The notes under the pieces: model-generated
The model's input: only the letters and a program-made list of their open reading frames with translations
Told to the model about the DNA's origin: nothing
The model's database searches: none
Sequence record: NC_070982.1
DNA: 64,000 nt
Origin: Escherichia phage vB_EcoP-101114UKE3
Direction: 5' to 3' (one strand)
Part shown: positions 1-64,000 of the stretch, piece after piece
Position numbering within the stretch: position 1 is the first letter of the stretch
How the letters are laid out: each line of letters starts with the position of its first letter
Made by a program: the position numbers and the translations under genes

Positions 1-676
1 AAGACCTGACGGCGCTCTTGTTTTTGATACTACTTCACAAGACCAACTTCTTGCTGGACTTGACACTTATGGGCTGTGTGTGTTTAGGAATAACCAACAA
101 ATAGCAGCACCTTGGGACATATGGAACTACTCCTCAAACCTTTTCTTTAGGGCGGGTGACACATATAGTATGATAAGTATTCCGTTTGAGTCTGCCGGTA
201 AGATAAAAGTTTTTGGTGGTGCATCAGGCAGTGGGTGGAAAACCTCAAGGACGGTATATGATACTGTAAATACAACTGTTGACGTCAATGGCTTTATCAA
301 AGCAGCGTCACCAATAGTTAAGGTATTCCATGACGGAAGTTTTGAAACAAACGAACAATCTGATGGAGTTAGTGTTAAGAAAATCTCCACCGGGGTTTAT
401 TTAATTTCAGGGTGTCTTGGTCTTAATTCTGATGCAGGGTGGGGTGGGGTAGATGGAGGTTTTGAAATCCCAATAGACCGAAACAAACAACCTAGAGTTT
501 GGCTTGACTATGAGGTTAAAGAGGATGGTTCTCTTTTAATTAAAACTTATCATAGAACCCATTCAACATCCCCAGCTTTTGCTAGAAACGAGTTGGAAGG
601 TTTTTCTGACGGAGACCCTGTTGACATTCCTAAGGATGCGTTCATTTCGGTTCGTGTTGAAATGCCTTCTAAGTAA
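1..676 (+). CDS. virion structural protein, C-terminal part (5' end outside window)
   Basis: Frame open from nt 2 to stop 674-676; track Met at 80 is an internal GTG; Gly/Ser/Thr-rich; directly precedes tail fibre gene. Confidence 0.45.
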   Translation, partial: RPDGALVFDTTSQDQLLAGLDTYGLCVFRNNQQIAAPWDIWNYSSNLFFRAGDTYSMISIPFESAGKIKVFGGASGSGWKTSRTVYDTVNTTVDVNGFIKAASPIVKVFHDGSFETNEQSDGVSVKKISTGVYLISGCLGLNSDAGWGGVDGGFEIPIDRNKQPRVWLDYEVKEDGSLLIKTYHRTHSTSPAFARNELEGFSDGDPVDIPKDAFISVRVEMPSK

Positions 677-685
677 ATTAACAAT

Positions 686-705
686 GCTCCCTTCGGGGAG
701 CTTTA
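686..705 (+). terminator. GC hairpin with TTCG loop plus T-run
   Basis: gctccc-ttcg-gggagc followed by ttt; sits between stop 676 and SD/ATG 717. Confidence 0.45.
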
Positions 706-716
706 AGGAGATTTTA

Positions 717-2864
717 ATGTCTAGAGAACTAATGCCCAAATCTGGCATAATGATGCCTCATGTAGTTGTAACCAGAGATGCGGCTGTTGTTGGCGTTTCT
801 ACTGTAGATGGGGCCGCTGGTGCTATCAACTTAACAGAAAAATACCTTCAGAAATCTGACGCTGAAGCAACCTATCAAACGAAAGCAGAAGGGGCTACTA
901 AGCAATATGTAACCGACGCTATCAACCCCATTATGACAAATGCTCTTTTTAAAGATGACCCCTTTGTTAATAATGACACACCTATTCGCTCTGGCGGTGG
1001 TAATGGTGTTGAATCGGTAGATATGATTAAAGTCACCCCTGAGAACACCATCAAACTAGGGAGCTATGCTTCTTCTGTTCAGGGGGTTGAGATTCATTCT
1101 GCTGGTCGTCTTCAGGTTGTTGATCAGAATGATAGTGGTGTAGAAACTAAATACCCTGTGTATTCTAAGCGCTATCGTCCTGAGATTGAAGATTTACCTT
1201 TTGCTGCAATCGGTTCTTATGTTAAGGATTCAAAAGGTCGTACTGTTGGTGTAACCCGTACCGGTATCAACTCTGATATCAAACAACTTACACAGAAAGT
1301 CACTTTTACTCAACCTGTAACCGTAGCCGATGCTGTAGGCGATTATGATGCAGTGACACTGAGACAGCTTCGTAACAGTGGTGGTGGTTCTGGAGGTCCT
1401 ACCATGAGTGGTATCTCGAACTTTGGTATCGGTGATTTCCACTTACGCGATAGTCGTGCTTTTATCCCAGCTTTTGAAGTAGTGTCTGATGGTCAGCTTT
1501 TGAATCGTGCTGATTATCCAGATTTGTGGGCTTATGCTCAACTGCTATCTCCAATCGAGGATTCTCTTTGGTTATCTAACATCTACCAGAGGGGTAAATA
1601 CTCTACGGGTAACGGTACAACGACTTTCCGTGTTCCTGACCGAAATGGTATTCAAGAAGGGTCTCTGAAAGCTCTGTATGGTCGTGGTGATGGTGGAGCT
1701 TCGGCTGCTAATGGTCAAATATTTGATTCTGCTGCTCCTAACATTTATGGAGATATTGGTGGTGTTGTTGCTTATGGCCAGACTGGAGCTATTCTACGAG
1801 GTCAAGAGGAACAACCTCTCGCCCCTCAACCTTCAACTGGAAATGGTGTCTTGAGAGTTAGTTTAGACGCCTCAAAAGCAAGTCCTGTATATGGTCGTTC
1901 CACCGATGAAATCCTAACCCGTAACTTTGTTGGTGTTTGGACTATTCGTGCTCATGGTGGTTTTACTGCTGCTAATACTTCTTGGTCTGTTGTTAACAGT
2001 GACACAAATCGTCCTCCTAAAGGAACTAAAGCTTCTAGCGGTTCTGTTGTTGCTGAATATAAAATTGGTTCAGAAGTAGAGGCTTCTACTACGCTCCAAA
2101 CTGATGCTTATATCGACGGAGCTTATTATGGGATTATCAATGTTTATAATAAAACCAAAGGAGTTACCAAGCAATTAGCTTTTGACGATTCTGGAACCCT
2201 GAACTCTGATAGATATGTTGCTCGGTTTGGGACATTGATGTCTTGGAGTGAAACAGGAAGTCGCAGAGGGACGTTTTCTACAGACAACCAAGGGATCGGT
2301 GCTAACTACTCTTTTAACTCTATACTGAGTGCTTCCCAAGCATCCCAAGGTGGATACAAAACTACTACCCATGTAGGGATGATTCACAATGATGCTGGAA
2401 CTTTTGCTGATTCTTGTTGGCACGTAGCTGGGGATGAAGATAACAAGTATGGTTGTCGTTTAACTCTTCGACCAAACAGAAATGAGATTTATTACTACAC
2501 TTGGCAGCCAAGTTCAACCGGAACTTATACTCTTGCTATGAATCCTGTATCTGATGAAAAGTTGAAACATAACATCCAAGATATCTCTCCTGATGAAGCA
2601 ATTCGTGCGATAAAAGGTTTGGATTTCAAATCGTTTGTGTACAACAATGATAATCAAGGAAGAACTCGTCGTGGTATCATTGCACAGCAGGCAGAGAAAG
2701 TTGAACCTCTTTATGTTAAAACTCGTAAATTCCATGACAACGATGGGGTAGAGCAGGAACAGAAAGAGTTGGATGCAACTCCAATGCTTTTAGATACCAT
2801 GCAGGTTGTTCAAGATCTGCTGAAGCGTATTGAAGTTCTAGAAGCGAAGTTAGCAGAGAAGTGA
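717..2864 (+). CDS. tail fibre/tailspike with C-terminal intramolecular chaperone (peptidase S74-like) domain
   Basis: ATG 717 with AAGGAG SD (track start 579 lies upstream of hairpin); C-terminus VSDEKLKHNIQDISPDEAIRAIKGLDFKSF matches the S-D-x-x-L-K-x-N-I autocleavage motif of endosialidase/L-shaped fibre chaperone domains. Confidence 0.8.
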   Translation: MSRELMPKSGIMMPHVVVTRDAAVVGVSTVDGAAGAINLTEKYLQKSDAEATYQTKAEGATKQYVTDAINPIMTNALFKDDPFVNNDTPIRSGGGNGVESVDMIKVTPENTIKLGSYASSVQGVEIHSAGRLQVVDQNDSGVETKYPVYSKRYRPEIEDLPFAAIGSYVKDSKGRTVGVTRTGINSDIKQLTQKVTFTQPVTVADAVGDYDAVTLRQLRNSGGGSGGPTMSGISNFGIGDFHLRDSRAFIPAFEVVSDGQLLNRADYPDLWAYAQLLSPIEDSLWLSNIYQRGKYSTGNGTTTFRVPDRNGIQEGSLKALYGRGDGGASAANGQIFDSAAPNIYGDIGGVVAYGQTGAILRGQEEQPLAPQPSTGNGVLRVSLDASKASPVYGRSTDEILTRNFVGVWTIRAHGGFTAANTSWSVVNSDTNRPPKGTKASSGSVVAEYKIGSEVEASTTLQTDAYIDGAYYGIINVYNKTKGVTKQLAFDDSGTLNSDRYVARFGTLMSWSETGSRRGTFSTDNQGIGANYSFNSILSASQASQGGYKTTTHVGMIHNDAGTFADSCWHVAGDEDNKYGCRLTLRPNRNEIYYYTWQPSSTGTYTLAMNPVSDEKLKHNIQDISPDEAIRAIKGLDFKSFVYNNDNQGRTRRGIIAQQAEKVEPLYVKTRKFHDNDGVEQEQKELDATPMLLDTMQVVQDLLKRIEVLEAKLAEK

Positions 2865-2869
2865 GATAA

Positions 2870-2887
2870 GCCCCTTCGGGGGCTTTT
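2870..2887 (+). terminator. GC hairpin with TTCG loop plus T-run
   Basis: gcccc-ttcg-ggggc then tttt immediately after fibre stop. Confidence 0.45.
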
Positions 2888-2953
2888 AGGAGTGAAACTG
2901 GTGAATAAGTAATGAAACTACTATATCCAAAAGGAAAATGAAAGGAGAAGAAA

Positions 2954-3172
2954 ATGAAAATGATGAAACAGGTAACTTATGGTCTAGCTTGCTTAGGGAC
3001 AGGTTTTGTGATTTCCACAGCAGTACCTGTAAATGCAGTAGGCTCTCATTCTATTATAGAAGCTCCTGTAGAGAAGCTTAGTTCTCAATGTAAACAAAGG
3101 ACCATTCAAAATAATTTGGTTGTTATTTGCCCAGACGCTCAATCTTCAGCTCTGAGAAAAATTCTTCCTTAA
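2954..3172 (+). CDS. small membrane/secreted protein (holin candidate)
   Basis: SD aaaggag; N-terminal hydrophobic segment VTYGLACLGTGFVISTAVPV; immediately upstream of lysozyme. Confidence 0.35.
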   Translation: MKMMKQVTYGLACLGTGFVISTAVPVNAVGSHSIIEAPVEKLSSQCKQRTIQNNLVVICPDAQSSALRKILP

Positions 3173-3205
3173 TTGACCTAAAATAACAACAAAAGGAGGT
3201 CAAAG

Positions 3206-3697
3206 ATGGACGCTATCGCATTGCCGCCTATACAGATGAGCCTAAGTCCGGCTGGTATGGAGTTTATCATGAAGCATGAAGGCATGAGAACTAAAGCCTA
3301 TAAAGACTCCGCTGGAATCTGGACTATATGTGTAGGGGCTACGCGCGATATGAATGGGTATCCAGTAAGACAAGGATTAACGTATTCTATAGAGGATTGT
3401 CTAGCTCTGCTAGATAGAGACACACAAGACTCTGTTCGTGCTACTCAGAAAAACATAAGAGTTCCTATGCTAGCTCATGAATTTGATGCTGTCACTTCTT
3501 TCAACTTTAATGTTGGTGGTGGTGCTTTGTCAGCTTCAAAACTTAGGAAAGTGATCAACGGAGATGTGAAGGGTGATGTTTACTCAGAGTTCTTACGTTG
3601 GGATAAGATAACTGTTAAAGGTGTAAAGCAGCGGAGTCCGGGACTTCACAATCGCAGGGTTGCAGAAGCAAATCTATACACTACAGGAAAATATTAA
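3206..3697 (+). CDS. lysozyme (GH24 muramidase, endolysin)
   Basis: HEGMRTKAYKDSAGIWTICVGAT motif typical of T4/lambda-type lysozymes; SD aaggagg. Confidence 0.8.
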   Translation: MDAIALPPIQMSLSPAGMEFIMKHEGMRTKAYKDSAGIWTICVGATRDMNGYPVRQGLTYSIEDCLALLDRDTQDSVRATQKNIRVPMLAHEFDAVTSFNFNVGGGALSASKLRKVINGDVKGDVYSEFLRWDKITVKGVKQRSPGLHNRRVAEANLYTTGKY

Positions 3698-3709
3698 TGG
3701 AGGTGCCTT

Positions 3710-4513
3710 TTGGCTATCGAAACAACTGCGGTAGTTACTACCGATTTAAACCCCCTATACCCACGGGACAGGGATTATCTTTATGAAGGGGCTGCCCAGA
3801 TACGACTGGTCAAACAAGTATTAATTAACACCTTTCCTAACATCACAGAGCCAGTTCAACTTGACTCAGATTCTTTCAACATCTTAGCAAACAAGGTTTC
3901 CTTTACTGGAGATTCTATGGATGTTGGAGGTTTGATGATCAAAAACTTAACTCCGGGAACTGGTGATAAAGATGCTGTAACCAAAGGTCAGATGGAAGCT
4001 TTCATGTTAAACTGGATGCAGAATAAACTCTATCGTATTGGGGCTTACTATATCACTGAAGAAGATATCAACCCCGGAGATTCTAGCTCTCTTGGTTTTG
4101 GTTCTTGGGCTAAAGTAACTGGTGTTGTTATGGGTACTGGTGTTGTTAACCCTGATGGCTCTGTTCCTAATGCTCAGCGTGTAGAGTTCCAAGCAGGTGG
4201 TACTGGTGGTCGTGTATTTAACACAATTCGTGCTGACAACATGCCTCTGACTACAATCAATGGTTCTAGTTTTCAAGTTAGTTCTTATTCTCACTCACAT
4301 AATATCACAATGGGTCGTGGAGATGCTAGTGGTCACAACAGCAGTCCTAATTGGTATAGTCCGGGTGGTGGTTATACTCAGGTAACTGACACTAACACCC
4401 ACTCTCACTCAATTACAGGTTCTGTTAGTTTTGGACGTGATGATGTATCGAGACAACCCATCAACACTTTGCCGCCTTTCAGAGCAGCGCATATCTGGAG
4501 ACGTATTAGCTAA
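3710..4513 (+). CDS. tail fibre protein with HxH repeats; probable TTG start
   Basis: In-frame stop at 3695-3697 leaves TTG 3710 as only start, GGAGG SD 6 nt upstream; SHSHNIT and THSHSIT motifs resemble metal-binding HxH repeats of fibre tips. Confidence 0.5.
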   Translation: MAIETTAVVTTDLNPLYPRDRDYLYEGAAQIRLVKQVLINTFPNITEPVQLDSDSFNILANKVSFTGDSMDVGGLMIKNLTPGTGDKDAVTKGQMEAFMLNWMQNKLYRIGAYYITEEDINPGDSSSLGFGSWAKVTGVVMGTGVVNPDGSVPNAQRVEFQAGGTGGRVFNTIRADNMPLTTINGSSFQVSSYSHSHNITMGRGDASGHNSSPNWYSPGGGYTQVTDTNTHSHSITGSVSFGRDDVSRQPINTLPPFRAAHIWRRIS

Positions 4514-4522
4514 GGAGGAACT

Positions 4523-7500
4523 ATGGCGCTTTATCCAATAAAATCTTTAGGGGCTGTAGGGGTTATTGCTGACCAAGCTCCGACTGATTTAGCACCTAAT
4601 GCTTTCACTAATGCTATCAATGCCCGCTTTGTAGAGCAAAGAGTTTTTAAGACGGGGGGCAATGCCCCTCTTTCTTATGTAGAAGAAGATAAAGAGATTA
4701 CACCACTTTCTTTTATATCAATGCCTTTTGACTACTATAGTGCAGGTAATAGCTTTCTGATTGTTGGTACAGACAAAAAGCTATACAAGCTAACAGATGA
4801 AAGTTTGACAGATATTAGCCGAAAGGTTGCTACTGTCACAAAAAGAGCTTCCGCTTCTATTAAGATATATCCGGTTGTTTCTCAGATTGTTCCTAAAGAA
4901 ACTTCTATTTCAATGAATTTCAATCAAACTAAAACCTTGGAAGTTTCTATTCTTCCTGAAGATGCTAATAACACAGCTTTAGTTTGGGAGGTTAGTAATT
5001 CTTCTTATGGTAAAGTAGAAGCTGACACCGAGAACCCTAAAACTGCAACCTTGACGTCTTATGAAAAAGAAGGGAATTTAGTAGTTACTGTATCAACAGC
5101 TGATAAATCTATTAGTGCTCAGATTGCAGTAAACATCATAGATGGTGATTCTGGTATCTTCTTAAGTCAGGATACAATAACTGTCCGCAAAGGTGGTAAC
5201 ACAACACTAACTGCTGTTACTGGAAAAACTCCTGTAACTTGGGTCTCTAGTAATGCTTCTGTTGTGTCTGTAACACCTAATGCTAATACACTGACAGCTA
5301 CTTTGTCTGCTAATGGTGAGGGTACTGTAACAATAACTGCTGATAACGGAACTAAGAGTGCTTCTTGTCAAATTACTGTTATACCTCAGATAGACAGTAT
5401 CACTCTGAGTCAGACAAGCGTTCAAATGAGCAGGGGTACTCAGTATGTTTTAACTGCTACGGTTAATCCTTCAGATGCTCCCAATAAAAGCATAACTTGG
5501 ACTTCCTCTAATCCTGCCATTGCCACAGTTTCTGGAAATAGTACAGAAGCGGTAATAACAGGGTTACTAGCTGGGTTTACTGAAATCACAGCTGTTACTC
5601 AAGAGGGTGATAGATCAGCAACCTGTACAGTGAGAGTTGATTTAGCTGGGAGAATGATGCGAACTTCTGCAATGGCTTTATCAGAACCTGTTGTAGATTC
5701 TATACAAGAAGAAGAAACCAATAATACTCCTATCGAATCAGAAGAGGTTTTATATTTTGTTAATGAGCCATCTGGAGTTGATACCTCAGGGATGTATGAA
5801 GGTAACAACTTCTATGATTACTCAAACGTCAATGATATGGAAGGTTTTGCACGAGCTGCACTTATGTCCAGCGATACTCCGTTGCAATCTTTATCACTAG
5901 ATATCATCGATGCCTCTCTTGATGTTGGGGAAGATATTGTAATTACAGCCAATGCTTTGCCTGAGGGAGAGTATTTCTATCAGTGGACAGTGGACAAAGC
6001 AGGATATGTTTCAACCACATCTACTACCGGGAAATCTCTAAAACTGACAGCTATTCGTAAAGGTGAGATCAAAGTTACTTGTACTGCTAGTCAAATGACT
6101 CAGAAAGATTATGATGCTTTTGACGACTATCCTTGGTATCACACCATAATCTCTAACTGTGCAGTGGCTACCACTCACTATGAAACACCACAGGTCAAAG
6201 AATTTGAATCTGAGTATTTCGTAGATCTTCCGGGATGGGGTGAGCAAACAGTCGTTGATAATGATGGCAACCCTTCTGTTAAGAAATTTAACTGGAAGTG
6301 TGAGCGTATTCGTGCATTCAACAACAGACTTTTTGCTCTGAATATGAGGGAATCTAATGCATCTGGTGTAACTACTCACTACCCTCTAAGACTTCGGTGG
6401 TCGAATTTCGCTAACGAAAACAAAGCTCCATCTCTTTGGGATGATTATGCTTATGATCGTTTAACAACTTCAGACCTATCAGCAAACATTGTTGGTCAAA
6501 CTGAGGCTTTGGAAAATGGGTACGCTGGGTATATAGATTTAGCAGATTCTAACGGAAGCTTGATTGATGTACTTCCTCTGAAAGATTACCTTTTTGTTTA
6601 CACGGAGTTCGAAACCTACATTGGTTCTCCAACCAATAACACATATCAGCCTCTTATGTTTAAGAAGCTGTTTAATGACTCTGGCATACTTGCTCCTGAG
6701 TGTGCAGTTGAAGTCGAAGGTGGACACTTCGTAGTAACTCAAAATGATGTGATCTTACACAATGGTGCATCTAAAAAATCTATAGCATCTAACCGAGTCA
6801 AGAATCTTCTCATTAATGAGATCTGTCTAGTAAACCCTCTAGCTACTAGAGTTCACCTACACCAAGACAAGAAAGAGGTTTGGGTTTTATATGTAGGTCC
6901 GGGAGAGCCTAAAGAGAGTTTTGCTTGTAATAAAGCCGCTGTTTGGAATTATGAGTTTGACACTTGGTCTTTCCGTACAATACCATATGCTCAGTGTATT
7001 GGGTTAGTCGATCCACCAGTTCTTGAGAGAGGTCCAATCTGGGCAGATTTTCAAGAGATCACTTGGGATGATCCCTCTATTAACCAATTAGTCTGGAGAA
7101 AGGATGCTAATAACTTCCGTCAAAGGATTACAATAGTTGGCTCTTTCCTGAAAGGATTCTATCAAGTGGATGTTGGTGCTCTGGATTACATCTATGATAG
7201 AACCAACGATAGGATTATAGAAAAACCTTTAGAAATGAGGCTAGAAAGAACTGGTATTGATTTTGATAGTGTCACTAACGAGTGGAATCAAAAACATATT
7301 AATAGATTTAGACCTCAAGTCACTGGTACGGGTACCTATACTTTTGAAGTCGGTGGAAGTCAATTCTCAAACGAGTATGGACATAATCACTCAACTAAAG
7401 AGTTTAGGGTAGGCTCAGATCGTCATGTATCCGTGAGACTGAACCATCCATACCTATTCTATAATGTTATAGATAATGATGTTAACAGTAATGCTTCTAT

Positions 7501-7543
7501 GAATGGTTTAACTATAGAGTTTAGTGTTGGCGGTCGAAGATAA
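4523..7543 (+). CDS. large structural protein with tandem bacterial Ig-like (Big_2-type) repeats
   Basis: 1006 aa; repeated approx 80-aa T/S/V-rich segments (TLTA..TVTITA..) in N-terminal third; SD aaggagg. Confidence 0.6.
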   Translation: MALYPIKSLGAVGVIADQAPTDLAPNAFTNAINARFVEQRVFKTGGNAPLSYVEEDKEITPLSFISMPFDYYSAGNSFLIVGTDKKLYKLTDESLTDISRKVATVTKRASASIKIYPVVSQIVPKETSISMNFNQTKTLEVSILPEDANNTALVWEVSNSSYGKVEADTENPKTATLTSYEKEGNLVVTVSTADKSISAQIAVNIIDGDSGIFLSQDTITVRKGGNTTLTAVTGKTPVTWVSSNASVVSVTPNANTLTATLSANGEGTVTITADNGTKSASCQITVIPQIDSITLSQTSVQMSRGTQYVLTATVNPSDAPNKSITWTSSNPAIATVSGNSTEAVITGLLAGFTEITAVTQEGDRSATCTVRVDLAGRMMRTSAMALSEPVVDSIQEEETNNTPIESEEVLYFVNEPSGVDTSGMYEGNNFYDYSNVNDMEGFARAALMSSDTPLQSLSLDIIDASLDVGEDIVITANALPEGEYFYQWTVDKAGYVSTTSTTGKSLKLTAIRKGEIKVTCTASQMTQKDYDAFDDYPWYHTIISNCAVATTHYETPQVKEFESEYFVDLPGWGEQTVVDNDGNPSVKKFNWKCERIRAFNNRLFALNMRESNASGVTTHYPLRLRWSNFANENKAPSLWDDYAYDRLTTSDLSANIVGQTEALENGYAGYIDLADSNGSLIDVLPLKDYLFVYTEFETYIGSPTNNTYQPLMFKKLFNDSGILAPECAVEVEGGHFVVTQNDVILHNGASKKSIASNRVKNLLINEICLVNPLATRVHLHQDKKEVWVLYVGPGEPKESFACNKAAVWNYEFDTWSFRTIPYAQCIGLVDPPVLERGPIWADFQEITWDDPSINQLVWRKDANNFRQRITIVGSFLKGFYQVDVGALDYIYDRTNDRIIEKPLEMRLERTGIDFDSVTNEWNQKHINRFRPQVTGTGTYTFEVGGSQFSNEYGHNHSTKEFRVGSDRHVSVRLNHPYLFYNVIDNDVNSNASMNGLTIEFSVGGRR

Positions 7544-7549
7544 CAAATA

Positions 7550-7575
7550 GGGGCTTCGGCCCCTTTTATTGTTTT
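7550..7575 (+). terminator. GC hairpin with TTCG loop plus T-run
   Basis: ggggc-ttcg-gcccc then ttttattgttttt. Confidence 0.5.
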
Positions 7576-7590
7576 TAATTGGAGGTACTT

Positions 7591-8559
7591 ATGGGTGCTG
7601 GAGGTTTTCGAAAGAATACTGGTAGAAACAACACCACACTTCCGTACAATGTTGGTTTTCTAAACAATGTGCAGGATACAGAAACTTACAACGTTGCCGT
7701 CTATGATGAACTACAAAAAGTTAGTACAGCAACTAATCAGATGTTTCAAGCCATTGATGAAATACATGAAGAAATTGATGTTAGGATTAAAGCTCTTAAT
7801 GCAATGAATCTTCAATTTGATGAACTTGAAAACAGAATTACTACAGAGATCGAAACAGCTATTGCTGATATTCAAACACAGATGGGCAATCTGTCCACTG
7901 AAGATATTTGGGATAATTCAGTACAACCGCCAGTTAAGCTAGAAAGTTCTATGGCAGGGTTTAAAACTTCTATAGAAGGTAATGAGGTTAAGATACAATC
8001 TGTTGAGGGAATCGTAAACCAGCAGGGAGAGGAAATTGGCTTAGTTCAAACAGAGATCTCTAATATCAATAGCAGCCTATCTTCTTATATGAAGCTATCT
8101 GACTACGAGGCTACGTGGGGGGTTAACTCAAATGTCAACGGTAGGTATGCTGGTGTCAAACTAACTAACAATGGCACGAACAGTCAGTTCCAAGTTACGG
8201 CTGATAAGTTTGTTGTGGGTGACGGTAACTCAGGTAATACACCTTTTGTGTTTGAAGGAGGTCGAGCTAAGATAGAGTTTGCTGATATTAAGAATGTCAA
8301 TATCACAACTGCTCAGATTGCTAATGCTCGTATCCAGTTTGCTCAGATAGATAACGTGTGGATTACTGATGGTCAGATTGCCAATCTTACAGCTAACAAG
8401 ATCACTGCTGGCTCTATGTCCGGTTCTAACTGGAGACTTACAGTAGGTGGAGATTTTGTAATGGGTGGTACAGGCGGTTCTCAGTTATGGATGAACGGTA
8501 ATAGAATAGATTTTTATGATGGGAGTGGAACTCTTCGCATAAGAATAGGGAGTTGGTAA
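7591..8559 (+). CDS. tail fibre-like structural protein
   Basis: ATG 7591 with GGAGG SD (track start 7579 is TTG); coiled-coil N-terminus, Gly-rich beta C-terminus. Confidence 0.5.
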   Translation: MGAGGFRKNTGRNNTTLPYNVGFLNNVQDTETYNVAVYDELQKVSTATNQMFQAIDEIHEEIDVRIKALNAMNLQFDELENRITTEIETAIADIQTQMGNLSTEDIWDNSVQPPVKLESSMAGFKTSIEGNEVKIQSVEGIVNQQGEEIGLVQTEISNINSSLSSYMKLSDYEATWGVNSNVNGRYAGVKLTNNGTNSQFQVTADKFVVGDGNSGNTPFVFEGGRAKIEFADIKNVNITTAQIANARIQFAQIDNVWITDGQIANLTANKITAGSMSGSNWRLTVGGDFVMGGTGGSQLWMNGNRIDFYDGSGTLRIRIGSW

Positions 8560-8560
8560 T

Positions 8561-9595
8561 ATGGCATATGGAATATGGACAAGACCTGTTGGTCCGGGTC
8601 CGGCGGCACCTGCTGACATTTACATTGATAGTGGTAGCACGTTTCCTCAACTCAAGAATAGAGTTAGCGGTAACTTTGCATTTAGTGGAAACATTTGTGA
8701 CCTCCCTATAAACGGGTGGGATGGAAGTGGTCAAATAGTTATTGTCCCAACAGGCTCTGTGGTATGGGAAAGATACATACCGCCTAATGTGACCTCTGAC
8801 GTATACTGGATAAATAACATCTCAGTTATTAATAACTCTACTTTTCGAGTTACTATGGATTATAATGTTAATGGGTGGATATTTGATATGGCTTTTAATG
8901 TGTATCAGATATGGCCTAGAGCTAATAGAAACTACGGAATTACTTTTTCTAACACAGCTGATTACTTCTCTATTTCTGACTCTGGTACTGTTGGTCAGTG
9001 TATCTGGGCTTGGGAAGGTGACATAAACGGCTCTCTTCAGATACCAGATATTGGAGGTTTTGATATGAGCCGGGCAACTGTTTATGCAAACTGGAGTCAC
9101 GGAGGGGCTGGGTTGTTATATAACCCGTCTAACAGGGTTGTTTATGTGTACCAAAACAGGTCTCACGATAACAGTAACACAAACCAAACAGGATATATTG
9201 GTGGTGTTAGGATTGCTGTTTTCTGCGATGGTTCTGTGGTACCAACTCACAACGGTGGCCTAAATATCTTTTCCCCAAATGGGTCTCAGTGCGTATTCTC
9301 TACCTACAGAACCCCTTTTAGTGTTGAGGGGTTTATGCCTATGAGTGGAGGTAATACATCTCTGGCCTATCCAATGATACCACTGTCTTATGGGGCTGGG
9401 GCTATACGAGGAAGTGCTAGTGGTTGGTACTTTCAACACACAAGATCTCATATGATGAATGGATCTTCTTTTGGGACAGGGTATGGAAGAATGATATACT
9501 CTTGGTCAAATCAGTATGATCTCGGTGGTGGGGGTGCTCTAGGATTAAGTATTCCGGTATTAGACGCCAAGAAGATTTTTAGAAGCATACAATAA
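8561..9595 (+). CDS. virion structural protein
   Basis: 344 aa, N/G/S/Y-rich, start overlaps upstream stop, in late operon. Confidence 0.4.
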   Translation: MAYGIWTRPVGPGPAAPADIYIDSGSTFPQLKNRVSGNFAFSGNICDLPINGWDGSGQIVIVPTGSVVWERYIPPNVTSDVYWINNISVINNSTFRVTMDYNVNGWIFDMAFNVYQIWPRANRNYGITFSNTADYFSISDSGTVGQCIWAWEGDINGSLQIPDIGGFDMSRATVYANWSHGGAGLLYNPSNRVVYVYQNRSHDNSNTNQTGYIGGVRIAVFCDGSVVPTHNGGLNIFSPNGSQCVFSTYRTPFSVEGFMPMSGGNTSLAYPMIPLSYGAGAIRGSASGWYFQHTRSHMMNGSSFGTGYGRMIYSWSNQYDLGGGGALGLSIPVLDAKKIFRSIQ

Positions 9596-9604
9596 GGAGA
9601 GGAT

Positions 9605-10402
9605 ATGGATAGGATTTTAGGAGTTTCAGAACTAGACCCACTGGTTCAACAAGCTGCTAAGAAGTATGGTATTCCTGCTGCTCTTGTTCATGCGGTGATT
9701 CAGAGGGAGTCTAGTGGTAAACCCTCTGCCGCTTCAGGAACAGGGCCAGTAGGATTGATGCAGATTAGTAAAGGCTTGGCTAAAGATTATGGATATAAAC
9801 TTGAAGATAGGTTAGACCCTGCAAAGAATATTGACATGGGTGCTAGATATTTAAGAGATAACCTGAAAGCTTTTGACGGCGATGTGAGGAAGGCTTTGGT
9901 GGGGTATTCAGAAGGGACTGGTGGTGCTAAGCAAATGTTTGCTGGTAAGAAAGGGTTTACACCTCAAGCTTTAGATTCAATGAATAATAAGCTGTTCCTA
10001 CCATTCTTTGATAAGAACACAGCAGCGGCACAAGTGGCTAATCCTGTAGGTGCTTTGAAAGCAGTACAGCCTGTGGACCAGTTTGATTCTAATACGCTGA
10101 CTAGAGAAGGTGCTGCAAATGCTCCCACTCAAGCAGAGATGGCTGCAAGCAAGGCTGGGGCTTTGGGTGGTCGTCCTGTAGAGTTTTACTCTGATGAACA
10201 ACAGTCTGGAGAAGATCAAAAACCTCAACAGAACTTTGGTAATGCTGTGTTGGCAGCTGCTTCTATGCTTGCAGGAAAACAGCCTAACTCTCAAACTGTA
10301 CAGAGAGCACACGCCCCTACTCAAGCAGGTTCTCGATATAGTCCACAAACACAAGCTGTGCTGAGACGTCTGTCTAGCATAGGTACTGACATTTACAGAT
10401 AA
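9605..10402 (+). CDS. virion-associated lytic transglycosylase (SLT domain)
   Basis: IQRESSGKPSAASGTGPVGLMQI matches SLT catalytic E-S...GLMQ motif. Confidence 0.75.
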   Translation: MDRILGVSELDPLVQQAAKKYGIPAALVHAVIQRESSGKPSAASGTGPVGLMQISKGLAKDYGYKLEDRLDPAKNIDMGARYLRDNLKAFDGDVRKALVGYSEGTGGAKQMFAGKKGFTPQALDSMNNKLFLPFFDKNTAAAQVANPVGALKAVQPVDQFDSNTLTREGAANAPTQAEMAASKAGALGGRPVEFYSDEQQSGEDQKPQQNFGNAVLAAASMLAGKQPNSQTVQRAHAPTQAGSRYSPQTQAVLRRLSSIGTDIYR

Positions 10403-10411
10403 GGAGGACTT

Positions 10412-11464
10412 ATGTCTCTTTTCGGTTCTGCTCCTAAATCTAAGACTACGGTAGCTCCGTCTTCTCAGGTTGATGCTCTTCTGAAACAGATTGTAGCAAA
10501 TGCTCAGGCTATGAATCAAAACGATCAAGGTTTTATTAATCGTAACATAGCAGGTTTTAATGAAAATCAAACAGCAGCTCTTTCTAATTTAGCAAATTCT
10601 AACACACTCAACCAACTCAGTCAGATGTACACCCCTAGAACTCAACAAGGGTTGGACCAGATGAATGAGTTGGCTCAGAAATATCAAAACCTAGTTAATA
10701 AGGGTGGTATCTCCGCTCAAGATGTTAATAATTTTAGCTCTGGACTGAATAACTCTGCACTAGCTAAGTCTACAGGTAAAGCTGCTGCTAATATATCTCT
10801 TGGTAATGGCTCTGATTCAGGTTCTCTGAGACGTGCTGCTGCTCAAGGTGCTGCTCTCTCTTCAGCGAATACAAATCTTTCTCGTTCTATTCAAGGTAAG
10901 AATATGGGTGTTAACACTCTTCTGAATAACAACTCCTATCAGCAAGGTTTGCTCAATGCTCAGTCTGGTTTAGCAAATCAGAACCTGAATCTAGGAGCTG
11001 CTGGGGTACAAGCTGGTCAACAGGCAATACATAATCAGCTCACTGCCGGGAATCTTCAACAGCAGCAAGATCAACTCCAAGCTAACAACAATTGGGAGAA
11101 TGCTATTGGCAATCAGCAGTATGGTTGGAATCAGCTTAACAATCAGCTTAATGTATTAAACTCAGTAAGTCCAATGGCTGGGTACACTATTACTAATAGA
11201 GGTGCTGCCCCTAATGCTTCACAACAAATCCTTGGTGCTGGGGTTACTGGTCTTGGTATTGCTGGTCGTCTAGGTGCTTTTACCCCTAACCAGCAAACTA
11301 CTAATGCTTGGAATTCGTACAATGCTTCTGGAGGTCAAGCTGGGATGGCTGGTCCTATGATTGGTGGCTCAAACCTGTCTCAACAGAACGGTCAGAGCAA
11401 CTGGTTATCTACCGCAGGGAGTAATATCTTAGGTGGTGTTCTAGGAGCCTTTGGAGCAAATTAA
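10412..11464 (+). CDS. internal virion protein, Q/N/S-rich
   Basis: low-complexity Q/N/G/S composition typical of podovirus internal core proteins; SD aaggagg. Confidence 0.45.
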   Translation: MSLFGSAPKSKTTVAPSSQVDALLKQIVANAQAMNQNDQGFINRNIAGFNENQTAALSNLANSNTLNQLSQMYTPRTQQGLDQMNELAQKYQNLVNKGGISAQDVNNFSSGLNNSALAKSTGKAAANISLGNGSDSGSLRRAAAQGAALSSANTNLSRSIQGKNMGVNTLLNNNSYQQGLLNAQSGLANQNLNLGAAGVQAGQQAIHNQLTAGNLQQQQDQLQANNNWENAIGNQQYGWNQLNNQLNVLNSVSPMAGYTITNRGAAPNASQQILGAGVTGLGIAGRLGAFTPNQQTTNAWNSYNASGGQAGMAGPMIGGSNLSQQNGQSNWLSTAGSNILGGVLGAFGAN

Positions 11465-11473
11465 GGAGGAGCT

Positions 11474-12442
11474 ATGGCTTTATTTGGTGGTGGGAGTAGC
11501 AAGACTACTTCTAAAATGACAAGACCTGACTACATTCAATCCTATATTGATCAGTTGGTCAATCAGGTTAATAACACTAGTTCAGGCGATTATGTGTATC
11601 GAGAAAATGTTGGACTTAATCAAAACCAGCAAGAAGCTCTGAATAATCTATCACAATCTGGTGCATTAGGTGCACTTTCTTCTCAGTATATGGATGCTGC
11701 TCAATCTGGCTTAGGTTATCTAGATAATGCATACTCTGGATATAACAACCTGTCTAACTCTGGTCAAATCACTGGGGAACAGATTGGTGCTCTTGCAGGC
11801 CAGCTCTATGACGATGAGGCTGTGCAAGCAGCTATTGCAGCGAATAATGAACAAACCCAACAGAGTTTGGCTAGGAATGCACTTCCTCAAATCTCTCAGC
11901 AGTTTGCTGGTCAGCAAGGTTCTGGTGCACGTATGGCTAAATCTTTTGCTCAGGGTGATGCTCTGAACCAGATGCAGAACACAGCAACTAATATTACTAA
12001 TAGTGCCTATGACTCCGCTCTAACTCAAGCACAGAACATTCTTTCTGGTAATAGACAAACACAAGCATCTGCTTTAGGTGGTTTATCTAACATTGGCTCC
12101 AATCTTGCTAATCTAGGAAACCAAGCTGGTCAGTTATCACAACAGCAAATGATGAATCAGTGGAATGCAGGACTGCAACAGCAGCAACAACAGCAGTCTG
12201 ATTTGAACAATGCTTATGAGAATGCTCAGAATGCTGCTAATTGGGGTTGGCAGGATATTAACAATCAACTAGGTGCTGCCGGGGTTCTTAATGGAGCTTT
12301 AGGGACAACCACAACTACTAAAACATCTGGTGGTAGTGGAGGCTTCCTAGGTGGTGCTGCGAGTGGTGCTGCTGCTGGTTCAGCTTTTGGCCCTTGGGGT
12401 GCTTTAGCTGGCGGTGTTATCGGTGGATTAGCTAGCTCTTAA
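11474..12442 (+). CDS. internal virion protein, Q/N-rich with Gly-rich C-terminus
   Basis: composition and operon position. Confidence 0.45.
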   Translation: MALFGGGSSKTTSKMTRPDYIQSYIDQLVNQVNNTSSGDYVYRENVGLNQNQQEALNNLSQSGALGALSSQYMDAAQSGLGYLDNAYSGYNNLSNSGQITGEQIGALAGQLYDDEAVQAAIAANNEQTQQSLARNALPQISQQFAGQQGSGARMAKSFAQGDALNQMQNTATNITNSAYDSALTQAQNILSGNRQTQASALGGLSNIGSNLANLGNQAGQLSQQQMMNQWNAGLQQQQQQQSDLNNAYENAQNAANWGWQDINNQLGAAGVLNGALGTTTTTKTSGGSGGFLGGAASGAAAGSAFGPWGALAGGVIGGLASS

Positions 12443-12456
12443 TTAGGAGAATAATT

Positions 12457-14124
12457 ATGCAACAAACTTCTTATGCGTATCTTCGCAGTCAAGACCCAAG
12501 AAATCAGATTTATGGTGTTAAACAAGGGGCCGCTTCGGCCTCTCCATACATGGCAAGACCTGCTTATCCAGCTGCTGATGTTTCTATGTATAACCGGAGA
12601 CCTCCTGCTTCTCCTGTAGGTTTGTCTTCTCTTGTTGCCAATGCTCAAGAAGACCAAGAAGCTATGTTAAATCCGGGATTTAGACAGCGCCTTATGGAAG
12701 CAGAGAATCAAGGAACTCCTACAAGCCTTCAGGGTATTGATATTGGTGAACCAGCTCCTGCTATGAATAACCCAGATCTATCCTCTGATGAGGGTCTACA
12801 AGCTGCTGGGTTGATGCCTAGTGACCCACTTCCTGTTACTCCTCCTCGTAAACCTCTGGAAGAAACAGATAAAGAGTTCTCTCCAGTTCAGGTGGAACAG
12901 GCTCAGAATGTTATTAACACTTTAGCTAATAGTAATCCAGCTCCTGAAGGTATGGCTGGTGCAACTCGTGCTAAAGATCAAGAACGTATTAATAATGATA
13001 TTATGGAAGTAGCTAAAGCTAAAGACCCAGCACAAGCTTGGAATGAGCTTCAGAAGCAACCGTTCTATCAGAAGTCTAGTTTCTACACTGGCTTAATGGG
13101 TGTTGGTCTTTCTATCATGTCAGGTAAATCCCCTATTGAAGCTTTCCAGATTGGTTCTGGCTTAGCTGCTCAGGATGAAACTAAACAACAACTAGAAGCC
13201 AATCGCGATGCTCTGTTAGAACAAGGCTACTCTCAAGATTCAGTTGCTGCTGCAATTGCTTCGGGAGATCCTTCTCTTCTCAAGATGCGTCAGATGAGTC
13301 CTCAGGAGAAAATGGCTCTTGCTGCTCAGGATGAAGAACGTGCCAATCGTGAGTGGGATAGACGTCAACAGATTCAAGAGAATTCGATGCGGGAACGTGC
13401 TGCTGAAACTCGTCGTGCTGCTGAAGAACGTGCTAATGCTCAGTTCGAGAAACAGAAAGAACTTATTGGATATCGTGATCAAGTTAAAGCAGAGCGTGCA
13501 GAGAAAGCTGCTCAGAGCTTTACTTTCAACCCTAAAGAAGTTCGTCTGGCTCAGAATACAGCAGAAGGTACTGTTGCTAAACAGTGGGCAGAAAAAGCAG
13601 GTCTGTTTAATCAGTCTCACAAAGACTTGGATTTAGCTGACAAAGCTATTAAAGATAAGGATTATCAAACTGCTCGTTCTGCTTACATGCAGGCTATCAT
13701 GAACTCCGCAAGGGCAGAAATTGGTGCTAACCGCTCTCTCCAAGCTGATGACTTGGCTCACTTTGCAGAAGACCCGTCAATCTTTGTTAAGGTTGGTAAT
13801 ACTTGGTCCCTTAAAGCAGGCTATCGTCCTTCTGATGCTGCTCTGTCATATGCTCGTAAGCAGGCAACTGTTGGTGCTACTTCCGCTGAGAAAGGTGTGA
13901 AGGATGCTAAGAAAGCAACAATTGAGGCATATATCGGTTCTGGTATGGATAAGAAACGAGCGACAGCTCTTGTCAACCGTGCTATTCCTTCTGCTGGTTT
14001 CTATGACCCATTCGGTACGTTTGAGAGTGAAGCTGAAGCAGCTGTTGGTGGAGATGCTACAAATCCTCGATTAACAGGTGCTCTTTCTTCTTCAGCGGCA
14101 GATACGAGTTGGATGTTCCAGTAA
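12457..14124 (+). CDS. internal virion/ejection protein
   Basis: 555 aa, Pro/Ala-rich N-terminus, E/K/R-rich helical centre; SD aggag. Confidence 0.45.
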   Translation: MQQTSYAYLRSQDPRNQIYGVKQGAASASPYMARPAYPAADVSMYNRRPPASPVGLSSLVANAQEDQEAMLNPGFRQRLMEAENQGTPTSLQGIDIGEPAPAMNNPDLSSDEGLQAAGLMPSDPLPVTPPRKPLEETDKEFSPVQVEQAQNVINTLANSNPAPEGMAGATRAKDQERINNDIMEVAKAKDPAQAWNELQKQPFYQKSSFYTGLMGVGLSIMSGKSPIEAFQIGSGLAAQDETKQQLEANRDALLEQGYSQDSVAAAIASGDPSLLKMRQMSPQEKMALAAQDEERANREWDRRQQIQENSMRERAAETRRAAEERANAQFEKQKELIGYRDQVKAERAEKAAQSFTFNPKEVRLAQNTAEGTVAKQWAEKAGLFNQSHKDLDLADKAIKDKDYQTARSAYMQAIMNSARAEIGANRSLQADDLAHFAEDPSIFVKVGNTWSLKAGYRPSDAALSYARKQATVGATSAEKGVKDAKKATIEAYIGSGMDKKRATALVNRAIPSAGFYDPFGTFESEAEAAVGGDATNPRLTGALSSSAADTSWMFQ

Positions 14125-14148
14125 TCTAAGACCTAAGTCCTATCTCTT

Positions 14149-14159
14149 ATAATGTATAT
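14149..14159 (+). promoter_or_regulatory. phage-specific promoter-like motif TAATGTATATA
   Basis: motif 36 nt upstream of ATG 14195; near-identical copies upstream of three minus-strand genes. Confidence 0.5.
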
Positions 14160-14194
14160 AGGAGGTAGGACATTTTTATTTATAAGGAGACGTT

Positions 14195-17100
14195 ATGGCT
14201 AATTTAAAATCGTGGGAAGAAGCTTCCAAAGCTCCTGCGTATCTGAACGCCTCTCCAGAGCAACAGGCTCAAATGAGAGAACAATACAAGGCAGCAGGGG
14301 GCACTATTCCTGAGACTCAACCACAAGAGCAACCACAACAAGAAGAACGAGGTGCTATTGGGGAGTTTGCTCAAGGTGTGTCTAACGCTCTTCAATCAGG
14401 TGGTGCTAACATTGCAGCTAGTGCTGCTAAAGGTTTAGGTGGGCTGGTAGAGATTGGTGAAAACTTAACTGGTTCGGAAACAAGCTATGGTAAGCGCATT
14501 CAAGAGAACTCTAAACAGTTGCTGGAAGAACGCTTATCTAAGATAGAAGATGGTTTTGGTAAAACAGCTGGTCAGTATGCTGGTGTTGCTGCTGATATTG
14601 GTTTGACAGTTGCAAACCCTGCTGTTGCTGCTGCTGTTATCGCAGCTCGTGAAACAGGTCGTGCTTATGCTGATCAAACTCCTAAAGAAGATGAAGATAA
14701 ATCAGTCTTAGATGCTGCTCTTGTTGGTGGTGCTAACTACGCTGCTCAGAAGATCCTTCCGGGCATGACTGGTACAGCTTCTACTACTCTTGGTCGTGTA
14801 GGACAAAGCGTAGCCTCTAACGCAGTTGCTGGTGCTAAGGGTGGTGCTATTGTTGGTGCTGCTGAAGCTCAGAACAAATATGGGGATGACACTACTCTAG
14901 CTAACGTATTAGAAGGGGCTATTGAAGAGGGTGCACTCGGTGCTGCTTATGGTGGGGCGATTGGTGGGGTTCATGGGTTAATAAGCCGTCCTAGCCCTCA
15001 AGTGTTTGATCGTACTCCTGAGCATGTTAAGACTGACATTGCTGCTGAAGATGAGGCTATTCGTAAAGCTGCTAACGCTGATGAACTTCGTGAAGCCTAT
15101 GCTAAAGCTGAGAATGCTAATGCTGCCTCTGCTTTAAACCTTCTGGATGAAAATGGTTTCCGAATCACAGATGCAGTTGCTATGGACTCTCCTGCTGTTC
15201 AGCGTATATTAAATACAGACCAAAGTCGTGCAGAGAAAGCTGCTACGGTTCAGAAAGATAGCTCTAATGTTCCCGGTCTCAATCCTCTCGCTTCTCCTAA
15301 GAAGACTCAAGGTAAAGCTTTTGCTGACAATGAGTACAACCAGAAACAAGCTGTGGCAATGAAAGATGCAATGGCTGACTACACTAAAGATAACACCAAA
15401 GCCCTTACTGATGTTCTAGACAACCTAGACCGAGAGTTAGTAGCTCTGAGAGCAAGTGGTGATTTTACTGGTAGTGCTATTGACATTAAAAACCGTACTC
15501 AAGCTGATCGTGATTTTATTGATGCTTATAAAACTTTTTACAGTGAAGCTAATCGTTTCAAAGCTCGTGATGGTGAAGACCTAAACAACTTCATTGATAA
15601 AGCTACTCAGTTGCAGAAGCTATCTGAAAATGTTTCTCCAGAAATGAAGAAGGCCATTGGTGGATTAAAGAAACTAAAAGGTATGCCTGAAGGTTTTAAC
15701 CCTATCCAAGATGCTTTCACTCTGAATAATACAGCTAAGTTCATGAGTAACCAAGACCGTGGTTGGACCTCTCTGACTGATGACGGTTTTCGTGAAGCTC
15801 CGGCTCCTGTGTTAGTTAAGAATCCTCTCGGTGCAGCCAAGTATGTACTTAACCGCTTTACTTCCGATCGTGCTCGTGCTCAACGTGAGAAGCAACAGTC
15901 AGCTAATAGTGAAGCTATCCGCTCTTTGGCTAGGGCTGATTTAGAAGTACAACGAGCTAGGACTCAGGCTGAAGAAGCAAGAGCAAAAATGGAAGAAGAA
16001 CCAACCACAGAAGACATCAAATTCCGTACTCAAAATGATGCACCTTCCGAACCGGTTCGTGAGGAGCCTTCTGCTACTACTGTGACGGAAGAAATTCCGT
16101 CCTCTCCAGCTCCAACTGAAACACCTCTTACTGCGAGGGATTTGGTTGCTCAAAGACGTGCTCTCCAACAAGCAGAGCTTAGACGTCAAGAAGCTGAAGC
16201 TGCTCAGGCTCAAGAAAGTGCTACACCAGAACCTGAACCACAGCAAGAAGCTCTTACAGCTAGAGAATTAGTAGCTCAGCGTAGGGCTGTAGCAGAGGCT
16301 AAGAAACGTCAAGAGGCAGAAGAAGCAGAACGTGCTAAAGAAGCTCCTGAGGAAGCCGTAGAAGAGCCTAAAGAGAAACCTGAGCCATTACCTGCTCGTG
16401 CTCCTAAAGCTCCTGAGAAGGCTCCTGAGCCTGTTAAACCGTCACTTGGTGTAGAGCGTCTAGCTTCTATGTCAACTGCTGCTCGTCAAGCAACGAAAGA
16501 CCGTGCTGATCGATTTGCTCGTTCTTTGTATTCGGCTGCTGCTAAAGCTAAAGCCACTGCGGAAAATTTCCTTTCTTACAAGGGAGATCCTAAAGAGCTT
16601 ATGCGTCGTATCCGTCAGGAAGACCAAGCAAACAACACACAGCGTCATGAAGAGATGGCTAGAAACCAACTAGCTTCACAGCAAGGCATTGCTTCTGCTA
16701 AATCTCAACATGTTCGTGCTTCTTTTGCTGATTGGGTGAAAGAACGTGGGTTGCCTTCTGATATTGCTACTAAGGCTTTACGGGCTGAAGAGAAAGGTTT
16801 AGGTGGGAACGTCACAAGTCTAGATTCACTGAAGCGAAGAGCTGAGCGTTTATATCAGAAACAAAGAGATGATGAGTTTGACCGTCTCTATCGAGAGGCT
16901 CTGGAAGAGAATAAAGCTTTTGATAAGAGAGATGCTCCTAAACTGGTAGACCAGAAGAAAGAGCTTCAGGATGAAATTGGTGCGTTGCTTGATGCTGAAC
17001 CGTTACGTCCTGCTCAGAAAGATGCTATGCGTAGGATTATGGAAGACTTCGTGGAGAGTAAGTTTAAATCTTCAGAGAAAGCTGGAAGGGTTGAGGCTTT

Positions 17101-18640
17101 GGAAGTTGGTCAGATGAAGGATGTGTGGGATGGGTTTATTAATACCTATAACCGAGAAGTTAACATGTTCAACAAGGCTAACAAGAATTCTCAATACGAA
17201 GCAGCAGCTAAACACTTGCAAGCACGTCAAGAACGTCTTGAGACGCTCCGTAACAGAGCTAAAGCTCGCAGTGATGCTAAGGCAGCCATGGAGGCTGAGA
17301 AGCAGTCCTTGGAGGCTATAGCGGCTCAGAAATCAGAGATAGAGAAGATGTTCAAAGAATTGCCTGAAAGTGTCAGAGAGGCTCAGGAAGGGCGTACTTT
17401 GAAACAGCTTGCTGCTCACCATGATAAGAACTCTCCAGTACCACCAGAGCGTTTCCGTAGTATCATTGAACGTATTCACAACGCTGAGAGTGATTACCTC
17501 GATCGCAAACGTCGTTTGACCGAAGCAGAGGAAGATGCTCGTGAAGCTAAGTGGAATAGGATGTATGAACAGGCTGAGGAAATGAACCGTAAGTTTGATA
17601 TCGATGCTAGAGTGAAGAGAGATAAGGCTCTGAAGGAAGCTCAAGAACGAGAGAATGACTTAATGGCAGTTCAACGTCAGCGTGACGACATTCATAAGCG
17701 TTTGGTCAATACTCTGGAAGAGAAGGGAGTTTCTAGAGAAGATGCTGAAGCATATGCTGGGTCTTATATGGATAATCGGTATGCTTTGTTAGAGAAACCA
17801 ATGACTCCAGTGGAACATCAGAATGCTCGTGCTCGTATCGAATCTGACGTAGAGAAGTTTGTTAAGAAATACGAAACAGCTACTCCAATCGAAAGAGAGA
17901 TTGCTAAAGCAACTGGTGATGCAGATGGGAAACCTTCTGACTTAGATGCAGAAACATTAAAAGCTATCGAAGATGCTCGTAAAGTTGATTCCGATTTTAA
18001 GAAACTCTTAGATGAAGAGAAGGAAATGGAGAAGATTCGTTCAGCTCTACCTGAAGATGAAAGATCTCAGGCGAACTCTGATATTCTGGAAAGTATTAAG
18101 AAACAGGAAGATGATTTTGCTAGCAAAGCAGAGAAAGCTTTTATTGAAGGGAAGGACTTGCAGGAGTTAGCGAGTGTTGCAGAAGTTCTAGATAGGGTTC
18201 ATGGTGCAGACAAGGCTGGTAACAACCGTCGATTTGTACGTGCTCTACAGACTGCTGCCGAGAACAAGAAACGTTATGGGGATAATCCAGTGGCTTGGTT
18301 TAGTGCTGATGATTACTCTGCTATTGCGAAACTTGGTGCTGCTTCGGCAGGTGGTAACAAATCTCGAGCACTTGAGAAAATCTTTGGTTCTACAGCAGAA
18401 CAAGCTAAAGGGAAACTTTTAGGGCGGGATGATGTAGCTAAGATTAGACGTGTGATTGAAGCGAATCCCAATGTTAAGATTCCTTCTTACAAGACAACTA
18501 CTCGACAAGAGTACATGCAGTTCTTGGAGAAGTATAATGACGAGGGAGAGTTGAAAGTCAAACGTGGTTCTCTGTCTGACAAGTTGGAGAGAGGTAAGCG
18601 TCAAGCTAAACTCCGTGTTAGAGTTCGAGCTAAGGAGTAA
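14195..18640 (+). CDS. very large internal virion/DNA-ejection protein (1481 aa)
   Basis: A/E/K/R-rich with long predicted coiled coils and repeated QRRA..EA segments; last gene of late operon. Confidence 0.55.
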   Translation: MANLKSWEEASKAPAYLNASPEQQAQMREQYKAAGGTIPETQPQEQPQQEERGAIGEFAQGVSNALQSGGANIAASAAKGLGGLVEIGENLTGSETSYGKRIQENSKQLLEERLSKIEDGFGKTAGQYAGVAADIGLTVANPAVAAAVIAARETGRAYADQTPKEDEDKSVLDAALVGGANYAAQKILPGMTGTASTTLGRVGQSVASNAVAGAKGGAIVGAAEAQNKYGDDTTLANVLEGAIEEGALGAAYGGAIGGVHGLISRPSPQVFDRTPEHVKTDIAAEDEAIRKAANADELREAYAKAENANAASALNLLDENGFRITDAVAMDSPAVQRILNTDQSRAEKAATVQKDSSNVPGLNPLASPKKTQGKAFADNEYNQKQAVAMKDAMADYTKDNTKALTDVLDNLDRELVALRASGDFTGSAIDIKNRTQADRDFIDAYKTFYSEANRFKARDGEDLNNFIDKATQLQKLSENVSPEMKKAIGGLKKLKGMPEGFNPIQDAFTLNNTAKFMSNQDRGWTSLTDDGFREAPAPVLVKNPLGAAKYVLNRFTSDRARAQREKQQSANSEAIRSLARADLEVQRARTQAEEARAKMEEEPTTEDIKFRTQNDAPSEPVREEPSATTVTEEIPSSPAPTETPLTARDLVAQRRALQQAELRRQEAEAAQAQESATPEPEPQQEALTARELVAQRRAVAEAKKRQEAEEAERAKEAPEEAVEEPKEKPEPLPARAPKAPEKAPEPVKPSLGVERLASMSTAARQATKDRADRFARSLYSAAAKAKATAENFLSYKGDPKELMRRIRQEDQANNTQRHEEMARNQLASQQGIASAKSQHVRASFADWVKERGLPSDIATKALRAEEKGLGGNVTSLDSLKRRAERLYQKQRDDEFDRLYREALEENKAFDKRDAPKLVDQKKELQDEIGALLDAEPLRPAQKDAMRRIMEDFVESKFKSSEKAGRVEALEVGQMKDVWDGFINTYNREVNMFNKANKNSQYEAAAKHLQARQERLETLRNRAKARSDAKAAMEAEKQSLEAIAAQKSEIEKMFKELPESVREAQEGRTLKQLAAHHDKNSPVPPERFRSIIERIHNAESDYLDRKRRLTEAEEDAREAKWNRMYEQAEEMNRKFDIDARVKRDKALKEAQERENDLMAVQRQRDDIHKRLVNTLEEKGVSREDAEAYAGSYMDNRYALLEKPMTPVEHQNARARIESDVEKFVKKYETATPIEREIAKATGDADGKPSDLDAETLKAIEDARKVDSDFKKLLDEEKEMEKIRSALPEDERSQANSDILESIKKQEDDFASKAEKAFIEGKDLQELASVAEVLDRVHGADKAGNNRRFVRALQTAAENKKRYGDNPVAWFSADDYSAIAKLGAASAGGNKSRALEKIFGSTAEQAKGKLLGRDDVAKIRRVIEANPNVKIPSYKTTTRQEYMQFLEKYNDEGELKVKRGSLSDKLERGKRQAKLRVRVRAKE

Positions 18641-18648
18641 ACAAGAAA

Positions 18649-18690
18649 AGCCCCCAACCTGTAAAAAGGAAGGGGGCTTCTTTATTTCTA
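18649..18690. terminator. bidirectional terminator at convergence of plus and minus transcription
   Basis: gccccc...gggggc hairpin flanked by T-run on plus strand and gcttttcttg on minus strand. Confidence 0.5.
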
Positions 18691-18757
18691 GATGTTAGAA
18701 TCCATCAAATTCATCATACATCCCAATTTTCTTCTTCAAAGTCAATCATAAAACCTC

Positions 18758-19057
18758 CTAGATTAAATCGTAATACTTAATAATATCAGAGAGCTTAAAC
18801 TCTCTAATGTCATTCTTGTCATTATCCCAAGCAGTCATTATCCAACAAGGTTTGCCCCCATTATGATAAGGGGAAGAAGCAACTGAGGTTCGTATAGGAA
18901 TAACGGAGCGGTCTGCAATCTCGCCTCTCCAATTACGATAGCTAAAGCGAAGAATTTGTTTCGTAGATACTTGATCATTTGTGCTTTCCTTGTTCATTGA
19001 TTCAAAGACTTCTTTTTCTTCAGGAGTCTCTAGATTTTTTAAATTCACGTCTTGCAT
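18758..19057 (-). CDS. hypothetical protein
   Basis: ATG 19057 (MQDVNL) with AGAGGA SD; track start 19180 would overlap HNH gene by 160 nt. Confidence 0.4.
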   Translation of the reverse strand: MQDVNLKNLETPEEKEVFESMNKESTNDQVSTKQILRFSYRNWRGEIADRSVIPIRTSVASSPYHNGGKPCWIMTAWDNDKNDIREFKLSDIIKYYDLI

Positions 19058-19424
19058 CGTTTTCCTCTTTAGTTTTAATCTTATGGCATGGTTCTTTACA
19101 TAAGACCTGAAAGCCATCTTTCTCAACCAAAGCTCTCTCAATAATCTCATCCCAAGTAGCTTCATGGTCCACTGGAACAATAGGCTCGATGTGGTCGACA
19201 GCCACCTCTTTCAGAGGAGAGTCATTACCGCACATGGCACACTTGTAGTGCATTGCCAGCTTGCCAGTCTTAGGATTGATTTTACGTTCTGTCTGAGCTT
19301 CTTTGAGAGCATCAAACATAGGCTTCCACTTTCTAGTCAGAGAACGAATCCCTGACTTAATGAAGGAGTTGTAACGTGCTTCAGTCCACTGATTTGAACA
19401 TCTTGTCTTCTCAGCCTTCGCCAT
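19020..19424 (-). CDS. HNH endonuclease
   Basis: CAMCG...VDHIEPI...CKEPCH zinc/HNH motifs. Confidence 0.6.
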   Translation of the reverse strand: MAKAEKTRCSNQWTEARYNSFIKSGIRSLTRKWKPMFDALKEAQTERKINPKTGKLAMHYKCAMCGNDSPLKEVAVDHIEPIVPVDHEATWDEIIERALVEKDGFQVLCKEPCHKIKTKEENDARREFKKSRDS

Positions 19425-19602
19425 AACCTACATCCATATCAGCGTCTTCCCAAATGCGTTTATTGACTCGGTGTGATTCTTTATCAGCACGAGGGATACG
19501 ACCTGTGCGACGATCAAATGCTTGGTGCTTAATCTTTTGATCTTTACGAGATTCACGAGTAGAGAAGTTTTCATCATACGAACGATAGTCAAATTTACCC
19601 AT
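19411..19602 (-). CDS. hypothetical basic protein
   Basis: ORF with coupled start/stop. Confidence 0.3.
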   Translation of the reverse strand: MGKFDYRSYDENFSTRESRKDQKIKHQAFDRRTGRIPRADKESHRVNKRIWEDADMDVGYGEG

Positions 19603-19612
19603 TATAATATCC

Positions 19613-20461
19613 TTATTCCCAAGTTTTATCTAACCATGACCAATCAAAGAGGTCACCTTCAGCTTGTCCAACGAAGAGCAATCGAGCGTTTTCTAACATC
19701 TTATCTTCTGCTTCTTCCTCGAACCTCTTATAGTATTCCATTCGTATAATATGATAAAGAGTCCACTTATCGAATACCTTCTCAATAAGTTTGATTGCAG
19801 CCTTGCTACCAATGCCTTTACGGCGCATAACCAAGTTGCCACCCCACATCATTTCAACCTTCTCACCACAACCGGGAATATTATCTGTATTATCCCCAAT
19901 CAACATTTGGTAGAAGAAATTCTGCCATGCTACTTCTTCTGATACATAATGAGGAGGTACTTCTTTCTGTCTTTCTCCACAAGCCCAACGATAATGCCAT
20001 CCGGGAGTGATTAACAAATCTTTATCACGAGTACAGATAATCGTATTCTTATCTCGTCTCTGTCTTTCAGCTAGGGCATCATCTGCCTCTCTCCCAAAGA
20101 CTTCTACATACTCGTAATTTTCTTTAATATAATCACTAACGTTCTGCCAGTGGTGGGGTCTTTCTCCCGGTGGGCGATTAGCTTTGTAGCCTTGCTGTTT
20201 AGCAATGTTAAATCGAAAGTTACCACCTTCACTGAAGTAAAAGATTGTTTTCTCACAACCTGACCTTGCAATGATTACATCAATTTTGTGTTGAAGTCGT
20301 TCAATCAAGAATCCATAATCAACTGGAACACGACCTGTGTCTAGAAAAGGATGCTCTTGTGTAAGAGCACCGACTTCATATCGCAGAACATCTGCATCCA
20401 CAATTGCTACTTCAGGATAGATTACATCAGACATAGAGTTCTCTCCGTGTCCGTACAACAA
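19613..20461 (-). CDS. 5'-3' exonuclease/flap endonuclease
   Basis: N-terminal VAIVDADVL and H3TH-like GIGSKAAIKLIEKV motifs. Confidence 0.7.
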   Translation of the reverse strand: MLYGHGENSMSDVIYPEVAIVDADVLRYEVGALTQEHPFLDTGRVPVDYGFLIERLQHKIDVIIARSGCEKTIFYFSEGGNFRFNIAKQQGYKANRPPGERPHHWQNVSDYIKENYEYVEVFGREADDALAERQRRDKNTIICTRDKDLLITPGWHYRWACGERQKEVPPHYVSEEVAWQNFFYQMLIGDNTDNIPGCGEKVEMMWGGNLVMRRKGIGSKAAIKLIEKVFDKWTLYHIIRMEYYKRFEEEAEDKMLENARLLFVGQAEGDLFDWSWLDKTWE

Positions 20462-21023
20462 TCCAGTTTAAATAATCTACTGCATCTTCTACAGTAGAAT
20501 TATTCGCTAGGTAGTATGTATTTCTCTGACTACCTTCAATGTAGGAACGAGAATCTCCTTTAAAATCACAACCTTCACGAATCACCTGAATTACCTGAAC
20601 ATGGAAATGTTTCTCTAGTTCTTCAACTTCGGCTTTGAACCCACCATCAGAGAAGACGATAACATCATTCTGTGATGGGATACGTTGTTGAATACTGCTA
20701 ACAGCAAGTTTACCCATGCAGGTCTCACCAAACATAGGCTTCAGGTAATTCTCGCTAGTTGCAATCATCAAGTCTCGAACTGACTTACCGTCCCATTCAG
20801 GACGGCTATGTTCTTTCCACTCACGATCGTTGTACAGCTCCATGAACTCATAAAGAGGTAGACCTAATGCAGCAGCAGCCACTCGATACATAGGCTCCTT
20901 AAAAGCCTTTACATGAGGCCTAAACTCGGTGTTACCAAGTGTTTTCTCTAACCAAGAATTAGCGATTGTATCTTTACCACAACCCGGTGGTCCATTCAGA
21001 ATTACTACTAATGGTTTACTCAT
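20427..21023 (-). CDS. P-loop deoxynucleoside monophosphate kinase
   Basis: Walker A GPPGCGKDT; size and context. Confidence 0.55.
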   Translation of the reverse strand: MSKPLVVILNGPPGCGKDTIANSWLEKTLGNTEFRPHVKAFKEPMYRVAAAALGLPLYEFMELYNDREWKEHSRPEWDGKSVRDLMIATSENYLKPMFGETCMGKLAVSSIQQRIPSQNDVIVFSDGGFKAEVEELEKHFHVQVIQVIREGCDFKGDSRSYIEGSQRNTYYLANNSTVEDAVDYLNWIVVRTRRELYV

Positions 21024-21673
21024 TATTGAATCATCCCTTGAAGATCTTCTTTATCAAAGTGCTTCTCTACTACCGCTTCATACAGATCACGATTCTCTGA
21101 ATAACGACGATAGAAGGTTCCGTGTGAAATTCCCAACTCTTGCTGGATGTGATCATGTGGGATGCCGAGAAAGAGCATTGAGAACATGCTTGCCATCTTA
21201 CGGTTTTCCATAATGTCACTCAGGTCTTGGAAGAAGAAAAAGATTCTAGATTCCAAGAACGGGTCTCCAGTAGAATCATGCTTATCCATCGCAATCTCTA
21301 AAGGACTTTCCCATGAATTCATCTCAGGAGGTCTAAACATATCAGCCTCTGGAATAGAGTAGATACGTCGGTCTCCAACTGTCTGGCGATTAGAACGAAT
21401 CGACCAGATGATATTCTTGACACGATAAGTCATGTGCTCAATATCTTTTTCATCAGTGAGCAGAAGTTCTTCTTGCTTTGCAAACACAAAACGCCAAGCG
21501 TTCAGTAATACTTCCTGAGCAACATCCTCTGCCTCGTGATAGTCTTTAATGTCATACATAAAATACTTATGCACAACTTTCCAATTCTCTCGATAGAATT
21601 CATCGAAGGTTGGGTAGTACTTAATAGGTATGCCATGAATACGATAGCGTGTGGGTGTTGTCTTTTTCTTCAT
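21023..21673 (-). CDS. phage ECF-like sigma factor
   Basis: region-2-like [16 protein letters not shown] and C-terminal [24 protein letters not shown]. Confidence 0.65.
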
Positions 21674-21697
21674 AAGTCATCCTTAACTTACTTTACA

Positions 21698-21922
21698 TTA
21701 AACTACACAGAATAAATACATTGCTGTTTCAGGGGAAGGTATGTGGTCACTAGGATATCTAACCCTAATCCACTCATCATCTTCTGCTACATAATAAGCC
21801 CAATAAGACCCATTTTCATTAATAAAGAACTTGAAGGTACAACCAAAGATTTGGTTATTGTGTTCCCATACTGCATGAAACTGAGTAACACCTTCTGGTA
21901 TTGTAAGTTCCGCTCTGATCAT
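21698..21922 (-). CDS. hypothetical protein
   Basis: 74-aa ORF coupled to sigma gene. Confidence 0.35.
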   Translation of the reverse strand: MIRAELTIPEGVTQFHAVWEHNNQIFGCTFKFFINENGSYWAYYVAEDDEWIRVRYPSDHIPSPETAMYLFCVV

Positions 21923-22179
21923 TGTATTCCTCTCTCCTTTAGAGCTTTAAGCAAACCGTTGTGGTTAGCGGCACAGGTTGTATAAGTGTCCTGATACCAC
22001 TCGAGTGTTGTTGCAAGTGCTACTCCCTGTCCACTCTGAAGTAAAGGGAGGTCTACATCACATTCAGCTTTTAGGTTTGTTGGTAAGGGCATTAGCTGCC
22101 TGCTGTTGTCGCTCGTTGAACAAGCTGACATACTCATCACTAGCACACACATTGTAAAAAACTGGCTTAGTCTTTTCAT
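21919..22179 (-). CDS. o-spanin candidate (secreted/lipoprotein, Rz1-like)
   Basis: signal peptide ending SMSACS; overlaps 3' end of i-spanin gene in another frame. Confidence 0.55.
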   Translation of the reverse strand: MKRLSQFFTMCVLVMSMSACSTSDNSRQLMPLPTNLKAECDVDLPLLQSGQGVALATTLEWYQDTYTTCAANHNGLLKALKERGIQ

Positions 22180-22411
22180 AATGCATCTCTTTGTAAATAG
22201 TTTCCGTGTTCTTCTTCCAGTTAGATAAACCAGTCAGAACTTTCTGAGCCACTTCATCAGCAGCCTTAGCTCTCTCAACCTCAATCTCTTGCTGTTTCTT
22301 CTCATGGTCAAGAGCATTACTATCACTTCTGTATTGCTCAAACTTGACACCACCAAAGAAAATAATAGCTGTGAAAATAAGAAAGCCTATATTGTTTTGA
22401 AGCTTTTCCAT
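22064..22411 (-). CDS. i-spanin candidate (Rz-like)
   Basis: start MEKLQ at 22411 after terminator hairpin; N-terminal TM IGFLIFTAIIFFGGV then coiled coil. Confidence 0.55.
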   Translation of the reverse strand: MEKLQNNIGFLIFTAIIFFGGVKFEQYRSDSNALDHEKKQQEIEVERAKAADEVAQKVLTGLSNWKKNTETIYKEMHYEKTKPVFYNVCASDEYVSLFNERQQQAANALTNKPKS

Positions 22412-22423
22412 TTTAACTCCAAC

Positions 22424-22446
22424 GAAAAAAGCCACCCGAAGGTGGC
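22424..22446 (-). terminator. intrinsic terminator (TTCG hairpin plus U-run)
   Basis: minus-strand gccacc-ttcg-ggtggc followed by tttttt. Confidence 0.5.
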
Positions 22447-22470
22447 TAAGCTATTACAAGGAGAGATTCA

Positions 22471-23211
22471 TTAGAAAGGGCTGTCATCTTCTTCAAAGGT
22501 AGACTGCGGCTCTTCGTTAATAGTAGGGATACTTGGAGTAGCATCTTTCTGTTCAGTATCAGAAGCTTTAGTAACTTCACGACCAGCCAGAGGGATGTTC
22601 TTAGCATCATTAGCTTGGGTCAGAAGATTACGTTGGAATGGGAAGATTGCTTGATAAGCAGCCAAGTTAGCATCAGTCTCAGCATACGGTTCGAAGAAGA
22701 TCAACTCACTACGAGGGGCACCTACAGCATCACGATATTTGGTAGGGATTGGAGTGATACTCTTAATGGAGTTTTTCTTCTCACCAGCTTTGTTTACATA
22801 GGAATTAACCAGAATGTTAACAGGCTGACCTAGCAGCATATCTTTAAACCAACCCAAATCACCTTTCAGTGCTTGAACACTTGGGTCGATCATTTTAATC
22901 AGATTCAGAATACCAGAGTTCTTAGCTCGTGGGTTTACGTCGAAAGTTTTAAACTGGCAAGCAGGACGAGGGTCCAGAGGTTTGCCTTCATTATCAGTCC
23001 CTGTTGCATCTACGCCAATCAGCTCAAAAGCTAAGTCCATACGGAAAGCTGGGTTCTTAGGGGTAACTGCTTTGGTCTTAGGGTCAATCCAAGGGTCACG
23101 ATTGTGAACACCTAAACCTACAACACGAACAATACGTGCTTCGTACTCACCATCAGGGATTACATCGTAGTTGGATTTACGGGATACAGACAGTTCAGGG
23201 ATCATAGACAT
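22471..23211 (-). CDS. ssDNA-binding protein candidate
   Basis: acidic C-terminal tail ending EEDDSPF, as in SSB and T7 gp2.5. Confidence 0.5.
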   Translation of the reverse strand: MSMIPELSVSRKSNYDVIPDGEYEARIVRVVGLGVHNRDPWIDPKTKAVTPKNPAFRMDLAFELIGVDATGTDNEGKPLDPRPACQFKTFDVNPRAKNSGILNLIKMIDPSVQALKGDLGWFKDMLLGQPVNILVNSYVNKAGEKKNSIKSITPIPTKYRDAVGAPRSELIFFEPYAETDANLAAYQAIFPFQRNLLTQANDAKNIPLAGREVTKASDTEQKDATPSIPTINEEPQSTFEEDDSPF

Positions 23212-23268
23212 ATTAATATTTCCTTATATAAATTTAAGATTGTTGCTCTCTTTGAGCGGTTTGTATAC

Positions 23269-23279
23269 TATATACATTA
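23269..23279 (-). promoter_or_regulatory. promoter-like motif TAATGTATATA (minus)
   Basis: about 60 nt upstream of SSB start. Confidence 0.45.
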
Positions 23280-23341
23280 CACTTATACAGATAAGGTTCT
23301 ATTATACTATAACCTTTTTGGTAGTAGATAATGACAAGTAG

Positions 23342-23352
23342 TAATGTATATA
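23342..23352 (+). promoter_or_regulatory. promoter-like motif TAATGTATATA (plus, divergent)
   Basis: exact motif on plus strand in 410-bp ORF-free region; no downstream plus-strand gene. Confidence 0.35.
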
Positions 23353-23625
23353 TGGTATAGCTAGTAAAGCTATTGCAGGCTTGTATATTGGGCAATCATT
23401 GTAACCCTTGCAAGTACCGAAGGGCAGGAGACACCTGCGAGATAAAATAGAGAATTAAGGAAATCCTTGATTTAGGTTGTAGGGACTCCTAGGGACTTTG
23501 ATTCTCTATTTAAAAGAATATTAATTACTTACTACCTAAATAATTAACTAACTTACTTAAACCAAACTCAAGAATAATAGATAAAAAGATTATTCCTAAG
23601 AAAGCTAAAAAGTAAAGGATATAAG

Positions 23626-24246
23626 TTACCATTCAAGTAAACCTTTAAAGTTAGTTTGTTCTACTATCCTCTGATAAGGTAAGTTAGATTCTGCTTGTTT
23701 GCTTAACACCTCTTGTACTTTATCAGTAATTGAATAATCTTTTTGTAATAAAGAAGCTACCCACTCTTTCCTACTTTCCAGTTCTTTTCTAATCTCTTGC
23801 AGAGACACAGCTCTGTAATCAATTTGTTCCATAGAAGTACAGAAGTATCTCCAATCTCTGATAGTAGAATTATGAGTATGAGCATAGATATTATACTTTC
23901 CTCTCATTTCATCAGAGTGAATAGGAATATGAGTTACCCAAAACTCTTTGTACTTATAATCACCACTGATGTGTCTAAAGACTTTCATCATATCAGGGAG
24001 AAGTTCTAATCTGTCATGGTTTCCTAAGACAAGATGTTTCTCTCCTTTTACTTCAGCGATAATATCAAGTGCATATTTCTCAAACACCCAATCACCTGTA
24101 AAGAAAGTTTTATCACGTTTAGTAACATGGTCAAACGCTGCTAAGATAGCTTTGTCGTGTTCTTCAATACTACTAAACTTCTTCCTAAAGTTACAGATGT
24201 TACGATGGCCTAGGTGACCATCACCTGCAAAATAAACTTCAGCCAT
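23626..24246 (-). CDS. calcineurin-like metallophosphoesterase
   Basis: GDGHLGH ... GNHD motifs. Confidence 0.65.
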   Translation of the reverse strand: MAEVYFAGDGHLGHRNICNFRKKFSSIEEHDKAILAAFDHVTKRDKTFFTGDWVFEKYALDIIAEVKGEKHLVLGNHDRLELLPDMMKVFRHISGDYKYKEFWVTHIPIHSDEMRGKYNIYAHTHNSTIRDWRYFCTSMEQIDYRAVSLQEIRKELESRKEWVASLLQKDYSITDKVQEVLSKQAESNLPYQRIVEQTNFKGLLEW

Positions 24247-24457
24247 TCTCGTATGTGTCCTCGTAATATGAGTAGTTGAAGGATTCAGCTTTCGTTTCAG
24301 CCTCCTCCCTATCGTCTGTTTCTAAAATAACTCTCCAGCCAAAACCCTCAGGATACTCAGCCCCTTCGTCTAGCCAGACTTTATATCGTTTAGATAGTGC
24401 AACCATCGCAGATGTAATCTCCACTGAGTGACTCTTGTAGGAGGCGAGATTGTTCAT
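24239..24457 (-). CDS. small hypothetical protein (paralog of 24974..25153)
   Basis: shared KRYKVWLDEG...GWRVILETDD pattern; start uncertain. Confidence 0.35.
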   Translation of the reverse strand: MNNLASYKSHSVEITSAMVALSKRYKVWLDEGAEYPEGFGWRVILETDDREEAETKAESFNYSYYEDTYENG

Positions 24458-24593
24458 CTGACACCAGTTTGTCAACCTCCTCTTTCAGAGCCATAAGGTC
24501 AACAAAGGTTAGTAGCTCATGCCGGTCAGCAATTATTTGGTATTTGTAATCACTGATGTGCCCTACGGTTTGTGCGACGTAAATATTAGACAT
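24390..24593 (-). CDS. small hypothetical protein
   Basis: 67-aa ORF. Confidence 0.35.
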   Translation of the reverse strand: MSNIYVAQTVGHISDYKYQIIADRHELLTFVDLMALKEEVDKLVSDEQSRLLQESLSGDYICDGCTI

Positions 24594-24817
24594 TATAAGA
24601 TCTCCCTTTGTTTAGCGTTAATGACTGACATTGCTGTGATTGGATTATTTGTTCCGAGATACTCTAGAACAGGTGGACTGCTAACTGGTTTATCAGCCTC
24701 CACATAATTCTTAACCTTGCCACCAAGAACCGCTAGAGAAGCCTGAGCTTCCGCTTCATCATAGTGAATTCGGTCAACTGTTTTCTTTCCAATCCTATAA
24801 GTGTGAACGTAAATCAT
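24593..24817 (-). CDS. small hypothetical protein
   Basis: 74-aa ORF with coupled start/stop. Confidence 0.35.
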   Translation of the reverse strand: MIYVHTYRIGKKTVDRIHYDEAEAQASLAVLGGKVKNYVEADKPVSSPPVLEYLGTNNPITAMSVINAKQREIL

Positions 24818-25020
24818 TTAACTTCCTCAATATCAACTAATTCAAAACTTCCTATTTCTTCAAGCTTAATAATCTCTTTAACTTTCTCAACAGCTTTAAT
24901 AGGGTTTTCTTCTTCTACAACTTTACACCCTGATACTTCAAGACTGCCTGTTCCACGAAGGTATAAATTCAACTTATAAACTACTTTGTAGTATCTCATC
25001 GTGCTCCCAATTTCTTTCAT
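24814..25020 (-). CDS. small hypothetical protein
   Basis: 68-aa ORF. Confidence 0.35.
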   Translation of the reverse strand: MKEIGSTMRYYKVVYKLNLYLRGTGSLEVSGCKVVEEENPIKAVEKVKEIIKLEEIGSFELVDIEEVK

Positions 25021-25153
25021 AATATCCAGAGTTGTAGTTTAGGGCGCATTTCTCGGCCTCTTCTATGTCGTCTGTGTTTAGGATATTAACCCAACCACCA
25101 ACTTCATCAAAACCCTCTTCTACCTCATTGAACCACACGCTGTATTTCTTCAT
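24974..25153 (-). CDS. small hypothetical protein (paralog of 24239..24457)
   Basis: start MKKYSVW at 25153 overlaps upstream stop (ATGA). Confidence 0.4.
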   Translation of the reverse strand: MKKYSVWFNEVEEGFDEVGGWVNILNTDDIEEAEKCALNYNSGYYERNWEHDEILQSSL

Positions 25154-25329
25154 CTTGATAAGACCCTTCCCCAATCCTTGATGTAACATCGACCATCAAC
25201 CCACTTGGTCTCTGATTTAAACTTTTGAGAGATTCTTGTTTCACAGTCTTCTTTACTGTAATCACCAAGAGCATCCATCACCCAAAGAAACAGAGCAATT
25301 ACAATAGACCAGATTAGAAACTTCTTCAT
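25150..25329 (-). CDS. small membrane protein (59 aa), not in ORF track
   Basis: MKKFLIWSIVIALFLWV...; ATGA overlaps with both neighbours. Confidence 0.35.
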   Translation of the reverse strand: MKKFLIWSIVIALFLWVMDALGDYSKEDCETRISQKFKSETKWVDGRCYIKDWGRVLSR

Positions 25330-25718
25330 CGTATCACCAGAGGCTCTTCAGAGTACACAGGAGAGGTTATTTCTACCGGAGGTGCTGCTCTAAGGTCATT
25401 AAGCCTTACGCCCTTCAGCATACCATCTAGGTGGTCCATTTTAGGGATACCTACAGGGAAGTCATCAATCCAAACATCCACAAAGAAACCCAAGCTCTGA
25501 GTGACGGAATCCTTCTGAACACCATTGCAAAAGATAACAGGAATATCTAGACTTGCTGCATCTGCTAGAAGCTCCTCATTTGAATACCCATTAGGTTGAG
25601 CAAAACGATAGGTGACAATACGTACATCATGTCCACGAGATTTCATAAGACCTACAATGTGGGTCCACATCTCTTTGTCCACTGTAAAAGTGTCATCATA
25701 ATCTAAACCAATATTCAT
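25326..25718 (-). CDS. HAD-superfamily phosphatase (5'-nucleotidase-like)
   Basis: N-terminal DYDDT (DxDxT) motif. Confidence 0.5.
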   Translation of the reverse strand: MNIGLDYDDTFTVDKEMWTHIVGLMKSRGHDVRIVTYRFAQPNGYSNEELLADAASLDIPVIFCNGVQKDSVTQSLGFFVDVWIDDFPVGIPKMDHLDGMLKGVRLNDLRAAPPVEITSPVYSEEPLVIR

Positions 25719-25734
25719 ATTAGCCTCTTAGACA

Positions 25735-25756
25735 AGAAAAGCCACCCGAAGGTAGC
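25735..25756 (-). terminator. intrinsic terminator (TTCG hairpin plus U-run)
   Basis: minus-strand gcuacc-uucg-gguggc with G-U pair only on this strand, then uuuucuug. Confidence 0.45.
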
Positions 25757-26002
25757 TTATTTATTCTGTGTTTCCAGTTCGCTGATACGAACTTTCAAAC
25801 CGTTAATCTCAGCCTGAGCAGCTTCTAGTTTAATTAGAGCTTCTTCAGCGTCAGCTTCTGTTTGAAGAACCGCAGTGGTTAGTTCGTATAAAGCTTGGCG
25901 GAGAGAATCTTTTCCCATAGCATGAATCTGTGCAACAAAGAATTGCTTACCTTCCGTGGTTTCCAAAGTCTCTTTTAATTCTTTAGATGTTAAAGTCATC
26001 AT
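25757..26002 (-). CDS. hypothetical coiled-coil protein
   Basis: 81-aa helical ORF. Confidence 0.4.
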   Translation of the reverse strand: MMTLTSKELKETLETTEGKQFFVAQIHAMGKDSLRQALYELTTAVLQTEADAEEALIKLEAAQAEINGLKVRISELETQNK

Positions 26003-26381
26003 TACTCCCTTTCATAAATTTTAAGAACTGTACCGCCATCTGCTTCAATCTGAGCAACTACTTCATCGCGCTCTTCATCAGAATAAACCAGTTGGTTGTG
26101 AAATTTGCCTGTACTATCTTGGAAATACACATTCCATTTTGGAGCAGGTTTACGAATCAAATCCATCATTGATCTTTCTCCTCTCGTTCAACCCATGTAT
26201 GGAAAAGCTCCCCATACACTTTGGCATCATCAAAACGTCCTTCTTCCTGTGCGAGTTTTTGTTGCTTCAAGCACCATTCAGAACTTTTTACTTCTTCCAC
26301 TTCCTTGTCTCCTTAAAAAGAACTAATCAATAAGACTAGTTCATTTCATAATACGATTCAGCTCTTCCACTGAACTAATCA

Positions 26382-26693
26382 CTACTTCTCCACCACAAAG
26401 AGGTTAACTTCAATGAAAGTTTCGTATTGTGTTGACTCCTGCTTACGGGTGTAGTAGAAATGACGACCTTCTAATGCACCTCCGTACTGAGTGGCACATC
26501 TTTTAACCATCTCTTTTATCACATCTACAACTGATTCGCCTTTCCACGGACGTAACCCCTGAGTTGGGACTTTTGCTGTACAGGTTACTTGTGTGTAACC
26601 TACATCTTGTAGAGATATCTCAAGAATCAGCTTTGCCCAAGCATCAAAATTAAGCTTGGGGTTATATTTAACTTCAGTTTTGATATCAATCAT
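26382..26693 (-). CDS. hypothetical protein
   Basis: 103-aa ORF coupled downstream of DNA polymerase. Confidence 0.4.
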   Translation of the reverse strand: MIDIKTEVKYNPKLNFDAWAKLILEISLQDVGYTQVTCTAKVPTQGLRPWKGESVVDVIKEMVKRCATQYGGALEGRHFYYTRKQESTQYETFIEVNLFVVEK

Positions 26694-28537
26694 TAGTGAG
26701 TATGATTCCAGTTTAATCCAATCTTACAATCTGATGCAAGAGGACATTCCATCTTGAGGTATTCCCCTGCTTTACGAACACATTCTTCAGTGAGGGTACG
26801 AAGTTTGTTAACATCATCACGATGTACAGTGAACTGTCCTTCATCATGCATGTCAATAACCTTCGCACAACGAACACCATCCCGCTCAATCCATTTATTG
26901 AGGAATAGCATTGCATACTTCATAACAATCGCCCCAGCGCTCTGTAAGAGTGTATTTAAGGCTTTATGGACCATAACCTTTCCAGTTGCATCTCTTCTCA
27001 TTGTAATACGACGTCCATCCACACCGTAGATATATCCACTTTGCGCTTTCTCTGTCATACGTTCAATAAGGATTGCAATACAAGGGTTCTCTGCTAAGAA
27101 TCTTGCTCTCATGATAGCCCCTTCGTCAGAGCCACCACCTACAATACTTCCTAACTTAGCGTCACCTGCCCCATAGTTAAAGGCATAGATAAACGTTTTA
27201 GCATTATCACGAGTAGGAAGGCCAGCAAGTTTTTGGTTATGTGAGTGAATATCTCCTTCTAAAAGAATATCTCTATACATAACAGCAGAAGCTAGACCAC
27301 GTTCAGCTTCTCGTTTCTTAGCCGGGTTGTTTTCTCGCTCTGCTTCAGCGAGCATCTCACGACATTCTTTAATAAGGTAGTGAGCTAGCATCCTCAGCTC
27401 AAGACCAGAGCCATCGTAACCTAAGAAGATTTCACGACCAGCAGGAACATAGAACTTATAGGCACCTACGGGTTTGTCTTTCTTGCCCGGTTTTCCCACT
27501 TCGTAGATAATGTTAGTACCCTTTCGTACGTAACACCCATCAGGGATATGGTTGGTAATGATGAAAGGATGGTTATGACTATCGTCTGAGGAATAGTCAG
27601 ATTGAAAAAGACTGCGGCACTCGTGACCAAACAAACCGCGAGAAGGAATATTAACAACAATGCGATGTTTAAAACGAAATGTCGGAGTAGCGCAGCTATT
27701 AGCTTCGGCGGACAACTTACCATCTTTACGTTCCTTGTCGATAAGCCCGCTAATCAAACCTAGCCTGTGAGCCGCTACAACGCGTCTCTTAAGCAAACTT
27801 CCTACACCCCCTAGCTCACCCCCAAGCCCCTCTTCAAGAGTCTCCTCAAGGTTTGTAGGGGCTGTGGGCCACTTGTTTGATGTAGCCAAAGCTTTTTTGA
27901 TTTCATCAAAGGTTACAGGTTTCTTCCTATTCGGATTAAGACCTAAACCACTGACGTAGGCTTTCATGTAGTTGACAGTGTGATAACGGAAATGTTTATC
28001 CAAAAATCTTCGGATATCAGCATCTATCATCTCCGCTGTCTGTTTCTCTTTAGCATTACCTCGAATCCAAGCAGAATACCATGCAGAGTATGTACCATAC
28101 TTCTTCATAGCTCTACGGATTTCAAATGTATTCCAAGGTTTCTTAGAATAATTCCACTCTGGAGGTATGAAGCCCTCATCCATCAAGGCTTCTTTAATAC
28201 GTGCATCTTTCGATGGGTCGAAGTCTACATACTCAACGCAAGTAAACGCCCCACCGATATCTTCTCTTTTAAGACCAACCCTATCGCAATAGAGCTGAGG
28301 CCACTTCTGTAAAGCACCTGATTTCTTAAAAGGCTTAGCATAAGTTGAACCATCCACCCGCATTTTAGGGAGGAGAGGAATCAGTTCTTTATCAATATTG
28401 ACAATAATCTCTTTGAGAAGGTGAACAAACCACCGAGCGTTTCTTCTGTTGAAGTTGACTCCATGCTTCGCTTGTTTTGAGATTATATCAGCGACTGTCA
28501 TCTCCGTTATGAAAGGTAACTTATCAGGGTTATCCAT
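26693..28537 (-). CDS. DNA polymerase, family A (polymerase domain only)
   Basis: motif A FLGYDGSGLELRMLAHY, motif B RDNAKTFIYAFNYGAG, motif C VHDE; ATG 28537 with AAGGAG SD (track start 28540 is GTG). Confidence 0.85.
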   Translation of the reverse strand: MDNPDKLPFITEMTVADIISKQAKHGVNFNRRNARWFVHLLKEIIVNIDKELIPLLPKMRVDGSTYAKPFKKSGALQKWPQLYCDRVGLKREDIGGAFTCVEYVDFDPSKDARIKEALMDEGFIPPEWNYSKKPWNTFEIRRAMKKYGTYSAWYSAWIRGNAKEKQTAEMIDADIRRFLDKHFRYHTVNYMKAYVSGLGLNPNRKKPVTFDEIKKALATSNKWPTAPTNLEETLEEGLGGELGGVGSLLKRRVVAAHRLGLISGLIDKERKDGKLSAEANSCATPTFRFKHRIVVNIPSRGLFGHECRSLFQSDYSSDDSHNHPFIITNHIPDGCYVRKGTNIIYEVGKPGKKDKPVGAYKFYVPAGREIFLGYDGSGLELRMLAHYLIKECREMLAEAERENNPAKKREAERGLASAVMYRDILLEGDIHSHNQKLAGLPTRDNAKTFIYAFNYGAGDAKLGSIVGGGSDEGAIMRARFLAENPCIAILIERMTEKAQSGYIYGVDGRRITMRRDATGKVMVHKALNTLLQSAGAIVMKYAMLFLNKWIERDGVRCAKVIDMHDEGQFTVHRDDVNKLRTLTEECVRKAGEYLKMECPLASDCKIGLNWNHTH

Positions 28538-28553
28538 CACCCACTCCTTATAG

Positions 28554-28907
28554 TTATTGGTATATTAAGTCTGTGAATGCTTGGTTGTCTTCAACAATAT
28601 CTAAAGCTTCATATGAATCAGACAATTCATCCACATAAAAGACTGCTGGAATATCTTCTGCTCGCTGTCTACGAGATTCCCTTTGTTCATTGATATTTCT
28701 TTGAACCTGTGCAAGTTTCATACCCCACACCTGCTCATACAACTCTGGATATTTGTCACTAACCACTACATAATTTCGAGCTGGTTGGTTTCTATTAATC
28801 TTCGCTGTCAACTCAATAAACTGGCGAAACTCTTGAATAGAGAGGTTGTCATGAATATTATCCCATTTGAGAACGCAGTGACGTTCTAGGCATTGAGGTA
28901 CTGGCAT
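28554..28907 (-). CDS. hypothetical protein
   Basis: 117-aa ORF. Confidence 0.4.
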   Translation of the reverse strand: MPVPQCLERHCVLKWDNIHDNLSIQEFRQFIELTAKINRNQPARNYVVVSDKYPELYEQVWGMKLAQVQRNINEQRESRRQRAEDIPAVFYVDELSDSYEALDIVEDNQAFTDLIYQ

Positions 28908-28910
28908 AAC

Positions 28911-29180
28911 TTACTCCACTGTCGGGAATGGTTTTAGGTTGTTCATGGCTGTACGAACATCAGCACAGATTTCAGGATCACGATAAGAGAGGAATTTACC
29001 ATCCTTACCACGAATCATTACATTAGTCCGTGATGTTTTATTAGGCAATAAAGAAATCCCTCCAATAAGATGGTTGGTAGGGTGTTGTCCTTGATTAACC
29101 TTGTAGTCATGAGTCTGAGCGTCACCATTAAAGAGATGATCACGAATTTGGATTAAGCTAATCTTCATATTATGCACCAA
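28911..29180 (-). CDS. small protein, tandem paralog
   Basis: shares TxRTNVxxRGxDGKFxSxRD...NLKPFP with next gene. Confidence 0.4.
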   Translation of the reverse strand: MVHNMKISLIQIRDHLFNGDAQTHDYKVNQGQHPTNHLIGGISLLPNKTSRTNVMIRGKDGKFLSYRDPEICADVRTAMNNLKPFPTVE

Positions 29181-29421
29181 AGTTAGGGAAAGGTTTCAGA
29201 TTTTCAATAGACTTAGCAATACGCTTAGGAACAGCCTTATCACGGAAGGAGATGAACTTTCCATCAGGACCACGAAGGGCTACATTAGTACGAGCTGTTG
29301 TTTTGTTAAACTGAATCATCTCAACAGAGCTTGTAACATTTTCTACAGGAAAAGTATAGCTCTCAGTTGTGTTCAGAGAAGGGAGGAAATCAGTTACAGT
29401 GATGTAAGTTACTTTAGACAT
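29170..29421 (-). CDS. small protein, tandem paralog
   Basis: start MSKVTYI at 29421 after terminator hairpin. Confidence 0.4.
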   Translation of the reverse strand: MSKVTYITVTDFLPSLNTTESYTFPVENVTSSVEMIQFNKTTARTNVALRGPDGKFISFRDKAVPKRIAKSIENLKPFPNFGA

Positions 29422-29442
29422 ATTTATTACCTTAGGTTCTAT

Positions 29443-29472
29443 AAAAGAAAAGGCCACCCGAAATGGGTAGCC
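29443..29472 (-). terminator. intrinsic terminator
   Basis: minus-strand ggcuaccc-auuuc-ggguggcc (G-U on this strand) then uuuucuuuu. Confidence 0.5.
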
Positions 29473-29477
29473 TTATA

Positions 29478-29792
29478 TCAACTTGAGCTTAAAGCTCCTT
29501 TGCGACCGCCTGCTGATTTTCCAGCACGATCTCCACTTTTGCCGCCGTTCGAGCGATTTCGAGAGACTGATTCAACACGTAAGTTACTTGACGCATTAGA
29601 ACCTCCCGACTTGATTGATCGTTTGTGTCCAACATCTTTACCTCGGACAGCAGCTTTTCCATCGCGCTTTTCAACGATGCGACGTGCACGGTGGCGCTGA
29701 GCATCTCCGCTCTTGCTACCAACGCCGGTCTCACCCCTTGCGATTGCAGTTCTTCGTTCTTGTGCATAATCACGTTTCGCCTTATCGGTCAT
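29478..29792 (-). CDS. basic low-complexity protein
   Basis: strong AAGGAG SD before MTDKAK; K/R/G/S-rich; overlapping alternative frame 29489..29773 has weak start context. Confidence 0.3.
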   Translation of the reverse strand: MTDKAKRDYAQERRTAIARGETGVGSKSGDAQRHRARRIVEKRDGKAAVRGKDVGHKRSIKSGGSNASSNLRVESVSRNRSNGGKSGDRAGKSAGGRKGALSSS

Positions 29793-29826
29793 CATAACTC
29801 CTTAATATATCAGTGTACACTAAGGA

Positions 29827-29836
29827 GTATACATTA
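29827..29836 (-). promoter_or_regulatory. promoter-like motif TAATGTATAC
   Basis: variant of TAATGTATATA about 35 nt upstream of start at 29792. Confidence 0.35.
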
Positions 29837-29839
29837 TGT

Positions 29840-30577
29840 TTATGATTTTTCAGATTCCATTGCTTTAACAATAGCTTTACAGAAACCTGAACGAACAATA
29901 TCATCCGATTCGCCATCTACTAGAGCGGCAAATTCAAATAACTGGTGACGGTAGATGAAATCAGTAGCCCAATCAAGACCGCTCTCACCACGCATGTCGT
30001 GCTGGTTAGTGTCCCCCATGCAGAACATCTGAGAGGTTTCACCAAGACGTGTCATGATTGAATATGCTTCATCAGGAGTAGTGTTCTGGAACTCATCAAC
30101 AATCACGATAGCATCGTTGAACGAGCGACCACGTAGATATTCCAGAGGTACGAACTCAATATTACCATTACCTACTTGACATTCGTAGAAACCTTTACCG
30201 TAGCGCTGAGTAATAACATCAACGATTGGCATTAGGTATGGTTCAAACTTCTCACGAAGCCCACCGGGAAGTAATCCAAGACTATTACCCATACCAACAG
30301 CAGGTCGGCTTAGGATAATCTTCTCAATCTTCCCACTCTTCAGAGCATCAATCACTGTAGAAGTGATTACGAAGGTCTTACCACAACCAGCAGGAGCATC
30401 TGTGAATACAACCTGTTTGGTTTTAATTGCATCAAGCAGCTCACTCTGGAATTGGTTCTGAGGTACTACCGGCTTAGCAAGAACTACTTCTTCAAATTCC
30501 CGCTTTCCTTTCTTGGTGACGAGAGCTTCACGACGTAATTCTCTCCGTGATGCTTTCCGAGATTCTCTACGACTCAT
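29840..30577 (-). CDS. phoH: PhoH-like ATPase
   Basis: Walker A APAGCGKT and PhoH-like core. Confidence 0.8.
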   Translation of the reverse strand: MSRRESRKASRRELRREALVTKKGKREFEEVVLAKPVVPQNQFQSELLDAIKTKQVVFTDAPAGCGKTFVITSTVIDALKSGKIEKIILSRPAVGMGNSLGLLPGGLREKFEPYLMPIVDVITQRYGKGFYECQVGNGNIEFVPLEYLRGRSFNDAIVIVDEFQNTTPDEAYSIMTRLGETSQMFCMGDTNQHDMRGESGLDWATDFIYRHQLFEFAALVDGESDDIVRSGFCKAIVKAMESEKS

Positions 30578-30755
30578 TTCCTACCTCCGTGTTCTTCATA
30601 TAAGAAGCTACAGGATTTACACTCTGAGCAATGGATACCTATAACCTTAATTTCGACAAACTTCTTATTCTTCCCTTTAGTCGGGGAGCCTTTGGCAAGC
30701 TCCCGTATTACTTTCGAGTCCAAATGGAGAAGAGTTGATTCACATTTAAAACATT

Positions 30756-31076
30756 TCAGATTGATTTGTCCTTATGTAAACGGTATACTTCAGTAGCCAT
30801 ACAAGCTATACGCTCGTCATGTGGGAGATGCATACCAGTAGAGCCGTTCCATCCTTCGAACTCTGAATCAAAGAATCCAATAGGCTCGGGATACATCTCT
30901 TGCAAGGTGGTTAAGTCATCAGCCACTTGTTGCCACTTATCGTCAGACCAGATTGGGTCATCCAACCAATAATACAAATAGGAGTGGATAAGCATCTGTG
31001 TTCTATGTCGTTTAATCACTTCAGCAGGACTGATTTCATTTCCGTTACCAGTCCTAAATGTATTATTGTTGATCAT
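30756..31076 (-). CDS. NAD-dependent DNA ligase domain-Ia-like small protein
   Basis: HSYLYYWLDDPIWSDDKWQQVADDLTTLQEMYPE matches LigA N-terminal H-x-YLY-x-D-P-x-I-D-EYD-L-LE-HPE pattern; no adenylation domain. Confidence 0.45.
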   Translation of the reverse strand: MINNNTFRTGNGNEISPAEVIKRHRTQMLIHSYLYYWLDDPIWSDDKWQQVADDLTTLQEMYPEPIGFFDSEFEGWNGSTGMHLPHDERIACMATEVYRLHKDKSI

Positions 31077-31552
31077 TCCAAAACCCTTTCTTCTAAATCA
31101 TAAAAGATTTGATTTGTCCCATTATTCTCAACAAGCACTGTTCCATTATCTAGCAGGGTAGCAACTTGGGAATAAGGAATGTTCTTTAACATCAGAGCAT
31201 TAATGGTCGGCTTGTTTTTGAAGTAAGCGACAGGCTCAACATAGAAGGAAATCCCACGACTTCCTTTAATTGGGGTGCTTGAAGATAGAACCCAAATTGT
31301 TTCTGGCTTGTCTATTTCCTTTTCAACACCAACCTCAACAAGAGAGTCAGCAGCGAAACCTACAGGACGCCTAGAAGAACCAAGCAACCGAACATATCCC
31401 GGTAATTTTGACATATTAGACCAACTACCAGTGTTTTCATTAAACACAGGTCTTACATCACCATATGCCCAAACCAGATTATCATAGTCACGGGCTATGT
31501 ATTTAACCCAATCAGGAACATCATACTCCCTTCCTTCAAAAATAGCTTTCAT
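31073..31552 (-). CDS. hypothetical protein
   Basis: 159-aa ORF. Confidence 0.4.
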   Translation of the reverse strand: MKAIFEGREYDVPDWVKYIARDYDNLVWAYGDVRPVFNENTGSWSNMSKLPGYVRLLGSSRRPVGFAADSLVEVGVEKEIDKPETIWVLSSSTPIKGSRGISFYVEPVAYFKNKPTINALMLKNIPYSQVATLLDNGTVLVENNGTNQIFYDLEERVLE

Positions 31553-31747
31553 TTAGATAACCTTGTGCTTATAGATGTTAGGGTTGTAGTAATGCAACCA
31601 GTTTATGTATTGTTTCTGTTCAAGGTAGTGTCTGCAATCATGACAAAAAGCATGACCCAAACCTGTTTCCTCGTTCAGCTTGAAGTTGATAAGAAGCTTC
31701 TGCTTTTGACAGAAGCTACATGCTTTAGTGGGCTTCACGTAATGCAT
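31553..31747 (-). CDS. small zinc-ribbon protein
   Basis: CSFC...CHDC cysteine pairs; start chosen to minimise overlap with ThyX. Confidence 0.35.
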   Translation of the reverse strand: MHYVKPTKACSFCQKQKLLINFKLNEETGLGHAFCHDCRHYLEQKQYINWLHYYNPNIYKHKVI

Positions 31748-32375
31748 CCCATGAGATTGGGAAAAGTTTACGAAGCTCTTCATCAACAGTTGATGCGAAC
31801 ACTCGTACTTCATACTGAGCATGGTCGGACAGTCGCTGACGACATAACTCTGACCAGCCATATAAAGAACCTGTCCACACCCACTCAGTGATCATACCTT
31901 GAGGTAGAACGAATCGGGCTTGCTCTGGAGCAATAAACTTAATCAACTCATCATATGACTCAAGAGCTGTTTCATATGCCCGATTAATCAGAACTAGTGC
32001 AGAGTTTTGCGCTCCCGTGGTGAGGAGATTCCCCGCACCTGCATGGAGGTCCGAAGGTCTTTCAAAAATCTCTTTAGGGATGAAGAGTTCAACTGCTCCA
32101 TCTTTATACCGCCGGGACATTTCGTTCCACGAGAATCCAACTTGATGCTTGCCCAGCTGTCTCGCAATTGCGATTGGCGCTTTGCATCGGAAGCTAATTG
32201 TCGGATGGCGGAATGGTGTGACATGCTTTTCTCTGGCAAGGAACTTGATAAGGCGTTCATCTCGTTCATTTAACTCTCCTTCACGAGTAACCCCAAAGGA
32301 AACTCGAGCTGCATTAACAACAGATTTATCAGAACCCATTGCTTCAATTAGTGTTGCTTGTAATTGTTCGTTCAT
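31725..32375 (-). CDS. thyX: flavin-dependent thymidylate synthase-like (ThyX)
   Basis: PFRHPTISFRCKAPIAIARQLGKHQVGFSWNEMSRRY aligns to ThyX signature region, with K-H-Q in place of R-H-R. Confidence 0.7.
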   Translation of the reverse strand: MNEQLQATLIEAMGSDKSVVNAARVSFGVTREGELNERDERLIKFLAREKHVTPFRHPTISFRCKAPIAIARQLGKHQVGFSWNEMSRRYKDGAVELFIPKEIFERPSDLHAGAGNLLTTGAQNSALVLINRAYETALESYDELIKFIAPEQARFVLPQGMITEWVWTGSLYGWSELCRQRLSDHAQYEVRVFASTVDEELRKLFPISWDALREAH

Positions 32376-32389
32376 CCTTGAATTCTTCC

Positions 32390-32605
32390 TTAGTAATGAA
32401 TCTTTTTATAAATCAGGTTGCTTCCACTTTCTGTTTCAATCCCTTTCTGGATTGTAATCTTAGAAGCACCGGTATTAGCAATTTTTAAAGCTCGTTTAAA
32501 GCGGCGAGCCTCTCTCCGTGTTGTGTATGAGGAGAAGCTAGGGATTGTACTATCAAAATTAAACCACTTAACTACCCAAAAAGTAATCCAAGGTTTCTTT
32601 TCCAT
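32390..32605 (-). CDS. small protein, TR(Q/R)EAR family paralog
   Basis: TRREARRFKRAL ... KKIHY shared with 34470..34685 and 34685..34897. Confidence 0.4.
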   Translation of the reverse strand: MEKKPWITFWVVKWFNFDSTIPSFSSYTTRREARRFKRALKIANTGASKITIQKGIETESGSNLIYKKIHY

Positions 32606-32606
32606 A

Positions 32607-32882
32607 TTAAATACCTTTCAGAGCTGTATCTAAAAACGCACGGAGGTTTGATTCAGTTTGCATACCGGACAAGCTGTAGTGAGCACCACTGTTCATGTTA
32701 GGAACCACAAAGGCTGGGATACTGCGAACACCATATTCAATGGCTCGCTCTCGACCATTACCTTCAGAGATATTTACTTCTTCAACTTCTACGTTGTAAT
32801 CAGCTACAACTTTCTTAAACACAGGAGCCATAGCTGCACACGGAGCACAGGAATTACTATAAAACTTAATTACTTTACTCAT
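32607..32882 (-). CDS. thioredoxin/glutaredoxin-like protein
   Basis: start MSKVIKF; CAPC active-site motif. Confidence 0.65.
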   Translation of the reverse strand: MSKVIKFYSNSCAPCAAMAPVFKKVVADYNVEVEEVNISEGNGRERAIEYGVRSIPAFVVPNMNSGAHYSLSGMQTESNLRAFLDTALKGI

Positions 32883-33072
32883 TTTATTCCTTGTTAATAA
32901 ACAGATTGATATGACGTTGGGTAGCAGGAACAACAATAAAAGATTTATACTGACCTTTTGCTAAGTCATGAGCAATCTTCTTTGTCTGACTAAGACCCAT
33001 TACACAGCCACTAACAATAATAGCATGTGCTTGTAGCTCTTCAGGTAGGTTTAGTTTCACTCTTTGGGTTCC

Positions 33073-33258
33073 TTATAGCATACAAAGAATAATAACAAGA
33101 GGTAGTGTTATAGCAAAATGTACCAGAACAACACTACCTAGCTTGATAGCTTTAACATCCTCTTCTGCTGGGTTTTCTTTAATTGCTAAATTTCGAGCTT
33201 TATATATAACAGTACCAACTATTAACGACCACACGGCCCACACAATCAGTGAAATCAT
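33073..33258 (-). CDS. small membrane protein (tandem paralog)
   Basis: two TM segments; similar to 33268..33489. Confidence 0.45.
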   Translation of the reverse strand: MISLIVWAVWSLIVGTVIYKARNLAIKENPAEEDVKAIKLGSVVLVHFAITLPLVIILCML

Positions 33259-33267
33259 ATCAAACCC

Positions 33268-33489
33268 TTATGCAGTCAACAGGTGGAGAAGGAAAGGAAT
33301 GACAACAGAGAAGACTACCAGAGCAATGCTGCCATGTTTAATGGGTTTAGCGTCATTCGGGTTCTCTTTAAGCATCTGTTTCTGAGCTACATAAACGATA
33401 CCGCCAACAAAAATTGCCCATACAGACCATACGATTGCTGAAAACATACTCATATCCTTATAAAGAAGTTCGCCCCACCTCTTGAACAA
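33268..33489 (-). CDS. small membrane protein (tandem paralog)
   Basis: two TM segments. Confidence 0.45.
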   Translation of the reverse strand: MFKRWGELLYKDMSMFSAIVWSVWAIFVGGIVYVAQKQMLKENPNDAKPIKHGSIALVVFSVVIPFLLHLLTA

Positions 33490-33510
33490 AGAGACAGGGC
33501 GGAGGTTTGA

Positions 33511-34086
33511 TTAGTAAGACACATCACCACTGGAGTGGGACATGTTGCTCTTGACGAAGTAACAGAACTTGCCAAGACCTTCATTAATTTCTTGAAGCAT
33601 ACTCTGGTCCACTGGATAGGTGCACAAGTCTGAATCAAACTCATCCATCTTCTCAATGATACACATAAGAGTCATGCACATGTCGGAAAGCATACCGTCC
33701 ATGTCAAGATCAGCGTTACCTTCTCGGAACCAAGCATGACCTAAATAATTACTAGCAGTAGCATCCACTTTAACACAATGAAAGCGCATACGCTCTGCTA
33801 TTCGGTCGCCTGCCTCACGAGCATAATCTTCTAGTTCATCGAACATACCATGAACACCTTGGAAACCAGCTCCAGAGACGTTCCAGTGGTAGTTCTTTGC
33901 TTTGATGTGTAGAAGTTCAAGGTTAGCTTGCACACCACACAAGATGTGTTCTAAGCTGTTACCGCTAATCAGTTTATTCATTCCCTCAAGACGAGAGATA
34001 GAAGAGTCAGTAGCAGAGAATGGGTTGCTAGAACCCACTCGTGTTAGTTCTGGTAAGTCGAAGACATTATTATGCATTAGGTGCAT
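33511..34086 (-). CDS. Dps/ferritin-like protein
   Basis: YHWNVSGAGFQGVHGMFDELEDYAREAGDRIAER matches Dps ferroxidase-site region. Confidence 0.55.
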   Translation of the reverse strand: MHLMHNNVFDLPELTRVGSSNPFSATDSSISRLEGMNKLISGNSLEHILCGVQANLELLHIKAKNYHWNVSGAGFQGVHGMFDELEDYAREAGDRIAERMRFHCVKVDATASNYLGHAWFREGNADLDMDGMLSDMCMTLMCIIEKMDEFDSDLCTYPVDQSMLQEINEGLGKFCYFVKSNMSHSSGDVSY

Positions 34087-34399
34087 CCCCTTCTAAGTTA
34101 GTTGAATTAGCTACATTACGAGCAATGTTATCCATGACCTGCTGTGTAATAACAATGCAATTCTGAGGGTCTACTGATTTAGAACGCCCCATCTCAGGGT
34201 CATAGACTTTGACTCGCTTGGCTGTTGAGCCAGTAACTTGCAACACTTTGAGAAGATAGCCTTGGTTTCCAATAGACCATGCAACAACATCACGATTCTT
34301 GATATAACGACCAAGCATGTCACGATGATAGAACTGCTGCATAACTTTAGCTTTGCTAATCTCTTCAGATGGCGGGGCCACTTTACTCAAATCTAACAT
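34070..34399 (-). CDS. hypothetical protein
   Basis: second ATG (MLDLSKV, 34399) has AGGAG SD; promoter motif just upstream. Confidence 0.4.
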   Translation of the reverse strand: MLDLSKVAPPSEEISKAKVMQQFYHRDMLGRYIKNRDVVAWSIGNQGYLLKVLQVTGSTAKRVKVYDPEMGRSKSVDPQNCIVITQQVMDNIARNVANSTNLEGDAPNA

Positions 34400-34435
34400 A
34401 ACTCTCTCCTGTTTCATACAATATTCTTATACTGT

Positions 34436-34446
34436 ATATACATTTG
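34436..34446 (-). promoter_or_regulatory. promoter-like motif AAATGTATATA
   Basis: about 37 nt upstream of start at 34399. Confidence 0.45.
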
Positions 34447-34469
34447 AGAGTTATCATATCTACTACCAA

Positions 34470-34685
34470 CTAGTAATAAACCTTGCTGGATATGAATCCA
34501 GCACTGTTATGGATATTTTCAATCCAACGATGAATCTCCACCTTTTCAGCGATTCCTAAAGCTTTTGTAGCTTTTATAGTTTTCTTAGCAAGACGAGCCT
34601 CTTGTCTTGTGTTGAATAATTGAATACAATCACCACCAAGAGCTTTGTTAGCCCATTTAGTACGAACTGCCCATAATTTATCCAT
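34470..34685 (-). CDS. small protein, TR(Q/R)EAR family paralog
   Basis: NTRQEARLAKK. Confidence 0.4.
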   Translation of the reverse strand: MDKLWAVRTKWANKALGGDCIQLFNTRQEARLAKKTIKATKALGIAEKVEIHRWIENIHNSAGFISSKVYY

Positions 34686-34897
34686 TAGTAATGTACCTTT
34701 CCGCTGATATAGAAACGACCTGATTTAAAGTCTTGAGCTTTGTGGATAGTGATCTTATTAATTGTGCTTTCACAACTTAATAAGAACTTCTTATGAGCGC
34801 GAGCTTCTTGACGGGTATTCCTAATACCCATTGACTCTGTACCACTGCTCCAGTGAATACGAACTACCCAACGTCTTTTCATTGTTCCAAACTCCAC
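34685..34897 (-). CDS. small protein, TR(Q/R)EAR family paralog
   Basis: NTRQEARAHKK. Confidence 0.4.
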   Translation of the reverse strand: MEFGTMKRRWVVRIHWSSGTESMGIRNTRQEARAHKKFLLSCESTINKITIHKAQDFKSGRFYISGKVHY

Positions 34898-35088
34898 TAT
34901 CTGTCAACCGATTTAGGGACAAACTGCATTACACAGACCTGACTACGAGGGAGATTTATTTCACAAGCGGCTCTTCTCGTCTCAATCTTAACGCTAGAAT
35001 CTGGACCAACGTTAGATATAAATACTCCCATAGCAAATGCCCCAACTACAAAACCTATAGCTAAGTAAGTAGCTTTTTCTTCTTTCAT
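34897..35088 (-). CDS. small membrane protein
   Basis: TM segment LAIGFVVGAFAMGVFI. Confidence 0.35.
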   Translation of the reverse strand: MKEEKATYLAIGFVVGAFAMGVFISNVGPDSSVKIETRRAACEINLPRSQVCVMQFVPKSVDR

Positions 35089-35093
35089 CTTGG

Positions 35094-35627
35094 TTATACA
35101 CCCTTAGATGCAACTACACCATTACTGCCGTTGTATCGACCCTTCACTGCATAAGAGTCATCACCAGCGTGAGAGTGTTCGAACATAACCATTTGACCAA
35201 CACGCATCCCAGCACGAACTCGTAAGCTATGATTATGGGTAACGTTATGAAATTCAAAGGTTAGTTTACTGCTGTTAAACCCTGCATCAGCCCAACCAGC
35301 ATGGAGGTGGTTTAAACCACAACGAGCCATTGAGGAGCGAAGTACAAACAGGCTTGAGATGTTATCTGGAAGGTTAAACTCTTCCATTGAGTGCGCTAAG
35401 AAGAATTGCCCCGGAGTGATAACAATACCATCTTCAGGGATTTTTACTTCTTTCCACTTGAGGTTTTCTTTAGCATCAATGTCAACAATTCCGTCAGCCT
35501 GTTCTTCAACAAGGATAGTATCACCAATACGGATATCCACGCTAGCAGCGTTAACATATTTATGCTCCGCATCTAAAAAGCCATTATCAATAACGCTGTG
35601 TAATTCTTGAGAACCTAAAAGACTCAT
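35094..35627 (-). CDS. dcd: dCTP deaminase (dUTPase-fold)
   Basis: HAGWADAGFNSSKLTFEFHN motif. Confidence 0.7.
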   Translation of the reverse strand: MSLLGSQELHSVIDNGFLDAEHKYVNAASVDIRIGDTILVEEQADGIVDIDAKENLKWKEVKIPEDGIVITPGQFFLAHSMEEFNLPDNISSLFVLRSSMARCGLNHLHAGWADAGFNSSKLTFEFHNVTHNHSLRVRAGMRVGQMVMFEHSHAGDDSYAVKGRYNGSNGVVASKGV

Positions 35628-37087
35628 GAGTTTCTGTTTCCTTGTACAGATGATGCCAAATTATTAATCATGTTACGAGCTGTTTCACGAGATAGTGTAA
35701 CACCTGCTAAGTTGTTATGAAGCTCACCAGATAGCTCACGAGCAGCAGCTCGAAGTTCTGTACCAAGTGTAGTATCGGAGTGAGCCAAACCATTACGACG
35801 ACTATAAGGTCGAGGAGCTTCGTTAGCGTCATTAGCCAATGATGCAAAACCAATATGAGCAGCTTCACGAGACGCTATAGTTGACACTCGATCTTCCGTA
35901 GGGGTTGGCAAATCACCAACTTCTACACGTTCTATATCACCAGCACGTAGACCCTGAACGACTGAGCTTACTGTTTCCCATGAACGACGAGAACGCTGTA
36001 AATCACCCATTGACGGAGAAGAAGCAGGTCGAACAGTTACTCCACCTGTATCATGAGTGACATGCCATGTACGAGTATCCATTCCAGAAGAGCGTGCACT
36101 ACCAAAACTGCCAGTGAAAGTGTCACGAGGTGCCATTGTAGGAGGAACTGCGAATCTTTCCTGTTGCCAAGAATCGCGTCTGTTAGTTCCCGGAGTCCAA
36201 GGCTGCGTGATTGCTTCAGCACCTATAGTGGTTAATCCGCTAGACCATTCTGTCTGTAGGTTAACTTCCTCGTCCAGATAACTACGACCCCTTTCCTGAG
36301 GAATGTTTAATATAGTTTCCATCATCTTCAGGGTATAATGACGACGCTGATTCTGATATAAATTTACACCAGCCATAGGTCCAACTAAATCACTAATCAG
36401 GTGAACTTCTGGCTCACCGAAAGCTCCCATTGCAAGGTGCATATATTCGGTAGAACTGCTATAAACTGCAACAGTTGCTTCAGGCCACTTCTTGTGAACA
36501 TACTTCATTTCACGACCAGATACCACAGGAATGTCACGAGTGTATGACATTGCAAACAAACCTTCGTTTGACACATACATGTCATCAAGAGACATGAACC
36601 CCTGACAGATCATAGGAAAGCGACGGCTTAAAGTATCCATATCCAAAGGTAGATTAATCATCATCTGGATTTTAACTTGATCAATCTCAATTTCCAGAAT
36701 CTCTTGGAAAGTGAAAAGTGCTTCAGCGTAAGTTGTCCCACTAACAGGCTGAACTAGGCGAGATGTAGTTTGAAGCCCTTTACTCTCTGTCCAAGACAAG
36801 AAGTTGTCAAGGAACAGTGCAGCATTCATCACGTTAGCAGGGTTGTTTTCCTGACGGGTGTTCCAACGAAACCCTCCTTGGACTAGGAAGATATCCACAT
36901 CATTCGGAGTTCGGTTCTGGAAGAACGTATCACGGATAGCACCACCTGCAATAACAGGGTAGATACCATCAGGAACTACGTTGTCTCTGATCAGATTGCG
37001 AATCAGATCAAGCCCTACGCTGAGGGCTTCTCCTTCTTGAAGGTTTAATTCAGACAATGGAATCTTAATCATTTCTACATTTTCCAA
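35624..37087 (-). CDS. nucleotidyltransferase (CCA-adding/poly(A)-polymerase-type head) with low-complexity C-terminal half
   Basis: [10 protein letters not shown]...DVDIFLV polymerase-beta-type NTase motifs; C-terminal 230 aa S/T/R/A-rich. Confidence 0.5.
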
Positions 37088-37623
37088 TTTAGAGATGGGG
37101 GATTCTTATAATCAAATCCAGCCATTTGGCAAAGACACATGTAAACCTTAACTGTCAAGTTAACGTCTTGCTCACAATACGTGAACATGTCTTCAGTGAA
37201 TGCATCCCATGCTTCTTCCTGTTCACCATAATCACCCTTCAGCTCTCCCAGAAATTCGCCCCATTGCTTGAGGCCATGACCGCGAGGGCCATGTCTAGGG
37301 TCGCCTTTGGGGTATTCTGGACTATCACCAATACGGTCAGGCTTGAGATATCTACTCAGGCACAAAGTATCGAAGACGTTAAAGCGAAAAGGTATCACAT
37401 GAGAATAAAACTTAAACAAAGCAGGAAGGTCAAAATCAATAATATTGTGACCTATTACTACATCAGCTTCTTTCAGTTTGTGTAGTGCTTCTTCAATTTG
37501 GTGAGGGCGATACCCCCACCGCTCTCCAGATAATACATCAAATATCCAGATACACCAGACATTCTGAATACCATCATAGAGATTATCACCCTCGATATCA
37601 AACGCATACAGTTTCTTTACCAC
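37075..37623 (-). CDS. DnaQ-like 3'-5' exonuclease (stand-alone)
   Basis: Exo I YAFDIEGD, Exo II HNIIDFD, Exo III YCEQD. Confidence 0.6.
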
Positions 37624-39407
37624 GGACGTGCCTCCCCTTCCTGTGCAAGTAAGGAAGCTGCATCCTCTCCATTGGTAACGGTAAAAGGATGCTCTTCATC
37701 AACTTCATGATCTTCTCGTTCTACAAGACGACCTGTTTCGTTAATGTATTTGGTATAGCAAACCCCTGTCTGTCCATAGTTACGCTCTTTGAGCAGTCGT
37801 ATGATTGACAAGTTTTTACCTAACCCATCCGCTTGTTTGTTACGTTCAAAACCAATAATACACTGACACCAGCGCATCAATGAACGTGAACCAGTAAACT
37901 GTACTTCTTTAACCTGACCACCTTCTTCGTGAGGTGCACCACCTGCCGGAGCGTTCAAGTGAGATAATACAAAAGCAGTGAAGTCTAATTCCTTACACAT
38001 ACCAGCAAGCTCTGAAGCAATCTTGCTGATTTCTGTGTTTACCTCAGATGGGGTTAAGTGAGATACCAATGCAGTGATGTTATCAAGAATGATAAATTTA
38101 CACTGATTCTCAACTACCCAAAAGCGAATACACTGCTTAATGTCTTCCCACTCGTTCTGCCCAAAGTTGTCATACAAGAAAAACTTATCAGCGTATCGAA
38201 GTGCTTCATCTCGTAGCTGGCTTTCTTCGTACTCAACATCTGGTCGGTGGAATGGAATAGATGCAGATTTACCTGCAATGTTCTTAACAGACATGCCTAC
38301 CTTCTCTTCCAAGAAGAAGCCACCACCATTAAAACCATGCTCAAGGCAAAGCCATGCTACTAGTTCGTGTGCGATTAAGGTTTTACCTGAACCAACACCA
38401 CCGCCGATTGCAACCATCTCTCCCCAACGAATACCAAAGGTCATGTCGTTAAGAGTTTTCCACGGATAAGGAATACCCCATTCCGCTTTCTTCAGAGCAT
38501 CTTCGAGGCAATCAAAAACTGTAACAGCTCCAGCAGGAGATTCCCGCTTAGCTGAATATTTCAGATTGTTGAAAAGCTCTTGACCTCTCCCTGCAAGTAA
38601 CATGTCGTTTGCATCTTTGATTTCCTTTTCTTGTCCGTTATAAGTGAACGTACCTTTTGGAATCCTTGCAAACTTAACATGCGGGTACAGAGAACGACCC
38701 TTAGTTAAAGCAATCTCACCTGCATCATCATTGTCCATGCAGAGTACAATCTCCTCGAAACCATTAATAAAATCACGGTTTCTTGATAATACAGAAGAGA
38801 TTGAACCTGCACCGAACGGAAGAGAGACGCAAGCAGGTTTGATGTTAGTTGCGTTTGTAAACGCGGTAAGTACGTGGAACCCAGACATACAAGAGAGAGG
38901 ATCTTCAAAGATGAAGAGTTTCTTGTTGTATACGTCACCACGTTGTGCTTGAGCCATACCAAACAAGTCGGCTTCTTTCACATTACCTACATAATAGAAC
39001 TTCTTGCTGTCTAGAAGTTTTACTTCATATCCAACAATGTTCCCATCACGTTCACGAGGGAAGAAGTAGCTGTCAGGAGTTTGACCATCTGTTTGGCTTA
39101 AACCGATACGGCATCCATAACGTTCAGATACAGCTTTAGGAATTAAGCGACGAGTCAACTCTCCCTGAGGAAGCTCTAAGCAATCGTCTAAGACTTCTCG
39201 GAGTTCTTCAGGGGACAGCTCTTTCTTTTCATTAGGAGTGGGCGTCGTTCCTTTCTCGAAGATTTCATACGCACCACATCTGTTACATGAACCCCACTCC
39301 TCACCGGACTCTTCATTTCGGAAGAGAATCATGTGATTGCGGGTCTTATCACGACCATGAGAGATACACTCTTTACAGCCTGTGTCTCCCAAAATGATCT
39401 TTGACAT
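37617..39407 (-). CDS. primase-helicase
   Basis: N-terminal Cys4 zinc ribbon, [13 protein letters not shown], Walker [10 protein letters not shown]. Confidence 0.85.
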
Positions 39408-39442
39408 GCTCTATCCTCCTTGGAATTCCTTGAGCAATCTTC

Positions 39443-39650
39443 TTAGTAAAACGATCGTATTTCTTCCCACACATCATCTTGCAAGTTTCTAAAACCCTGC
39501 AAGGTTTGCTTTGTTCTGTGAATAAATTCTTCAGAGTGCTTATCAGGTGTGAGCATACTGACAAACTTTTCATAGCGATTAATCTTCCACCGCATCTTCA
39601 AGTAGTCAGATTCCAGCTTTCTTAACTTCTGCCTGTCAGTTACTGTCATC
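39443..39650 (-). CDS. hypothetical protein
   Basis: start MTVTDRQ at 39650; track start 39745 would overlap GGCT gene. Confidence 0.3.
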
Positions 39651-40067
39651 CTTCTCACCTGCCAGATATGCTGTCCAGTCACCAGATTCAACCAGAACAT
39701 CTTGTTCTTCGTCGATGTGATAAATCCACGCTTCCACAGTTTCACCGCTGTCCAATAATACTGGAATCAGTGTACGCTTGTAAAAGGTGTATGGGTTATC
39801 ATTACCACGATGACCTTCCAGACCGTCATACGGACCTTCCAGACCAGCTTGGGTTGTTTCAAAGACTTCTACACGAACAGGCTTACCATTGCTGTCATGC
39901 TCCAAAGATACACTTGGGAAGTATGCTGTGCAATACTGATACAGGTTACAGTTGTTTACTGTCCACCCTTCACCAATAGACACACCACCTGCACGAGCAT
40001 TGATAGCGTGGTTGTGTTGACCTTTACGAAGAGAACCATACGTTGCAACTAATACTTTATCAGACAT
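39636..40067 (-). CDS. gamma-glutamyl cyclotransferase-like (AIG2/GGCT fold)
   Basis: N-terminal VATYGSLRKG motif. Confidence 0.6.
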   Translation of the reverse strand: MSDKVLVATYGSLRKGQHNHAINARAGGVSIGEGWTVNNCNLYQYCTAYFPSVSLEHDSNGKPVRVEVFETTQAGLEGPYDGLEGHRGNDNPYTFYKRTLIPVLLDSGETVEAWIYHIDEEQDVLVESGDWTAYLAGEKDDSN

Positions 40068-40071
40068 TACA

Positions 40072-40269
40072 TTACCTTTTGTTTAAAATTTCTTTTGTAC
40101 AAGAAGTCCCGTTACACACGAGAACTGTTTGAGTTATAGAATCGACAACTGTTACATGGCTGCCGCATTGAGTTATGATTTGACCTCTCCCTGAATCTTT
40201 AGAGATGCATTCATCAGCGGCGATCGCTGACACACTGAATAAGGAGAGGAAAAATAGAATCTTTTTCAT
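40072..40269 (-). CDS. small secreted Cys-rich protein
   Basis: signal peptide MKKILFFLSLFSVSAIAA; 6 Cys in mature part. Confidence 0.4.
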   Translation of the reverse strand: MKKILFFLSLFSVSAIAADECISKDSGRGQIITQCGSHVTVVDSITQTVLVCNGTSCTKEILNKR

Positions 40270-40275
40270 GGCTGC

Positions 40276-40692
40276 TTACCAATCATGTTGGAAACCAGAA
40301 TATCCAGAGAAGATGATTGATCGGATTGGCTTTTCAGGGAATCCTTCAAAACATCCCTTAATGGCTTTCTTGGTTTCATCAGAAATTGACTCTTTTTCAC
40401 CAAACCAATATTCTTCAAAAATATCAGAGAAGATATAAGTTCGGTATCTTTCCAAGTCATAAAAACCTTCCACTGCACTTGTAACAGCTCTACTAATTAC
40501 ACTTGAAGCTACAGGAAATAAGTCACCGTGTTCCAGAAACAAGCACCAACGATCAAAGAGAGGAATCTCTTCATCTTTCAGAAGACTTTCTAACTCTTCC
40601 TTTGCCTCTTTCTTGTGCTTCTCAAAGAGGTTTTTGGAATACTCTACATCTAAGATACGACTTTTAAACATATCCAGTTTATTATTAACCAT
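40276..40692 (-). CDS. hypothetical protein
   Basis: 138-aa ORF. Confidence 0.4.
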   Translation of the reverse strand: MVNNKLDMFKSRILDVEYSKNLFEKHKKEAKEELESLLKDEEIPLFDRWCLFLEHGDLFPVASSVISRAVTSAVEGFYDLERYRTYIFSDIFEEYWFGEKESISDETKKAIKGCFEGFPEKPIRSIIFSGYSGFQHDW

Positions 40693-40718
40693 TTTACAAC
40701 CTCTAGTTAAATTCGAAC

Positions 40719-40742
40719 TAGCCTCCTCTTTCGAAGAGGCTA
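40719..40742 (-). promoter_or_regulatory. intergenic RNA hairpin with GAAA tetraloop
   Basis: perfect 10-bp stem on minus strand (C-A mismatch on plus strand); no U-run. Confidence 0.35.
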
Positions 40743-40749
40743 AAGCAAA

Positions 40750-40935
40750 TTATTCTACTTCGAAGTGTTTGATCACACCAGTCAGTACATCAGATTGGAA
40801 TGTACCCACTAGCTCTGTACCTCGGAAAAAGTTAACACTTGTTCCAAGTGATTCAAAGCGATCTGCTTGAATGTCCAGAGATTGAATATTTCCTTCTGCT
40901 GACATTGTACGAAACATGATTGTGTATTTATTCAC
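40750..40935 (-). CDS. small hypothetical protein
   Basis: 61-aa ORF. Confidence 0.35.
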   Translation of the reverse strand: MNKYTIMFRTMSAEGNIQSLDIQADRFESLGTSVNFFRGTELVGTFQSDVLTGVIKHFEVE

Positions 40936-41174
40936 AGACTCGTTACTCCCTTATCTGCTTGTGCAATTGCGATGATACGCTCAGCACATTCCATTGAATA
41001 CTTATCACCTCGTTTGAGGAAGGTGATGATTGCAGAGAACTGATTACCAATCATTCTCTTATTTGTGATACCAAACTCTTCACAGAGTTGGTTGATAGCT
41101 TTACGAGAGCCTACAATCAGAGGCTCTTTTTCTTCGGTCATTCCACGGCTGATCAAATCTTCGATAGACAACAT
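40932..41174 (-). CDS. small hypothetical protein
   Basis: 80-aa ORF. Confidence 0.35.
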   Translation of the reverse strand: MLSIEDLISRGMTEEKEPLIVGSRKAINQLCEEFGITNKRMIGNQFSAIITFLKRGDKYSMECAERIIAIAQADKGVTSL

Positions 41175-41200
41175 TACAAATTCCTTTTTGTTTAATTTAA

Positions 41201-42436
41201 TTACAGAGTTACTGCTACTTCGCTACCTTCAACATTGACAGACTCTAACTTGCGAGGGTTATGAATCTGGACTGGATTGACCGGAACGTTCCAACCACTG
41301 CGGTAGAAGTTACGACCATCACAGAACAAAATGACATTGGCAGACATTGCATTCGGTTGAAGGTTGTTGTGGACGTGACGGATATCTGCAATCCAGTAAC
41401 CACGAGACAAAGTGTAACCAGTAGGTGCATTACGAATAGTTTGAGTATTCATCTGACCTTCTAGCTGCATTTCTTCAGGAACTACATCTACCGAATCAAC
41501 CGGCTGTGCTACTTGTCCTTCCAGTGCAAAGTTTTCATCATCAGCACTTTCAATATCATCCACTAACTCACCGTCTCCATCTTCAATCGGAGTCTGGTAA
41601 ACCACTTTATACTGAGGAGTATAGAGAGGGTTCTGAGCTTTAACAAACTCAAGAATGTTATGACGGTAGGTATCCAGAGTTGTACCAGTCAGGCCCGGTG
41701 CTGTATTAACTTCCAGTACCCACGCTTCTTGACCTTTGGTGATAATATCAACTGCACCGAAATCCAGACCCATTGATTCAACAGCTTTCACTGCATTGAT
41801 CAGAGAGGCGTCATTCGGAGCATCTGTGAAGGAGCTTGAGTAAACCCAGCCAGTGTGGTGATTACGAATATCTTCACGATAGTTAGGGTCTTCGCGATAA
41901 CCATTGCGACGAATCTTCTTCTGAACATAGGTGATTACACCTTTGAACACATGGACACGCCACTCACGACGTGGGCCTTGAATGCCTTTAGTGTACAGTT
42001 CAGCTCGACCAAGACCATCACCCGGTTCTACAACAACAATGCCCGAACCAGAGTGACCAGTCAGCTCATGGCGCTCATACACAATATTACCAGTGTTTGA
42101 CCACTCTTGAGCAGTCTCTTGAACATCTGTGTATTCCACAGTTTTAACACCTGCTTGGTCCATCACGCTGAAAGCACGACGTTTGTTCGCTGCCATATGT
42201 AAGGCTGCGGTACGGTTAAGGACGGTTGCAGAACCAAAGAATGATTCAGGATAGCGACGGTTCCCGTAGTTAACAACCACATCACCTTCACGAGAACGCC
42301 AGCGGCTATTCTCTGAAAGAAGACCCATCACGTTAGCATTGATGCGTTCATCACGGATAGTATCACTGATAGCAGATACTAGAGCGTTAACAGAATCAGA
42401 CGGGCCATACGGAAGAACACGGATACGAGTAGTCAT
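41201..42436 (-). CDS. ATP-grasp amidoligase
   Basis: C-terminal WVLEVNTAPGLTG ATP-grasp signature. Confidence 0.75.
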   Translation of the reverse strand: MTTRIRVLPYGPSDSVNALVSAISDTIRDERINANVMGLLSENSRWRSREGDVVVNYGNRRYPESFFGSATVLNRTAALHMAANKRRAFSVMDQAGVKTVEYTDVQETAQEWSNTGNIVYERHELTGHSGSGIVVVEPGDGLGRAELYTKGIQGPRREWRVHVFKGVITYVQKKIRRNGYREDPNYREDIRNHHTGWVYSSSFTDAPNDASLINAVKAVESMGLDFGAVDIITKGQEAWVLEVNTAPGLTGTTLDTYRHNILEFVKAQNPLYTPQYKVVYQTPIEDGDGELVDDIESADDENFALEGQVAQPVDSVDVVPEEMQLEGQMNTQTIRNAPTGYTLSRGYWIADIRHVHNNLQPNAMSANVILFCDGRNFYRSGWNVPVNPVQIHNPRKLESVNVEGSEVAVTL

Positions 42437-42438
42437 TT

Positions 42439-42669
42439 TTAGATACCTTTTAGTTTAAGAATTTCGTTACGACAGGATTGAATTTTAGCTTCGATTGCCC
42501 AATACTCAGCGAACATTTCGTCTTCTTGGGCATCGCTTGGAGAGTCGATTAAGTTAAAAGCAAACGGATACAGCTTTCGCTGCTCCGTTACCAGTTGTTG
42601 AAGTCGGAGTTGTTGATACTCCAGCATTGTCAGGTGAGGCTTAGCTCCCTTGCTTGACATGAGGCTCAA
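42439..42669 (-). CDS. small hypothetical protein
   Basis: 76-aa ORF. Confidence 0.35.
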   Translation of the reverse strand: MSLMSSKGAKPHLTMLEYQQLRLQQLVTEQRKLYPFAFNLIDSPSDAQEDEMFAEYWAIEAKIQSCRNEILKLKGI

Positions 42670-42874
42670 CTTTAATCCCCTTCATTTTAACATAGTCAGC
42701 CAACACGTTATTGATAACGGTTGGAAAAGGGATTTCTACTGGAGAGTCAACCAGCTTCCCAATACCTTCTTGCATCCACTTCTGGATTGCTCGGAGGTTA
42801 TCACATCCTGTGCTTGTCATCGGAATACGGCGGGTAGTTACCACGTTATCCAACATCAGTTTACGAACTTCCAT
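42641..42874 (-). CDS. small hypothetical protein
   Basis: 77-aa ORF overlapping previous by 29 nt. Confidence 0.35.
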   Translation of the reverse strand: MEVRKLMLDNVVTTRRIPMTSTGCDNLRAIQKWMQEGIGKLVDSPVEIPFPTVINNVLADYVKMKGIKVEPHVKQGS

Positions 42875-42885
42875 AACTATACCTC

Positions 42886-44919
42886 TTAGTGTTTACCTTT
42901 ACAGTAATCTGAATTACAGATCACCCTGTTTTCTTTGTTCAGTGAGCAAGTTTCTGCATCACGCCACGGAATTTGTTTATAACAGACTGCACAAAACCCA
43001 ATTGAAGTCCAGAGGGCTTTTGTAAACTCAGCTGTTCGTTGTCCATCGTAACTGACAACTGTTTTTCGGAGAGAGGTTGACTTTTCTGGAAATGTCTCCG
43101 CTTTCTCAGCGGGTACCTCCTTTGGGGCATTCTTTGGACCATAAACAGAGATGGCATAAGTATCACCACCACGTTTTTCCAAATACGAATTAGGAACATC
43201 TGCAAGTGTGATGTCCCCTGAACGTTTTGCTGAGCTGACCATTACAATCATACGGCTAAGCATACGTTCATCAACACGAACAGCTACTTCAGGACGACGT
43301 GGGTTGGTTGTGTCTACTGCTTTAGTCCAAATATAACCTTCAGATAGAGTAACATTCTTTACTTTATCTTTGATTTCTTTGGAGCAGATATAACAAACGT
43401 CTTCACCACGAAGTTTACTCATTTCGTTGTCAAACTCGAAATCAGTCTTGACTTCACCACAGATAGCACATACACCCAAAGGCACATCTTCTTCCTCTTC
43501 AGAGGTTTTAGATAACGCTTCGAAGCATTCTGGATGCCAGTATGCCTGATAAGCAAACACAGCCTTACGAGCATCTTTCCAGTCAATGTGCTTATCACAA
43601 CCACCACAGTCACCATGAGAGTGAGATTCCCAGAACTTACGAGTGACTTCTACACCATTCTTAGTGATGAAGGAGTCCTCTGCATCAAAAGGGATATCAT
43701 CATCAAAATCAGCAGTAGTGCTTTGAGGCTCCTTATCTGTAGCATCAACAAACAGCCCTGAAGTTAGTACGAGGCGAATCATACTGTCCACTTCGGAGAT
43801 ACAAGCAATCGTCCCGCGATATACTACCTTTGGGTTTTCAAGAGCCTTAAGATATTCATCTTTGGCTACGTTGTGAACATCCCCTTCGACATACTCTTGA
43901 GCTTTATCATCGTAGATGTAACCAACCATCTTACCACGATCTGTGTTGTTATAAGCATGGAACTCGTGAGGAATAATATCCACACGACCATCACGACGAT
44001 AAGGAAGACCGCGATCGGCAGCCAGTTTGTTCTGGTCTTCAATCGCTTTACGACGACGAATGTCTCCGCTTGTCACGCCGGGCTTGTCGTCTTTGTTTCC
44101 GTAAATGTCGCTTGTGCTGCTGCTTGATTTGTTTGTCTGTTGGTTCTGATAAAGAGAGGAGTTCGAGTAATAGCCGCCCCAGCGACTCGTTACCGTAAAA
44201 ACCGGAAGCGTGTGCTCCACCTCTTGAACCAGAGTCATACGACTGTTAGACACATCAAAGATATACTCAGTTCCCACTTTACATTCGAAGTGGTCATTGA
44301 TATGGTTCTTATGGGACTTAGAACGCTCTAAAATCCACATAAGCATAGCTTCTTCAGAAGCTCCAAACCAATCCAAACCACAGCGGGCTAGGTGGAAAGG
44401 ACGCTCATCATTACGGATAATGTGAAGTGTGTTGTCTTTAGCATCATGCCAAATCAAAGTGAATGCACCATCCAGTTTTTGGATAGTCTCTGCTGCTCCA
44501 ATGGTGTTAATTGAGTGGCAGATGTTTTCACTATCAACTTCGAAACGCTTACTGTCAGGAAGGAGATCTTGATCTAACAGGGTTCCATTATGAACCAGAG
44601 TAATATCCCCGTGAGTAAATGGGTGAGCATTTCGAGCATTGACAGCCCCACGAGTGGCATGTCGGCTGTGACCAACAATCCACGAAGGAGGAACTACGTA
44701 GTTCGTAAGCCCTTTGGTAATATTTGTATATTCTGTCTGGAGCATAAAAGCATAAGAAGGAAGAGCTTCTTTATAAGAGAAGACTTGCTTTTCACCTTTA
44801 CGCTGACCAAACACACCAGTTGAGTGCTGTCCACGGAAAACACCAGCATACAGAAGTTGGTTGAAAATGTCCAAATCTGCTGAGGTCATGTTGCCGCCAG
44901 CTAATACGATACCACAAAT
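42886..44919 (-). CDS. class-II (Ntn) glutamine amidotransferase fused to Cys-rich Zn-ribbon region; proposed AUU start
   Basis: CGIVLAGGN...YAGVFRGQHSTGVFG and HSRHATRGAVNARNAHPF...LVHNGTL match PurF/AsnB-type domain; catalytic Cys lies 9 codons upstream of track ATG (44889), preceded only by ATT then AAA then TAG, with AGGTGG SD 8 nt before ATT. Confidence 0.65.
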   Translation of the reverse strand: MCGIVLAGGNMTSADLDIFNQLLYAGVFRGQHSTGVFGQRKGEKQVFSYKEALPSYAFMLQTEYTNITKGLTNYVVPPSWIVGHSRHATRGAVNARNAHPFTHGDITLVHNGTLLDQDLLPDSKRFEVDSENICHSINTIGAAETIQKLDGAFTLIWHDAKDNTLHIIRNDERPFHLARCGLDWFGASEEAMLMWILERSKSHKNHINDHFECKVGTEYIFDVSNSRMTLVQEVEHTLPVFTVTSRWGGYYSNSSLYQNQQTNKSSSSTSDIYGNKDDKPGVTSGDIRRRKAIEDQNKLAADRGLPYRRDGRVDIIPHEFHAYNNTDRGKMVGYIYDDKAQEYVEGDVHNVAKDEYLKALENPKVVYRGTIACISEVDSMIRLVLTSGLFVDATDKEPQSTTADFDDDIPFDAEDSFITKNGVEVTRKFWESHSHGDCGGCDKHIDWKDARKAVFAYQAYWHPECFEALSKTSEEEEDVPLGVCAICGEVKTDFEFDNEMSKLRGEDVCYICSKEIKDKVKNVTLSEGYIWTKAVDTTNPRRPEVAVRVDERMLSRMIVMVSSAKRSGDITLADVPNSYLEKRGGDTYAISVYGPKNAPKEVPAEKAETFPEKSTSLRKTVVSYDGQRTAEFTKALWTSIGFCAVCYKQIPWRDAETCSLNKENRVICNSDYCKGKH

Positions 44920-44996
44920 TTTCTAATCCACCTGAAGGGTAAACCCTTTCATCTAATTAACCTTTAAATGCGCCCTGTATAAGAGCGCCCGTTGTG

Positions 44997-46097
44997 TTAC
45001 AGCAGTCGTTCTAATTGCATTTCCAGATGGTCTGGAATATAACCAGTGACGTTATCATCACTGCTACCTGATTCACGCATCAATGCAAACATGTGACGAA
45101 TTTCACGAACCGTTGCGATTCGAGTGCTTTCAATCTGAGGGGTGTAGTAGGTCATGATCTCTTCGTAGACACTGTTGGCATTACCGCGCACATATCCCAA
45201 GAAACCATAGAAGTCATTCATATCACGTAAGTTGATAAGGACTTCACCATCAGGGCCAGTCTGTTGCACACGAACACGACCAACCAAAGTTACAGATTGC
45301 TCACGACAGAAGAGAATATCACGAGCAAGACGATACCCTTCAGTGAGATCACTGTCTCTTGGAGTATAGTCTAGGGGTAGATGTTGAATCATAGGAGCGA
45401 AGCGCAGCTCATTCAACTTCTCAACATAAGCTTCATTGTCTAAATCTGCATATTCAACAGCCAGTTTCTTGAGAACCAAGAAGCGGTTGACCAGATTCAG
45501 AAGTTGGCTCTTTTTCCACTTCGGCTCTGAGATACGGAACTCAACAGAACCAAATTGAGATAGAGGCAAAAGATTAAGGGAGGTGTATTTATCCCAGCTA
45601 TTAACAAGAGAGTGGAAGAAAGCTTCCCCGTCTCGGTTGAACGCTGACGAAGCATTCATAACTTGTGCTTGAACGACAGCAAAAGCTGGACAGAAGTTGC
45701 TACGATAGCGATGGTATCCAGAACATTTGAACATCATCTTTTCATAGAACGTCCATCCAAGAATAACTTTCTTAAGGATATTACTATCAGCGTCACGCAT
45801 ATCCATATGAACGTGAGTGGAGCAGCGCCAAGTTCCCTCGGCTCCAGAATCCTGTACTGCTTCACTCAGATTGTTAATAGCACGAAGTAATTCTTCACCG
45901 TTGTAAGGTCGTGCACATACTAATTCACAACCATCACGAAGAGAGCCATCTTCAGTACAAACCCACATATCAGCGTCAATGTCAGTTGTACCTTCGACTT
46001 CTAACTCAATACCAACACCACACTGAAAAGCAATACTTGGATGCGGTTCAGATAAGCGAGGGTTACGGTATCCAAAAACTTGTGCTACGGTTGTCAT
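44997..46097 (-). CDS. amidoligase (glutamine synthetase/GCS-like fold)
   Basis: GIELEVEG ... CSTHVH motif pattern. Confidence 0.5.
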   Translation of the reverse strand: MTTVAQVFGYRNPRLSEPHPSIAFQCGVGIELEVEGTTDIDADMWVCTEDGSLRDGCELVCARPYNGEELLRAINNLSEAVQDSGAEGTWRCSTHVHMDMRDADSNILKKVILGWTFYEKMMFKCSGYHRYRSNFCPAFAVVQAQVMNASSAFNRDGEAFFHSLVNSWDKYTSLNLLPLSQFGSVEFRISEPKWKKSQLLNLVNRFLVLKKLAVEYADLDNEAYVEKLNELRFAPMIQHLPLDYTPRDSDLTEGYRLARDILFCREQSVTLVGRVRVQQTGPDGEVLINLRDMNDFYGFLGYVRGNANSVYEEIMTYYTPQIESTRIATVREIRHMFALMRESGSSDDNVTGYIPDHLEMQLERLL

Positions 46098-46720
46098 AAT
46101 GATTCCACCAACTCTACATTATATGATGACAGGTCTGAAGAAATATGCTTGAACTTCTCCAGAAGGTTTAAAGATTGACGACCATTGTCGCCATAACCAG
46201 CTTCAAGAAGCACGTTTCCAACGTAAGCCCCTTTGTAATAAACTTTTCCATCGACAGGATTGATATAGATGAAACGAGTAACCAACCCTTCAAACTCTGG
46301 ATTAAACAGGTTATACACCAAATCACCCGGAATCGAACGTCCGAGAGAAGGTGGAGTACCACGAAGTTTATTCCCCATCAAGCCTTTAGCTCGCTGACGA
46401 ACAGGGTTGATATGGGTCCAGCTCACCACGTTATTACCATGCTGAAGGTATCCTACATCTGGAGACTCCAGAATGAGGCTGTGATCAAACACTGGGATAT
46501 TACTAACAATCTGACGTTCAAACTGACCTTCGGAGTTTTTAGTCCAGCGTTCCGCCTCAAACACTAAAGACATTTCAGCGTCGTGTGAGTAGTCGTCGAT
46601 ATCAAAGTTACCTTGCTGACGAACATCAAGCACATATAGAGGGAGGTTTTTACCATCAGGTGATCGCTGAGCAATCCATGTTCCACAATAATAGTGTTGA
46701 AAATCTCTTAACAAGCTCAC
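46094..46720 (-). CDS. hypothetical protein (cassette member)
   Basis: 208-aa ORF translationally coupled within cassette. Confidence 0.4.
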   Translation of the reverse strand: MSLLRDFQHYYCGTWIAQRSPDGKNLPLYVLDVRQQGNFDIDDYSHDAEMSLVFEAERWTKNSEGQFERQIVSNIPVFDHSLILESPDVGYLQHGNNVVSWTHINPVRQRAKGLMGNKLRGTPPSLGRSIPGDLVYNLFNPEFEGLVTRFIYINPVDGKVYYKGAYVGNVLLEAGYGDNGRQSLNLLEKFKHISSDLSSYNVELVESL

Positions 46721-46729
46721 AATATCACC

Positions 46730-47536
46730 TTATACAATCTGGAGTTTAGAGGAGAATTTATCTGCTTCTTTAACATCGTTACTGTTGATGATGTTGTGAA
46801 GCTTTTCAATTGGAAGGCGAGAGTGAAGTGACATCAATACTTCCATATCACAGCCTTGAACAACCTTATCAACTTGCTCATAAACAAACTTGCGGGTTGA
46901 CTTCTCGCCAATCCAGAAGTTAGAAAGAGAACGATATTCAATACCGTAATCCTTGTAACGAATGGCAGAAGCCTTTCCGTATAACTCTTTACGACGAGTG
47001 TCTTTATCCATGATTACAGCTGGCAAGGACAGGAAATAATCACACAACACACCCAACATCATTTGAGTTTGTCGAGTAATCTCTAAAGTCCCGGAGACAC
47101 CAAGGTGCACATGACCCCCAGCAGTACGCAAACCCTTATTAGTTGCGACCGGTGAAGGGTTCTTTTGTCCAGTGAAGGCATTGAAATCAGGAGTACAACC
47201 AAATACAAAGGCTGACGGATGGAAAGATTCAAGCTCTTCTGAAGTGAACACATGAGAGCTAATCCCAAGTGCTGCCTCCATGCCACGTTCATTGAGAACT
47301 TTGTTAGTCAGATCAATACCACGCTGAATGTTATCATCAAACGCTTCAAACCCTTCCTGTGGGTTAATATCAAACTCGGCCAGAACGTTGTCTTCTTGAA
47401 GACGAACATCAGGAGCCAGATCAATTTTATTGTCTTTAGAACAGCCCAGCTTACCAGCCACAGAGGTGATAATACCGGAAGCAGTACGAACAAACATTTC
47501 AGGGTCAGAGCCAATAAGGAAAGCGCGCTTAGTCAT
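46730..47536 (-). CDS. COOH-NH2 ligase-like protein (second amidoligase)
   Basis: start MTKRAF at 47536 with GGAG SD; GSDPEMF ... GCTPDF ... GGHVHLG motifs. Confidence 0.5.
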   Translation of the reverse strand: MTKRAFLIGSDPEMFVRTASGIITSVAGKLGCSKDNKIDLAPDVRLQEDNVLAEFDINPQEGFEAFDDNIQRGIDLTNKVLNERGMEAALGISSHVFTSEELESFHPSAFVFGCTPDFNAFTGQKNPSPVATNKGLRTAGGHVHLGVSGTLEITRQTQMMLGVLCDYFLSLPAVIMDKDTRRKELYGKASAIRYKDYGIEYRSLSNFWIGEKSTRKFVYEQVDKVVQGCDMEVLMSLHSRLPIEKLHNIINSNDVKEADKFSSKLQIV

Positions 47537-48479
47537 TGTAATACTCCACGAGTTCATCAAAAAGGGAAACAACACGAGCACCAGCTTCTTCTGGTGTCAT
47601 TGAGGAAGGTACTGCTTGCATCAGACGTTCGATAAAACTTTGAACAGTAATTCTGTCCATACGCTGATCTAATACTTCTCGCTTGTGACCTGCACAAGTT
47701 GACCAGAGACGTAACCACTCACTCATACTCTCATAATGGTCAGGGTCTTGGTCACGACGACGTGCCATACGACGGAGAACTCCATCATTATGGTTTCGTA
47801 CATAACCATCTCGGTTGTCATCAACACCGAATACATTCTGAACCCATACGTTTTCAGAAAATTCATCAGTGGTGCAAATTAATGGCAGAAATGCAATTGC
47901 ACTCATGTCGCCATCAAAATAAGTCGCTGCTGACTCATCGGTTGAGTCTACGTCATTACTATAACACCAGCGACCAAAGAAGTTACGACTTAAACCAGCT
48001 AAGCGTAGAGCTAAACCGATTCGTTGTCGCTTAAGCAACTCTTCCTTGTCTTGTACGCCTTCCTGAAGGAACTCCATTCCATTAAAATCACCATCCAAAT
48101 AGCTACGGATGGTCATTAGTCCAGTAAACACCTTGTCTGCTGGATGGTTTCGAAGGTTCACGGCAATAGAGTTCACCGAAGTGACAGAGAACATATCTTT
48201 ATAGCAAGACATTGAGTTAAAAATGTCTGTTGCTTCAACTAAAGCTCTTTCGATATCTTTAGCTGGTACGCCATAAAAATTGTGAGGCCAGAAGTTAATA
48301 ACTTCAATTTCTGAAGTTCTGTCACGAAGGCTTGTTCGGTTACGACTTTCACCGTTAATGTCTGTAACAGAATACATGTGCATACAGTTAAAAGTACCAA
48401 AGCAAGCTCTTCCTTTGAACACTGACTCACCGAAATCCTCTGCCGGTGTTACCGGAGCAATCGATGCGGAGATTGACAT
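47529..48479 (-). CDS. hypothetical protein (cassette member)
   Basis: 316-aa ORF. Confidence 0.45.
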   Translation of the reverse strand: MSISASIAPVTPAEDFGESVFKGRACFGTFNCMHMYSVTDINGESRNRTSLRDRTSEIEVINFWPHNFYGVPAKDIERALVEATDIFNSMSCYKDMFSVTSVNSIAVNLRNHPADKVFTGLMTIRSYLDGDFNGMEFLQEGVQDKEELLKRQRIGLALRLAGLSRNFFGRWCYSNDVDSTDESAATYFDGDMSAIAFLPLICTTDEFSENVWVQNVFGVDDNRDGYVRNHNDGVLRRMARRRDQDPDHYESMSEWLRLWSTCAGHKREVLDQRMDRITVQSFIERLMQAVPSSMTPEEAGARVVSLFDELVEYYND

Positions 48480-48487
48480 ATTCGCCT

Positions 48488-49705
48488 CTATTTATTAAAG
48501 AATAATTTTTCCATAATGGTTTCCCACTCTTCTGAGGGGAGGGTTGAGAACCCGTTTCCGTGAAGCCTGTTTGTCATGCAACTAATAATATTGTACATGT
48601 TGTAGCTTCGGGTGGATTCTGTTCCATTGTTCCAGTTATAACCGAAAACAATTTTATCGAAGGAGGTTTTATCCGTAGTTACTTCTCGGATGAACTCAAC
48701 CAAGAGCGATTTCTCTGTGATGACCGCACGTTCACCATCTGGCAGATTACAATACTGAGGAAGAAGAATTGGTAAGAACATCGAATTGTTCACTCGACAA
48801 TCACGAACATCTTCACTGCGATAGATTAGGCTTGAGAAGTCTTCATCACGCAGGTGTCCTTCACCTTCAGTGTATTCACACTGTCGCCATTTGGTCTGAC
48901 GAGGTTCAATCATTGTACTACCAACGCCTACTGTATACAGAGACGCTTGGAAGATACACGAGTCGTAATCATTCCCTGTTAAAGCAACTTGCTCATTGCC
49001 GAACACATCCACTGAAGAGTTAATCAGTCGGCTGAATGCAAGAGAGGCTAGTGGAGACCAACCTTTCTTATACATCTTGTTCAGCATTTCATACACAGCA
49101 GATTTTTCATCATCTGTATAGAATGTACGATTCAGCATCAGATAGAACAGAGCGCGATCAGCAGGACAACCATCAGTACAAACACCCATGAATCCTACTT
49201 CATGCCATACCAGACATGAGTCAGAATCTTTATCCATGAATGCTTCAAAGGCTTCCATTACAGCCCTGTCAGTAACATCAGGACGGTTGTTTTCTTCTGC
49301 CCATGTTTCTACATGAGAAGGAGGACGAGGGTCTCCATTCTCCACCCCTTCGCGGAAATATTGAGTGGTAATAGGCTTTTTATCACCATAACGTTTTACA
49401 CCATAAGCGGGAAGGTGTGTACCAGAGTTCCAGATGTACTTAATTTCGGACATAGGCATCATGTTTTCGAGAACGTTCTCTTCAGCAGTGCCTTGACGAA
49501 CCATCATATTTTCACTCCACACCTTAATGCGGATATTCCAGCCGTAGTTGCTGTCATACGTGTTATAATAATCAGGATCACCATCTTCATCTTCATCATA
49601 ATCACCACCCTGATAGTAACCTGCTTTCAGGAAACCATAACAAGGAGGCCAGACGGTTACAACATCATCTGATTCTTTCCAGCTTTGAAGTGTTACAGGG
49701 AACAT
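48488..49705 (-). CDS. hypothetical protein (cassette member)
   Basis: 405-aa ORF, acidic N-terminus. Confidence 0.45.
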   Translation of the reverse strand: MFPVTLQSWKESDDVVTVWPPCYGFLKAGYYQGGDYDEDEDGDPDYYNTYDSNYGWNIRIKVWSENMMVRQGTAEENVLENMMPMSEIKYIWNSGTHLPAYGVKRYGDKKPITTQYFREGVENGDPRPPSHVETWAEENNRPDVTDRAVMEAFEAFMDKDSDSCLVWHEVGFMGVCTDGCPADRALFYLMLNRTFYTDDEKSAVYEMLNKMYKKGWSPLASLAFSRLINSSVDVFGNEQVALTGNDYDSCIFQASLYTVGVGSTMIEPRQTKWRQCEYTEGEGHLRDEDFSSLIYRSEDVRDCRVNNSMFLPILLPQYCNLPDGERAVITEKSLLVEFIREVTTDKTSFDKIVFGYNWNNGTESTRSYNMYNIISCMTNRLHGNGFSTLPSEEWETIMEKLFFNK

Positions 49706-49716
49706 CTTTTACCTCT

Positions 49717-50079
49717 TTACTCTGCTACCAAAAGGCTCAGAGATTTGCGAATGTAGTCAATACTACGGAAGTTTCGATAGTTCTCTTGGAAGCGCATTTT
49801 TTCAAACTCTGCTTCCTGAAGCTCTACCTCTGCTGCTTTATATCCTGATAAAGCTAAACTTACCACATCCTGAGGTAAGGTATTACGACGGCGAATAAGA
49901 TATTTATTCGCTTTTAGTTTACCTTGTGCACGAGCCATTTTGGCCTTTGCCGCCTTGATACCATGAGAAATCCAAAGCAGTTGCTGTTTCAGATCTTCCT
50001 CATCCATACCACCTAAATCATTTGCTACTTTATGCAGCGTAGACAGGTTCACATGGCCTTTAATGGGGCGTAGGTTCAT
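49717..50079 (-). CDS. hypothetical protein
   Basis: 120-aa basic helical ORF. Confidence 0.4.
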   Translation of the reverse strand: MNLRPIKGHVNLSTLHKVANDLGGMDEEDLKQQLLWISHGIKAAKAKMARAQGKLKANKYLIRRRNTLPQDVVSLALSGYKAAEVELQEAEFEKMRFQENYRNFRSIDYIRKSLSLLVAE

Positions 50080-50243
50080 AACTTCTCCTGTTTGTCACAT
50101 TGATTGGTTAGCCAGTTGTAAGACCCACTGTTGTTCTTGCTTAACTCGCAAGATGCAAAAGAGTACATCCTGACAAACCCCACAGTGGCTAAGCAAATAA
50201 AGATTGCTGCCAATAAGAATTTAGCTTTCAACTTATTATCCAT
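50076..50243 (-). CDS. small membrane/secreted protein (55 aa), not in ORF track
   Basis: MDNKLKAKFLLAAIFICLATVGFV...; GAGG SD; stop overlaps next ATG. Confidence 0.35.
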   Translation of the reverse strand: MDNKLKAKFLLAAIFICLATVGFVRMYSFASCELSKNNSGSYNWLTNQCDKQEKL

Positions 50244-50446
50244 ACAACCTCTTCTTTGAGCTTAAAAAAGGACTCTCCTAAGAGAGCCAAGCTTTAAGGC
50301 CAATTAAATAGATATCACCCAATATCTGTGGATAACCTGCTCTTAAAATATTCTATCCGACGGATGTTCGAGGATTATTCCTCTCCCTAGCATCGGCCCC
50401 ATACGGGAAAGATTAAATTAAGTTTAGGTTAGTTGAGCCAGAATAG

Positions 50447-50489
50447 CTCACATAGCCCTCTGATACTCACAAGGGCTATAGATGTTACT
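50447..50489 (-). repeat. conserved hairpin element, copy A
   Basis: CACATAGCCCTCTGATACTCACAAGGGCTATAG directly after stop codon; 8-bp stem, 12-nt loop; near-identical copy at 56084-56130. Confidence 0.5.
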
Positions 50490-50733
50490 CTGTGGCTCCG
50501 TCGAATCGGAGGATTGCTGCTGGAACAGGGTATGCTTCCAGATCTTCATCCAGTCGGTATAGATGCCCTGTACTTAAATTTACAGCTGTTACTGGCTTAG
50601 AGTGGCCTCCAGCCTGTATGGAAGGAACTCTGATAAAGAACTCTTCTGGATATTCAACAGAGTGGAACACACTTCCTGAATAAAGATCTTTTATTTTAGA
50701 AGTTTGTTTAGGAGTTTTATCAGCAATTTTCAT
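50485..50733 (-). CDS. small protein, five-member paralog family
   Basis: L-x-x-G-[DS]-x-F ... V-x-L-S-x-G pattern shared with 51854, 52124, 54939, 56130 ORFs. Confidence 0.45.
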   Translation of the reverse strand: MKIADKTPKQTSKIKDLYSGSVFHSVEYPEEFFIRVPSIQAGGHSKPVTAVNLSTGHLYRLDEDLEAYPVPAAILRFDGATE

Positions 50734-50966
50734 TACAGACCTTTCTTAGCACGATCTTTGGCAGTTTTGCCAGTGCGGATACGATGGGAAACATTAACCA
50801 GCTCGCCACCTTCGACGATGGTTACGCTTTTGTTTTTCGCAATATCAAACACAGTTTTCTCTGTGCCGCCCAGACGAATCTGTTTAGGCTCACTGTGGGT
50901 CTGAGTTGATTTAGACTGGAACTGGAACGGCTGACGGATGGCATCAATTGCGCTAACTTTAGACAT
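50733..50966 (-). CDS. small hypothetical protein
   Basis: 77-aa ORF. Confidence 0.4.
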   Translation of the reverse strand: MSKVSAIDAIRQPFQFQSKSTQTHSEPKQIRLGGTEKTVFDIAKNKSVTIVEGGELVNVSHRIRTGKTAKDRAKKGL

Positions 50967-50994
50967 GTTTTTATTACCTTACATTAAAGAGAGA

Positions 50995-51408
50995 TTAAAC
51001 AACGAATTGGAACGCTTCGTATCCAAACTTGTATAAGAAATCGTGTTTGAACTTTACTACACGACCACGATCGCGGAAAGCTTTCAGGCGACTGCTGAAC
51101 CCAACCATTGGCTCAGGGTCAATAGGGCTACGAATCTTCATAGCTACAGAGTGCAGCTTGAAGCGTTTACCAGTGCTACAGGCCATCATCACATACTCCA
51201 TACGAGTAGTCCAGATGTTGAGCACCATGCTTGTTTTCTCCGCTGACCAACCAGTCTTGCGGGCGATTTCTTTATGGACATTAAGCTCCAAAGGAAGAGG
51301 GAATTGCTTGTTGAATGAAGCCGGATATAGCTTGACCAGAAGGTCAATGTTTTCTTTATACGTTAAGTAAGCCAATTTCTTGCTTACGTTAGGGAATTTC
51401 CCAGACAT
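50995..51408 (-). CDS. ProQ/FinO-domain-like RNA-binding protein
   Basis: KENIDLLVKLYPASF..PLPLELNVHKEIARKTGWSAEKTSMVLNIWTTRMEYV...GKRFKLHS aligns by pattern to E. coli ProQ N-terminal domain. Confidence 0.45.
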   Translation of the reverse strand: MSGKFPNVSKKLAYLTYKENIDLLVKLYPASFNKQFPLPLELNVHKEIARKTGWSAEKTSMVLNIWTTRMEYVMMACSTGKRFKLHSVAMKIRSPIDPEPMVGFSSRLKAFRDRGRVVKFKHDFLYKFGYEAFQFVV

Positions 51409-51606
51409 TTTTGAAGCTCCAAAACAGCGCCGAAAAGAGAGGCGTCATAGTAGCTAAAAGGAGGAGAGAAGAGGGCTTATTTACTTGCCTTTTTCTGTCC
51501 GTTAATGTACCAGATAACTGAACCGTCAGGCTGTCGTTGACCGAAGCCTTTCAAGTTAACCATTTCTTCTTCAGAGTAGGCACGTTTTCTCACTGATTTT
51601 CTCCTG

Positions 51607-51864
51607 TCAGTAGAAGGTGTGTGTAGAGTCGTCGTTCATAGATAACCAAACGAAGAAGACAATCACACAGAAAGCAATAATACCGAGAGTTGCAAGGATT
51701 ATAGTGTTAGCTAATGTGATATCTAACACGCTTTGCAGATATATAAAGAACTGTACGACACCACATACCATCAGCACAACCCCAACGACAATGAGGAGCC
51801 AATATGTGCAGAGAAGGACTGCATCTAATAGTGATACATACTTTGGATGATCTTTATGTCTCAC
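51607..51864 (-). CDS. small membrane protein
   Basis: two or three TM segments. Confidence 0.4.
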   Translation of the reverse strand: MRHKDHPKYVSLLDAVLLCTYWLLIVVGVVLMVCGVVQFFIYLQSVLDITLANTIILATLGIIAFCVIVFFVWLSMNDDSTHTFY

Positions 51865-52120
51865 TGATCTTTTCCACTAAATCCAGAGTTGCTGATTCAA
51901 ATACAACACCAACTACCATATTAGGTGCCATATTACGAACGTATCCGCTCTGCATAGACACGGCCCGAGAGTATTCAGAACCGTTAGAACTTTTGTTTAC
52001 CTTCATGTAAAGGGTTTGCTCTTTATCTTCTTTCAGAGTAAAGAAAGAGCCGGGAAGAAGCCTCTGAACAGTCAGAGGGATATCTGCAACATGAGTCTTA
52101 TTGATAGTAAGAACTGTCAT
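51854..52120 (-). CDS. small protein, five-member paralog family
   Basis: LLPGSFFTLKEDKEQTLYMKV. Confidence 0.45.
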   Translation of the reverse strand: MTVLTINKTHVADIPLTVQRLLPGSFFTLKEDKEQTLYMKVNKSSNGSEYSRAVSMQSGYVRNMAPNMVVGVVFESATLDLVEKISET

Positions 52121-52123
52121 TGC

Positions 52124-52378
52124 TTATTCCTTAATAGTTGCTTCAGCTTTAATAGGAATAACAGCAACATCTTTACGAGGTGCTGTCGCTCGACCTGTGT
52201 TAAGGCAGGCTACAAGTCTATGCTCGTCCGCACCCTTGATGCAGAGTCGAGTTGAGAACTCAGTAGACAGCAAGATGTACAAATCATCATCTTCACTGTT
52301 AGGGTACATGAAGCAATCCCCAAGTCGTAAAGCACTGAGAGGTATTGCACTCTTACCTGCTGGTTTATTAACTTTCAT
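52124..52378 (-). CDS. small protein, five-member paralog family
   Basis: LRLGDCFMYPNSEDDDLYILLS. Confidence 0.45.
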   Translation of the reverse strand: MKVNKPAGKSAIPLSALRLGDCFMYPNSEDDDLYILLSTEFSTRLCIKGADEHRLVACLNTGRATAPRKDVAVIPIKAEATIKE

Positions 52379-52654
52379 TTTACCACCTTTAGTTATGGAC
52401 CAATTTATGAGAGAACTCTCGGAAGAATGCTTTCATAAATAGGGGGAGGGGACGAATCCTCCCATATCCTATTAATTAATATTGCATGTAAGATCTAACA
52501 ATTCGATGCTGTAGTGGATAGCGTAAAACGCTTACCGGCATTAAACCCAGCCCATGAGGGGCTTATGTGAATAAAATGCTCAACATTGAGCGGTTAGTTG
52601 ATAGGAGATCTGAAGTCCTATCTCAAAGGACTCTCGTAAGAATCCTTCACGATA

Positions 52655-52909
52655 TCACTTAGTAAGAAAGATTATCAACTTATCCGCTACCCAGCCTATT
52701 AACATAAGGACAGGTAAGAAGAAGATAAAGATCAGCATAAAAGGCCAGAAGAATATCACCGTCCAAATAGAAAGTATATCAGGCTGACCACTCCATGAGC
52801 AGTGGAAGAAGTTGTAGAGTGTATTGGTTTTGAAGCACCATTTAACTACAATGGCTGCTAACCACCAACCAATAACATAAATCAGGAGGACATACGCTGC
52901 TGTAACCAT
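52655..52909 (-). CDS. small membrane protein
   Basis: multiple TM segments. Confidence 0.4.
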   Translation of the reverse strand: MVTAAYVLLIYVIGWWLAAIVVKWCFKTNTLYNFFHCSWSGQPDILSIWTVIFFWPFMLIFIFFLPVLMLIGWVADKLIIFLTK

Positions 52910-53136
52910 TCACCGTTCCATTGATAGTTGCGAGTTACCACGTTTCCGTGGATAAGGAAGTGCTGGCGGCGAAGGATATCTTTAACGTTGTAGTAGGCAG
53001 CGTTACCGAGATGACCTTCTTTAATAAGCCAACGAAGATTACGGATATCAACCAACAGCATTTTTACTTGCTGTTGGCATGAAGTTTGAGCTGCTGTTTC
53101 AAGTAGAGCTTTCGTATCAGAATAATGACCGGACAT
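52882..53136 (-). CDS. hypothetical protein
   Basis: 84-aa ORF. Confidence 0.35.
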   Translation of the reverse strand: MSGHYSDTKALLETAAQTSCQQQVKMLLVDIRNLRWLIKEGHLGNAAYYNVKDILRRQHFLIHGNVVTRNYQWNGEWLQQRMSS

Positions 53137-53137
53137 A

Positions 53138-53464
53138 TCACCACTCCTTACCCTTTGTTGTTACAGAGCCACTACACTGTACACCACGGGAGATAAAGTC
53201 ATAACGCGACCAATCACCTTGTGTCTCCATATCACGCCCTACATAAGCCTTCTCATCAACAGCACCGCCGTTGGAACAAGAAGCACCAGCATAACGCATA
53301 TCAATTTCACCACTAGGAATCTTCTCCCCGCTGTGCCAACGGGAAACACAGACACCTTCTACCGATAATGCACACCATCCATCAGGACGATGCTGTACGC
53401 AGCCTGTAAGAGCTACACAGGCGATAAAGATACAGGTTAAGGTAATTACACCACCCCAGCTCAT
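53138..53464 (-). CDS. secreted protein/lipoprotein candidate
   Basis: signal peptide with LTGC lipobox-like motif. Confidence 0.5.
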   Translation of the reverse strand: MSWGGVITLTCIFIACVALTGCVQHRPDGWCALSVEGVCVSRWHSGEKIPSGEIDMRYAGASCSNGGAVDEKAYVGRDMETQGDWSRYDFISRGVQCSGSVTTKGKEW

Positions 53465-53601
53465 AATCCCTCCTGAAGCGCCTTACGGCGGCTATCTCGC
53501 CAAGCCATCCATAGGTAGGTTTTAAGTTCTTCTCTTTCTTCTTCGCTGAACAAAGGAGAAGTAAAGATATCATCGAACCACTCATTAAACTCAGGGGTCA
53601 T
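53461..53601 (-). CDS. small acidic protein (46 aa), replaces track ORF 53382..53585
   Basis: AGGAGG SD 4 nt before ATG 53601; TGA overlaps ATG of downstream gene. Confidence 0.35.
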   Translation of the reverse strand: MTPEFNEWFDDIFTSPLFSEEEREELKTYLWMAWRDSRRKALQEGL

Positions 53602-53740
53602 AAACCCTCCTATTTGATTTGGTGGACTATCTGGAATCGAACCAGAAGCTCACTAAGAAAGCAATTCCCACTGTTATAAAAGCACTTGCCTCAACAGGGA
53701 TACACTAACTTTGGTGCCGCACCCATACTAGCCCTAAATG

Positions 53741-53816
53741 TGGTGCGCCCTACAGGACTCGAACCTGTAACCAATAGCTTAGAAGGCTACTGCTCTATCC
53801 GTTGAGCTAAGAGCGC
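53741..53816 (-). tRNA. tRNA-Arg(UCU): tRNA-Arg (anticodon UCU), CCA encoded
   Basis: hand-folded cloverleaf: 7-bp acceptor, D arm GCTC/GAGC, anticodon loop CTTCTAA, T arm ACAGG-TTCGAGT-CCTGT, discriminator A plus CCA. Confidence 0.85.
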
Positions 53817-53824
53817 GGAATTGT

Positions 53825-54034
53825 TTAACTGAAGATACGCAAGGCCACATCATGACCAATATGACCGGGAACTTTATGCTGCTCTATTTTCAAGCAGCGC
53901 TTACAGATACGAGATACACGAGACTCTTTTCTCTCTACTGGAGTGTCTTTAGCGTGAGTGATGTGTAGGTTTTCAGTGATCACCCACTCGTGTTTACATC
54001 CAGAATCTTCGGGCTTTTTCTTACGAAAGAACAT
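53825..54034 (-). CDS. small zinc-ribbon protein (triplet member)
   Basis: start MFFRKKK; CKHEW ... CKRC. Confidence 0.4.
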   Translation of the reverse strand: MFFRKKKPEDSGCKHEWVITENLHITHAKDTPVERKESRVSRICKRCLKIEQHKVPGHIGHDVALRIFS

Positions 54035-54042
54035 AACACCTC

Positions 54043-54207
54043 TTAGATCAGATCTGTTTTCTTGTGCAGACCACACACTTTACAGCGAGAGTAGATACGC
54101 AACCCTTGTCGCTCTCTGTCAGTAAGTTTATTTGTGATCGTCAGTTCATAAGTATGAAGATCTTCCCACTCATGGAAATGAAATAGACGTTTGAACCATT
54201 TGATCAT
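54043..54207 (-). CDS. small zinc-ribbon protein (triplet member), not in ORF track
   Basis: 54 aa MIKWFKRLFHFHEW...CKVCG; near-duplicate N-terminus of 54217..54402. Confidence 0.4.
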   Translation of the reverse strand: MIKWFKRLFHFHEWEDLHTYELTITNKLTDRERQGLRIYSRCKVCGLHKKTDLI

Positions 54208-54216
54208 AATGATTCC

Positions 54217-54402
54217 TTAGATTACATCACGATGACTAATATCACCACACACCTTACACTGAATAATGTAACGTGTGCCCTTGTCATTGTTCCCATCTGA
54301 ATCCGTATAGACCAGAGGACGGGTGTTAATAATCTTCCAATCATGACAATGGAAGACACGCTTTAGCCACTTAATCATATTAAGCACACGCCGGTAATTC
54401 AA
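54217..54402 (-). CDS. small zinc-ribbon protein (triplet member)
   Basis: MIKWLKRVFHCHDW...CKVCG. Confidence 0.4.
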   Translation of the reverse strand: MNYRRVLNMIKWLKRVFHCHDWKIINTRPLVYTDSDGNNDKGTRYIIQCKVCGDISHRDVI

Positions 54403-54637
54403 TTAACTGAGGAGTACGACAAGGGCCATCCTCATACACACCTACCAGTGTTGGCATGTAAGGCCCAGCGCACTGGTATTCATCGAACAGTTCATTGTAA
54501 GTAGGCTTCCACTTCCAAGCCCACACATAACCCATTCGATCAATGGCAATGTAACGAGTGTTCAGAGGAACCTGCATCATCACATCACCAACTGCTATTA
54601 CTTTCGTAATAACTGCTGCTCGGAAGTTTGTCTTCAT
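54380..54637 (-). CDS. hypothetical protein
   Basis: 85-aa ORF. Confidence 0.35.
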   Translation of the reverse strand: MKTNFRAAVITKVIAVGDVMMQVPLNTRYIAIDRMGYVWAWKWKPTYNELFDEYQCAGPYMPTLVGVYEDGPCRTPQLIELPACA

Positions 54638-54942
54638 GACTTTGCAGCCTCCATCATTTTATTCATTTTAGCCACACCTTTACGGATAAGAGGCATAAAT
54701 TCATCAGCCAGTTCAGTGGATAAAAGTTTAAGCCCGCCTGATTTAATACCGTTCACCGCCTTCTCAACTTCATCCGACAGCAATGTCATTGTTAACCACG
54801 GGGATTTTATTACCACAGTAAAGCCCGGTTCATACCGCGAGTGACTGTAGGTGAACTCTAAATGAGTAACACCGGGCATCTTAGACATTTGAGCACGGAT
54901 ATCTACATTAGGGTTGCAGCGAGTTGAAGATGAAATTGTCAT
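54634..54942 (-). CDS. hypothetical protein
   Basis: 102-aa ORF. Confidence 0.35.
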   Translation of the reverse strand: MTISSSTRCNPNVDIRAQMSKMPGVTHLEFTYSHSRYEPGFTVVIKSPWLTMTLLSDEVEKAVNGIKSGGLKLLSTELADEFMPLIRKGVAKMNKMMEAAKS

Positions 54943-55190
54943 GGCGCTTTAATCTCAATCTGAACGTTGACGACGAATACAGTATGGTTTGCACTGTACA
55001 CTGAAGTGCCTATGATTGGCTTATCATCACTGAGGATTTCAACAGCGTGCTCAAGGTTAATCTTCAGATGAAGACGCCCTGATTCCATGAAGAAATCACC
55101 AGCACGTATCTCACCGAACTTAGCTGGCACACCGATAGAGGGTATCAGTATGTCAGTGCGACCTTTACGGTCAAATAAACGATTGAACAT
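54939..55190 (-). CDS. small protein, five-member paralog family
   Basis: IRAGDFFMESGRLHLKIN. Confidence 0.45.
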   Translation of the reverse strand: MFNRLFDRKGRTDILIPSIGVPAKFGEIRAGDFFMESGRLHLKINLEHAVEILSDDKPIIGTSVYSANHTVFVVNVQIEIKAP

Positions 55191-55199
55191 ATCACCCCC

Positions 55200-55409
55200 T
55201 TATGTAATATCAACCTCAAACCAACAGGTAAGAGCTTTTTCATTGTTGCGTTTTGGCTCAAAGGATTTAACAACCGATAACACTCGGCGCTGTTCTCCAT
55301 CAAACCAGATAGTTTCATCTTTTTCAGGGAGTAGGTTGTGTGCAGCACAAACAATCTCACCTAGTACAACCTGTCTGCCATCTTGCTTACGAACTAAACG
55401 AATGTTCAT
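55200..55409 (-). CDS. small hypothetical protein
   Basis: start MNIRLV after terminator hairpin. Confidence 0.35.
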   Translation of the reverse strand: MNIRLVRKQDGRQVVLGEIVCAAHNLLPEKDETIWFDGEQRRVLSVVKSFEPKRNNEKALTCWFEVDIT

Positions 55410-55452
55410 AACAACCTCTCTTGTTAGTTTAAGTAAGAGTTGTCCCTTAATT

Positions 55453-55483
55453 AAAACAACAAAGGCCACCCCTAAGGGCAGCC
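55453..55483 (-). terminator. intrinsic terminator
   Basis: minus-strand ggcugccc-uuag-ggguggcc with two G-U pairs (C-A on plus strand), then U-rich run. Confidence 0.5.
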
Positions 55484-55489
55484 TCTTAT

Positions 55490-55693
55490 TTAAGCGCAAG
55501 CACTACGCAGTTTGTTATTCAAGAAGCGATCTTCTGCATTATACAGGAATGCATAGAACAACTCTTTTGCTACATCCCGATCGCAATTGAGACATTTAGA
55601 GATCTGTAACAACAAACCATCACGACTATTAGGATGGTCAATTATCGCAAGACGAATAATCTCACGAATACCAATGTCATGCTCAGCCGCCAT
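55490..55693 (-). CDS. small hypothetical protein
   Basis: 67-aa ORF. Confidence 0.35.
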   Translation of the reverse strand: MAAEHDIGIREIIRLAIIDHPNSRDGLLLQISKCLNCDRDVAKELFYAFLYNAEDRFLNNKLRSACA

Positions 55694-56083
55694 AGAACCA
55701 ATCACCCTGACGTTTACGAATGTTAGTTGTCAGACGAAGCATGGCAGACTCAATCTTCAGAGCACCATTTGCTACTGCATCCATACGTTCAGGACGGTTC
55801 ATACGTTTGGTTGTCTTTTTCATAATGTTCTCTCTTTATTGATGGAGGCAGGATTGCCAGTTAATATAAAGGGAAGCCCTACACGTTAAGACTTCCGCTT
55901 GTACAAACTGTCGAGAACTCTCTACCCCTAGATTGTTCTCTATCCCAAACCGATACATACCCCTACATATCGGAAAGCTGTTCGAAAATTAACAGGTTTT
56001 AGTCTATCACCGGATGTTTGAGACAAGTCTCGCCCTAGCGGTGAGCCATATGGCGTTGAGATTATAGTTAATTGAGGAACACC

Positions 56084-56130
56084 CTCACATAGCCCTCTGA
56101 TAAACACAAGGGCTATAAGTCGATGTTACT
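56084..56130 (-). repeat. conserved hairpin element, copy B
   Basis: CACATAGCCCTCTGATAAACACAAGGGCTATAAG directly after stop of 56130..56360. Confidence 0.5.
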
Positions 56131-56360
56131 TAACCATTAATATGAGTTACTTGAACATCAGGTACAGGGATAACTTCATGGTCTTCCTGTAATTGGAACA
56201 GTGTCCCCTGACTAAGACCAACCACACGATGCATATCGTTAAGTCTAGTGTCTGTCTTTAGGTAGACATTTTCAGAGTTAGTTGGTAAACGGAACACATC
56301 GCCCGGACGTAACTCACTGAGCTTTTTAGTAACAACTACAGAGAAGAGATTAATTTTCAT
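56130..56360 (-). CDS. small protein, five-member paralog family
   Basis: LRPGDVFRLPTNSENVYLKT ... VVGLSQGTLFQLQED. Confidence 0.45.
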   Translation of the reverse strand: MKINLFSVVVTKKLSELRPGDVFRLPTNSENVYLKTDTRLNDMHRVVGLSQGTLFQLQEDHEVIPVPDVQVTHING

Positions 56361-56533
56361 TTGATTAACACCAAATCAGTACGACGTTCGAAGGAAGGGG
56401 AGGATTCACCATTCCACTGAACAAGATAACAGAGAACACCATCAATCGTTGTTCTCCGACGAATAACACCTGTAACAGTTCCACCAACAAGACGAACGGT
56501 GTCGCCAACGGTAAATTTAACCTTTGAGCGCAT
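56357..56533 (-). CDS. small hypothetical protein
   Basis: start MRSKVKF with AGGAG SD. Confidence 0.35.
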   Translation of the reverse strand: MRSKVKFTVGDTVRLVGGTVTGVIRRRTTIDGVLCYLVQWNGESSPSFERRTDLVLIK

Positions 56534-56822
56534 CTCCTGTTTCCTCATTCTGGCGTTTAATTTCTTCAGTGAGTTGCTTATTAAGATCTTGAATACGCTT
56601 AATCTCCCAACCCAAAGAAGCCAAACGATCGTTACGTGCTTCGATTTGTTCCTGCATTTTAAGTAATTTGGAACGAACATCAGCATTAAAAACTTCTTCT
56701 TGCTTAAGAAGGAACTCGTAACGACGCTTCCAGCTTGCTGATTTATTTCTTAAAATAATAAACCCTAGAGTAGAAACCGTTACAGTGAGTACGAAAAGGA
56801 ACTTATAAACCTCTAAAGACAT
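56517..56822 (-). CDS. membrane-anchored coiled-coil protein
   Basis: N-terminal TM then helical E/K-rich region. Confidence 0.4.
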   Translation of the reverse strand: MSLEVYKFLFVLTVTVSTLGFIILRNKSASWKRRYEFLLKQEEVFNADVRSKLLKMQEQIEARNDRLASLGWEIKRIQDLNKQLTEEIKRQNEETGDALKG

Positions 56823-57023
56823 ATCTTTATCCTCTTAAAGTAAGATATTATAAGAAATATTATTTAGAATTTATTATTTCTAAACTTAATTCCTATCAAT
56901 AATTTTCAGAGGTCTATATACAGTCATTACCTCTGGTCCCAAATCACTTCCACTTTTTACAGAGAAAATCATAAGTGTGTGATTTATAAGGAAATTTAGT
57001 TTGTCAATATTGGCACTTATGAA

Positions 57024-57410
57024 TCAGTCACGGGAGCTGTTATTGAACACTAAATCACCACAATACATCGGATTGGTATACCACTTTGGCACCCCTTCGC
57101 TCTTACTCTGAAAGTATGTACCGCTGTACAAAGGCACATAACCTTTCTTCAGTGCACGCCTTGCAAGCCGCTCGCTCTCTCTGATTGATTTCTTTATCAG
57201 AGGGTTATCATCACGAATTAGCTTTACATAACGCTTAAAAGGTTTCTCCTTCTTTAATAGGACGGGTATCCACTCGAACTGGTTTCGTTGATTTATAACC
57301 TGCTCGGCAGTCAGTTTTCGTTGTGACATTCTGTTTATTACGGTATCCGCTACTAATGCTTTGCAAGCGGTTGGCTGATTCCCTGCCTCATAATAAATAG
57401 TCAATGTCAA
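57024..57410 (-). CDS. SleB/CwlJ-like cell-wall hydrolase domain protein
   Basis: IYYEAGNQPTACKALVADTVINR matches IYAEARGEP..AV..V.NR core motif. Confidence 0.5.
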   Translation of the reverse strand: MTLTIYYEAGNQPTACKALVADTVINRMSQRKLTAEQVINQRNQFEWIPVLLKKEKPFKRYVKLIRDDNPLIKKSIRESERLARRALKKGYVPLYSGTYFQSKSEGVPKWYTNPMYCGDLVFNNSSRD

Positions 57411-57462
57411 AAGTAGCTGGGCTGTCGTTATCAGAACTTACTACCCCCTTGTTTTACGGGCA

Positions 57463-57489
57463 TAAAAAAGCCCCATCCGAAGACGGGGC
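57463..57489 (-). terminator. intrinsic terminator (TTCG hairpin plus U6)
   Basis: minus-strand gccccguc-uucg-gauggggc (G-U only on this strand) then uuuuuu. Confidence 0.55.
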
Positions 57490-57727
57490 GACCTGAAAGA
57501 GTGAACATGACCTCACTCATTTAAGAATCCTCGTAAAGACTCTTAAAAAAGAGGCCTCGTTAAAGGCCCGGTCAAATGACCATCCAATAGGGATTGAACC
57601 ATGCCAATGATTCACAAAGGGAGTTCCCTTTAGGTATCACTAGCTACGCAAAAAGCCGCACAAAGGCGGCAGACAAAGACGCTCAAGAAGAGCGTCATAG
57701 TAGTTGACCACTGGTCCAGAAGAGGGC

Positions 57728-58171
57728 TTACTTAACTCTTGCTGTTTTGAGTGGGTCAATATATTTTTCAACTCCCCACTTATGTTTACTATCAGCGTAG
57801 AAAACATCTGGTGCACATTGGCTAGTAGTAGGAAATGCTTTCGGTGGCTTAGTGCTACCTTTATTCTTCTGCTTACCTTTAGTGCGACCATTACAAAAGA
57901 TTTCTAAACGTTTTTCTTGTTCTGTTTTTGCTGCACCATTGGTTAACAGAGAACGCTTGTGATCAGCAAGAAGAAGCGCATCAGCACGATGAACACGACG
58001 ACCTAACACCTTCGCTACGGTAGAAGGTTTATGTTCTTGAGCGGCTTGTTTGATAGCTCTTCGTTTAAGGCTACGTTTGCTAATATGGTTAACAGCGGCT
58101 GGCTTTTCTTTTTCCAGCTCATTCATAGAGAACACTCGTCCGCCTTTCATGCTGATTTTAGATTTAGCCAT
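57728..58171 (-). CDS. hypothetical basic protein
   Basis: 147-aa K/R-rich ORF. Confidence 0.4.
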   Translation of the reverse strand: MAKSKISMKGGRVFSMNELEKEKPAAVNHISKRSLKRRAIKQAAQEHKPSTVAKVLGRRVHRADALLLADHKRSLLTNGAAKTEQEKRLEIFCNGRTKGKQKNKGSTKPPKAFPTTSQCAPDVFYADSKHKWGVEKYIDPLKTARVK

Positions 58172-58241
58172 TGTTTTATTCCTTTCGCTGATAAATTATA
58201 TCATGCAAGCCTTACCACATAGCAAGGCTTAACCAAATAAC

Positions 58242-58451
58242 TTAATCAATTAAACTAAACGATTTCCAACTACGTGTAATTGCTACCTTTTCGCCATCAA
58301 AGAGAACACTTACAGAGATCAGTTTACCGCGACAACTGGATACCGTGGTAATACGTCCGGTTAATGCCTTACCTTTATTCAGGTAGTGATAGCGGACACG
58401 ACGTCCTAACAAACGAGTAGCTTTCTTCTCTAACGTGCTTAAGCTGGTCAT
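58242..58451 (-). CDS. small hypothetical protein
   Basis: 69-aa ORF. Confidence 0.35.
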   Translation of the reverse strand: MTSLSTLEKKATRLLGRRVRYHYLNKGKALTGRITTVSSCRGKLISVSVLFDGEKVAITRSWKSFSLID

Positions 58452-58672
58452 TAAATAGCCCCTTTATGTTGGAGTGATCTTACACGACGATACATAACAG
58501 TTGATGCACTAATCGCCGCTTGTTTTCTTTCGTGCTCATGCTGATTCTTTCGAATCTTATCCATCTCGGCATCATTACGACGACGTTGTAAGATTCTGCT
58601 ACATTTGCGATGGTTGTTATTAGCACGTGCTTTCTTACAGATAGGGCAAAGGTGGGATTGAGTTAAAATCAT
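58451..58672 (-). CDS. small basic zinc-finger protein
   Basis: CPIC...C motif. Confidence 0.35.
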   Translation of the reverse strand: MILTQSHLCPICKKARANNNHRKCSRILQRRRNDAEMDKIRKNQHEHERKQAAISASTVMYRRVRSLQHKGAI

Positions 58673-58893
58673 TTGCGAAGCCCTAACTTACGAAGGAATC
58701 GGCCTAGCTTAGTTTCCTGCGTGATAGTGTAAGTAACAGAGTTTTCAATCAATGCTTGTTCTTGAATCGGCGACGGATACCACTCGCCAGTAAGAATGCA
58801 TTTGCATTCGATTCCGTATTTATCGGTTTTACGATATGTCATGTTGTTGAGAATGTTACGATACATCTTAACTTCTGTTTTCAGTTTTGGCAT
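58669..58893 (-). CDS. small hypothetical protein
   Basis: 74-aa ORF. Confidence 0.35.
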   Translation of the reverse strand: MPKLKTEVKMYRNILNNMTYRKTDKYGIECKCILTGEWYPSPIQEQALIENSVTYTITQETKLGRFLRKLGLRK

Positions 58894-59001
58894 GGTGTTT
58901 ATCTCTTTTTAGTTTCTTTGATTAGTACACTGAATCAATGCACTAGTAAAAGAAAAGGCGCTACCCTTTCGAATAGCGCCTTATGTGTTCTTTATTGTTG
59001 G

Positions 59002-59904
59002 TTATGCTGCCTGTTGGCGTGCTGCCATGATTTCGGCAGCTTTGCGCAACACTTCTTCTTCTTCCTGCGCAGCTTTCTCGTTCGCTTTGATAGTTGAAGC
59101 ATTTGAGATGCGACCACGAAGGTTAGACAATTTTTCAGTCATTTCGTTGATCGCTTTTTCCATTTCATCAGCGTATGAGTCCAGAGATTCAAGCTCTTTA
59201 GTCGAGGCATTAATCAGGTAGTCGTCGCTGATAGATACAGTTGATGCGGTCACTTTCTTAAGGAGTGAATCGAAAGTTTTCTTAACTTTGCCTACTTCTT
59301 CACTCAATGCGATAGTATTGTCAGAAGATGCGCCGTTGCGTTCATCTGCCAGTAGTGCCGCTTCAATACGGATTGCAGCCAGACGGTCAACCAGTGCATA
59401 AATATCCTGATTAAAGTTTTCGTTAACCTTCTGGTTGATTTGATTTGCTACCGGAACATTGTCGTTGCAACCTTTGTAGAATGCTGGGTTATCAACCTGC
59501 ACGTCTTCACCTTTAGCAAAGCGTTCAAAGGAATTAGACCAGCGGGCGCGGTTTTGTTCCATTTTGGCCTTAACTTGTTCCGGTTTAGCATCCTCTTTCG
59601 CTTTCGCTTCACCTTCCAGATTAATCCATTTCTTTTTACCGTTCGCCCCGTCAGTGTTATATTTGATAGGAGTAAGGAAAGAGATTGCAACCGAAATTAC
59701 ATCTAAATCACGATAACGCTCAGTTAACAAGAAATCAACCGCCGCCTGCAATACATCCAGTTTCTTACCGTTGGTGCGGAAGTGCTGCAAATGGCCTAAC
59801 AGGAAGTTAGAAACATCTTGTTTGATTGCCGCGTTGTTGCTACGAATGTTGTTAGCCAGTGCATTAAAGCCGGATTCGTTAACCAGATTAAAAACTTTAG
59901 CCAT
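59002..59904 (-). CDS. hypothetical early protein
   Basis: ATG 59904 (MAKVFNL) with AAGGTG SD; helical with E/K-rich C-terminus. Confidence 0.45.
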   Translation of the reverse strand: MAKVFNLVNESGFNALANNIRSNNAAIKQDVSNFLLGHLQHFRTNGKKLDVLQAAVDFLLTERYRDLDVISVAISFLTPIKYNTDGANGKKKWINLEGEAKAKEDAKPEQVKAKMEQNRARWSNSFERFAKGEDVQVDNPAFYKGCNDNVPVANQINQKVNENFNQDIYALVDRLAAIRIEAALLADERNGASSDNTIALSEEVGKVKKTFDSLLKKVTASTVSISDDYLINASTKELESLDSYADEMEKAINEMTEKLSNLRGRISNASTIKANEKAAQEEEEVLRKAAEIMAARQQAA

Positions 59905-59971
59905 GATATTCACCTTTCAATTGTAAGGGCACTATGCCCCGCTCTCTATGAGCTTTTTAAGTCACTATTGA

Positions 59972-60007
59972 CTTATCAATAATCACTCAATATCAAGTAA
60001 TTATTGA
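59972..60007. promoter_or_regulatory. perfect 11-bp inverted repeat TTATCAATAAT / ATTATTGATAA
   Basis: arms separated by about 15 bp, 70 nt upstream of first early gene. Confidence 0.4.
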
Positions 60008-60720
60008 TAAGCGAGGCGGTCTTATCAGGAGTTAACCTTGCCGCCTCCTTATCCGTGATGTTTCATCTGGTATCTTTAATTAGTCGCTATAAATAAAGCC
60101 GACCTGATAGCGATGATCAATCATCACAATAAGGCAGTGCGTCCGACTCTATTTAATTACTTTATCGTAACCGTCGGCAATATCGTCTACTTTGCTTTCG
60201 CTCCCGCCTATCCTTTTGTACTAACTCTCAATCGCTAACCATCGCCCACTACGGGAGGTTATTGCGAAAGAGTCATTAGCCGTCTAATACATTGACGTTT
60301 TATATCTTTCAGCAGGTTTACTACATAAACTGATTATGTACGCCATCAATAGTGGCCTCAAATCATTCACATCGTAAACGTTCACACTAAACCTTATTGT
60401 TAAATAGCAATTTGCCACTTTTTAACCATTCACCGCCGCCCCCAATTGGGCGTTAATTCGTCGGATTTGCCTACCCTGATAAACTTCTTTCACTGTAGCA
60501 CCTTGTTAGCGATGGCCGCCGCTACCCTTTAACCGTGGGCGATTAGTTTAGGCCGTTGCGTGTACTCAATGAATCCGTTTTATCAGTGGTGACGTTTCCA
60601 GTTAAGGGATTGTAAAAACTGTTTACCCTGATAATTTAGGGAGTCTTACGCCGTTTTATCTGGTATGTTTTCCGATGGTTATTATCATCCAACATATTCA
60701 ACCGATATAGGAGAATGTTT

Positions 60721-60737
60721 AAATTGTTAAAGAGCGG
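60721..60737. repeat. 17-bp repeat AAATTGTTAAAGAGCGG (copy 1)
   Basis: exact copy at 61088-61104; core TTAAAGAGCGG also near 60958 and partial near 61498. Confidence 0.5.
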
Positions 60738-60823
60738 TAAATCTATCAGTGTGCTTTCTCACACTATGCAACTGTTAGCCGTTGTTACGCTTTTCTTAAG
60801 CGGTGAATTGCTTAAGTGTGCTC

Positions 60824-60852
60824 ATTATGAATCATGCTGTTTTAGCTGTCAA
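60824..60852 (-). promoter_or_regulatory. sigma70-type early promoter P1
   Basis: minus-strand TTGACA, 17-nt spacer, CATAAT. Confidence 0.5.
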
Positions 60853-60990
60853 CCGCTTTTTTAATCTTTTTCGTCGTTCCCTTTATTGGGAGGATATATC
60901 AATCAGCTATATTTGATTGAAGATTAAGCGGTAAGGCTTAACTCACGATTCATATTTTTAAAGAGCGGTGTTTCTTACTGCTTGGTGAAC

Positions 60991-61018
60991 ATTCTATCAG
61001 AGTATTTCACCTTGTCAA
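60991..61018 (-). promoter_or_regulatory. sigma70-type early promoter P2
   Basis: minus-strand TTGACA, 16-nt spacer, extended -10 TGATAGAAT. Confidence 0.5.
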
Positions 61019-61087
61019 CTCTTTTTATCATCTTCTTTTATTCTATTCCCTTATCTCGCTTGAATCTATGCGAAAGGGCAAGATGAT

Positions 61088-61104
61088 AAATTGTTAAAGA
61101 GCGG
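61088..61104. repeat. 17-bp repeat AAATTGTTAAAGAGCGG (copy 2)
   Basis: exact repeat of 60721-60737. Confidence 0.5.
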
Positions 61105-61149
61105 GGCACTAAGTGCCGGATGTTTCAAGTCATCGCTGACCGTGTGAAC

Positions 61150-61177
61150 ATCTTATCATAATGATTCGATGTGTCAA
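61150..61177 (-). promoter_or_regulatory. sigma70-type early promoter P3
   Basis: minus-strand TTGACA, 16-nt spacer, extended -10 TGATAAGAT. Confidence 0.45.
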
Positions 61178-61239
61178 CAACTATTTTTCGATTAATGCAT
61201 CTTGATAAACTAGCGACCGTTAAGGCCGCTAACCTTACC

Positions 61240-61440
61240 TTAGTTCATACGTTTAAAGGTTAAATCTTTATCTGTACTTACCAGCGATAACACCGCAATA
61301 GCTTTGCCTTTATCGGCATCGGCTACCATCTCTTTTGCCTGCTGTAATGTACTACCGACTATTCTCATAATCATGTTAGTAACGTTAATGCTAGTGCAAG
61401 TGATTTGCGTGTCTTTGCTTGAGAAGGTGTAGATGTTCAT
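61240..61440 (-). CDS. small hypothetical protein
   Basis: start MNIYTF with GAGGA SD. Confidence 0.35.
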   Translation of the reverse strand: MNIYTFSSKDTQITCTSINVTNMIMRIVGSTLQQAKEMVADADKGKAIAVLSLVSTDKDLTFKRMN

Positions 61441-61799
61441 TGATAAATCCTCGTTATGGCATGGTTGAGAGTTTATCAAGATACACTAATCGAATTATTA
61501 AAGAGCAAGGCTAAACATCTAGCCTATCAGGAGGTAACTTACTGCATCACGTCCTGATAAGATTCAATATACACTATCCTAAAACCGTTGCAAGTCTTTT
61601 TCTAAAATAATTTCACTTTCTTTTAGGCATAAAGGAACGAACACACGAATAACATCAAGGGAGGAAGAAAACAAGCTCTATAATCGAAATCTAGGCACAT
61701 AGGAAGCATCCTAGCGAGCTAAACAGGGGCAAGATGTGCAATCACCTTAGAAATGAAAAAAGCGCCTCAAAAGGGCGCTTAGAGAGTCTTACGGATTGG

Positions 61800-62126
61800 T
61801 TACGGATTGGTGCAAGTGCCGTTACCGGATGATATTTCGTTCATCGACTCATCGAACAACGTCATGCTAGACCGCATCATGTGATCTATAGTGATTTGCT
61901 TTCCGGTAATTTCGTTAACAAGCATTGCAGACTTACTATCAACTATCTTGCTGTCGTAGTCGTTCAGGTCAATCAATACTACCTTGCTGGACTTCTTGCC
62001 AGTGTCGTAGTTTTCCATAAGATAGGTGCATTGCAGACCATCTAAACTAGCCTCGTTGAATACGGCAGCATAGGACACGGAAGAAATAGCGAACAAAGCA
62101 GAACATACAGCTAATTTAATTTTCAT
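61800..62126 (-). CDS. small secreted protein
   Basis: signal peptide MKIKLAVCSALFAISSVSYAA. Confidence 0.45.
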   Translation of the reverse strand: MKIKLAVCSALFAISSVSYAAVFNEASLDGLQCTYLMENYDTGKKSSKVVLIDLNDYDSKIVDSKSAMLVNEITGKQITIDHMMRSSMTLFDESMNEISSGNGTCTNP

Positions 62127-62218
62127 GATCCAACCCTTAAGCGGAACGTGCAACAAAGAAAAACAAGTCATAGATAAATGCTATGATACAGAGAACTAAC
62201 AGACAATGCAAAAAATAC

Positions 62219-62491
62219 TTATGTAACATTACTCACCACTTTATCTAGATGATCATCGAACGTTTCACAAATGGATTGCACTTCGTCAATATCTAGTAAC
62301 AGACCGTGACGGGCAAAGAATTGAGCTAACTCAAGATAATCCGCACCAATAAGCATGACACCATTGAAAGGGGCGATCTTAACATCTTGAGATGTTACCA
62401 ATAATAAATTACCAATATCAGCAATAGCGTCATAATTCAGCGTAACGCCTACACCGTAATTGTGTGTTTCAATAATGGCAATAGTTTCCAT
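62219..62491 (-). CDS. hypothetical acidic protein
   Basis: 90-aa ORF coupled to upstream gene. Confidence 0.4.
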   Translation of the reverse strand: METIAIIETHNYGVGVTLNYDAIADIGNLLLVTSQDVKIAPFNGVMLIGADYLELAQFFARHGLLLDIDEVQSICETFDDHLDKVVSNVT

Positions 62492-62493
62492 CG

Positions 62494-62742
62494 TTAATTA
62501 TCCTCGACGGTTAGTAGTTCTTCCAGTGACAAACCGGATTTAACCAGCAAATCACGATATTCGTTAGCATCCATCGGATCGAGGCCGGATAATCGGGCAA
62601 CGGTCATGCGTGCATGTGCTGAAGACAAGGAAGCTAAAGCACGGATAGGGATCAATACAAGCCCATATTTACCGCTGATAACTAAATCACCGTGCTGGAT
62701 GCACATATGAGCATTTACTACGATTGCAAATGATTCATTCAC
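62494..62742 (-). CDS. hypothetical protein
   Basis: 82-aa ORF, start overlaps upstream stop. Confidence 0.4.
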   Translation of the reverse strand: MNESFAIVVNAHMCIQHGDLVISGKYGLVLIPIRALASLSSAHARMTVARLSGLDPMDANEYRDLLVKSGLSLEELLTVEDN

Positions 62743-63239
62743 TGGATAGCCTCACAATTAGCAAAGTTAATAAAGGTTGTATAAACTGCTACACCGTCAT
62801 GATATGCAGTCGTAGCGAGTATGGTTTCACTTACATCACCATAGCTAACGAGATTAGTTACAAACTGTAATTTCTCTTTCTCAACCTTCTGATACAGAGA
62901 ATACGTCACCATATCGTGATCACTATCAGCACGTTTCAATTTAATGACTGACTGAGTGCCGGATTTCTCGCCCAATGGGGTAAGAGTGACACGCACATTA
63001 GCGGTAGTGACTTCATTGAAGTGAACACGCCAGAATGCATCATTGCCATCACTTCCAACGTCACGGCAAGCCATATCAGGAGCGTTCTTAAATGTGCTAA
63101 CAAAAGATTGCAGACCAGTAGGAGCGGATAACCTCTTATCATCTTTAGCCTGCACATTGGTAGCGATAGCACTAACACCGATAGCTGCAACCAGTGCATA
63201 AGACGCTAGATTGATAGCCTGCATTGCTTTGATAGCCAT
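62739..63239 (-). CDS. secreted/periplasmic protein
   Basis: start MAIKAMQ with AGGAG SD; signal peptide ending ATNVQA. Confidence 0.45.
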   Translation of the reverse strand: MAIKAMQAINLASYALVAAIGVSAIATNVQAKDDKRLSAPTGLQSFVSTFKNAPDMACRDVGSDGNDAFWRVHFNEVTTANVRVTLTPLGEKSGTQSVIKLKRADSDHDMVTYSLYQKVEKEKLQFVTNLVSYGDVSETILATTAYHDGVAVYTTFINFANCEAIQ

Positions 63240-63520
63240 TATTACTACTCCTGATAGATGAAAGATTGTTTGTCGTGTGTAGTTACTTAGGCTGATCAAC
63301 CTTCACTACTCACTATCACCGCTAACTACTTTACATCACTGCTTCATTAACGATAATTCAAACTACGATTGCAACTATATATTAAAGGAAAAACATGTCA
63401 ACCACTTATTTTCAAACTCTTTCATAACTCACTGAATATAAAAGGAATTTAATTTACTAAACTTTCTTACTCAGAGATACAGCTTACCAAATAGATGTTA
63501 TTTTATAACACTTACAGAAC

Positions 63521-63615
63521 GGGTAGCAGACCAACGGGATAGATAGATGGGTAAGACGTGCCGCATAGGTTAGCCAATGGGTAAGAAGCCTAACGAGGAA
63601 GGGGAAACGGGTAGG
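63521..63615. repeat. cluster of five GGGTA(A/G)G-type short repeats
   Basis: GGGTAG, GGGATAG, GGGTAAG, GGGTAAG, GGGTAGG at 13-30 bp spacing in ORF-free DNA. Confidence 0.45.
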
Positions 63616-63688
63616 ATATAATGTAAGTTAGTTACAGGTAACAGGTCAGACCATGCGGTAATAAATTACCAGTCAAATTCCTACTCAT

Positions 63689-63760
63689 CAAAAGAAAAAA
63701 GAAACGCTGAAAAAAGAAAAGAATAAAAGAAAGAATAAAAATAATAACTAAAGTAAACAA
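63689..63760. repeat. 70-bp purine (A/G) tract on plus strand
   Basis: aaaagaaaaaagaaacgctgaaaaaagaaaagaataaaagaaagaataaaaataataa. Confidence 0.5.
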
Positions 63761-63848
63761 CTACCAGTCTAATGATACATACATCAATAATCCACTCATG
63801 AAACATTAACATAGGTTATTACTATTAAACTTGGGGTAGTGTGAGGAT

Positions 63849-63857
63849 TGTTATAAT
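63849..63857 (+). promoter_or_regulatory. extended -10 element TGtTATAAT (rightward)
   Basis: perfect TGnTATAAT; weak -35; target lies beyond window. Confidence 0.3.
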
Positions 63858-64000
63858 TGCATGGTGTTACCATTACTAACCTCACTATGATAGCCCTTAC
63901 TATTAGCCCTCTTATTATCACCCCTTAACAGTACATCAGAGTCTAGCCTTTCATCCTTCCTTAACATGAGTAGAAGAAATACGGGTGGGATATTACTGGT

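Follow-up and report, generated by a model that had tools for sequence, protein, structure and literature searches.

Five small genes in the early region of a phiEco32-like coliphage of the Gordonclarkvirinae are homologous, and their similarity is old. They belong to a widespread, so far undescribed protein family for which we propose the name N4 gp21 / phiEco32 gp95-98-like. This is a new sequence family, but one with a known (predicted) fold and of a known kind of phage gene. With a probability of roughly 45%, we read it as a diverged, widespread family of SH3-like barrels acting as early binders of host or defence components. The window is the whole stretch of 64,000 nucleotides that was analyzed, and no sixth family copy was found within it. 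All five ORFs are present at exactly the coordinates of the initial annotation and correspond to annotated coding sequences, described in MZ234015.1 as hypothetical proteins (Table 1).

Table 1. Family genes and associated features in the window
Feature	Coordinates	Strand	Length	PHROG	Annotation or basis
P1	50485..50733	-	82 aa	6570 (best)	CDS 101114BS3_073
P2	51854..52120	-	88 aa	12612 (best)	CDS (MZ234015.1)
P3	52124..52378	-	84 aa	7832 (best)	CDS (MZ234015.1)
P4	54939..55190	-	83 aa	22099	CDS (MZ234015.1)
P5	56130..56360	-	76 aa	16423	CDS (MZ234015.1)
Slot just downstream of P5	55836..56129	-			HMM census of syntenic loci
Terminator-like hairpin and T-run	50271..50288	-			Consensus scan; pattern match only

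Homology of the five genes

The initial annotation proposed a paralogous family, and the all-against-all comparison indeed gives significant similarity by profile and profile-profile statistics, though pairwise identity is only 12-32%. P5 is the hub member, nearest to the family consensus: its top four phmmer matches among all window ORFs are the other four members (P1, E 6.5e-5; P3, 4e-3; P2, 0.11; P4, 0.47). The links from P5 to P1 and P3 are pairwise, while P2 is joined by profile and P4 only by profile-profile comparison, with clean controls. An HMM of P1, P3 and P5 finds P2 at E 0.0019 and P4 at E 2.5. PHROG profiles cross-link P1, P2, P3 and P5 (phrog_6570, 7431, 7832, 8365, 9955, 12612 and 16423), with P2 matching phrog_6570 at E 6.2e-4 and phrog_7431 at E 2.7e-3; P4 matches phrog_22099 alone. 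A profile built only from members in other phages was also run against the 476 window ORFs. It returned P5 (5.7e-23), P1 (5.4e-20), P3 (2.3e-17) and, after removal of P2 orthologs, P2 (3.9e-13), values that are partly circular because the profile that recruited the foreign members was seeded by these four, for which the independent support is weaker (E 1e-5 to 1e-3).

P4 is the most divergent of the five and has a longer extension at its N-terminus. Searched on its own, the single sequence scores only E 0.018 with the foreign-member profile and E 0.006-0.018 with the family HMM. The profile-profile test, which is independent of the seeding by the other four, is far clearer: a profile of P4 orthologs (seven sequences) aligns to the family profile with an hhalign probability of 96.2-96.7% (E 2e-9 to 3e-10; score 47-50 over 63 columns, motifs in register), compared to a maximum score of 15.8 (mean 9.8, sd 2.1) for 60 column-shuffled controls and scores below 16 for each of ten neighbouring small ORFs. 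Crifsvirus orthologs of P4 match the family HMM directly (E 2.4e-5 and 1.5e-4).

Two motifs had been described as common to all five proteins, which proved accurate for some of them. L-x-x-G-[DS]-x-F occurs unaltered in P1, P2, P3 and P5, and P4 carries I-x-x-G-D-x-F instead. Only P1 and P2 have V-x-[LM]-x-[ST]-G in its exact form; P3, P5 and P4 have the variants A-x-L-x-T-G, V-x-L-x-Q-G and V-x-I-x-S-D, respectively. The P4 form is degenerate, and the P4 orthologs carry V-x-I-x-S-G. In a regular-expression search of the 476 window ORFs (at least 35 aa), a relaxed first motif occurs in seven and both motifs at the right spacing in five, exactly P1 to P5.

A chance resemblance between short ORFs would account for the low identities, the three columns that alone are invariant in the MAFFT alignment of the five, and the non-significant pairwise similarity of P2 and P4. 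We reject this explanation, whose probability is negligible, on the profile and profile-profile statistics with their shuffled and neighbour controls, the independent PHROG cross-matches and the restriction of the in-register motif pair to these five ORFs.

Family breadth and predicted fold

Among 1.84 billion proteins, the family profile (E<=1e-3) finds at least 184 clusters at 50% identity. Almost all consist of stand-alone proteins, 68-93 aa long, that match over their full length, and around ten are tandem two-domain forms. N4 gp21 is a member (E 1.9e-19 with the family HMM), as are nine phiEco32 genes (gp95-98, 104, 109 and 113-115; E 1e-6 to 1e-14) and eight genes of PKM.Lu.22.1; further members come from Serratia, Erwinia, Vibrio and Proteus phages, among others. 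A lineage-specific family is rejected on the basis of these N4, Serratia, Erwinia, Vibrio and Proteus phage members. The N4 and phiEco32 members resemble the window proteins in length, motifs, predicted fold (BFVD) and location in pre-replicative genome regions, but differ from them in sequence (20-40% identity). Their kinship names the family without explaining it, since all members are functionally uncharacterised; in the sources none has a named function and all are labelled hypothetical. In other genomes, family genes always lie within long runs of small, co-directional ORFs that lack Pfam matches. In a single case, a metagenomic member adjoins a Gad2-like gene.

The initial annotation could not assign a known family. 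Indeed, the window proteins have no match among Pfam, NCBIfam, PADLOC (which covers defence proteins) or PDB sequences. PHROGs spreads the family over phrog_6570, 7431, 7832, 8365, 9955, 12612, 16423 and 22099, so that at least eight separate PHROGs of no assigned function are now united in a single family with a predicted fold and a defined set of motifs. Over 147 sequences, column statistics give the motif order [FL]-x-x-L-x-x-G-D-x-F, Y-[MI]-K-T, V-x-L-x-x-G and V-x-P-V. The window proteins carry this set in order, with P2 lacking the P of V-x-P-V and P4 being degenerate in motifs 3 and 4.

Each protein is predicted to consist essentially of one small SH3-like five-stranded beta-barrel. For P5, AlphaFold gives an all-beta barrel of this type (pLDDT 81) in a model that rests on an eight-sequence alignment and represents one paralog; the AF2 model of P4 (pLDDT 40) yields no fold. 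Solved SH3-like barrels of the KOW, EF-P/eIF5A N-domain and uL2 types gave no sequence match. By per-column information content (147 sequences; P5 numbering), the conserved positions are [FL]14, L17, G20, D21, V22, F23, Y-[MI]-K-T 33-36, V47, L49, G52, V63, P65 and V66. They are mostly hydrophobic or glycine, as expected of core and turn residues, and conserved polar positions are limited to K2, D21, K35, T36 and D60. In segments 24-31, 37-45 and 53-59 and in the C-terminal tail, both sequence and length are hypervariable.

Early location, copy number and selection

From synteny with phiEco32, whose early class was defined experimentally (PMC8948821), the five genes are expected to lie in an early cluster transcribed by the host RNA polymerase, comparable to CDS 69-125 of SU10 (PMC4281155) and gp82-122 of YF01 (PMC9965538). 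The early-region placement in the initial annotation thus stands, although a scan for sigma-70 promoters showed no enrichment. P2 and P3 form a tandem pair separated by 3 nt. P1 is the final gene ahead of the terminator-like hairpin, which follows some 200 nt downstream and probably ends the transcription unit holding P1; phage SU7 has an annotated terminator at the syntenic position.

An HMM census of the syntenic 7-9 kb in relatives counts 5, 5, 5, 6, 6, 7, 8 and 9 copies. IME267, Bas88, ECBP2 and TH34 carry an extra member (225 nt) just downstream of P5, where the window phage shows no more than two short ORFs of doubtful status; one ORF there (55940-56107) has a dN/dS of 1.3-1.5 against Bas88, TH34 and ECBP2. 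For the five genes themselves, dN/dS against six relatives is 0.02-0.35, which marks them as real, constrained genes (P1, 0.10-0.24; P2, 0.12-0.25; P3, 0.02-0.11), P5 alone being somewhat elevated. P3 is the best conserved among close relatives (94-100% aa). P1 occurs there as two allele classes, with either >92% or around 60% aa identity, and its alleles differ by a dS above 1.1 compared to 0.2-0.3 in flanking genes. Each ortholog set is restricted to about 20-39 of 134 records sharing the region, and single genes are cleanly gained or lost between near-identical genomes.

The word 'expansion' in the initial annotation does not fit this family. Each copy has closer counterparts in unrelated metagenomic phages than among the paralogs in its own genome, which excludes a recent local expansion; the copies are old, with kin also in N4 and the Serratia, Erwinia, Vibrio and Proteus phages.

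Candidate functions

Host-takeover and anti-defence proteins are found chiefly in the early regions of phage genomes, where most genes are unclassified ORFans. Our best guess is that the family provides a small scaffold for binders, diversified in the service of host takeover or counter-defence. Early in infection, the copies would bind stoichiometrically, as soluble proteins, each to a different macromolecule of the host or its defence systems. The barrel would serve as the constant scaffold, with the variable loops and surface setting the target, and the changing repertoire (5-9 copies, allele swaps) may reflect selection by different host strains. The conserved core with variable loops and the early class by synteny are in line with binding; the members are all hypothetical, with no partner reported. 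Circumstantial signs of host takeover or anti-defence are the early position, copy turnover, allele replacement and the one Gad2-like neighbour. Gene-wide dN/dS lies well below 1 and so does not point directly to an arms race.

A precedent is Nip of Phi3T, a counter-defence protein with two SH3-like domains and an HU-like dimerisation domain that inhibits SpbK (PMC11984713). Like the mode of action proposed here, Nip is an SH3-like-domain phage protein that binds a host defence protein, and the tandem two-domain versions of the family recall its two SH3-like domains. Nip differs in its length (279 aa), its extra dimerisation domain and its occurrence in Bacillus phages; homology is not claimed.

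A broader and distinctly more doubtful proposal is that 5-9 loop-diversified barrels per genome each disable another host protein, of defence or of housekeeping, and that N4 gp21 and a dozen phiEco32/Kuravirus ORFans are members of one large counter-defence or host-takeover superfamily that databases do not recognise. The family provides a rational target list, as one scaffold with many natural variants and members in the model phages N4 and phiEco32, and gain or loss between near-identical phages (the BASEL phages Bas86-88 and the window phage) can be correlated with host range. Should the members bind distinct host proteins, they would supply small inhibitors of a new class as well as a naturally occurring mini-binder scaffold; otherwise, this is ordinary ORFan paralogy.

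Alternatively, the proteins could be small nucleic-acid-binding barrels (LSm, KOW or uL2-SH3-like) whose target would be phage or host RNA and which would alter mRNA stability or translation. We consider this unlikely. The top PDB sequence matches, though weak, are IF5A and EF-P (E 0.8-0.9), and a sub-threshold ProQ/FinO-like gene shares the transcription unit of P1. T4 also offers a parallel in the LSm-like early proteins GoF, MotB.1 and Frd.2, a family in which one mutant stabilises an mRNA (PMC12152347). As is predicted for the window phage, these are several sequence-dissimilar early proteins of one phage that share a small beta-barrel fold, but they are longer and their LSm-like motif is confined to the N-terminal part (PMC12152347). 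Moreover, goF and motB.1 have no sequence kinship with the family: against all ORFs of T4 positions 1-50,000 (which include goF and motB.1, with frd.2 outside), the best match of the family HMMs is modB, at E 0.039. Matches of structure are generic to any SH3-like barrel, no basic or aromatic surface patch is conserved, and the proteins tend to be acidic (family median pI 5.5, 62% of members below 6; the five window proteins 5.9-7.7).

The clean gain and loss of single genes, together with homing endonucleases near family genes in some contexts, would also suit genes without a host-directed role, either neutral or selfish cassettes spread by recombination in hypervariable phage regions or genes serving needs internal to the phage, such as immunity or an antitoxin-like pairing with phage nucleases. 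Such a role is rather improbable given the purifying selection on all five genes, the retention of P3 at 94-100% across the clade, the persistence of the family in very different phage groups and the lack of a consistent toxin or nuclease neighbour.

We give little credence to Tudor/KOW-like modulators that would bind RNA polymerase, by analogy to CarD, Mfd, UvrD-CTD and NusG domains, and reprogram host transcription. The phage encodes its own sigma factor, and its group takes over the RNA polymerase via gp36 and gp79 (PMC12276001), but the family is also found in N4, which uses its own RNA polymerases. The small RNA-polymerase-binding regulator gp79 of phiEco32 is the product of a middle gene and is built of four alpha-helices (PMC12276001, PMC8948821). 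It is similar in size (82 aa) to the window proteins and belongs to the same phage group, the host-takeover role being that of gp79, and is unrelated to them. A gp79-type regulator, with a four-helix fold binding the beta-prime N-terminus, is rejected because P5 is predicted to be all-beta.

Cell-wall-binding SH3b domains aiding lysis, like the stand-alone DUF7244 of T1-like phages, are very improbable: the genes are part of the early cluster, which is well removed from the lysis genes (PMC9965538), they occur in several copies per genome, their five products show no visible signal peptide or membrane anchor, and no Pfam SH3-clan model, DUF7244 included, matches the five proteins (E<=10) or 96 family members (E<=0.1). 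SH3_3 (PF08239, clan SH3) is a small five-stranded SH3-like barrel, as predicted for the family, and its 'l-k-x-G-x-x-v ... W-y-k-V' half weakly resembles the L-x-x-G-D-x-F ... Y-x-K half of the family. There is also a weak match between the N-terminal half of the family profile and SH3_3 repeats in a lysozyme protein of 1397 aa; with hhalign, the match to 11 SH3_3 repeats of P0068 has a probability of 60% (P 8.6e-5) over 43 columns of the N-terminal half only. The DUF7244 protein is small and stand-alone like the window proteins, but it is single-copy and encoded beside the lysis cassette, whereas the window family is multi-copy and located in the early cluster (PMC13164509).

Relatedness of the five small proteins

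Five ORFs of 76-88 aa, here called P1-P5, were proposed by the initial annotation to form a paralogous family recognizable by two motifs, L-x-x-G-[DS]-x-F and V-x-[LM]-x-[ST]-G. Their positions agree exactly with the ORF listing and the GenBank CDS. A multiple alignment of the five has pairwise identities of only 12-32% and three invariant columns, so that homology has to be judged statistically. In a phmmer comparison of P5 with the 476 window ORFs that reach 35 aa or more, the four best matches are P1 (E = 6.5e-5), P3 (4e-3), P2 (0.11) and P4 (0.47), and an HMM of P1, P3 and P5 retrieves P2 at E = 0.0019 and P4 at E = 2.5. Independently built PHROG profiles (phrog_6570, 7431, 7832, 8365, 9955, 12612 and 16423) cross-link P1, P2, P3 and P5; the sole PHROG match of P4 is phrog_22099. 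P1, P2, P3 and P5 match a foreign profile of 133 sequences at E-values between 4e-13 and 6e-23, which overstate independence because its members were recruited via a profile seeded with these same four. The independent sequence-based evidence for their kinship consists of the pairwise, three-sequence HMM and PHROG results.

P4 was part of no seed. A profile of seven P4 orthologs, from Kuravirus-like phages and from Crifsvirus A24, ECO319P1 and PKM.Lu.22.1 (Grimontviridae), was compared by hhalign with a family profile free of Kuravirus sequences. The two align over 63 columns with the motif register kept, at a probability of 96.2-96.7%, an E-value of 2e-9 to 3e-10 and a score of 47-50. The highest score among sixty column-shuffled controls is 15.8 (mean 9.8, sd 2.1); reversing the alignment gives 10.7, and each of ten neighbouring small ORFs remains below 16. 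The Crifsvirus orthologs of P4 also match the family HMM directly (2.4e-5 and 1.5e-4). Together, the phmmer, HMM, PHROG and hhalign results with their controls confirm the paralogous family, with P4 as a far outlier. Chance similarity among short ORFs is excluded. The motifs themselves hold in part: the first is exact in four proteins, P4 having I for L, and the second is exact in P1 and P2 and inexact in P3, P4 and P5. Both occur at the right spacing in P1-P5 only within the whole window, where phmmer and the family HMMs find no sixth member.

Positions of P1-P5 and of neighbouring features in the window
Feature	Position	Strand	Annotation or observation
P1	50485-50733	minus	hypothetical protein 101114BS3_073 in MZ234015.1
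P2	51854-52120	minus	hypothetical protein 101114BS3_078 in MZ234015.1
P3	52124-52378	minus	hypothetical protein 101114BS3_079 in MZ234015.1
P4	54939-55190	minus	hypothetical protein 101114BS3_090 in MZ234015.1
P5	56130-56360	minus	hypothetical protein 101114BS3_096 in MZ234015.1
137-aa protein	50995-51408	minus	sub-threshold ProQ/FinO match
84-aa protein	52655-52909	minus	hydrophobic (membrane-like)
tRNA-Arg (anticodon TCT)	53741-53816	minus	predicted by ARAGORN; unannotated in MZ234015.1
Small paralog trio	53825-54034, 54043-54207, 54217-54378	minus	tandem set
DUF7247 protein	54634-54942	minus	E 1.8e-14
55-aa ORF	55940-56107	minus	annotated
Two small early proteins	56357-56686, 58242-58451	minus	pattern reminiscent of KOW/SH3-like barrels

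Extent and predicted fold of the family

When 1.84 billion cluster representatives (50% identity) are searched with a family profile, 184 clusters match at E ≤ 1e-3; almost every one is a protein of 68-93 aa that matches from residue 1 to the end. Around ten clusters are tandem two-domain proteins (131-161 aa), a form that suggests dimers. One protein of this size, the metagenomic P0149 (153 aa), joins a single family domain to a C-terminal part weakly matched by several helix-turn-helix Pfam models (E about 2e-3); this fusion hints that in a DNA-binding protein the barrel could act as sensor or bind a partner. As for isolated phages, members are detected by tblastn and by Foldseek against BFVD (a library made from viral proteins of UniProt) in Kuravirus-like, N4, N4-like, Serratia, Erwinia, Proteus, Morganella and Vibrio phages. 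With the family HMM, N4 gp21 (74 aa) scores E = 1.9e-19. An HMM scan of T4 1-50 kb finds no member, and no T4, T5 or T7 protein is among the 50 best BFVD matches listed.

No known family had been assigned by eye, and the databases give none either: Pfam, NCBIfam and PADLOC contain no meaningful match for P1-P5, Pfam has none for 96 members, and a profile search of PDB sequences returns nothing below E = 0.2. Every member is named "hypothetical" in all sources and none carries a precomputed Pfam domain. Word-indexed protein searches lead from P5 and P4 to close orthologs only, and the 96-sequence alignment adds only unnamed proteins. Literature searches on N4 gp21, on Kuravirus anti-defence and on paralogs in Kuravirus papers found nothing about the family.

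The AlphaFold2 model of P5, based on an 8-sequence alignment, has a mean pLDDT of 80.8 and a pTM of 0.66, with strands at 22-24, 32-40, 43-48, 53-58 and 62-65 and disordered termini; the P4 model (five close orthologs) reaches a pLDDT of only 40 and gives no usable fold. At E ≤ 1e-3, Foldseek finds 26 BFVD matches to the P5 model. All are uncharacterised proteins of phages, 72-89 aa in length; among them are N4 gp21 and proteins from ECBP2, NJ01, 172-1, EP335 and SU7. Over 147 members (P5 numbering), the high-information columns are M1, K2, I3, [FL]14, L17, G20, D21, V22 and F23 in the N-terminal part and Y33, [MI]34, K35, T36, V47, L49, G52, D60, V63, P65 and V66 in the rest. The segments 24-31, 37-45, 53-59 and beyond 67, which also vary in length, carry almost no information. 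The conserved residues are mostly hydrophobic or glycine, as would fit a barrel core and its turns. We consider it very probable that P1-P5 belong to one family of N4 gp21/phiEco32 gp95-like proteins with a predicted SH3-like, five-stranded barrel. As a family these proteins had not been described, but their kind is familiar: small beta-barrel ORFans of phage early regions.

Distant kinship with bacterial SH3 domains is possible but unproven: through its N-terminal half, the family profile recruits a lysozyme protein of 1397 aa that contains eleven SH3_3 domains, and profile-profile comparison with these repeats gives 60% probability. The stand-alone SH3 protein of T1-like phages, located beside the lysis cassette, corresponds to Pfam DUF7244 (PMC13164509), which P1-P5 do not match. 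Similarly, the family HMMs give no match to GoF and MotB.1, the LSm-like early proteins of T4 (PMC12152347). The idea that one of P1-P5 is the known RNAP regulator gp79 was rejected, as phiEco32 gp79 is an all-helical, four-helix protein (PMC12276001).

Copy number, turnover and genomic setting

Counting by HMM in the syntenic early regions gives five copies in this phage, SU7 and Bas87, six in IME267 and Bas88, seven in ECBP2, eight in TH34 and in PKM.Lu.22.1 (Grimontviridae), and nine in phiEco32 (gp95, 96, 97, 98, 104, 109, 113, 114 and 115). In phiEco32, gp95-98 and gp113-115 form two tandem blocks (18220-19199 and 23031-23733 of its locus, L009), next to the separate gp104 and gp109; searches of the phiEco32, SU10 and YF01 papers met no mention of paralogs, duplications or tandem blocks. 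The copies had been described as an expansion, which as a recent local event is contradicted by the data. Each window paralog has non-orthologous relatives in metagenomic phages that are closer than its co-resident paralogs (for instance, P5 scores 45.8 bits with the metagenomic P0025 and 32.3 bits with P1). Hence P1-P5 represent old lineages within a pan-phage family.

By Nei-Gojobori estimates against six relatives, dN/dS is 0.10-0.24 for P1, 0.12-0.25 for P2, 0.02-0.11 for P3, 0-0.16 for P4 and 0.19-0.35 for P5. All five are under purifying selection, P5 being somewhat relaxed or faster, and gene-wide dN/dS gives no sign of positive selection in P1-P5. P1 falls into two allele classes (>92% or about 60% amino acid identity), between which dS exceeds 1.1, compared to 0.2-0.3 in the flanking genes; the same holds for P2 in TH34. 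Such high allelic dS inside low-dS flanks indicates that recombination has replaced alleles. Any one ortholog set is present in only about 20-39 of the 134 phage records sharing the region, and family genes are gained or lost cleanly as whole units: in relatives an additional member sits immediately downstream of P5, and in some of them there is a further one immediately upstream. The 55-aa ORF occupies a slot where relatives have an extra member; its dN/dS of 1.3-1.5 against Bas88, TH34 and ECBP2, at low dS, means that it is probably no genuine coding gene.

The 7-kb stretch around P1-P5, in which every gene lies on the minus strand, is 100% identical to MZ234015.1 (vB_EcoP-101114BS3; Gordonclarkvirinae, Kuravirus) and 85-97% identical to around 130 other phiEco32-like phages. 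It is syntenic with the phiEco32 early class, whose promoters, at the right genome end, are used by host sigma-70 holoenzyme (PMC8948821); SU10 CDS 69-125 (PMC4281155) and YF01 gp82-122 (PMC9965538) have also been placed in the early class. Synteny thus assigns P1-P5 to the early cluster. Between 49.5 and 60.5 kb, a simple sigma-70 scan detects 14 sites where 23 are expected, hence no enrichment and no evidence for internal promoters; only three weak matches lie in front of the phi32_124 homolog. By consensus scan, terminator-like hairpins do show enrichment, and one, about 200 nt past P1, coincides with a terminator annotated in SU7. Elsewhere, members are embedded in long runs of small ORFs that share one direction and have no Pfam match, and a second member is often their neighbour. 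Directly downstream of the metagenomic member P0017, on a 122-kb contig with several other ORFs of 79-82 aa nearby, is a Gad2-like (PF26128) nucleotidyltransferase gene, an adjacency that recurs on a second contig (L005).

Putative role and neighbouring genes

The family combines a conserved minimal barrel and hypervariable loops with many divergent copies per genome, fast copy turnover, allele exchange and purifying selection. P1-P5 may be soluble binders of one domain, each directed at a different target, that would serve host takeover or counter-defence, the roles for which the initial annotation considered expansions of small early genes typical. SH3-like domains do act in this way in the Phi3T counter-defence protein Nip (PMC11984713). 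Taken together, family and binder reading form the most likely mechanism (probability about 0.45); the binder arsenal by itself remains tentative. The main rival, RNA binding in the manner of LSm/KOW barrels, is rather improbable, being weakened by the acidic-to-neutral pI (5.9-7.7 for P1-P5, family median 5.5, both unremarkable) and by the absence of a conserved basic patch. Binding to RNAP is unlikely because the polymerase of phiEco32-infected cells carried only gp36 and gp79 (PMC12276001) despite nine family genes in that phage. A cell-wall role as in SH3b domains is unlikely because P1-P5 lack export signals and their genes are at an early position.

Several neighbours of P1-P5 are also of note. 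The two KOW/SH3-like candidates (e.g., VGDTVRLVGG...G.I) are matched by neither the family HMM nor Pfam. The 84-aa protein has an unusually high dN/dS of 0.4-1.7 between close relatives. The 137-aa protein, whose gene lies second upstream of P1 and apparently shares its transcription unit, has a sub-threshold match to the ProQ/FinO RNA chaperones (PF04352; E = 1.1e-5, 25.8 bits against a gathering threshold of 27). Directly downstream of P4 and overlapping its end by 4 nt, the DUF7247 gene is absent in the close relatives SU7, Bas88 and ECBP2 and is thus another presence/absence cassette. All members of the paralog trio end in a zinc-ribbon-like C-K-x-C, two share MIKW-x-KR-x-FH-x-H-x-W, and SU7 has a 41%-identical replacement of the third. 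Finally, a tRNA-Arg is annotated at the syntenic position in SU7, IME267, Bas87/88, ECBP2 and phiEco32.

Follow-up and report, generated by a model that had tools for sequence, protein, structure and literature searches.

A divergent FinO/ProQ-domain protein, predicted to bind RNA 3' ends, in the early region of some phiEco32-like phages

The stretch of DNA analyzed here (the window) comprises 64,000 nucleotides from Escherichia phage vB_EcoP-101114UKE3, a phiEco32-like E. coli podophage (Gordonclarkvirinae, Kuravirus). From approximately 24 kb to the end of the window at 64 kb, every gene lies on the minus strand. Among them is a gene for a 137-residue protein with a FinO/ProQ domain, which is preceded by a Shine-Dalgarno sequence and set within a short cassette between two genes with homologues in phiEco32 (Table 1). 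Positions 49000-53000 of the window are identical (100%) to Escherichia phage vB_EcoP-101114BS3 (MZ234015.1), where the same protein, 101114BS3_075, is labelled 'hypothetical protein'. The product is basic, with a pI of 10.0 and 24 lysine and arginine residues against 11 aspartates and glutamates. It is assigned to the PHROGs family phrog_18901, whose function label is unknown.

Table 1. Features of the FinO-like locus and of related elements; positions refer to the window unless another locus is named
Feature	Position	Strand	Remarks
FinO/ProQ-domain CDS	50995..51408	-	137 aa, ATG start; window = Escherichia phage vB_EcoP-101114UKE3, NC_070982.1
Shine-Dalgarno GGAG	51417..51420	-	8 nt 5' of the ATG of the FinO-like gene, read from sequence
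FinO-domain core (predicted)	51079..51381	-	residues ~10-110; AF2 model and alignment
Extra C-terminal helix (predicted)	51025..51069	-	residues 114-128, F-x3-F-x3-FG-x3-F pattern; AF2 model
Presence/absence cassette (FinO-like gene and short flanks)	50967..51435	-	469 bp
phi32_93 homologue	50733-50966		one cassette flank
phi32_94 homologue	51477-51593		other cassette flank
First intrinsic terminator 3' of the FinO-like gene, GGCUCUCUUAGGAGAGUCC + U6	50262..50288	-	annotated in SU7
Structured RNA, copy A	about 50482-50262	-	~220 nt, non-coding; ends in the terminator 50288-50262
Structured RNA, paralogue	56131-56002	-	
Structured RNA, copies elsewhere	L004 31943-32072, 37911-38036; L019 6264-6402; L010 2941-3077; L020 3018-3141		
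UUCG-loop intrinsic terminator GCCCCGUC-UUCG-GAUGGGGC + U6	57489-57470	-	-16.2 kcal/mol
UUCG-loop intrinsic terminator AGCCACC-UUCG-GGUGGCU + U6	22447-22430	-	-12.7 kcal/mol, z -4.2
Sigma70-type promoter cluster	60824..63401	-	strong; TTGACA -35 boxes, near-consensus
Four promoters	63401-63374, 61177-61150, 61018-60991, 60852-60824	-	
Intrinsic terminator between the first promoter and the other three	61780-61760	-	

The coding status of the reading frame was assessed with six orthologues, from the window phage, SU7, EK010, ECBP2, Bas88 and NC-B. Their genes differ at 5-6% of nucleotides and their products at 4-7 of the 137 residues, with pairwise dN/dS values of 0.04-0.19. Residues 3-92 are unchanged across all six with the sole exception of V44I, and most substitutions fall in the C-terminal third of the protein. 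The low dN/dS and the small number of residue changes indicate, at the level of sequence, that the FinO-like reading frame is a genuine gene and evolves under purifying selection. Its operon neighbours all belong to PHROG families of unknown function and have no informative Pfam match, and so offer no functional clue. Three small proteins encoded nearby on the minus strand, of 82, 88 and 84 residues (50485-50733, 51854-52120 and 52124-52378), look like paralogues of one another and cross-match four PHROG families that have no assigned function (phrog_6570, 7431, 7832 and 12612). A tRNA-Arg gene (anticodon TCT; 53741-53816, minus strand) occupies the same relative position as in phiEco32 and SU7. 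A possible attenuator 5' of the FinO-like gene was discarded: the hairpin at 51415-51450 is no better than shuffled sequences (z +0.5), and another at 52463-52444 is unremarkable too (z -1.0).

The gene is an accessory one. The genome of phiEco32 lacks it and carries 59 bp in place of positions 50967-51427 of the window. Among 93 related phages with similar DNA around the locus, the gene is present in 20 and missing from 73, and in about 70 of these records the two flanks are joined without it. Searches for the gene at the DNA level in 5,426 complete E. coli genomes, and for its subfamily by tblastn in 72,556 plasmids, returned no match. A small, conserved gene that is polymorphic for presence among near-identical E. 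coli phages makes a convenient natural knockout system.

The promoter cluster listed in Table 1 is, by analogy, the presumed source of early transcription towards the FinO-like gene. Its order of one promoter, a terminator and three further promoters reproduces the early-promoter layout published for phiEco32 and SU10. The gene falls within a block that matches the early class of SU10 (CDS 69-125, themselves assigned by analogy with phiEco32), and precedes the middle gene gp79 in the order of transcription. Synteny with phiEco32 and SU10, taken from secondary descriptions, therefore supports placing the gene in the early class, and with it the label of 'early region' that a preliminary description of this DNA had used. 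No exact match to the middle promoter recognized with gp36 (tAATGTAtA) lies close to the gene. Matches with one mismatch occur in the window at chance level (23 against 19.6 expected), and for this reason one such site inside the gene (51357-51365) was disregarded. Exact matches to the promoter element of the phiEco32 gp36 sigma factor (TAATGTATA) are found elsewhere in the window, at 14150 (plus), 23271 (minus), 23342 (plus) and 29828 (minus), and the pair at 23271 and 23342 is divergent.

The preliminary description had identified the product as a ProQ/FinO protein from a motif string, and had named profile search and structure prediction as ways of checking the call. The string is essentially there (...YKENIDLLVKLYPASFNKQFPLPLELNVHKEI...LNIWTTRMEYVMMACSTGKRFKL), with one spacing wrong by one residue. 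In a direct search, the Pfam ProQ profile (PF04352) matches residues 18-87 with an E-value of 1.1e-5 and 25.8 bits, which is 1.2 bits short of the gathering cut-off of 27 bits and marginal if taken alone. A word-indexed homologue search found one near-identical protein only (98% identity), which carries a precomputed PF04352 assignment. An exhaustive phmmer search over 1.84 billion cluster representatives (E<1e-3) recovered 42 relatives, and all but one of these match PF04352 individually, the best at an E-value of 1e-26. With phmmer, the 137-residue protein has no direct match among PDB sequences, so that its homology to FinO domains, to whose solved members it is approximately 16-24% identical, is visible through profiles alone. 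The profile of the relatives' alignment finds the N-terminal domain of E. coli ProQ (5nb9) as its best match, over approximately 107 positions (E 3.9e-17), together with RocC (2.8e-13), FinO (3.3e-11), Lpp1663 (1.3e-10) and NMB1681 (2e-7). The core motif P29/F32/L40 corresponds to P22/F25/L34 of ProQ.

Structure prediction agrees with the profile searches. An AlphaFold2 (AF2) model built from the relatives' alignment reaches a pLDDT of 92.8 and a pTM of 0.86, and predicts helices at residues 10-27, 44-52, 56-68, 70-79 and 98-110 with a beta-hairpin at 81-83/93-95; since the input alignment consists of FinO-family sequences, the predicted fold does not count as evidence separate from the homology call. 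A model from the single sequence was unusable (pLDDT 42.8). In a Foldseek search of the AF2 model against the PDB, the first 26 matches are all FinO-domain structures (RocC, NMB1681, FinO and Lpp1663), with probabilities of 0.99-1.00 and target-normalised TM scores mostly of 0.56-0.71. The best of them is RocC bound to the terminator of RocR (7rgu/7rgt; E ~1e-3, probability 1.0, TM 0.59-0.71). Match 27 has an E-value of 1.5, and winged-helix structures surface only at E>1. The profile matches, the 41 relatives and the predicted fold together make the assignment to the FinO domain secure, as that of a divergent member, and the earlier identification is borne out: the outcome that the preliminary description had named as speaking against it, a missing profile match with a predicted fold unlike FinO, did not arise. 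Short, sub-threshold matches to Pfam DUF7343 (winged-helix-like, 19 residues) and to the Pfam and NCBIfam ribosomal L31 models were set aside as noise, and PADLOC gave no match for the protein.

It is barely credible, on this evidence, that the resemblance to ProQ/FinO arose by chance or that the reading frame is not a gene. The shortfall of the direct Pfam score and the lack of a direct phmmer match in the PDB are what such a reading could draw on. A transitive profile E-value of 1e-17, the PF04352 matches of 41 of the 42 relatives, a fold search that returns FinO domains only and a dN/dS below 0.2 all stand against it, and refute resemblance by chance.

FinO/ProQ proteins form a major family of bacterial RNA chaperones beside Hfq, and studies of them have dealt with chromosomal and plasmid-borne members. 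Compared with ProQ, a chromosomal global regulator, the protein described here is phage-encoded and accessory, and has neither a linker nor the C-terminal Tudor-like domain: it consists of a single domain with one extra helix. In this it resembles the minimal ProQ proteins NMB1681 of N. meningitidis and Lpp1663 of L. pneumophila, which have one FinO domain with short extensions and are chromosomal. Plasmid FinO and FopA share with it the property of being encoded by a mobile element, although the phage subfamily has no plasmid match. Proteins of the FinO/FopA/PcnR type are plasmid-borne and accompanied by a cognate antisense RNA, and no antisense partner RNA was identified near the FinO-like gene. 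RocC, which serves one dedicated sRNA partner, provides in its complex with RocR a structural template for the holding of a hairpin and its 3' tail.

The nearest counterparts are other phage proteins. Distant homologues of 28-41% identity occur in Salmonella phage 7-11, in pSal-SNUABM-01 and in the Erwinia phiEa21-4 group, as well as in Aeromonas LAh phages, Shewanella phage KASIA (p031), and Hafnia and Cronobacter phages. All sources of the subfamily that could be traced are phages or phage-like contigs, with hosts among the Proteobacteria. The closest metagenomic relative adjoins a gene for PRPP synthetase, an arrangement also seen in 7-11-like phages. Several of the phage homologues, which are direct homologues of the protein described here, already bear the label 'ProQ/FinO family' or 'RNA chaperone', and the SU7 orthologue (A0A8F3C9D8, 96% identity) appears in UniProt/BFVD as 'ProQ/FinO domain-containing protein', so that the domain call as such had been made before. 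The identification of the preliminary description is right, and less novel than it implied. Proteins of this kind are described as found 'rarely in phage genomes' in the KASIA paper (PMC8541194), and phage FinO-like proteins otherwise receive passing mentions only; our literature search found no experimental work, on RNA binding or otherwise, on any FinO-domain protein of a virulent phage. Some of the annotated homologues carry an additional C-terminal domain: those of phage 7-11 (L003 3983-4687) and P0015, P0016, P0019 and P0031, of 227-234 residues, follow the FinO domain with a conserved domain of approximately 100 residues bearing the motif GNHPF...TS.V..I...NSVY, to which no function is assigned. 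The fold search also identified a second FinO-fold protein in phage 7-11 (G0X575).

We compared the RNA-binding surface across the phage subfamily (41 aligned relatives) with the sequences of ProQ and RocC, taking the contact positions from PMC9674577. In the RocC-RocR co-crystal, a pocket formed by a tyrosine and an arginine (Y87/R97) clamps the 3'-terminal nucleotide of the terminator (PMC9674577). This pocket is kept: Y72 and R82 of the phage protein correspond to the RocC pair and to Y70/R80 of ProQ, and are invariant in all 41 relatives. The serine at the helix N-cap is also kept, S55 aligning with S70 of RocC and S53 of ProQ directly before the model helix 56-68, and the position is occupied by serine or threonine in 30 of the 41 relatives. 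T67 aligns with T82 of RocC.

Other parts of the surface are altered. The N-cap arginine, R75 in RocC and R58 in ProQ, is replaced by S60; among the relatives, the position holds arginine in six and serine in 13. The arginine makes a key phosphate contact in RocC, is approximately 80% conserved across the wider family, and its replacement in the R75D mutant costs RocC more than 100-fold in affinity (PMC9674577). A glycine of the beta-turn, G52 in RocC and G37 in ProQ, is described as 'nearly completely conserved' in FinO domains (PMC9674577); it is glycine in 37 of the 41 relatives, and asparagine (N43) in the window protein and its close orthologues. A56 takes the place of K71 of RocC and K54 of ProQ, and three more basic residues of ProQ, R32, K35 and R62, correspond to L38, E41 and N64. 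K58, which aligns with K73 of RocC, is the sole basic residue left among the aligned N-cap contact positions. R69, which adjoins the pocket and aligns with R84 of RocC and S67 of ProQ, is invariant in the subfamily. The helix at residues 114-128 is common to part of the phage subfamily and has no aligned counterpart in the FinO domains of ProQ and RocC that were compared. The loss of the N-cap arginine, together with the invariant R69 beside the pocket, suggests that the protein differs somewhat from ProQ, RocC and FinO in its mode of binding or in its specificity. The modified hairpin-contacting face is a hint of altered specificity as judged from aligned residues, and not evidence against RNA binding; the basic charge of the protein is consistent with the predicted binding of a hairpin and its 3' tail. 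A serine in place of the N-cap arginine could reveal by what means specificity is adjusted in FinO domains.

The same alterations could be read as signs of a fold that has been repurposed or is decaying, which no longer binds RNA 3' ends and either contacts protein or DNA or persists as a dispensable passenger. Besides the missing N-cap arginine and beta-turn glycine, such a reading would accommodate the extra C-terminal helix, the lack of the gene in most relatives and the weak sub-threshold match to the winged-helix-like DUF7343 over 19 residues. We regard it as quite improbable: purifying selection is strong and focused on the FinO core, Y72, R82 and R69 are invariant in 41 divergent relatives, the protein is very basic, and the fold search places winged-helix structures at E>1 only.

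The predicted binding of RNA 3' ends directs attention to the terminators of the phage. Terminator hairpins followed by a 3' tail are known ligands of FinO domains (PMC9674577; PMC9977716), and the preliminary description had pointed to a genome rich in such hairpins. Two that it named, at 57463-57489 and 22424-22446, are indeed canonical intrinsic terminators of the minus strand. UUCG loops occur at 57489, 25758, 22447 and 7549. In three of four scanned segments, terminator-like sites number roughly twice the shuffle expectation (26 versus 14.3+/-3.6, 28 versus 13.9+/-4.1 and 5 versus 2.7+/-1.6), and the fourth contains 16 versus 12.9+/-4.3. The richness in hairpins is therefore confirmed over shuffled sequence in three segments, but the density is what one would expect where the host RNA polymerase transcribes the phage, and is nothing special. 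Similar terminators are present in many relatives without the FinO-like gene. The terminators have no specific link to the protein, and are reasonable candidate ligands and no more. The first of them downstream of the gene is likely to form the 3' end of its transcripts. One further hairpin, the palindromic AGGGGC-UUCG-GCCCCU at 7549-7564, obtains a terminator score on each strand and is maybe a bidirectional terminator.

We consider it probable that the gene encodes a small, basic, single-domain FinO/ProQ protein, expressed early in some phiEco32-like phages, that binds RNA 3' ends as predicted and has phage transcripts as its likeliest ligands. By analogy with characterized FinO domains, the protein would bind structured RNAs through a hairpin and the single-stranded 3' tail that follows it. 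Binding might shield these RNAs from 3' exonucleases and polyadenylation, or aid RNA-RNA pairing. Early transcripts of the phage, or small RNAs ending in intrinsic terminators, would be the likeliest ligands. Since the gene is accessory, its role would be modulatory and not essential. That the protein binds the phage's own terminators, or that it competes with host ProQ or Hfq, as the preliminary description had suggested, is pure inference: the terminators are ordinary, 73 of the 93 related phages lack the gene, and the protein differs from the canonical RNA-binding surface at two conserved positions. For a lytic phage, the question posed by a protein that binds RNA 3' ends is whether it protects transcripts, assists a regulatory RNA or interferes with host ProQ.

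A role directed at the host is the less likely alternative, though one with several observations in its favour. The protein would compete with ProQ, or mimic it, on host sRNAs and mRNA 3' ends, for instance on the antisense RNAs that depend on ProQ in type I toxin-antitoxin systems; the outcome would be reprogrammed stability of host RNAs, or a blunting of RNA-based abortive infection after gp79 has shut off host transcription. The gene sits among the early genes of host takeover, and its accessory, patchy distribution is that of many host-interaction genes. The 3'-end pocket is conserved and common to ProQ, whose ligands include many RNAs of mobile elements and toxin-antitoxin systems (PMC9977716), and which guards 3' ends against poly(A) polymerase (PMC12086684). 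Identity to solved FinO domains is, however, only about 16-24%, and the basic surface formed in ProQ by K54, R58 and R62 is replaced by A56, S60 and N64, so that an overlap with the ligands of ProQ is not assured. The PADLOC search also gave this reading no match. The phage's own transcripts remain the preferred ligands.

Among these transcripts, one structured RNA, of which each Kuravirus genome has two copies, emerged as the candidate ligand that suggests itself most naturally for the FinO-like protein. Copy A of this non-coding element lies approximately 500 nt downstream of the FinO-like gene. It begins directly after the stop codon of the 82-residue reading frame that follows the gene's downstream neighbour, and is situated just upstream of a gene for a 55-residue membrane protein. 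Its sequence is 86% identical to that of phiEco32, compared with 66-70% for the flanking coding DNA, and the RNA is found at a coverage of at least 80% in 97 of 101 related records. One of the phages that carry it is a member of another family and has little DNA similarity apart from this element.

An alignment of 14 copies, with slid pairing partners as controls, supports a conserved secondary structure. Four helices are paired in 98.2% of cells, versus 31-49% with slid partners, compensatory double changes are found at eight pairs, and the covariation score is 0.39 versus at most 0.07 in the controls. A fifth helix can be recognized by eye (GAGC/GCUC, GAGU/ACUC, GAGG/CCUC and GAGUUA/UAACUC). 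The helices enclose an internal loop that does not vary, GCUAGGG(N)GAG...CUC(R)AACAUCCG. G-U pairs in the helices can form on the sense strand only, which places the structure at the RNA level, in early transcripts.

Searched with a covariance model of the element, the window and phiEco32 contain exactly two copies each, and the loci examined of 7-11 and pSal-SNUABM-01 one copy each. In the latter, the RNA lies ahead of a gene for a putative endolysin. A distant copy (61 bits, E 7e-12) is located in a 48.7-kb contig that had been assigned to a Flavobacterium MAG; all of its helices have covaried and its internal loop is identical. The genes around the distant copy in L020 have no Pfam match. 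Rfam contains no family that matches the element, yielding only weak matches driven by the terminator. Its role could be that of an sRNA, of a cis-acting leader or attenuator, or of a site to which a protein binds. The element is undescribed, and this side observation may be more novel than the FinO-like gene itself.

The structured RNA co-occurs with FinO-like genes in 7-11-like Salmonella phages. It is also present in phages without such a gene, and thus does not depend on it. A divergent phage FinO chaperone that acts with a dedicated RNA partner in host takeover, the structured RNA being the likeliest candidate for that partner, is a speculative and very doubtful extension of the preferred reading. 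If it were true, phages without the FinO-like gene might use host ProQ for the structured RNA, and the system would be a tractable one in which to study how phage and host compete for an RNA chaperone. One more occurrence of the element was encountered in an 8-kb contig (CALKAR010000070.1) from a MAG labelled 'uncultured Peptococcaceae', where it scores 135 bits, like the phage copies, and resembles the A copy of the KBNP1711 type; by its appearance, the contig is a piece of a Kuravirus genome that was wrongly placed in a Firmicutes MAG.

Follow-up and report, generated by a model that had tools for sequence, protein, structure and literature searches.

The window analysed here is a 64,000-nt stretch of the genome of Escherichia phage vB_EcoP-101114UKE3 (NC_070982.1). 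Within it, a long minus-strand run of small co-oriented genes contains a tRNA-Arg(UCU) gene, followed on the same strand by a 115-nt element; the parts of the locus are drawn together in Table 1. The Gordonclarkvirinae of the phiEco32/SU10 group are prolate podoviruses of 75–78 kb. A 701-nt query around the locus gave a 100% match to Escherichia phage vB_EcoP-101114BS3 (MZ234015.1; Gordonclarkvirinae), a record in which the tRNA-Arg was left unannotated. The tRNA-Arg(UCU) with its encoded CCA, as called in an earlier sequence-only reading of this DNA, was upheld by two programs: ARAGORN returned it as the sole tRNA in the 64-kb window, and the Rfam covariance model RF00005 accepted it with 70.8 bits (E = 1.9e-13; match span 53744–53816). 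The same reading had remarked that AGA is a rare codon in enterobacterial hosts; AGA made up 13.5–29% of the Arg codons in the long ORFs of the window, and the YF01 paper, where a single tRNA is stated for phages of this group, agrees with the remark (PMC9965538).

Table 1. Map of the tRNA-Arg/element locus (positions are those of the window; all features read on the minus strand).
Feature	Position	Strand	Size	Basis and remarks
tRNA-Arg(UCU), sequence type A (GCGCUCU...)	53741–53816	–	76 nt	ARAGORN and Rfam; CCA encoded
Spacer CAUUUA, from tRNA-Arg CCA to G1 of the element	53735–53740	–	6 nt	Spacing like that of tandem tRNAs
Putative tRNA-like RNA gene, entire unit	53620–53734	–	115 nt	Sequence; length invariant
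Acceptor 5' strand GGGCUA	53729–53734	–		Sequence; pairs with 53624–53629
U8-A9 and D-arm-like hairpin UGGG-UGCGGC-ACCA	53712–53727	–		Sequence; putative assignment
Central domain in place of anticodon arm and variable loop	53647–53711	–	65 nt	
T-arm UCUGG / UUCGAUU / CCAGA	53630–53646	–		Sequence; canonical T-loop, G53-C61
Acceptor 3' strand UAGUCC, A73 and encoded CCA	53620–53629	–		Sequence
Downstream RBS GGAGGG and ORF	53605–53610 (RBS), 53461–53601 (ORF)	–	46 aa (ORF)	Outside the RNA, same transcript

The spacer between the two RNAs reads CAUUUA beside the type A tRNA-Arg and AUUUUAAACAA beside type B, and the A at 53735 (position –1 of the element) is kept in all contexts. On the other side, the RBS of the next gene begins 10 nt past the CCA of the element; the gene that follows differs in other carriers, with at least three different downstream genes found there.

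The element was noticed originally by its T-arm, described as CUGG-UUCGAUU-CCAG (53645–53631) with a CCACCA-type 3' end after it. The sequence is as described and the stem is longer, at 5 bp (UCUGG/CCAGA, 53646–53630). As in a tRNA, the T-arm leads without a gap into the acceptor 3' strand (UAGUCC, 53629–53624), the discriminator A (53623) and the encoded CCA (53622–53620), the whole ending at 53620. The suggestion that this might be a tRNA-like 3' structure held for its tRNA-like character and failed for its restriction to a 3' end, since the GGGCUA 5' partner closes a unit of 115 nt. The acceptor consists of six pairs (G1-C72, G2-C71, G3·U70, C-G, U-A and A-U), all six of them invariant in 10 phages, and the helix has a pairing probability of 0.96–0.99 in the unconstrained ensemble. 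G7 (53728) is unpaired, and with this base bulged the acceptor and T-stem stack to 11 bp (6 + 5), compared with 12 in a canonical tRNA. The element has neither the 7-bp acceptor and 12-bp stack nor the 7-nt anticodon loop with U33 and a purine at 37; it is without A14, and its candidate anticodon loops carry U37 or C33. Between the outer strands lie the D-arm-like hairpin (pairs U10-A25, G11-C24, G12-C23 and G13·A22), whose loop contains GG, and the central domain, which contains the hairpin GAGGC-AAGU-GCUUU. We regard the outer frame of acceptor, T-arm and CCA as solid and the D-arm as plausible.

The T-loop motif GGTTCRANYCC occurred three times in the 64-kb window, where 0.24 occurrences were expected, and in 100 shuffles it never came up that often. 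Two of the three matches fall at the tRNA-Arg/element locus. The third (57590–57600), which is intergenic and accompanied by terminators, was set aside as a chance match because it has no stem.

We examined if the element could be recognized as a known kind of RNA. ARAGORN made no call at the element in default, intron or metazoan-mitochondrial modes and found no tmRNA gene; Rfam gave no tRNA or tmRNA-family match (mt-tmRNA included) to 53620–53734 even at E ≤ 10. The earlier failure to fold a full cloverleaf around the T-arm was thereby reproduced with ARAGORN (default and intron modes) and with Rfam at that threshold. A tRNA with an anticodon-loop intron was rejected, the intron mode of ARAGORN being empty at default settings; at a lowered threshold this mode gave only an implausible “tRNA-Lys” that overlapped the real tRNA-Arg. 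When 2,115 internal-deletion variants of the element were submitted to ARAGORN, none was called at the default threshold and one was called at the 95% threshold, where removal of 39 nt just after the D-arm produced a tRNA-Ala(UGC). The matches of this “spliced” 76-mer to known phage tRNAs were limited to T-arms, and an origin from a known tRNA was rejected on that ground. The 3' 33 nt of the element are 91% identical to the 3' part of a tRNA-Gln of Jiaodavirus phages.

Several other candidates were tried and rejected. The only mini-ORF of the element would encode the peptide MGAAPKLVYPC; it has two non-synonymous changes in 11 codons among the phages and leaves the invariant 3' 70 nt unexplained. 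A phi32 gp36 promoter was dismissed, the nearest sequence, TAGTGTATC, having two mismatches to the consensus tAATGTAtA, conserved positions included (PMC8948821). Exact copies of that consensus are present elsewhere in the window. A link to the phage nucleotidyltransferase, described as CCA-adding-enzyme-like in some records, was likewise discarded: the gene belongs to the core and occurs in carriers and non-carriers alike, and the protein had no Pfam or PDB match.

Folding predictions were made for the element and for the genuine tRNA-Arg. Left unconstrained, the consensus fold of the element takes the shape of a rod in which the D-region is paired with the T-region (about –36 kcal/mol, compared with –30 to –32 kcal/mol for the tRNA-like folds). 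Three of the latter, named S1, S2 and S4, differ by no more than about 2 kcal/mol: in S1 a single long, irregular arm ends in an AAGU loop and an 8-nt linker follows it, S2 combines a 13-bp hairpin with a second, small one, and S4 forms a five-way junction that includes an anticodon-like arm. The energy of S4 is identical in all seven haplotypes because the four polymorphic sites are all unpaired in it. Folding energy was not significantly better than that of shuffles (z = –0.9 for the element and –1.3 for the central arm). No pair changed on both sides among the sequences, which thus offer no covariation by which to prefer one fold. The D-arm-like hairpin was disfavoured by the thermodynamic ensemble; likewise, the cloverleaf of the tRNA-Arg was not its minimum-energy fold. 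Because a genuine tRNA also misfolds in silico, thermodynamic prediction is not decisive at this locus.

Conservation was more informative about what the element may be. In 10 phages its length was 115 nt throughout, with no indel, and it varied at four sites, all of them G/A transitions: 53720 (G/A, R15) in the D-arm-like hairpin, and 53711 (A/G), 53687 (A/G) and 53662 (G/A) in the central domain. In each candidate fold these sites sit in loops or replace G·U by A-U, and every sequence preserves all 34 modelled pairs. Pairwise identity of the element was 96.5–100% (mean 98.5%), compared with 69–99.6% (mean 80.6%) for the first 270 nt of the adjacent lipoprotein gene in the same phages; expressed as variable columns, 4 of 115 in the element differed against 143 of 288 in the adjacent gene (Fisher p = 7e-22). 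The window phage is about 78–80% identical to SU10, EP335, Bas90, Bas91, SR02 and TH38, with 34–47% of 25 kb aligned; between it and those relatives the block of tRNA-Arg plus element is 95.5–98% identical and the flanking genes 70–86%. In Bas91 and YF01, which have an unrelated tRNA-Arg with an HNH gene upstream, the conserved island is exactly 53735–53606, that is, the element and the RBS. Just past the CCA, five of the next eight positions vary among phages. The element is retained beside two intact tRNA-Arg types (A and B) and beside the rearranged tRNA-Arg of TH38 and TH42.

A decayed second tRNA had been the first suggestion of the sequence-only reading. A neutral remnant would decay at least as fast as adjacent coding sequence, and a decayed tRNA is therefore unsupported by an element that is fixed at 115 nt and varies at four sites across 10 phages, beside a gene that differs at half its columns. 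The near-neutral rate, indels and broken stems of a pseudogene were not seen. The element behaves like a structural RNA gene, as does the genuine tRNA, and unlike decaying DNA.

The element was found in 28 phage records, once per genome, all of them E. coli or Shigella Gordonclarkvirinae; its identity across these records was 96.9–100%, and none of the 28 has it annotated. It is dispensable: 104 records match the region, and about three-quarters of the related records are without it. Carriers and non-carriers occur within the same genus, as in Suseptimavirus, where IME267 and the window phage carry the element and SU7 does not, and in Kuravirus, where SU10 carries it and SGF2 does not; the Nieuwekanaalvirus EP335 is a carrier. 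In SU7, SGF2 and EK010 the CCA of the tRNA-Arg runs directly into the RBS of the next gene, and the SU7 indel is flanked by a CACCA repeat that equals the 3' end of both RNAs. Bas90 and Bas91 carry the element; Bas86–88 have a gap of about its size, as judged from the alignment and not from direct inspection of the loci. Outside these phages, nothing similar was found at the available sensitivity in E. coli genomes and plasmids, IMG/VR (pattern scans), JGI metagenomes or GTDB. The JGI scan gave a single chance match upstream of a tRNA-Ser, and the GTDB scan a chance match inside a Marinobacter sequence in which no tRNA was called.

The tRNA-Arg/element site is a hot spot. The resident tRNA-Arg of TH38 is interrupted after position 26 by a reverse-oriented ORF and a third tRNA-Arg type, TH42 has a D-armless tRNA-Arg-like sequence, and ECBP2 has at the same junction a very stable rod-like RNA of about 95 nt (z = –4.7) that ends in ACCA and is unrelated to the element. 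Homing-endonuclease traffic could spread a short block horizontally and thereby inflate the apparent conservation.

This traffic bears upon the proposal that the element is a dead second tRNA, either a pseudogene or what a homing-endonuclease cassette left behind on insertion after the D-arm. Its conservation would then be apparent only, due to hitch-hiking with the tRNA-Arg or to endonuclease-driven gene conversion. No tool calls the element a tRNA, its cloverleaf appears at the 95% threshold upon removal of the 39 nt after the D-arm, and the TH38 cassette interrupts the resident tRNA-Arg at the corresponding point; moreover, HNH endonuclease genes abut the tRNA-Arg in Bas91 and YF01, and the element is cleanly absent from many relatives. 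The T4 endonuclease SegB targets the T-loop DNA GGTTCRANTCC and co-converts its flanks (PMC2330249), and because SegB recognizes T-loop DNA, endonuclease-driven conversion is a real alternative for the local homogeneity. Conversion tracts, however, are not expected to end at RNA-gene boundaries every time, whereas the island has sharp edges at both RNA ends in several independent contexts, including phages without an endonuclease. The element also persists where the tRNA-Arg has been swapped for an unrelated type, and the absence of indels and the disparity in variable columns between the element and the adjacent gene weigh against a dead sequence. We consider a dead tRNA improbable; an element barely changed among divergent relatives is probably a working tRNA mimic instead.

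A cis-acting or DNA-level role would make the element a signal for processing or stability of the downstream mRNA, or else a target or immunity site for a homing endonuclease. As a role in cis would suggest, the element shares its conservation with the RBS of the next gene, but the downstream gene itself varies among carriers, and in non-carriers the tRNA-Arg already gives the same RNase P/RNase E punctuation. A DNA-level site would agree with the recurrent insertions at this place (the ECBP2 RNA among them), with the ACCA/CACCA repeats that bound the indel, and with the recognition of T-loop DNA by endonucleases of phage tRNA clusters (PMC2330249); a protein-binding site of 9–27 bp, however, cannot explain the near-invariance of 115 nt. 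The element has, in addition, no match to the gp36 promoter consensus. A role of this kind appears unlikely to us.

Highly improbable is a decoding tRNA-Ala(UGC) with an extra domain of about 40 nt, kept or processed out, between D-arm and anticodon arm: the best ARAGORN deletion variant does present the anticodon UGC on a 5-bp stem and in a 7-nt loop with U33, this UGC agrees independently with the alanine-type acceptor (G3·U70/A73), and S4, the constrained minimum-energy fold, has an anticodon-like arm and leaves all four polymorphic sites unpaired, but the cloverleaf is a sub-threshold one obtained from a single deletion variant, with U37, no A14, two G·U pairs in the anticodon stem and a stronger competing hairpin, the “spliced” 76-mer is unlike known phage tRNAs beyond its T-arm, and, above all, the probability is low because the G/A change at 53662 alters the middle anticodon base (UGC in 4 of 10 phages, UAC in 6 of 10). 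We know of no splicing mechanism in bacteria for such a tRNA insert.

We favour the reading that 53620–53734 (minus strand) encodes a stable tRNA-like RNA, 115 nt long and non-decoding, and is not a decayed tRNA, and on the features of the sequence we consider this probable. No sigma-70 promoter or intrinsic terminator was predicted in the element, which lies 6 nt after the tRNA-Arg on the same strand, and it would be co-transcribed with the tRNA-Arg as a dimeric precursor. RNase P may cut this precursor at G53734, with the acceptor/T-arm helix and the 3' RCCA as its guides; to form the 3' end of the element, RNase E would cleave in the A/U-rich AAAUCAAAU and exonucleases would then trim as far as the CCA. 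The GG of the D-loop and the T-loop would then form a tRNA elbow, and the product would act as a tRNA mimic. It would be unable to decode, because a 65-nt domain replaces the anticodon arm. What such a mimic might do is a guess: it may serve as a decoy for host defences or enzymes that target tRNA, or as a carrier of alanine.

The last candidate arises from the acceptor end, which we take to be that of E. coli tRNA-Ala (GGGGCUA...UAGCUCC-A-CCA) minus the 4:69 pair. G1-C72, G2-C71, G3·U70, A73 and CCA are invariant in the 10 phages. Hou and Schimmel in 1988 and Francklyn and Schimmel in 1989 reportedly found that G3·U70 and A73 suffice for AlaRS, even in minihelices (see also the review PMC9976931). 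The G3·U70 and A73 identity set is used by tmRNA too. An acceptor end of the tRNA-Ala type makes charging by alanyl-tRNA synthetase plausible, and we offer charging of the element with alanine as a tentative candidate, possible more than probable. More doubtful still, and put forward here as speculation, is an alanine-accepting, non-decoding mimic that would be made early in infection and would serve either as a minimal tmRNA-like molecule or decoy, charged by host AlaRS through G3·U70/A73 and engaging EF-Tu, SmpB or the ribosome, or as a defence sponge. In the sponge variant the target would be a host defence directed at tRNA, for example a nuclease or modifier that acts on the acceptor end or the anticodon.

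The element was compared with the closest known systems. With a canonical tRNA it has in common the T-arm, U8-A9, the GG of the D-loop and the encoded CCA; it differs in its length of 115 nt and in having no in-register anticodon arm. With the tRNA-like domain of tmRNA it shares G3·U70, A73-CCA, the T-arm and the missing anticodon. A long helix leaves the core at the place of the anticodon stem in tmRNA (the minimal mt-tmRNA included) as in the element, and both RNAs run through one succession of strands (5' acceptor, D-region, long helix, linker, T-arm, 3' acceptor). The tmRNAs, however, are about 260–400 nt long, and the 65-nt central domain of the element is too short for an mRNA-like domain; the element is without the tag reading frame and pseudoknots of tmRNA, has a D-stem that tmRNA lacks, and has an acceptor of 6 bp compared with 7 bp in tmRNA. 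The non-coding YrlA RNAs, found in some phages, contain within them a tRNA-like module made up of a T-arm and a D-arm. Their topology is reversed, the RNA ends forming the Ro-binding helix, whereas the ends of the element form an acceptor stem with CCA; the YrlA model RF02553, whose gathering score is 69, gave 14.8 bits (E = 2.9), and this weak match (53688–53796) covers mostly the genuine tRNA-Arg.

The T4 species 1 and 2 RNAs offer the nearest comparison. The T4 gene order is segB (a homing-endonuclease gene), tRNA-Arg, rnaD (119 nt) and rnaC (139 nt), and rnaC and rnaD are stable RNAs whose role is unknown (PMC3014915, PMC9697503). Like the element, these RNAs come straight after a phage tRNA-Arg(UCU), have a homing-endonuclease gene nearby and are longer than any tRNA, and, as is proposed for the element, they do not decode; rnaC also resembles the element in having a canonical T-arm by the helix that pairs its ends, and a long central domain. 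On the side of the element, the homing-endonuclease neighbours are the HNH genes upstream in Bas91 and YF01. The systems differ in that rnaC is strongly stable in silico (z = –4.5, compared with –0.9 for the element) and has neither an encoded ACCA after a clean acceptor stem nor G3·U70, both of which the element possesses, and in the phage group, namely Straboviridae for the T4 RNAs and Gordonclarkvirinae for the element. Homology to rnaC and rnaD was rejected, as local alignments of the element to the T4 RNAs scored no better than those to shuffles (rnaD, p = 0.15; rnaC, p = 0.19). Because there is no detectable sequence homology, the element is an analogue and not a member of T4 species 1/2, and by this analogy it may be a phage tRNA-like stable RNA akin to T4 species 1.

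Read as a tRNA-like RNA gene, the element would be a second, strongly constrained and unannotated RNA gene in phages that are stated in the literature to carry a single tRNA, and it occupies the same slot as the T4 species 1/2 RNAs. The phage group that carries it is under therapeutic development and is represented in the BASEL collection. Natural carriers and non-carriers exist among close relatives (IME267 and 101114BS3 compared with SU7), so that the function of a phage tRNA-like RNA is directly testable here. If the alanine-accepting mimic proves true, the small RNAs of phages would gain a new functional class, and the T4 species 1/2 RNAs, a puzzle for 50 years, could be approached through it.

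The resident tRNA-Arg of Escherichia virus TH38 was found to be interrupted: its 5' half, of the type seen in SU7, stops after position 26 (about nt 110 of the TH38 sequence). Next in order are an opposite-strand stretch that resembles an ORF (about 111-445), a full-length tRNA-Arg(UCU) of a third type (449-523), and the 3' half of the type-A tRNA-Arg (type A and type B being the two intact sequence types found next to the 115-nt element), which starts at the anticodon loop (558-602). The 115-nt element itself, a probable gene for a tRNA-like RNA, follows intact. This arrangement looks like a homing cassette that carries its own tRNA copy. In Bas91 and YF01 the 5' end of a second, unrelated tRNA-Arg(UCU) sequence type (GGGGCGUAGUC...) is overlapped by, or contains the end of, an HNH or homing-endonuclease gene; the presence of such a gene at tRNA-Arg(UCU) parallels T4, where segB adjoins tRNA-Arg.

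Coordinates of the features discussed (those in related phages count within each sequence).
Feature	Source	Position	Strand	Remark
Rearranged tRNA-Arg region	Escherichia virus TH38, MT446410.1	61-602
Odd tRNA-Arg(UCU)-like sequence	Escherichia virus TH42, MT446413.1	439-594
HNH or homing-endonuclease gene with second tRNA-Arg(UCU) type	Bas91	1811-2233
HNH or homing-endonuclease gene with second tRNA-Arg(UCU) type	YF01	74-523
Insert	ECBP2, JX415536.1	989-1088		between tRNA-Arg CCA and RBS of next gene
Nucleotidyltransferase, core gene	IME267	5624-7060	-	478 aa; homologous to about 35.6-37.1 kb of window
Intergenic region with terminator-like hairpins	window	57520-57700	-

A tRNA-Arg(UCU)-like sequence in TH42, whose record is flagged UNVERIFIED, has no D-arm and a long variable region; it scored 36.4 bits against the Rfam tRNA model, drew no call from ARAGORN, and is enclosed by an outer stem GCUCUUA...UAAGAGC. 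The 3' portion of a tRNA-Arg of type B comes after it.

In Escherichia phage ECBP2 the junction that holds the 115-nt element in other phages is occupied by some 100 nt of unrelated inserted sequence. The predicted fold of this insert is a rod-like hairpin of very high stability (-44.4 kcal/mol, z = -4.7), and its 3' end reads ...CUACCA, so that it shares a terminal ACCA with the 115-nt element. This insert type was found in ECBP2 only; it had no match in Rfam and was not found in E. coli genomes.

The core nucleotidyltransferase gene lies between those for dCTP deaminase and DNA polymerase, and some records label its product "nucleotidyltransferase domain of class II CCA-adding enzyme". The protein had no sequence match in Pfam or PDB, its matches being limited to phage-specific PHROG families. 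The gene is kept in phages with and without the 115-nt element, and therefore no link between the two is shown.

The consensus published for phiEco32 gp36-dependent middle/late promoters, TAATGTATA (PMC8948821), is matched exactly at window 14150(+), 23271(-), 23342(+) and 29828(-); these sites are probably middle and late promoters of this phage. The tabulated intergenic region contains two terminator-like hairpins, GCCGCCUUUGUGCGGCUUUUU and GGCCUUUAACGAGGCCUCUUUUUU; a T-loop-like GGTTCAATCCC there lacks a flanking stem and was judged to be chance.

Neither the record of the window itself (MZ234015.1) nor the original one of SU10 (KM044272.1) carries any annotation of the genuine tRNA-Arg, and in EK010 (LC553734.1) this tRNA bears the note "recognized anticodon: TTC". 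Among long ORFs of the whole window, AGA occurred at 8-16 per 1000 codons and was richer in the plus-strand than in the minus-strand set (29% and 13.5% of Arg codons, respectively). Such usage agrees with the common view that a phage tRNA-Arg(UCU) serves codon supply.

Follow-up and report, generated by a model that had tools for sequence, protein, structure and literature searches.

Ogr of phage P2, Delta of P4 and Com of Mu are phage proteins of 60-70 aa with four Cys/His ligands, and they act by binding, Ogr/Delta to the alpha subunit of RNA polymerase and Com to mom mRNA, and not by catalysis. Unknown functions in host takeover and anti-defence reside mainly in small early phage proteins, and several tiny early products, such as LUZ24 gp4 (Mip), T7 Gp2 and Gp5.7 and phiEco32 gp79, are stoichiometric binders of host proteins (PMC4635203; PMC12276001). 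In phiEco32, SU10 and YF01 the syntenic cluster in the right arm is early, leftward and equipped with sigma70 promoters; it consists mostly of hypothetical genes and is thought to be a host-takeover region (PMC8948821; PMC9965538; PMC4281155).

We analysed three consecutive genes for small proteins, here called P1, P2 and P3, in the window, a stretch of 64,000 nucleotides from Escherichia phage vB_EcoP-101114UKE3 (NC_070982.1). The region is 100% identical to that of vB_EcoP-101114BS3 (MZ234015.1; Kuravirus, Gordonclarkvirinae, phiEco32 group), window coordinates corresponding to MZ234015.1 coordinates plus 9800, and GenBank lists P1, P2 and P3 as hypothetical proteins 101114BS3_087, _086 and _085, respectively. 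The features of the locus are collected in Table 1.

Table 1. Features of the P1-P2-P3 locus in window coordinates, with the candidate metal ligands of each protein.
Feature	Coordinates	Strand	Properties	Candidate ligands
P1	54217-54378	minus	53 aa, 6.3 kDa, pI 9.0; ATG start (most likely); PHROG 8294	H10, H12, C41, C44
P2	54043-54207	minus	54 aa, 6.7 kDa, pI 9.4; P1 paralogue; PHROG 8294	H10, H12, C42, C45 (all four kept)
P3	53825-54034	minus	69 aa, 8.1 kDa, pI 9.6; PHROG 13426	C13, H15, C44, C47
tRNA-Arg(TCT)	53741-53816	minus	begins 8 nt past the P3 stop codon; co-oriented	
Upstream early gene	54380-54637	minus	85 aa; left border of the variable cassette	

An earlier note on this DNA had described three consecutive ORFs next to a tRNA-Arg gene, and all three were found at their positions, on the minus strand and directly upstream of it; the two N-termini quoted in that note, MIKWLKRVFHCHDW and MIKWFKRLFHFHEW, were also correct. 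The middle ORF had been described as missing from the list of reading frames. This simply reflected the 60-aa cut-off of the list and is a length-threshold artefact, because the GenBank record already annotates all three genes. As for the first gene, its presence was verified, but its proposed extension to a TTG at 54402 (61 aa) is unlikely. The ATG at 54378 (53 aa) is most likely the true start, since GenBank annotates the same start, Met begins 99 of 129 members of the protein family described below at the same position, and the ATG lies one base past the stop codon of the 85-aa gene upstream (TAA-T-ATG), in the arrangement of a coupled start.

The P1-P2-P3 genes showed an operon-like packing. 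The Shine-Dalgarno sequence of P2, AAGGA, overlaps the P1 stop codon with a spacer of 9 nt, and that of P3, AAGAGGTG, overlaps the P2 stop codon with a spacer of 8 nt; a promoter and terminator scan gave no convincing signal within the three-gene stretch. Comparison of orthologues from eight to ten related phages returned dN/dS values of 0.06-0.37 for P1, 0.05-0.76 for P2, where substitutions were few, and 0.02-0.20 for P3, with most values at 0.03-0.4 and synonymous changes predominating in each case. The low dN/dS values, the ribosome-binding sites and the many homologues demonstrated that all three genes, the middle P2 included, encode proteins and are maintained by purifying selection. Given how short the ORFs are, it might be argued that one or more of them, especially the 54-aa P2, are chance ORFs that are never expressed. 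This is extremely improbable, as the Shine-Dalgarno sequence of P2 is correctly spaced, its orthologues in ~30 phages show 94-98% identity and synonymous changes in excess, and the protein has a clear paralogue, 138 family clusters and four intact ligand residues.

P1 and P2 were 41% identical to each other (E = 1e-13) and both matched the PHROG 8294 HMM over the entire profile (1-56 of 56), P1 with residues 1-53 (E = 8.8e-25) and P2 with residues 1-54 (E = 1.7e-17). Judged from these alignments, they are genuine tandem paralogues. Word-indexed protein searches with the single proteins returned 2-3 close matches only, and an exhaustive HMMER search (four-sequence profile, E <= 1e-3) yielded 138 clusters at 50% identity, referred to here as family A. 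The clusters consist nearly all of stand-alone proteins of 47-70 aa, their full length being conserved at 50-57 aa.

The family-A alignment of 129 sequences revealed a small set of nearly invariant columns (P1 numbering). Position 10 holds His in 108 and Cys in 17 sequences, i.e., one of the two residues in 125 of 129; position 11 is highly variable; His is found at position 12 in 127 sequences, Trp at position 14 in 120, Gly at position 34 in 110, Cys at positions 41 and 44 in 128 and 129, respectively, and Gly at position 45 in 123. The family motif thus reads [H/C]-x-H-x-W...(about 25-31 residues)...C-x-x-C-G, with four conserved candidate ligands at positions 10, 12, 41 and 44. An interchange of His and Cys that is restricted to a single column, as here, is typical of a metal ligand. 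The motif previously proposed to be common to the three proteins was recovered as a pattern; its first half, '[CF]-x-H-[DE]-W', is however shifted with respect to P1 and P2, where the sequence is H-[CF]-H-[DE]-W. The position occupied by C or F varies across the family and is no ligand, the conserved residue being the His/Cys two before the invariant His.

The motif shared by P1-P3 stands far above chance expectation. The corresponding regular expression matched 3 of 985 six-frame segments of the 64-kb window, all of them adjacent; 100 shuffles yielded 0 matches to the strict form and a mean of 0.08 to the loose form. Among the 567 ORFs of the window, the HMM of the P1/P2 family matched only P1, P2 and P3.

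Sequence variation in family A was concentrated at the tip of the beta1-beta2 hairpin (positions 23-33), which showed a column entropy of 3.59 bits, versus 1.8-2.5 elsewhere. Internal insertions mostly fall at this tip, and the differences between P2 alleles, as in ECBP2, likewise lie there. A metagenomic protein of 182 aa, P0093, was found to contain three such domains fused via Pro-rich linkers, each recognised independently by the family HMM, an architecture that fits modular, possibly multivalent, binding units.

AF2 models were then examined for P1 and P3. The P1 model, based on the 129-sequence alignment, showed a mean pLDDT of 89.5, with a helix at residues 3-8 and strands at 14-25, 31-41 and 47-52; the P3 model, based on 25 homologues, showed a mean pLDDT of 84.8, with strands at 17-27, 35-44 and 50-56 and a helix at 61-68. 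In both models one pair of candidate ligands precedes beta1 and the other sits in the beta2-beta3 turn. The conserved His is located two residues ahead of beta1, the first Cys ends beta2, and beta3 begins three residues past the second Cys. P1 and P3 are therefore predicted by these models to have a common zinc-ribbon-like core with the same ligand register, the extra helix being N-terminal in P1/P2 versus C-terminal in P3.

The earlier note had regarded the proteins as zinc-ribbon-like and had named alignment and structure prediction among the means to check it. These two were carried out: the four candidate ligands were conserved across the 129 and the 25 homologues, and the P1 and P3 models were three-stranded zinc-ribbon-like sheets. 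The assignment is thus sustained at the level of predicted folds and candidate ligands, but it does not extend to two canonical C-x-x-C knuckles. The second knuckle, C-x-x-C-G, is canonical in 128-129 of 129 family-A sequences; the first half-site is non-canonical, with a one-residue spacing in family-A proteins ([H/C]-x-H) and the form C-x(1-5)-H in proteins of the P3 family. We note separately that this unusual half-site is a counterpoint to the view, given below, of the proteins as metal-stabilised binding modules. The conserved ligand positions and the models suggest that P1-P3 bind zinc, and that they are real metal-ribbon-like mini-proteins appears very likely.

Database searches gave little further guidance. 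Pfam, NCBIfam and PADLOC scans of P1-P3 returned nothing meaningful; the sole match to the PADLOC defence profiles was a spurious Cas10 fragment in P2 (E = 0.026), and none of the 129 family-A members matched Pfam at E <= 0.01. A profile search of the PDB returned nothing below E = 0.45, with no sequence relative among PDB entries, and a literature search on the P1-P3 genes found nothing. By structure, the best PDB match to P1 in Foldseek was the NrdR zinc ribbon, which was non-significant (24% identity over 41 columns). A regulator of the NrdR type was considered and rejected: the C-x-x-C...C-x-x-C ribbon and the ATP-cone are absent, and the proteins have 53-69 aa, no further domain and no Pfam/NCBIfam match.

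P3 was assigned to PHROG 13426 (E = 2e-37, residues 2-69, profile 3-74 of 78) and its nearest homologues outside this phage group, at 40-50% identity, were in unrelated Vequintavirinae myoviruses, CR3, CR8, CR9, POP15 and F1M1E among them. Besides its C-terminal helix, it bears the invariant motif E51-x-H53-x-V55-x-G57-H58, whose H53 is an alternative candidate to C13 as the fourth ligand. Within its family H15, C44 and C47 are present in 25 of 25 sequences, and all full-length members have a Cys located 2-6 residues ahead of H15. Across 46 records of Gordonclarkvirinae, P3 shows 95-99% conservation; such conservation among the phages carrying it is, in itself, a counterpoint to an arms-race view.

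The three genes had been described as a triplet of a single kind, a description that held for the tandem paralogues P1 and P2 and was not sustained for P3, which belongs to a separate PHROG and shows weak similarity to the others. P3 is ~24% identical to P1, and BLASTP comparisons with P1 and P2 were borderline (E = 5e-3 and 1e-3, respectively). Because of this borderline similarity, the locus is read as a tandem pair with a neighbouring look-alike, a triplication not being demonstrable from the sequences. Local triplication of one ancestral gene, with P3 as the most diverged copy, would account for the adjacency of P1, P2 and P3 and for the match between P1 and P3 in predicted core topology and ligand register. 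It would also agree with the hhalign comparison of family A with the P3 family, which aligned the four ligands in register (P = 1.5e-3), and with the family-A HMM, which picked P3 as the sole further ORF of the window (17.6 bits) and matched 6 of 25 P3-family members, weakly (12-19 bits). However, the hhalign probability was just 16-17%, P3 falls in a separate PHROG, the reverse search with the P3-family HMM matched 1 of 129 family-A members, and P3 resembles its Vequintavirinae homologues (40-50% identity) far more than P1 (~24%). Moreover, phiEco32, SU10 and Paul carry a family-A gene without P3, an absence that suggests separate acquisition. A triplication is thus considered unlikely, and in the preferred reading, a tandem pair with a look-alike, P3 is possibly a very distant relative of P1/P2.

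The segment between a conserved gene of ~84 aa and tRNA-Arg is a variable cassette containing 1-3 such genes. P1, P2 and P3 are all present in the window phage, IME267 and Bas91, while EK010 and ECBP2 carry a divergent allele in slot 1 followed by P2 and P3, SU7 carries P2 and P3, O18-011 and 172-1 carry P1 and P3, and phiEco32, SU10 and Paul have a single slot-1 gene without P3. A P2-type copy was found in about 34 of the 89 records having any family member, and two copies in 28 of 89. When EK010 was compared with the window, the upstream gene was 100% identical, P2 98% and P3 99%, whereas slot 1 was just 54% identical; the converse was observed in O18-011 and Bas91, where slot 1 was 91-92% identical and the upstream gene just 65%. 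The cassette is a mosaic, in which genes are gained and lost and alleles are swapped between related phages.

In some relatives the region beside the tRNA has received insertions of HNH/homing endonuclease genes or of other small genes. P1-P3 might then be remnants or accessory DNA-binding pieces of mobile HNH homing-endonuclease cassettes inserting at this site, considering that HNH enzymes have C-x-x-C zinc sites and that HNH/homing-endonuclease genes occur between P3 and tRNA-Arg, or just past it, in O18-011, Bas91 and Paul. This idea was rejected, since neither profiles nor folds gave support: no Pfam HNH match was obtained even at E <= 10, and the fold searches returned no HNH-like or His-Me-finger-like structure. 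In addition, the genes are under purifying selection, the family keeps its full length of 50-57 aa, and the window phage and most relatives carry the three genes without any endonuclease. An origin from such cassettes is very improbable.

The SU10 orthologue, gp105, is located within the early CDS 69-125 (PMC8948821; PMC9965538; PMC4281155), and synteny showed that the location of P1-P3 is early-class. Among cultured phages, family A is essentially confined to Gordonclarkvirinae. Further genuine members were detected in Bruynoghevirus phages of Pseudomonas, where the gene is located in the early region (FJK gp12, 41.9 bits), and in the cyanophage Synechococcus phage B3 (gp145, 52.9 bits). A relative in LUZ24, gp12, is a frameshift-like fusion without the C-x-x-C; the ORFan screen of that phage covered gp1-11, gp13 and gp17 and left gp12 out (PMC4635203). 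A search with the subfamily closest to the window retrieved Kuravirus-type contigs only. When 185,579 species-representative genomes of bacteria were scanned with a pattern, a single full-length relative was obtained, in Methylobacterium, and family A is therefore not bacterial.

The family-A gene was single-copy in 15 distant viral contigs, with no tRNA within 3.5 kb, and any tRNA was present in just 2 of the 15, at 3.6-4.9 kb upstream. Since the distant contigs show neither, the tandem arrangement and the proximity to a tRNA are local features, and linkage to a tRNA, suggested by the position of P1-P3, could not be maintained as a trait of the family. The distant genes are small ORFs within non-structural replication/nucleotide-metabolism modules of unrelated phages, close to genes for DNA ligase, DnaB, PhoH, SF1 helicases and ClpX-like proteins, and no partner gene recurred across the 15 contigs. 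That no conserved partner or context points to a target may be recorded here as a counterpoint to the host-binder view.

The best explanation overall, to which we assign a probability of about 0.5, is that P1-P3 are early metal-stabilised host-directed binding modules. According to this proposal, the three genes would be separately translated as mini-proteins from the early, leftward, sigma70-driven cluster of a phiEco32-like podovirus. Each protein would fold into a three-stranded antiparallel sheet of the zinc-ribbon type, probably stapled by one Zn2+ through the [His/Cys]-x-His pair before beta1 and the Cys-x-x-Cys(-Gly) in the beta2-beta3 turn, with an N-terminal amphipathic helix packing on the sheet in P1/P2 and a C-terminal helix instead in P3. 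The proteins might act stoichiometrically as metal-stabilised modules which, early in infection, dock on a protein or nucleic acid of the host; the beta1-beta2 hairpin would set their specificity, and paralogues and alleles would cover varied targets or variants of the host, serving takeover or counter-defence.

A binding module is proposed because the proteins are too small for enzymes and basic and combine a conserved scaffold with a variable hairpin, from which we infer a binding rather than a catalytic role. An exchangeable early accessory repertoire is the pattern of host-takeover and counter-defence genes and favours a function of this type. That P1-P3 act specifically as host-directed accessory binders remains a tentative assignment, with chances slightly short of even.

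The main rival is that P1-P3 bind nucleic acids and regulate the phage's own genes. In the manner of Ogr/Delta and Com, or of the DNA-binding ribbon of NrdR, they would act on phage DNA, phage mRNA or RNA polymerase and so time transcription or translation. Zinc ribbons often contact nucleic acids or RNA polymerase, and the top structural match, although non-significant, was the zinc ribbon of NrdR. The proteins are basic (pI 9.0-9.6), with net charges of +3, +4 and +6 for P1, P2 and P3, respectively; family members average +3.3, and 91% of them are positive. Such a charge fits nucleic-acid binding and therefore self-regulation as well as host targeting. The genes also belong to the early operon, in a phage whose sigma-switching programme is complex (PMC8948821). 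On the other hand, copy number and alleles differ among near-identical phages, phiEco32 having one copy and no P3, and such variation would not be expected of a core regulator acting at fixed cis sites. Furthermore, Pfam gave no match to Ogr_Delta, Com or NrdR, and the family occurs in unrelated phages with differing transcription strategies. A role in self-regulation is thus possible but doubtful, and host-directed binding is the reading that we prefer.

Beyond this locus, the P1/P2 family, perhaps with P3, might represent a widespread and unnamed group of viral metal-stapled mini-binders that form a diversifying repertoire against host targets. The hypervariable hairpin may then be a specificity loop mounted on a site composed of [His/Cys]-x-His and C-x-x-C-G, and the tandem paralogues, the swapped alleles and the three-domain fusion may constitute a repertoire directed against host defence or housekeeping functions. 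This wider proposal is speculative and we regard it with considerable doubt. If true, it would define a small modular anti-defence/takeover scaffold common to podoviruses, myoviruses and cyanophages.

The family comprises at least 138 clusters without a Pfam model or a solved structure, and natural phages that are near-isogenic and differ only in the cassette, such as EK010 (slot 1) and SU7 (without P1), provide ready material for finding its function. Should the family be ordinary, the value of the analysis lies in annotation, i.e., a definable domain, corrected starts, and genes that were missed in the SU7 and ECBP2 records.

Finally, we compared P1-P3 with known systems. The proteins are full-length members of PHROG 8294 and PHROG 13426, yet these families have no function, structure or name, and membership therefore explains nothing on mechanism. 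As in classical zinc ribbons (the N-terminal DNA-binding ribbon of NrdR, TFIIS, TFIIB, bL32 and eS27), the models predict a three-stranded antiparallel sheet, with a C-x-x-C-G knuckle in the beta2-beta3 turn and a second ligand pair N-terminal to beta1, in a basic domain of about 40-50 residues. Ogr and Com, in contrast, have two Cys pairs, a pattern from which the ligands of P1-P3 differ, with no Pfam match between them; moreover, Ogr/Delta and Com are concerned with late-gene control, whereas P1-P3 are early-class and accessory. LUZ24 gp4, T7 Gp2 and Gp5.7 and phiEco32 gp79 show no kinship with P1-P3 in sequence or fold, and none of them is a zinc ribbon, but they are equally tiny early proteins encoded in variable clusters. 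P1-P3 are ordinary representatives of the many small proteins that phages encode in their early regions, and come from uncurated families with a slightly unusual set of candidate ligands.

The flank of the tRNA-Arg gene is an insertion hot spot, since in some related phages (O18-011, Bas91 and Paul) endonuclease genes of the HNH/homing type have been inserted directly beside it; in two of these cases the annotated endonuclease gene overlaps the 5' end of the tRNA. The coordinates of these genes and of the other features described here are collected in the table. The tRNA-Arg(TCT) gene of the window is not annotated in GenBank record MZ234015.1 of this phage, although records of relatives do annotate it. 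If this tRNA were co-transcribed with the gene for P3, the 69-aa zinc-ribbon-like protein, its processing by RNase P would set the 3' terminus of the P3 mRNA.

A degenerate second tRNA-Arg(TCT)-like element, detected by ARAGORN with relaxed thresholds only, lies within the 139 nt that separate tRNA-Arg from the following gene (53461-53601); its T-arm carries GGTTCGATTCC, and it ends in CCACCA. An Rfam search returned no match to this element at E <= 1, and its predicted fold was not better than those of shuffled sequences. The element may be a decayed duplicate tRNA.

Features of the tRNA-Arg region and related loci (positions in the window, or in the locus extract where an L-number is given)
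Feature	Position	Strand	Phage, record	Remark
HNH/homing-endonuclease gene	L012 1767-2183		O18-011	directly adjoining tRNA-Arg
HNH/homing-endonuclease gene	L016 1745-2167		Bas91	directly adjoining tRNA-Arg
HNH/homing-endonuclease gene	L017 2229-2741		Paul	directly adjoining tRNA-Arg
tRNA-Arg(TCT)	53741-53816			starts 8 nt past P3 stop
tRNA-Arg(TCT)-like element	53620-53685	-
P2-type gene	L010 1328-1492		SU7, NC_070980.1	unannotated in record
Slot-1 (P1 position) gene	L015 1148-1318		ECBP2, NC_018859.1	unannotated in record
ECBP2_0103 (P3 gene)	L015 1501-1710		ECBP2, NC_018859.1
LUZ24 gp12	L042 601-1260		LUZ24, NC_010325.1	219 aa
101-aa ORF, 'DNA helicase'	56517-56822			record 46717-47022
Four intrinsic-terminator-like hairpins	57470-57696	-		within about 230 bp

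Annotation gaps also occur in the reference records of SU7 and ECBP2. The unannotated ECBP2 slot-1 gene carries a 5-aa deletion in the variable hairpin, and ECBP2_0103 is annotated with a truncated start, as a product of 52 aa.

In the P3 family, the residues E51-x-H53-x-V55-x-G57-H58, located in beta3 and the following loop (P3 residues 51-58), are invariant, as is R42, and neither has a counterpart in family A, the zinc-ribbon-like family of the mini-proteins P1 and P2. The E51...H58 motif could form an additional metal site, supply the fourth ligand in place of the presumed one, or serve as a surface for interactions.

Family A itself includes unusual members. The metagenomic protein P0093 (182 aa) is a natural fusion of three family A domains (i-E values 1e-6, 3e-13 and 3e-11) separated by Pro-rich linkers, with first-site spacings of C-x-H, H-x-H and C-x-x-H among its domains. 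In Pseudomonas phage LUZ24, the N-terminus of gp12 corresponds to residues 1 to ~41 of a family A member and is followed by downstream sequence lacking C-x-x-C-G. At the same position, relatives including FJK carry a stand-alone 55-aa gene, and gp12 is likely a frameshift or a fusion in the reference genome.

Elsewhere in the window, the 'DNA helicase' label of a 101-aa ORF is probably an over-annotation or marks a fragment, because this length is implausibly short for a helicase. The IME267 record gives the same label to its version of the ORF.

Finally, 11 intrinsic-terminator-like hairpins were found in the 6 kb scanned, against 4.5 expected. The four clustered hairpins listed in the table overlap 101114BS3_100 to _102, three very short ORFs (29-39 aa) in the annotation, and this stretch may be a regulatory spacer rather than coding sequence, a candidate comparable to the published early promoter/terminator region of SU10.
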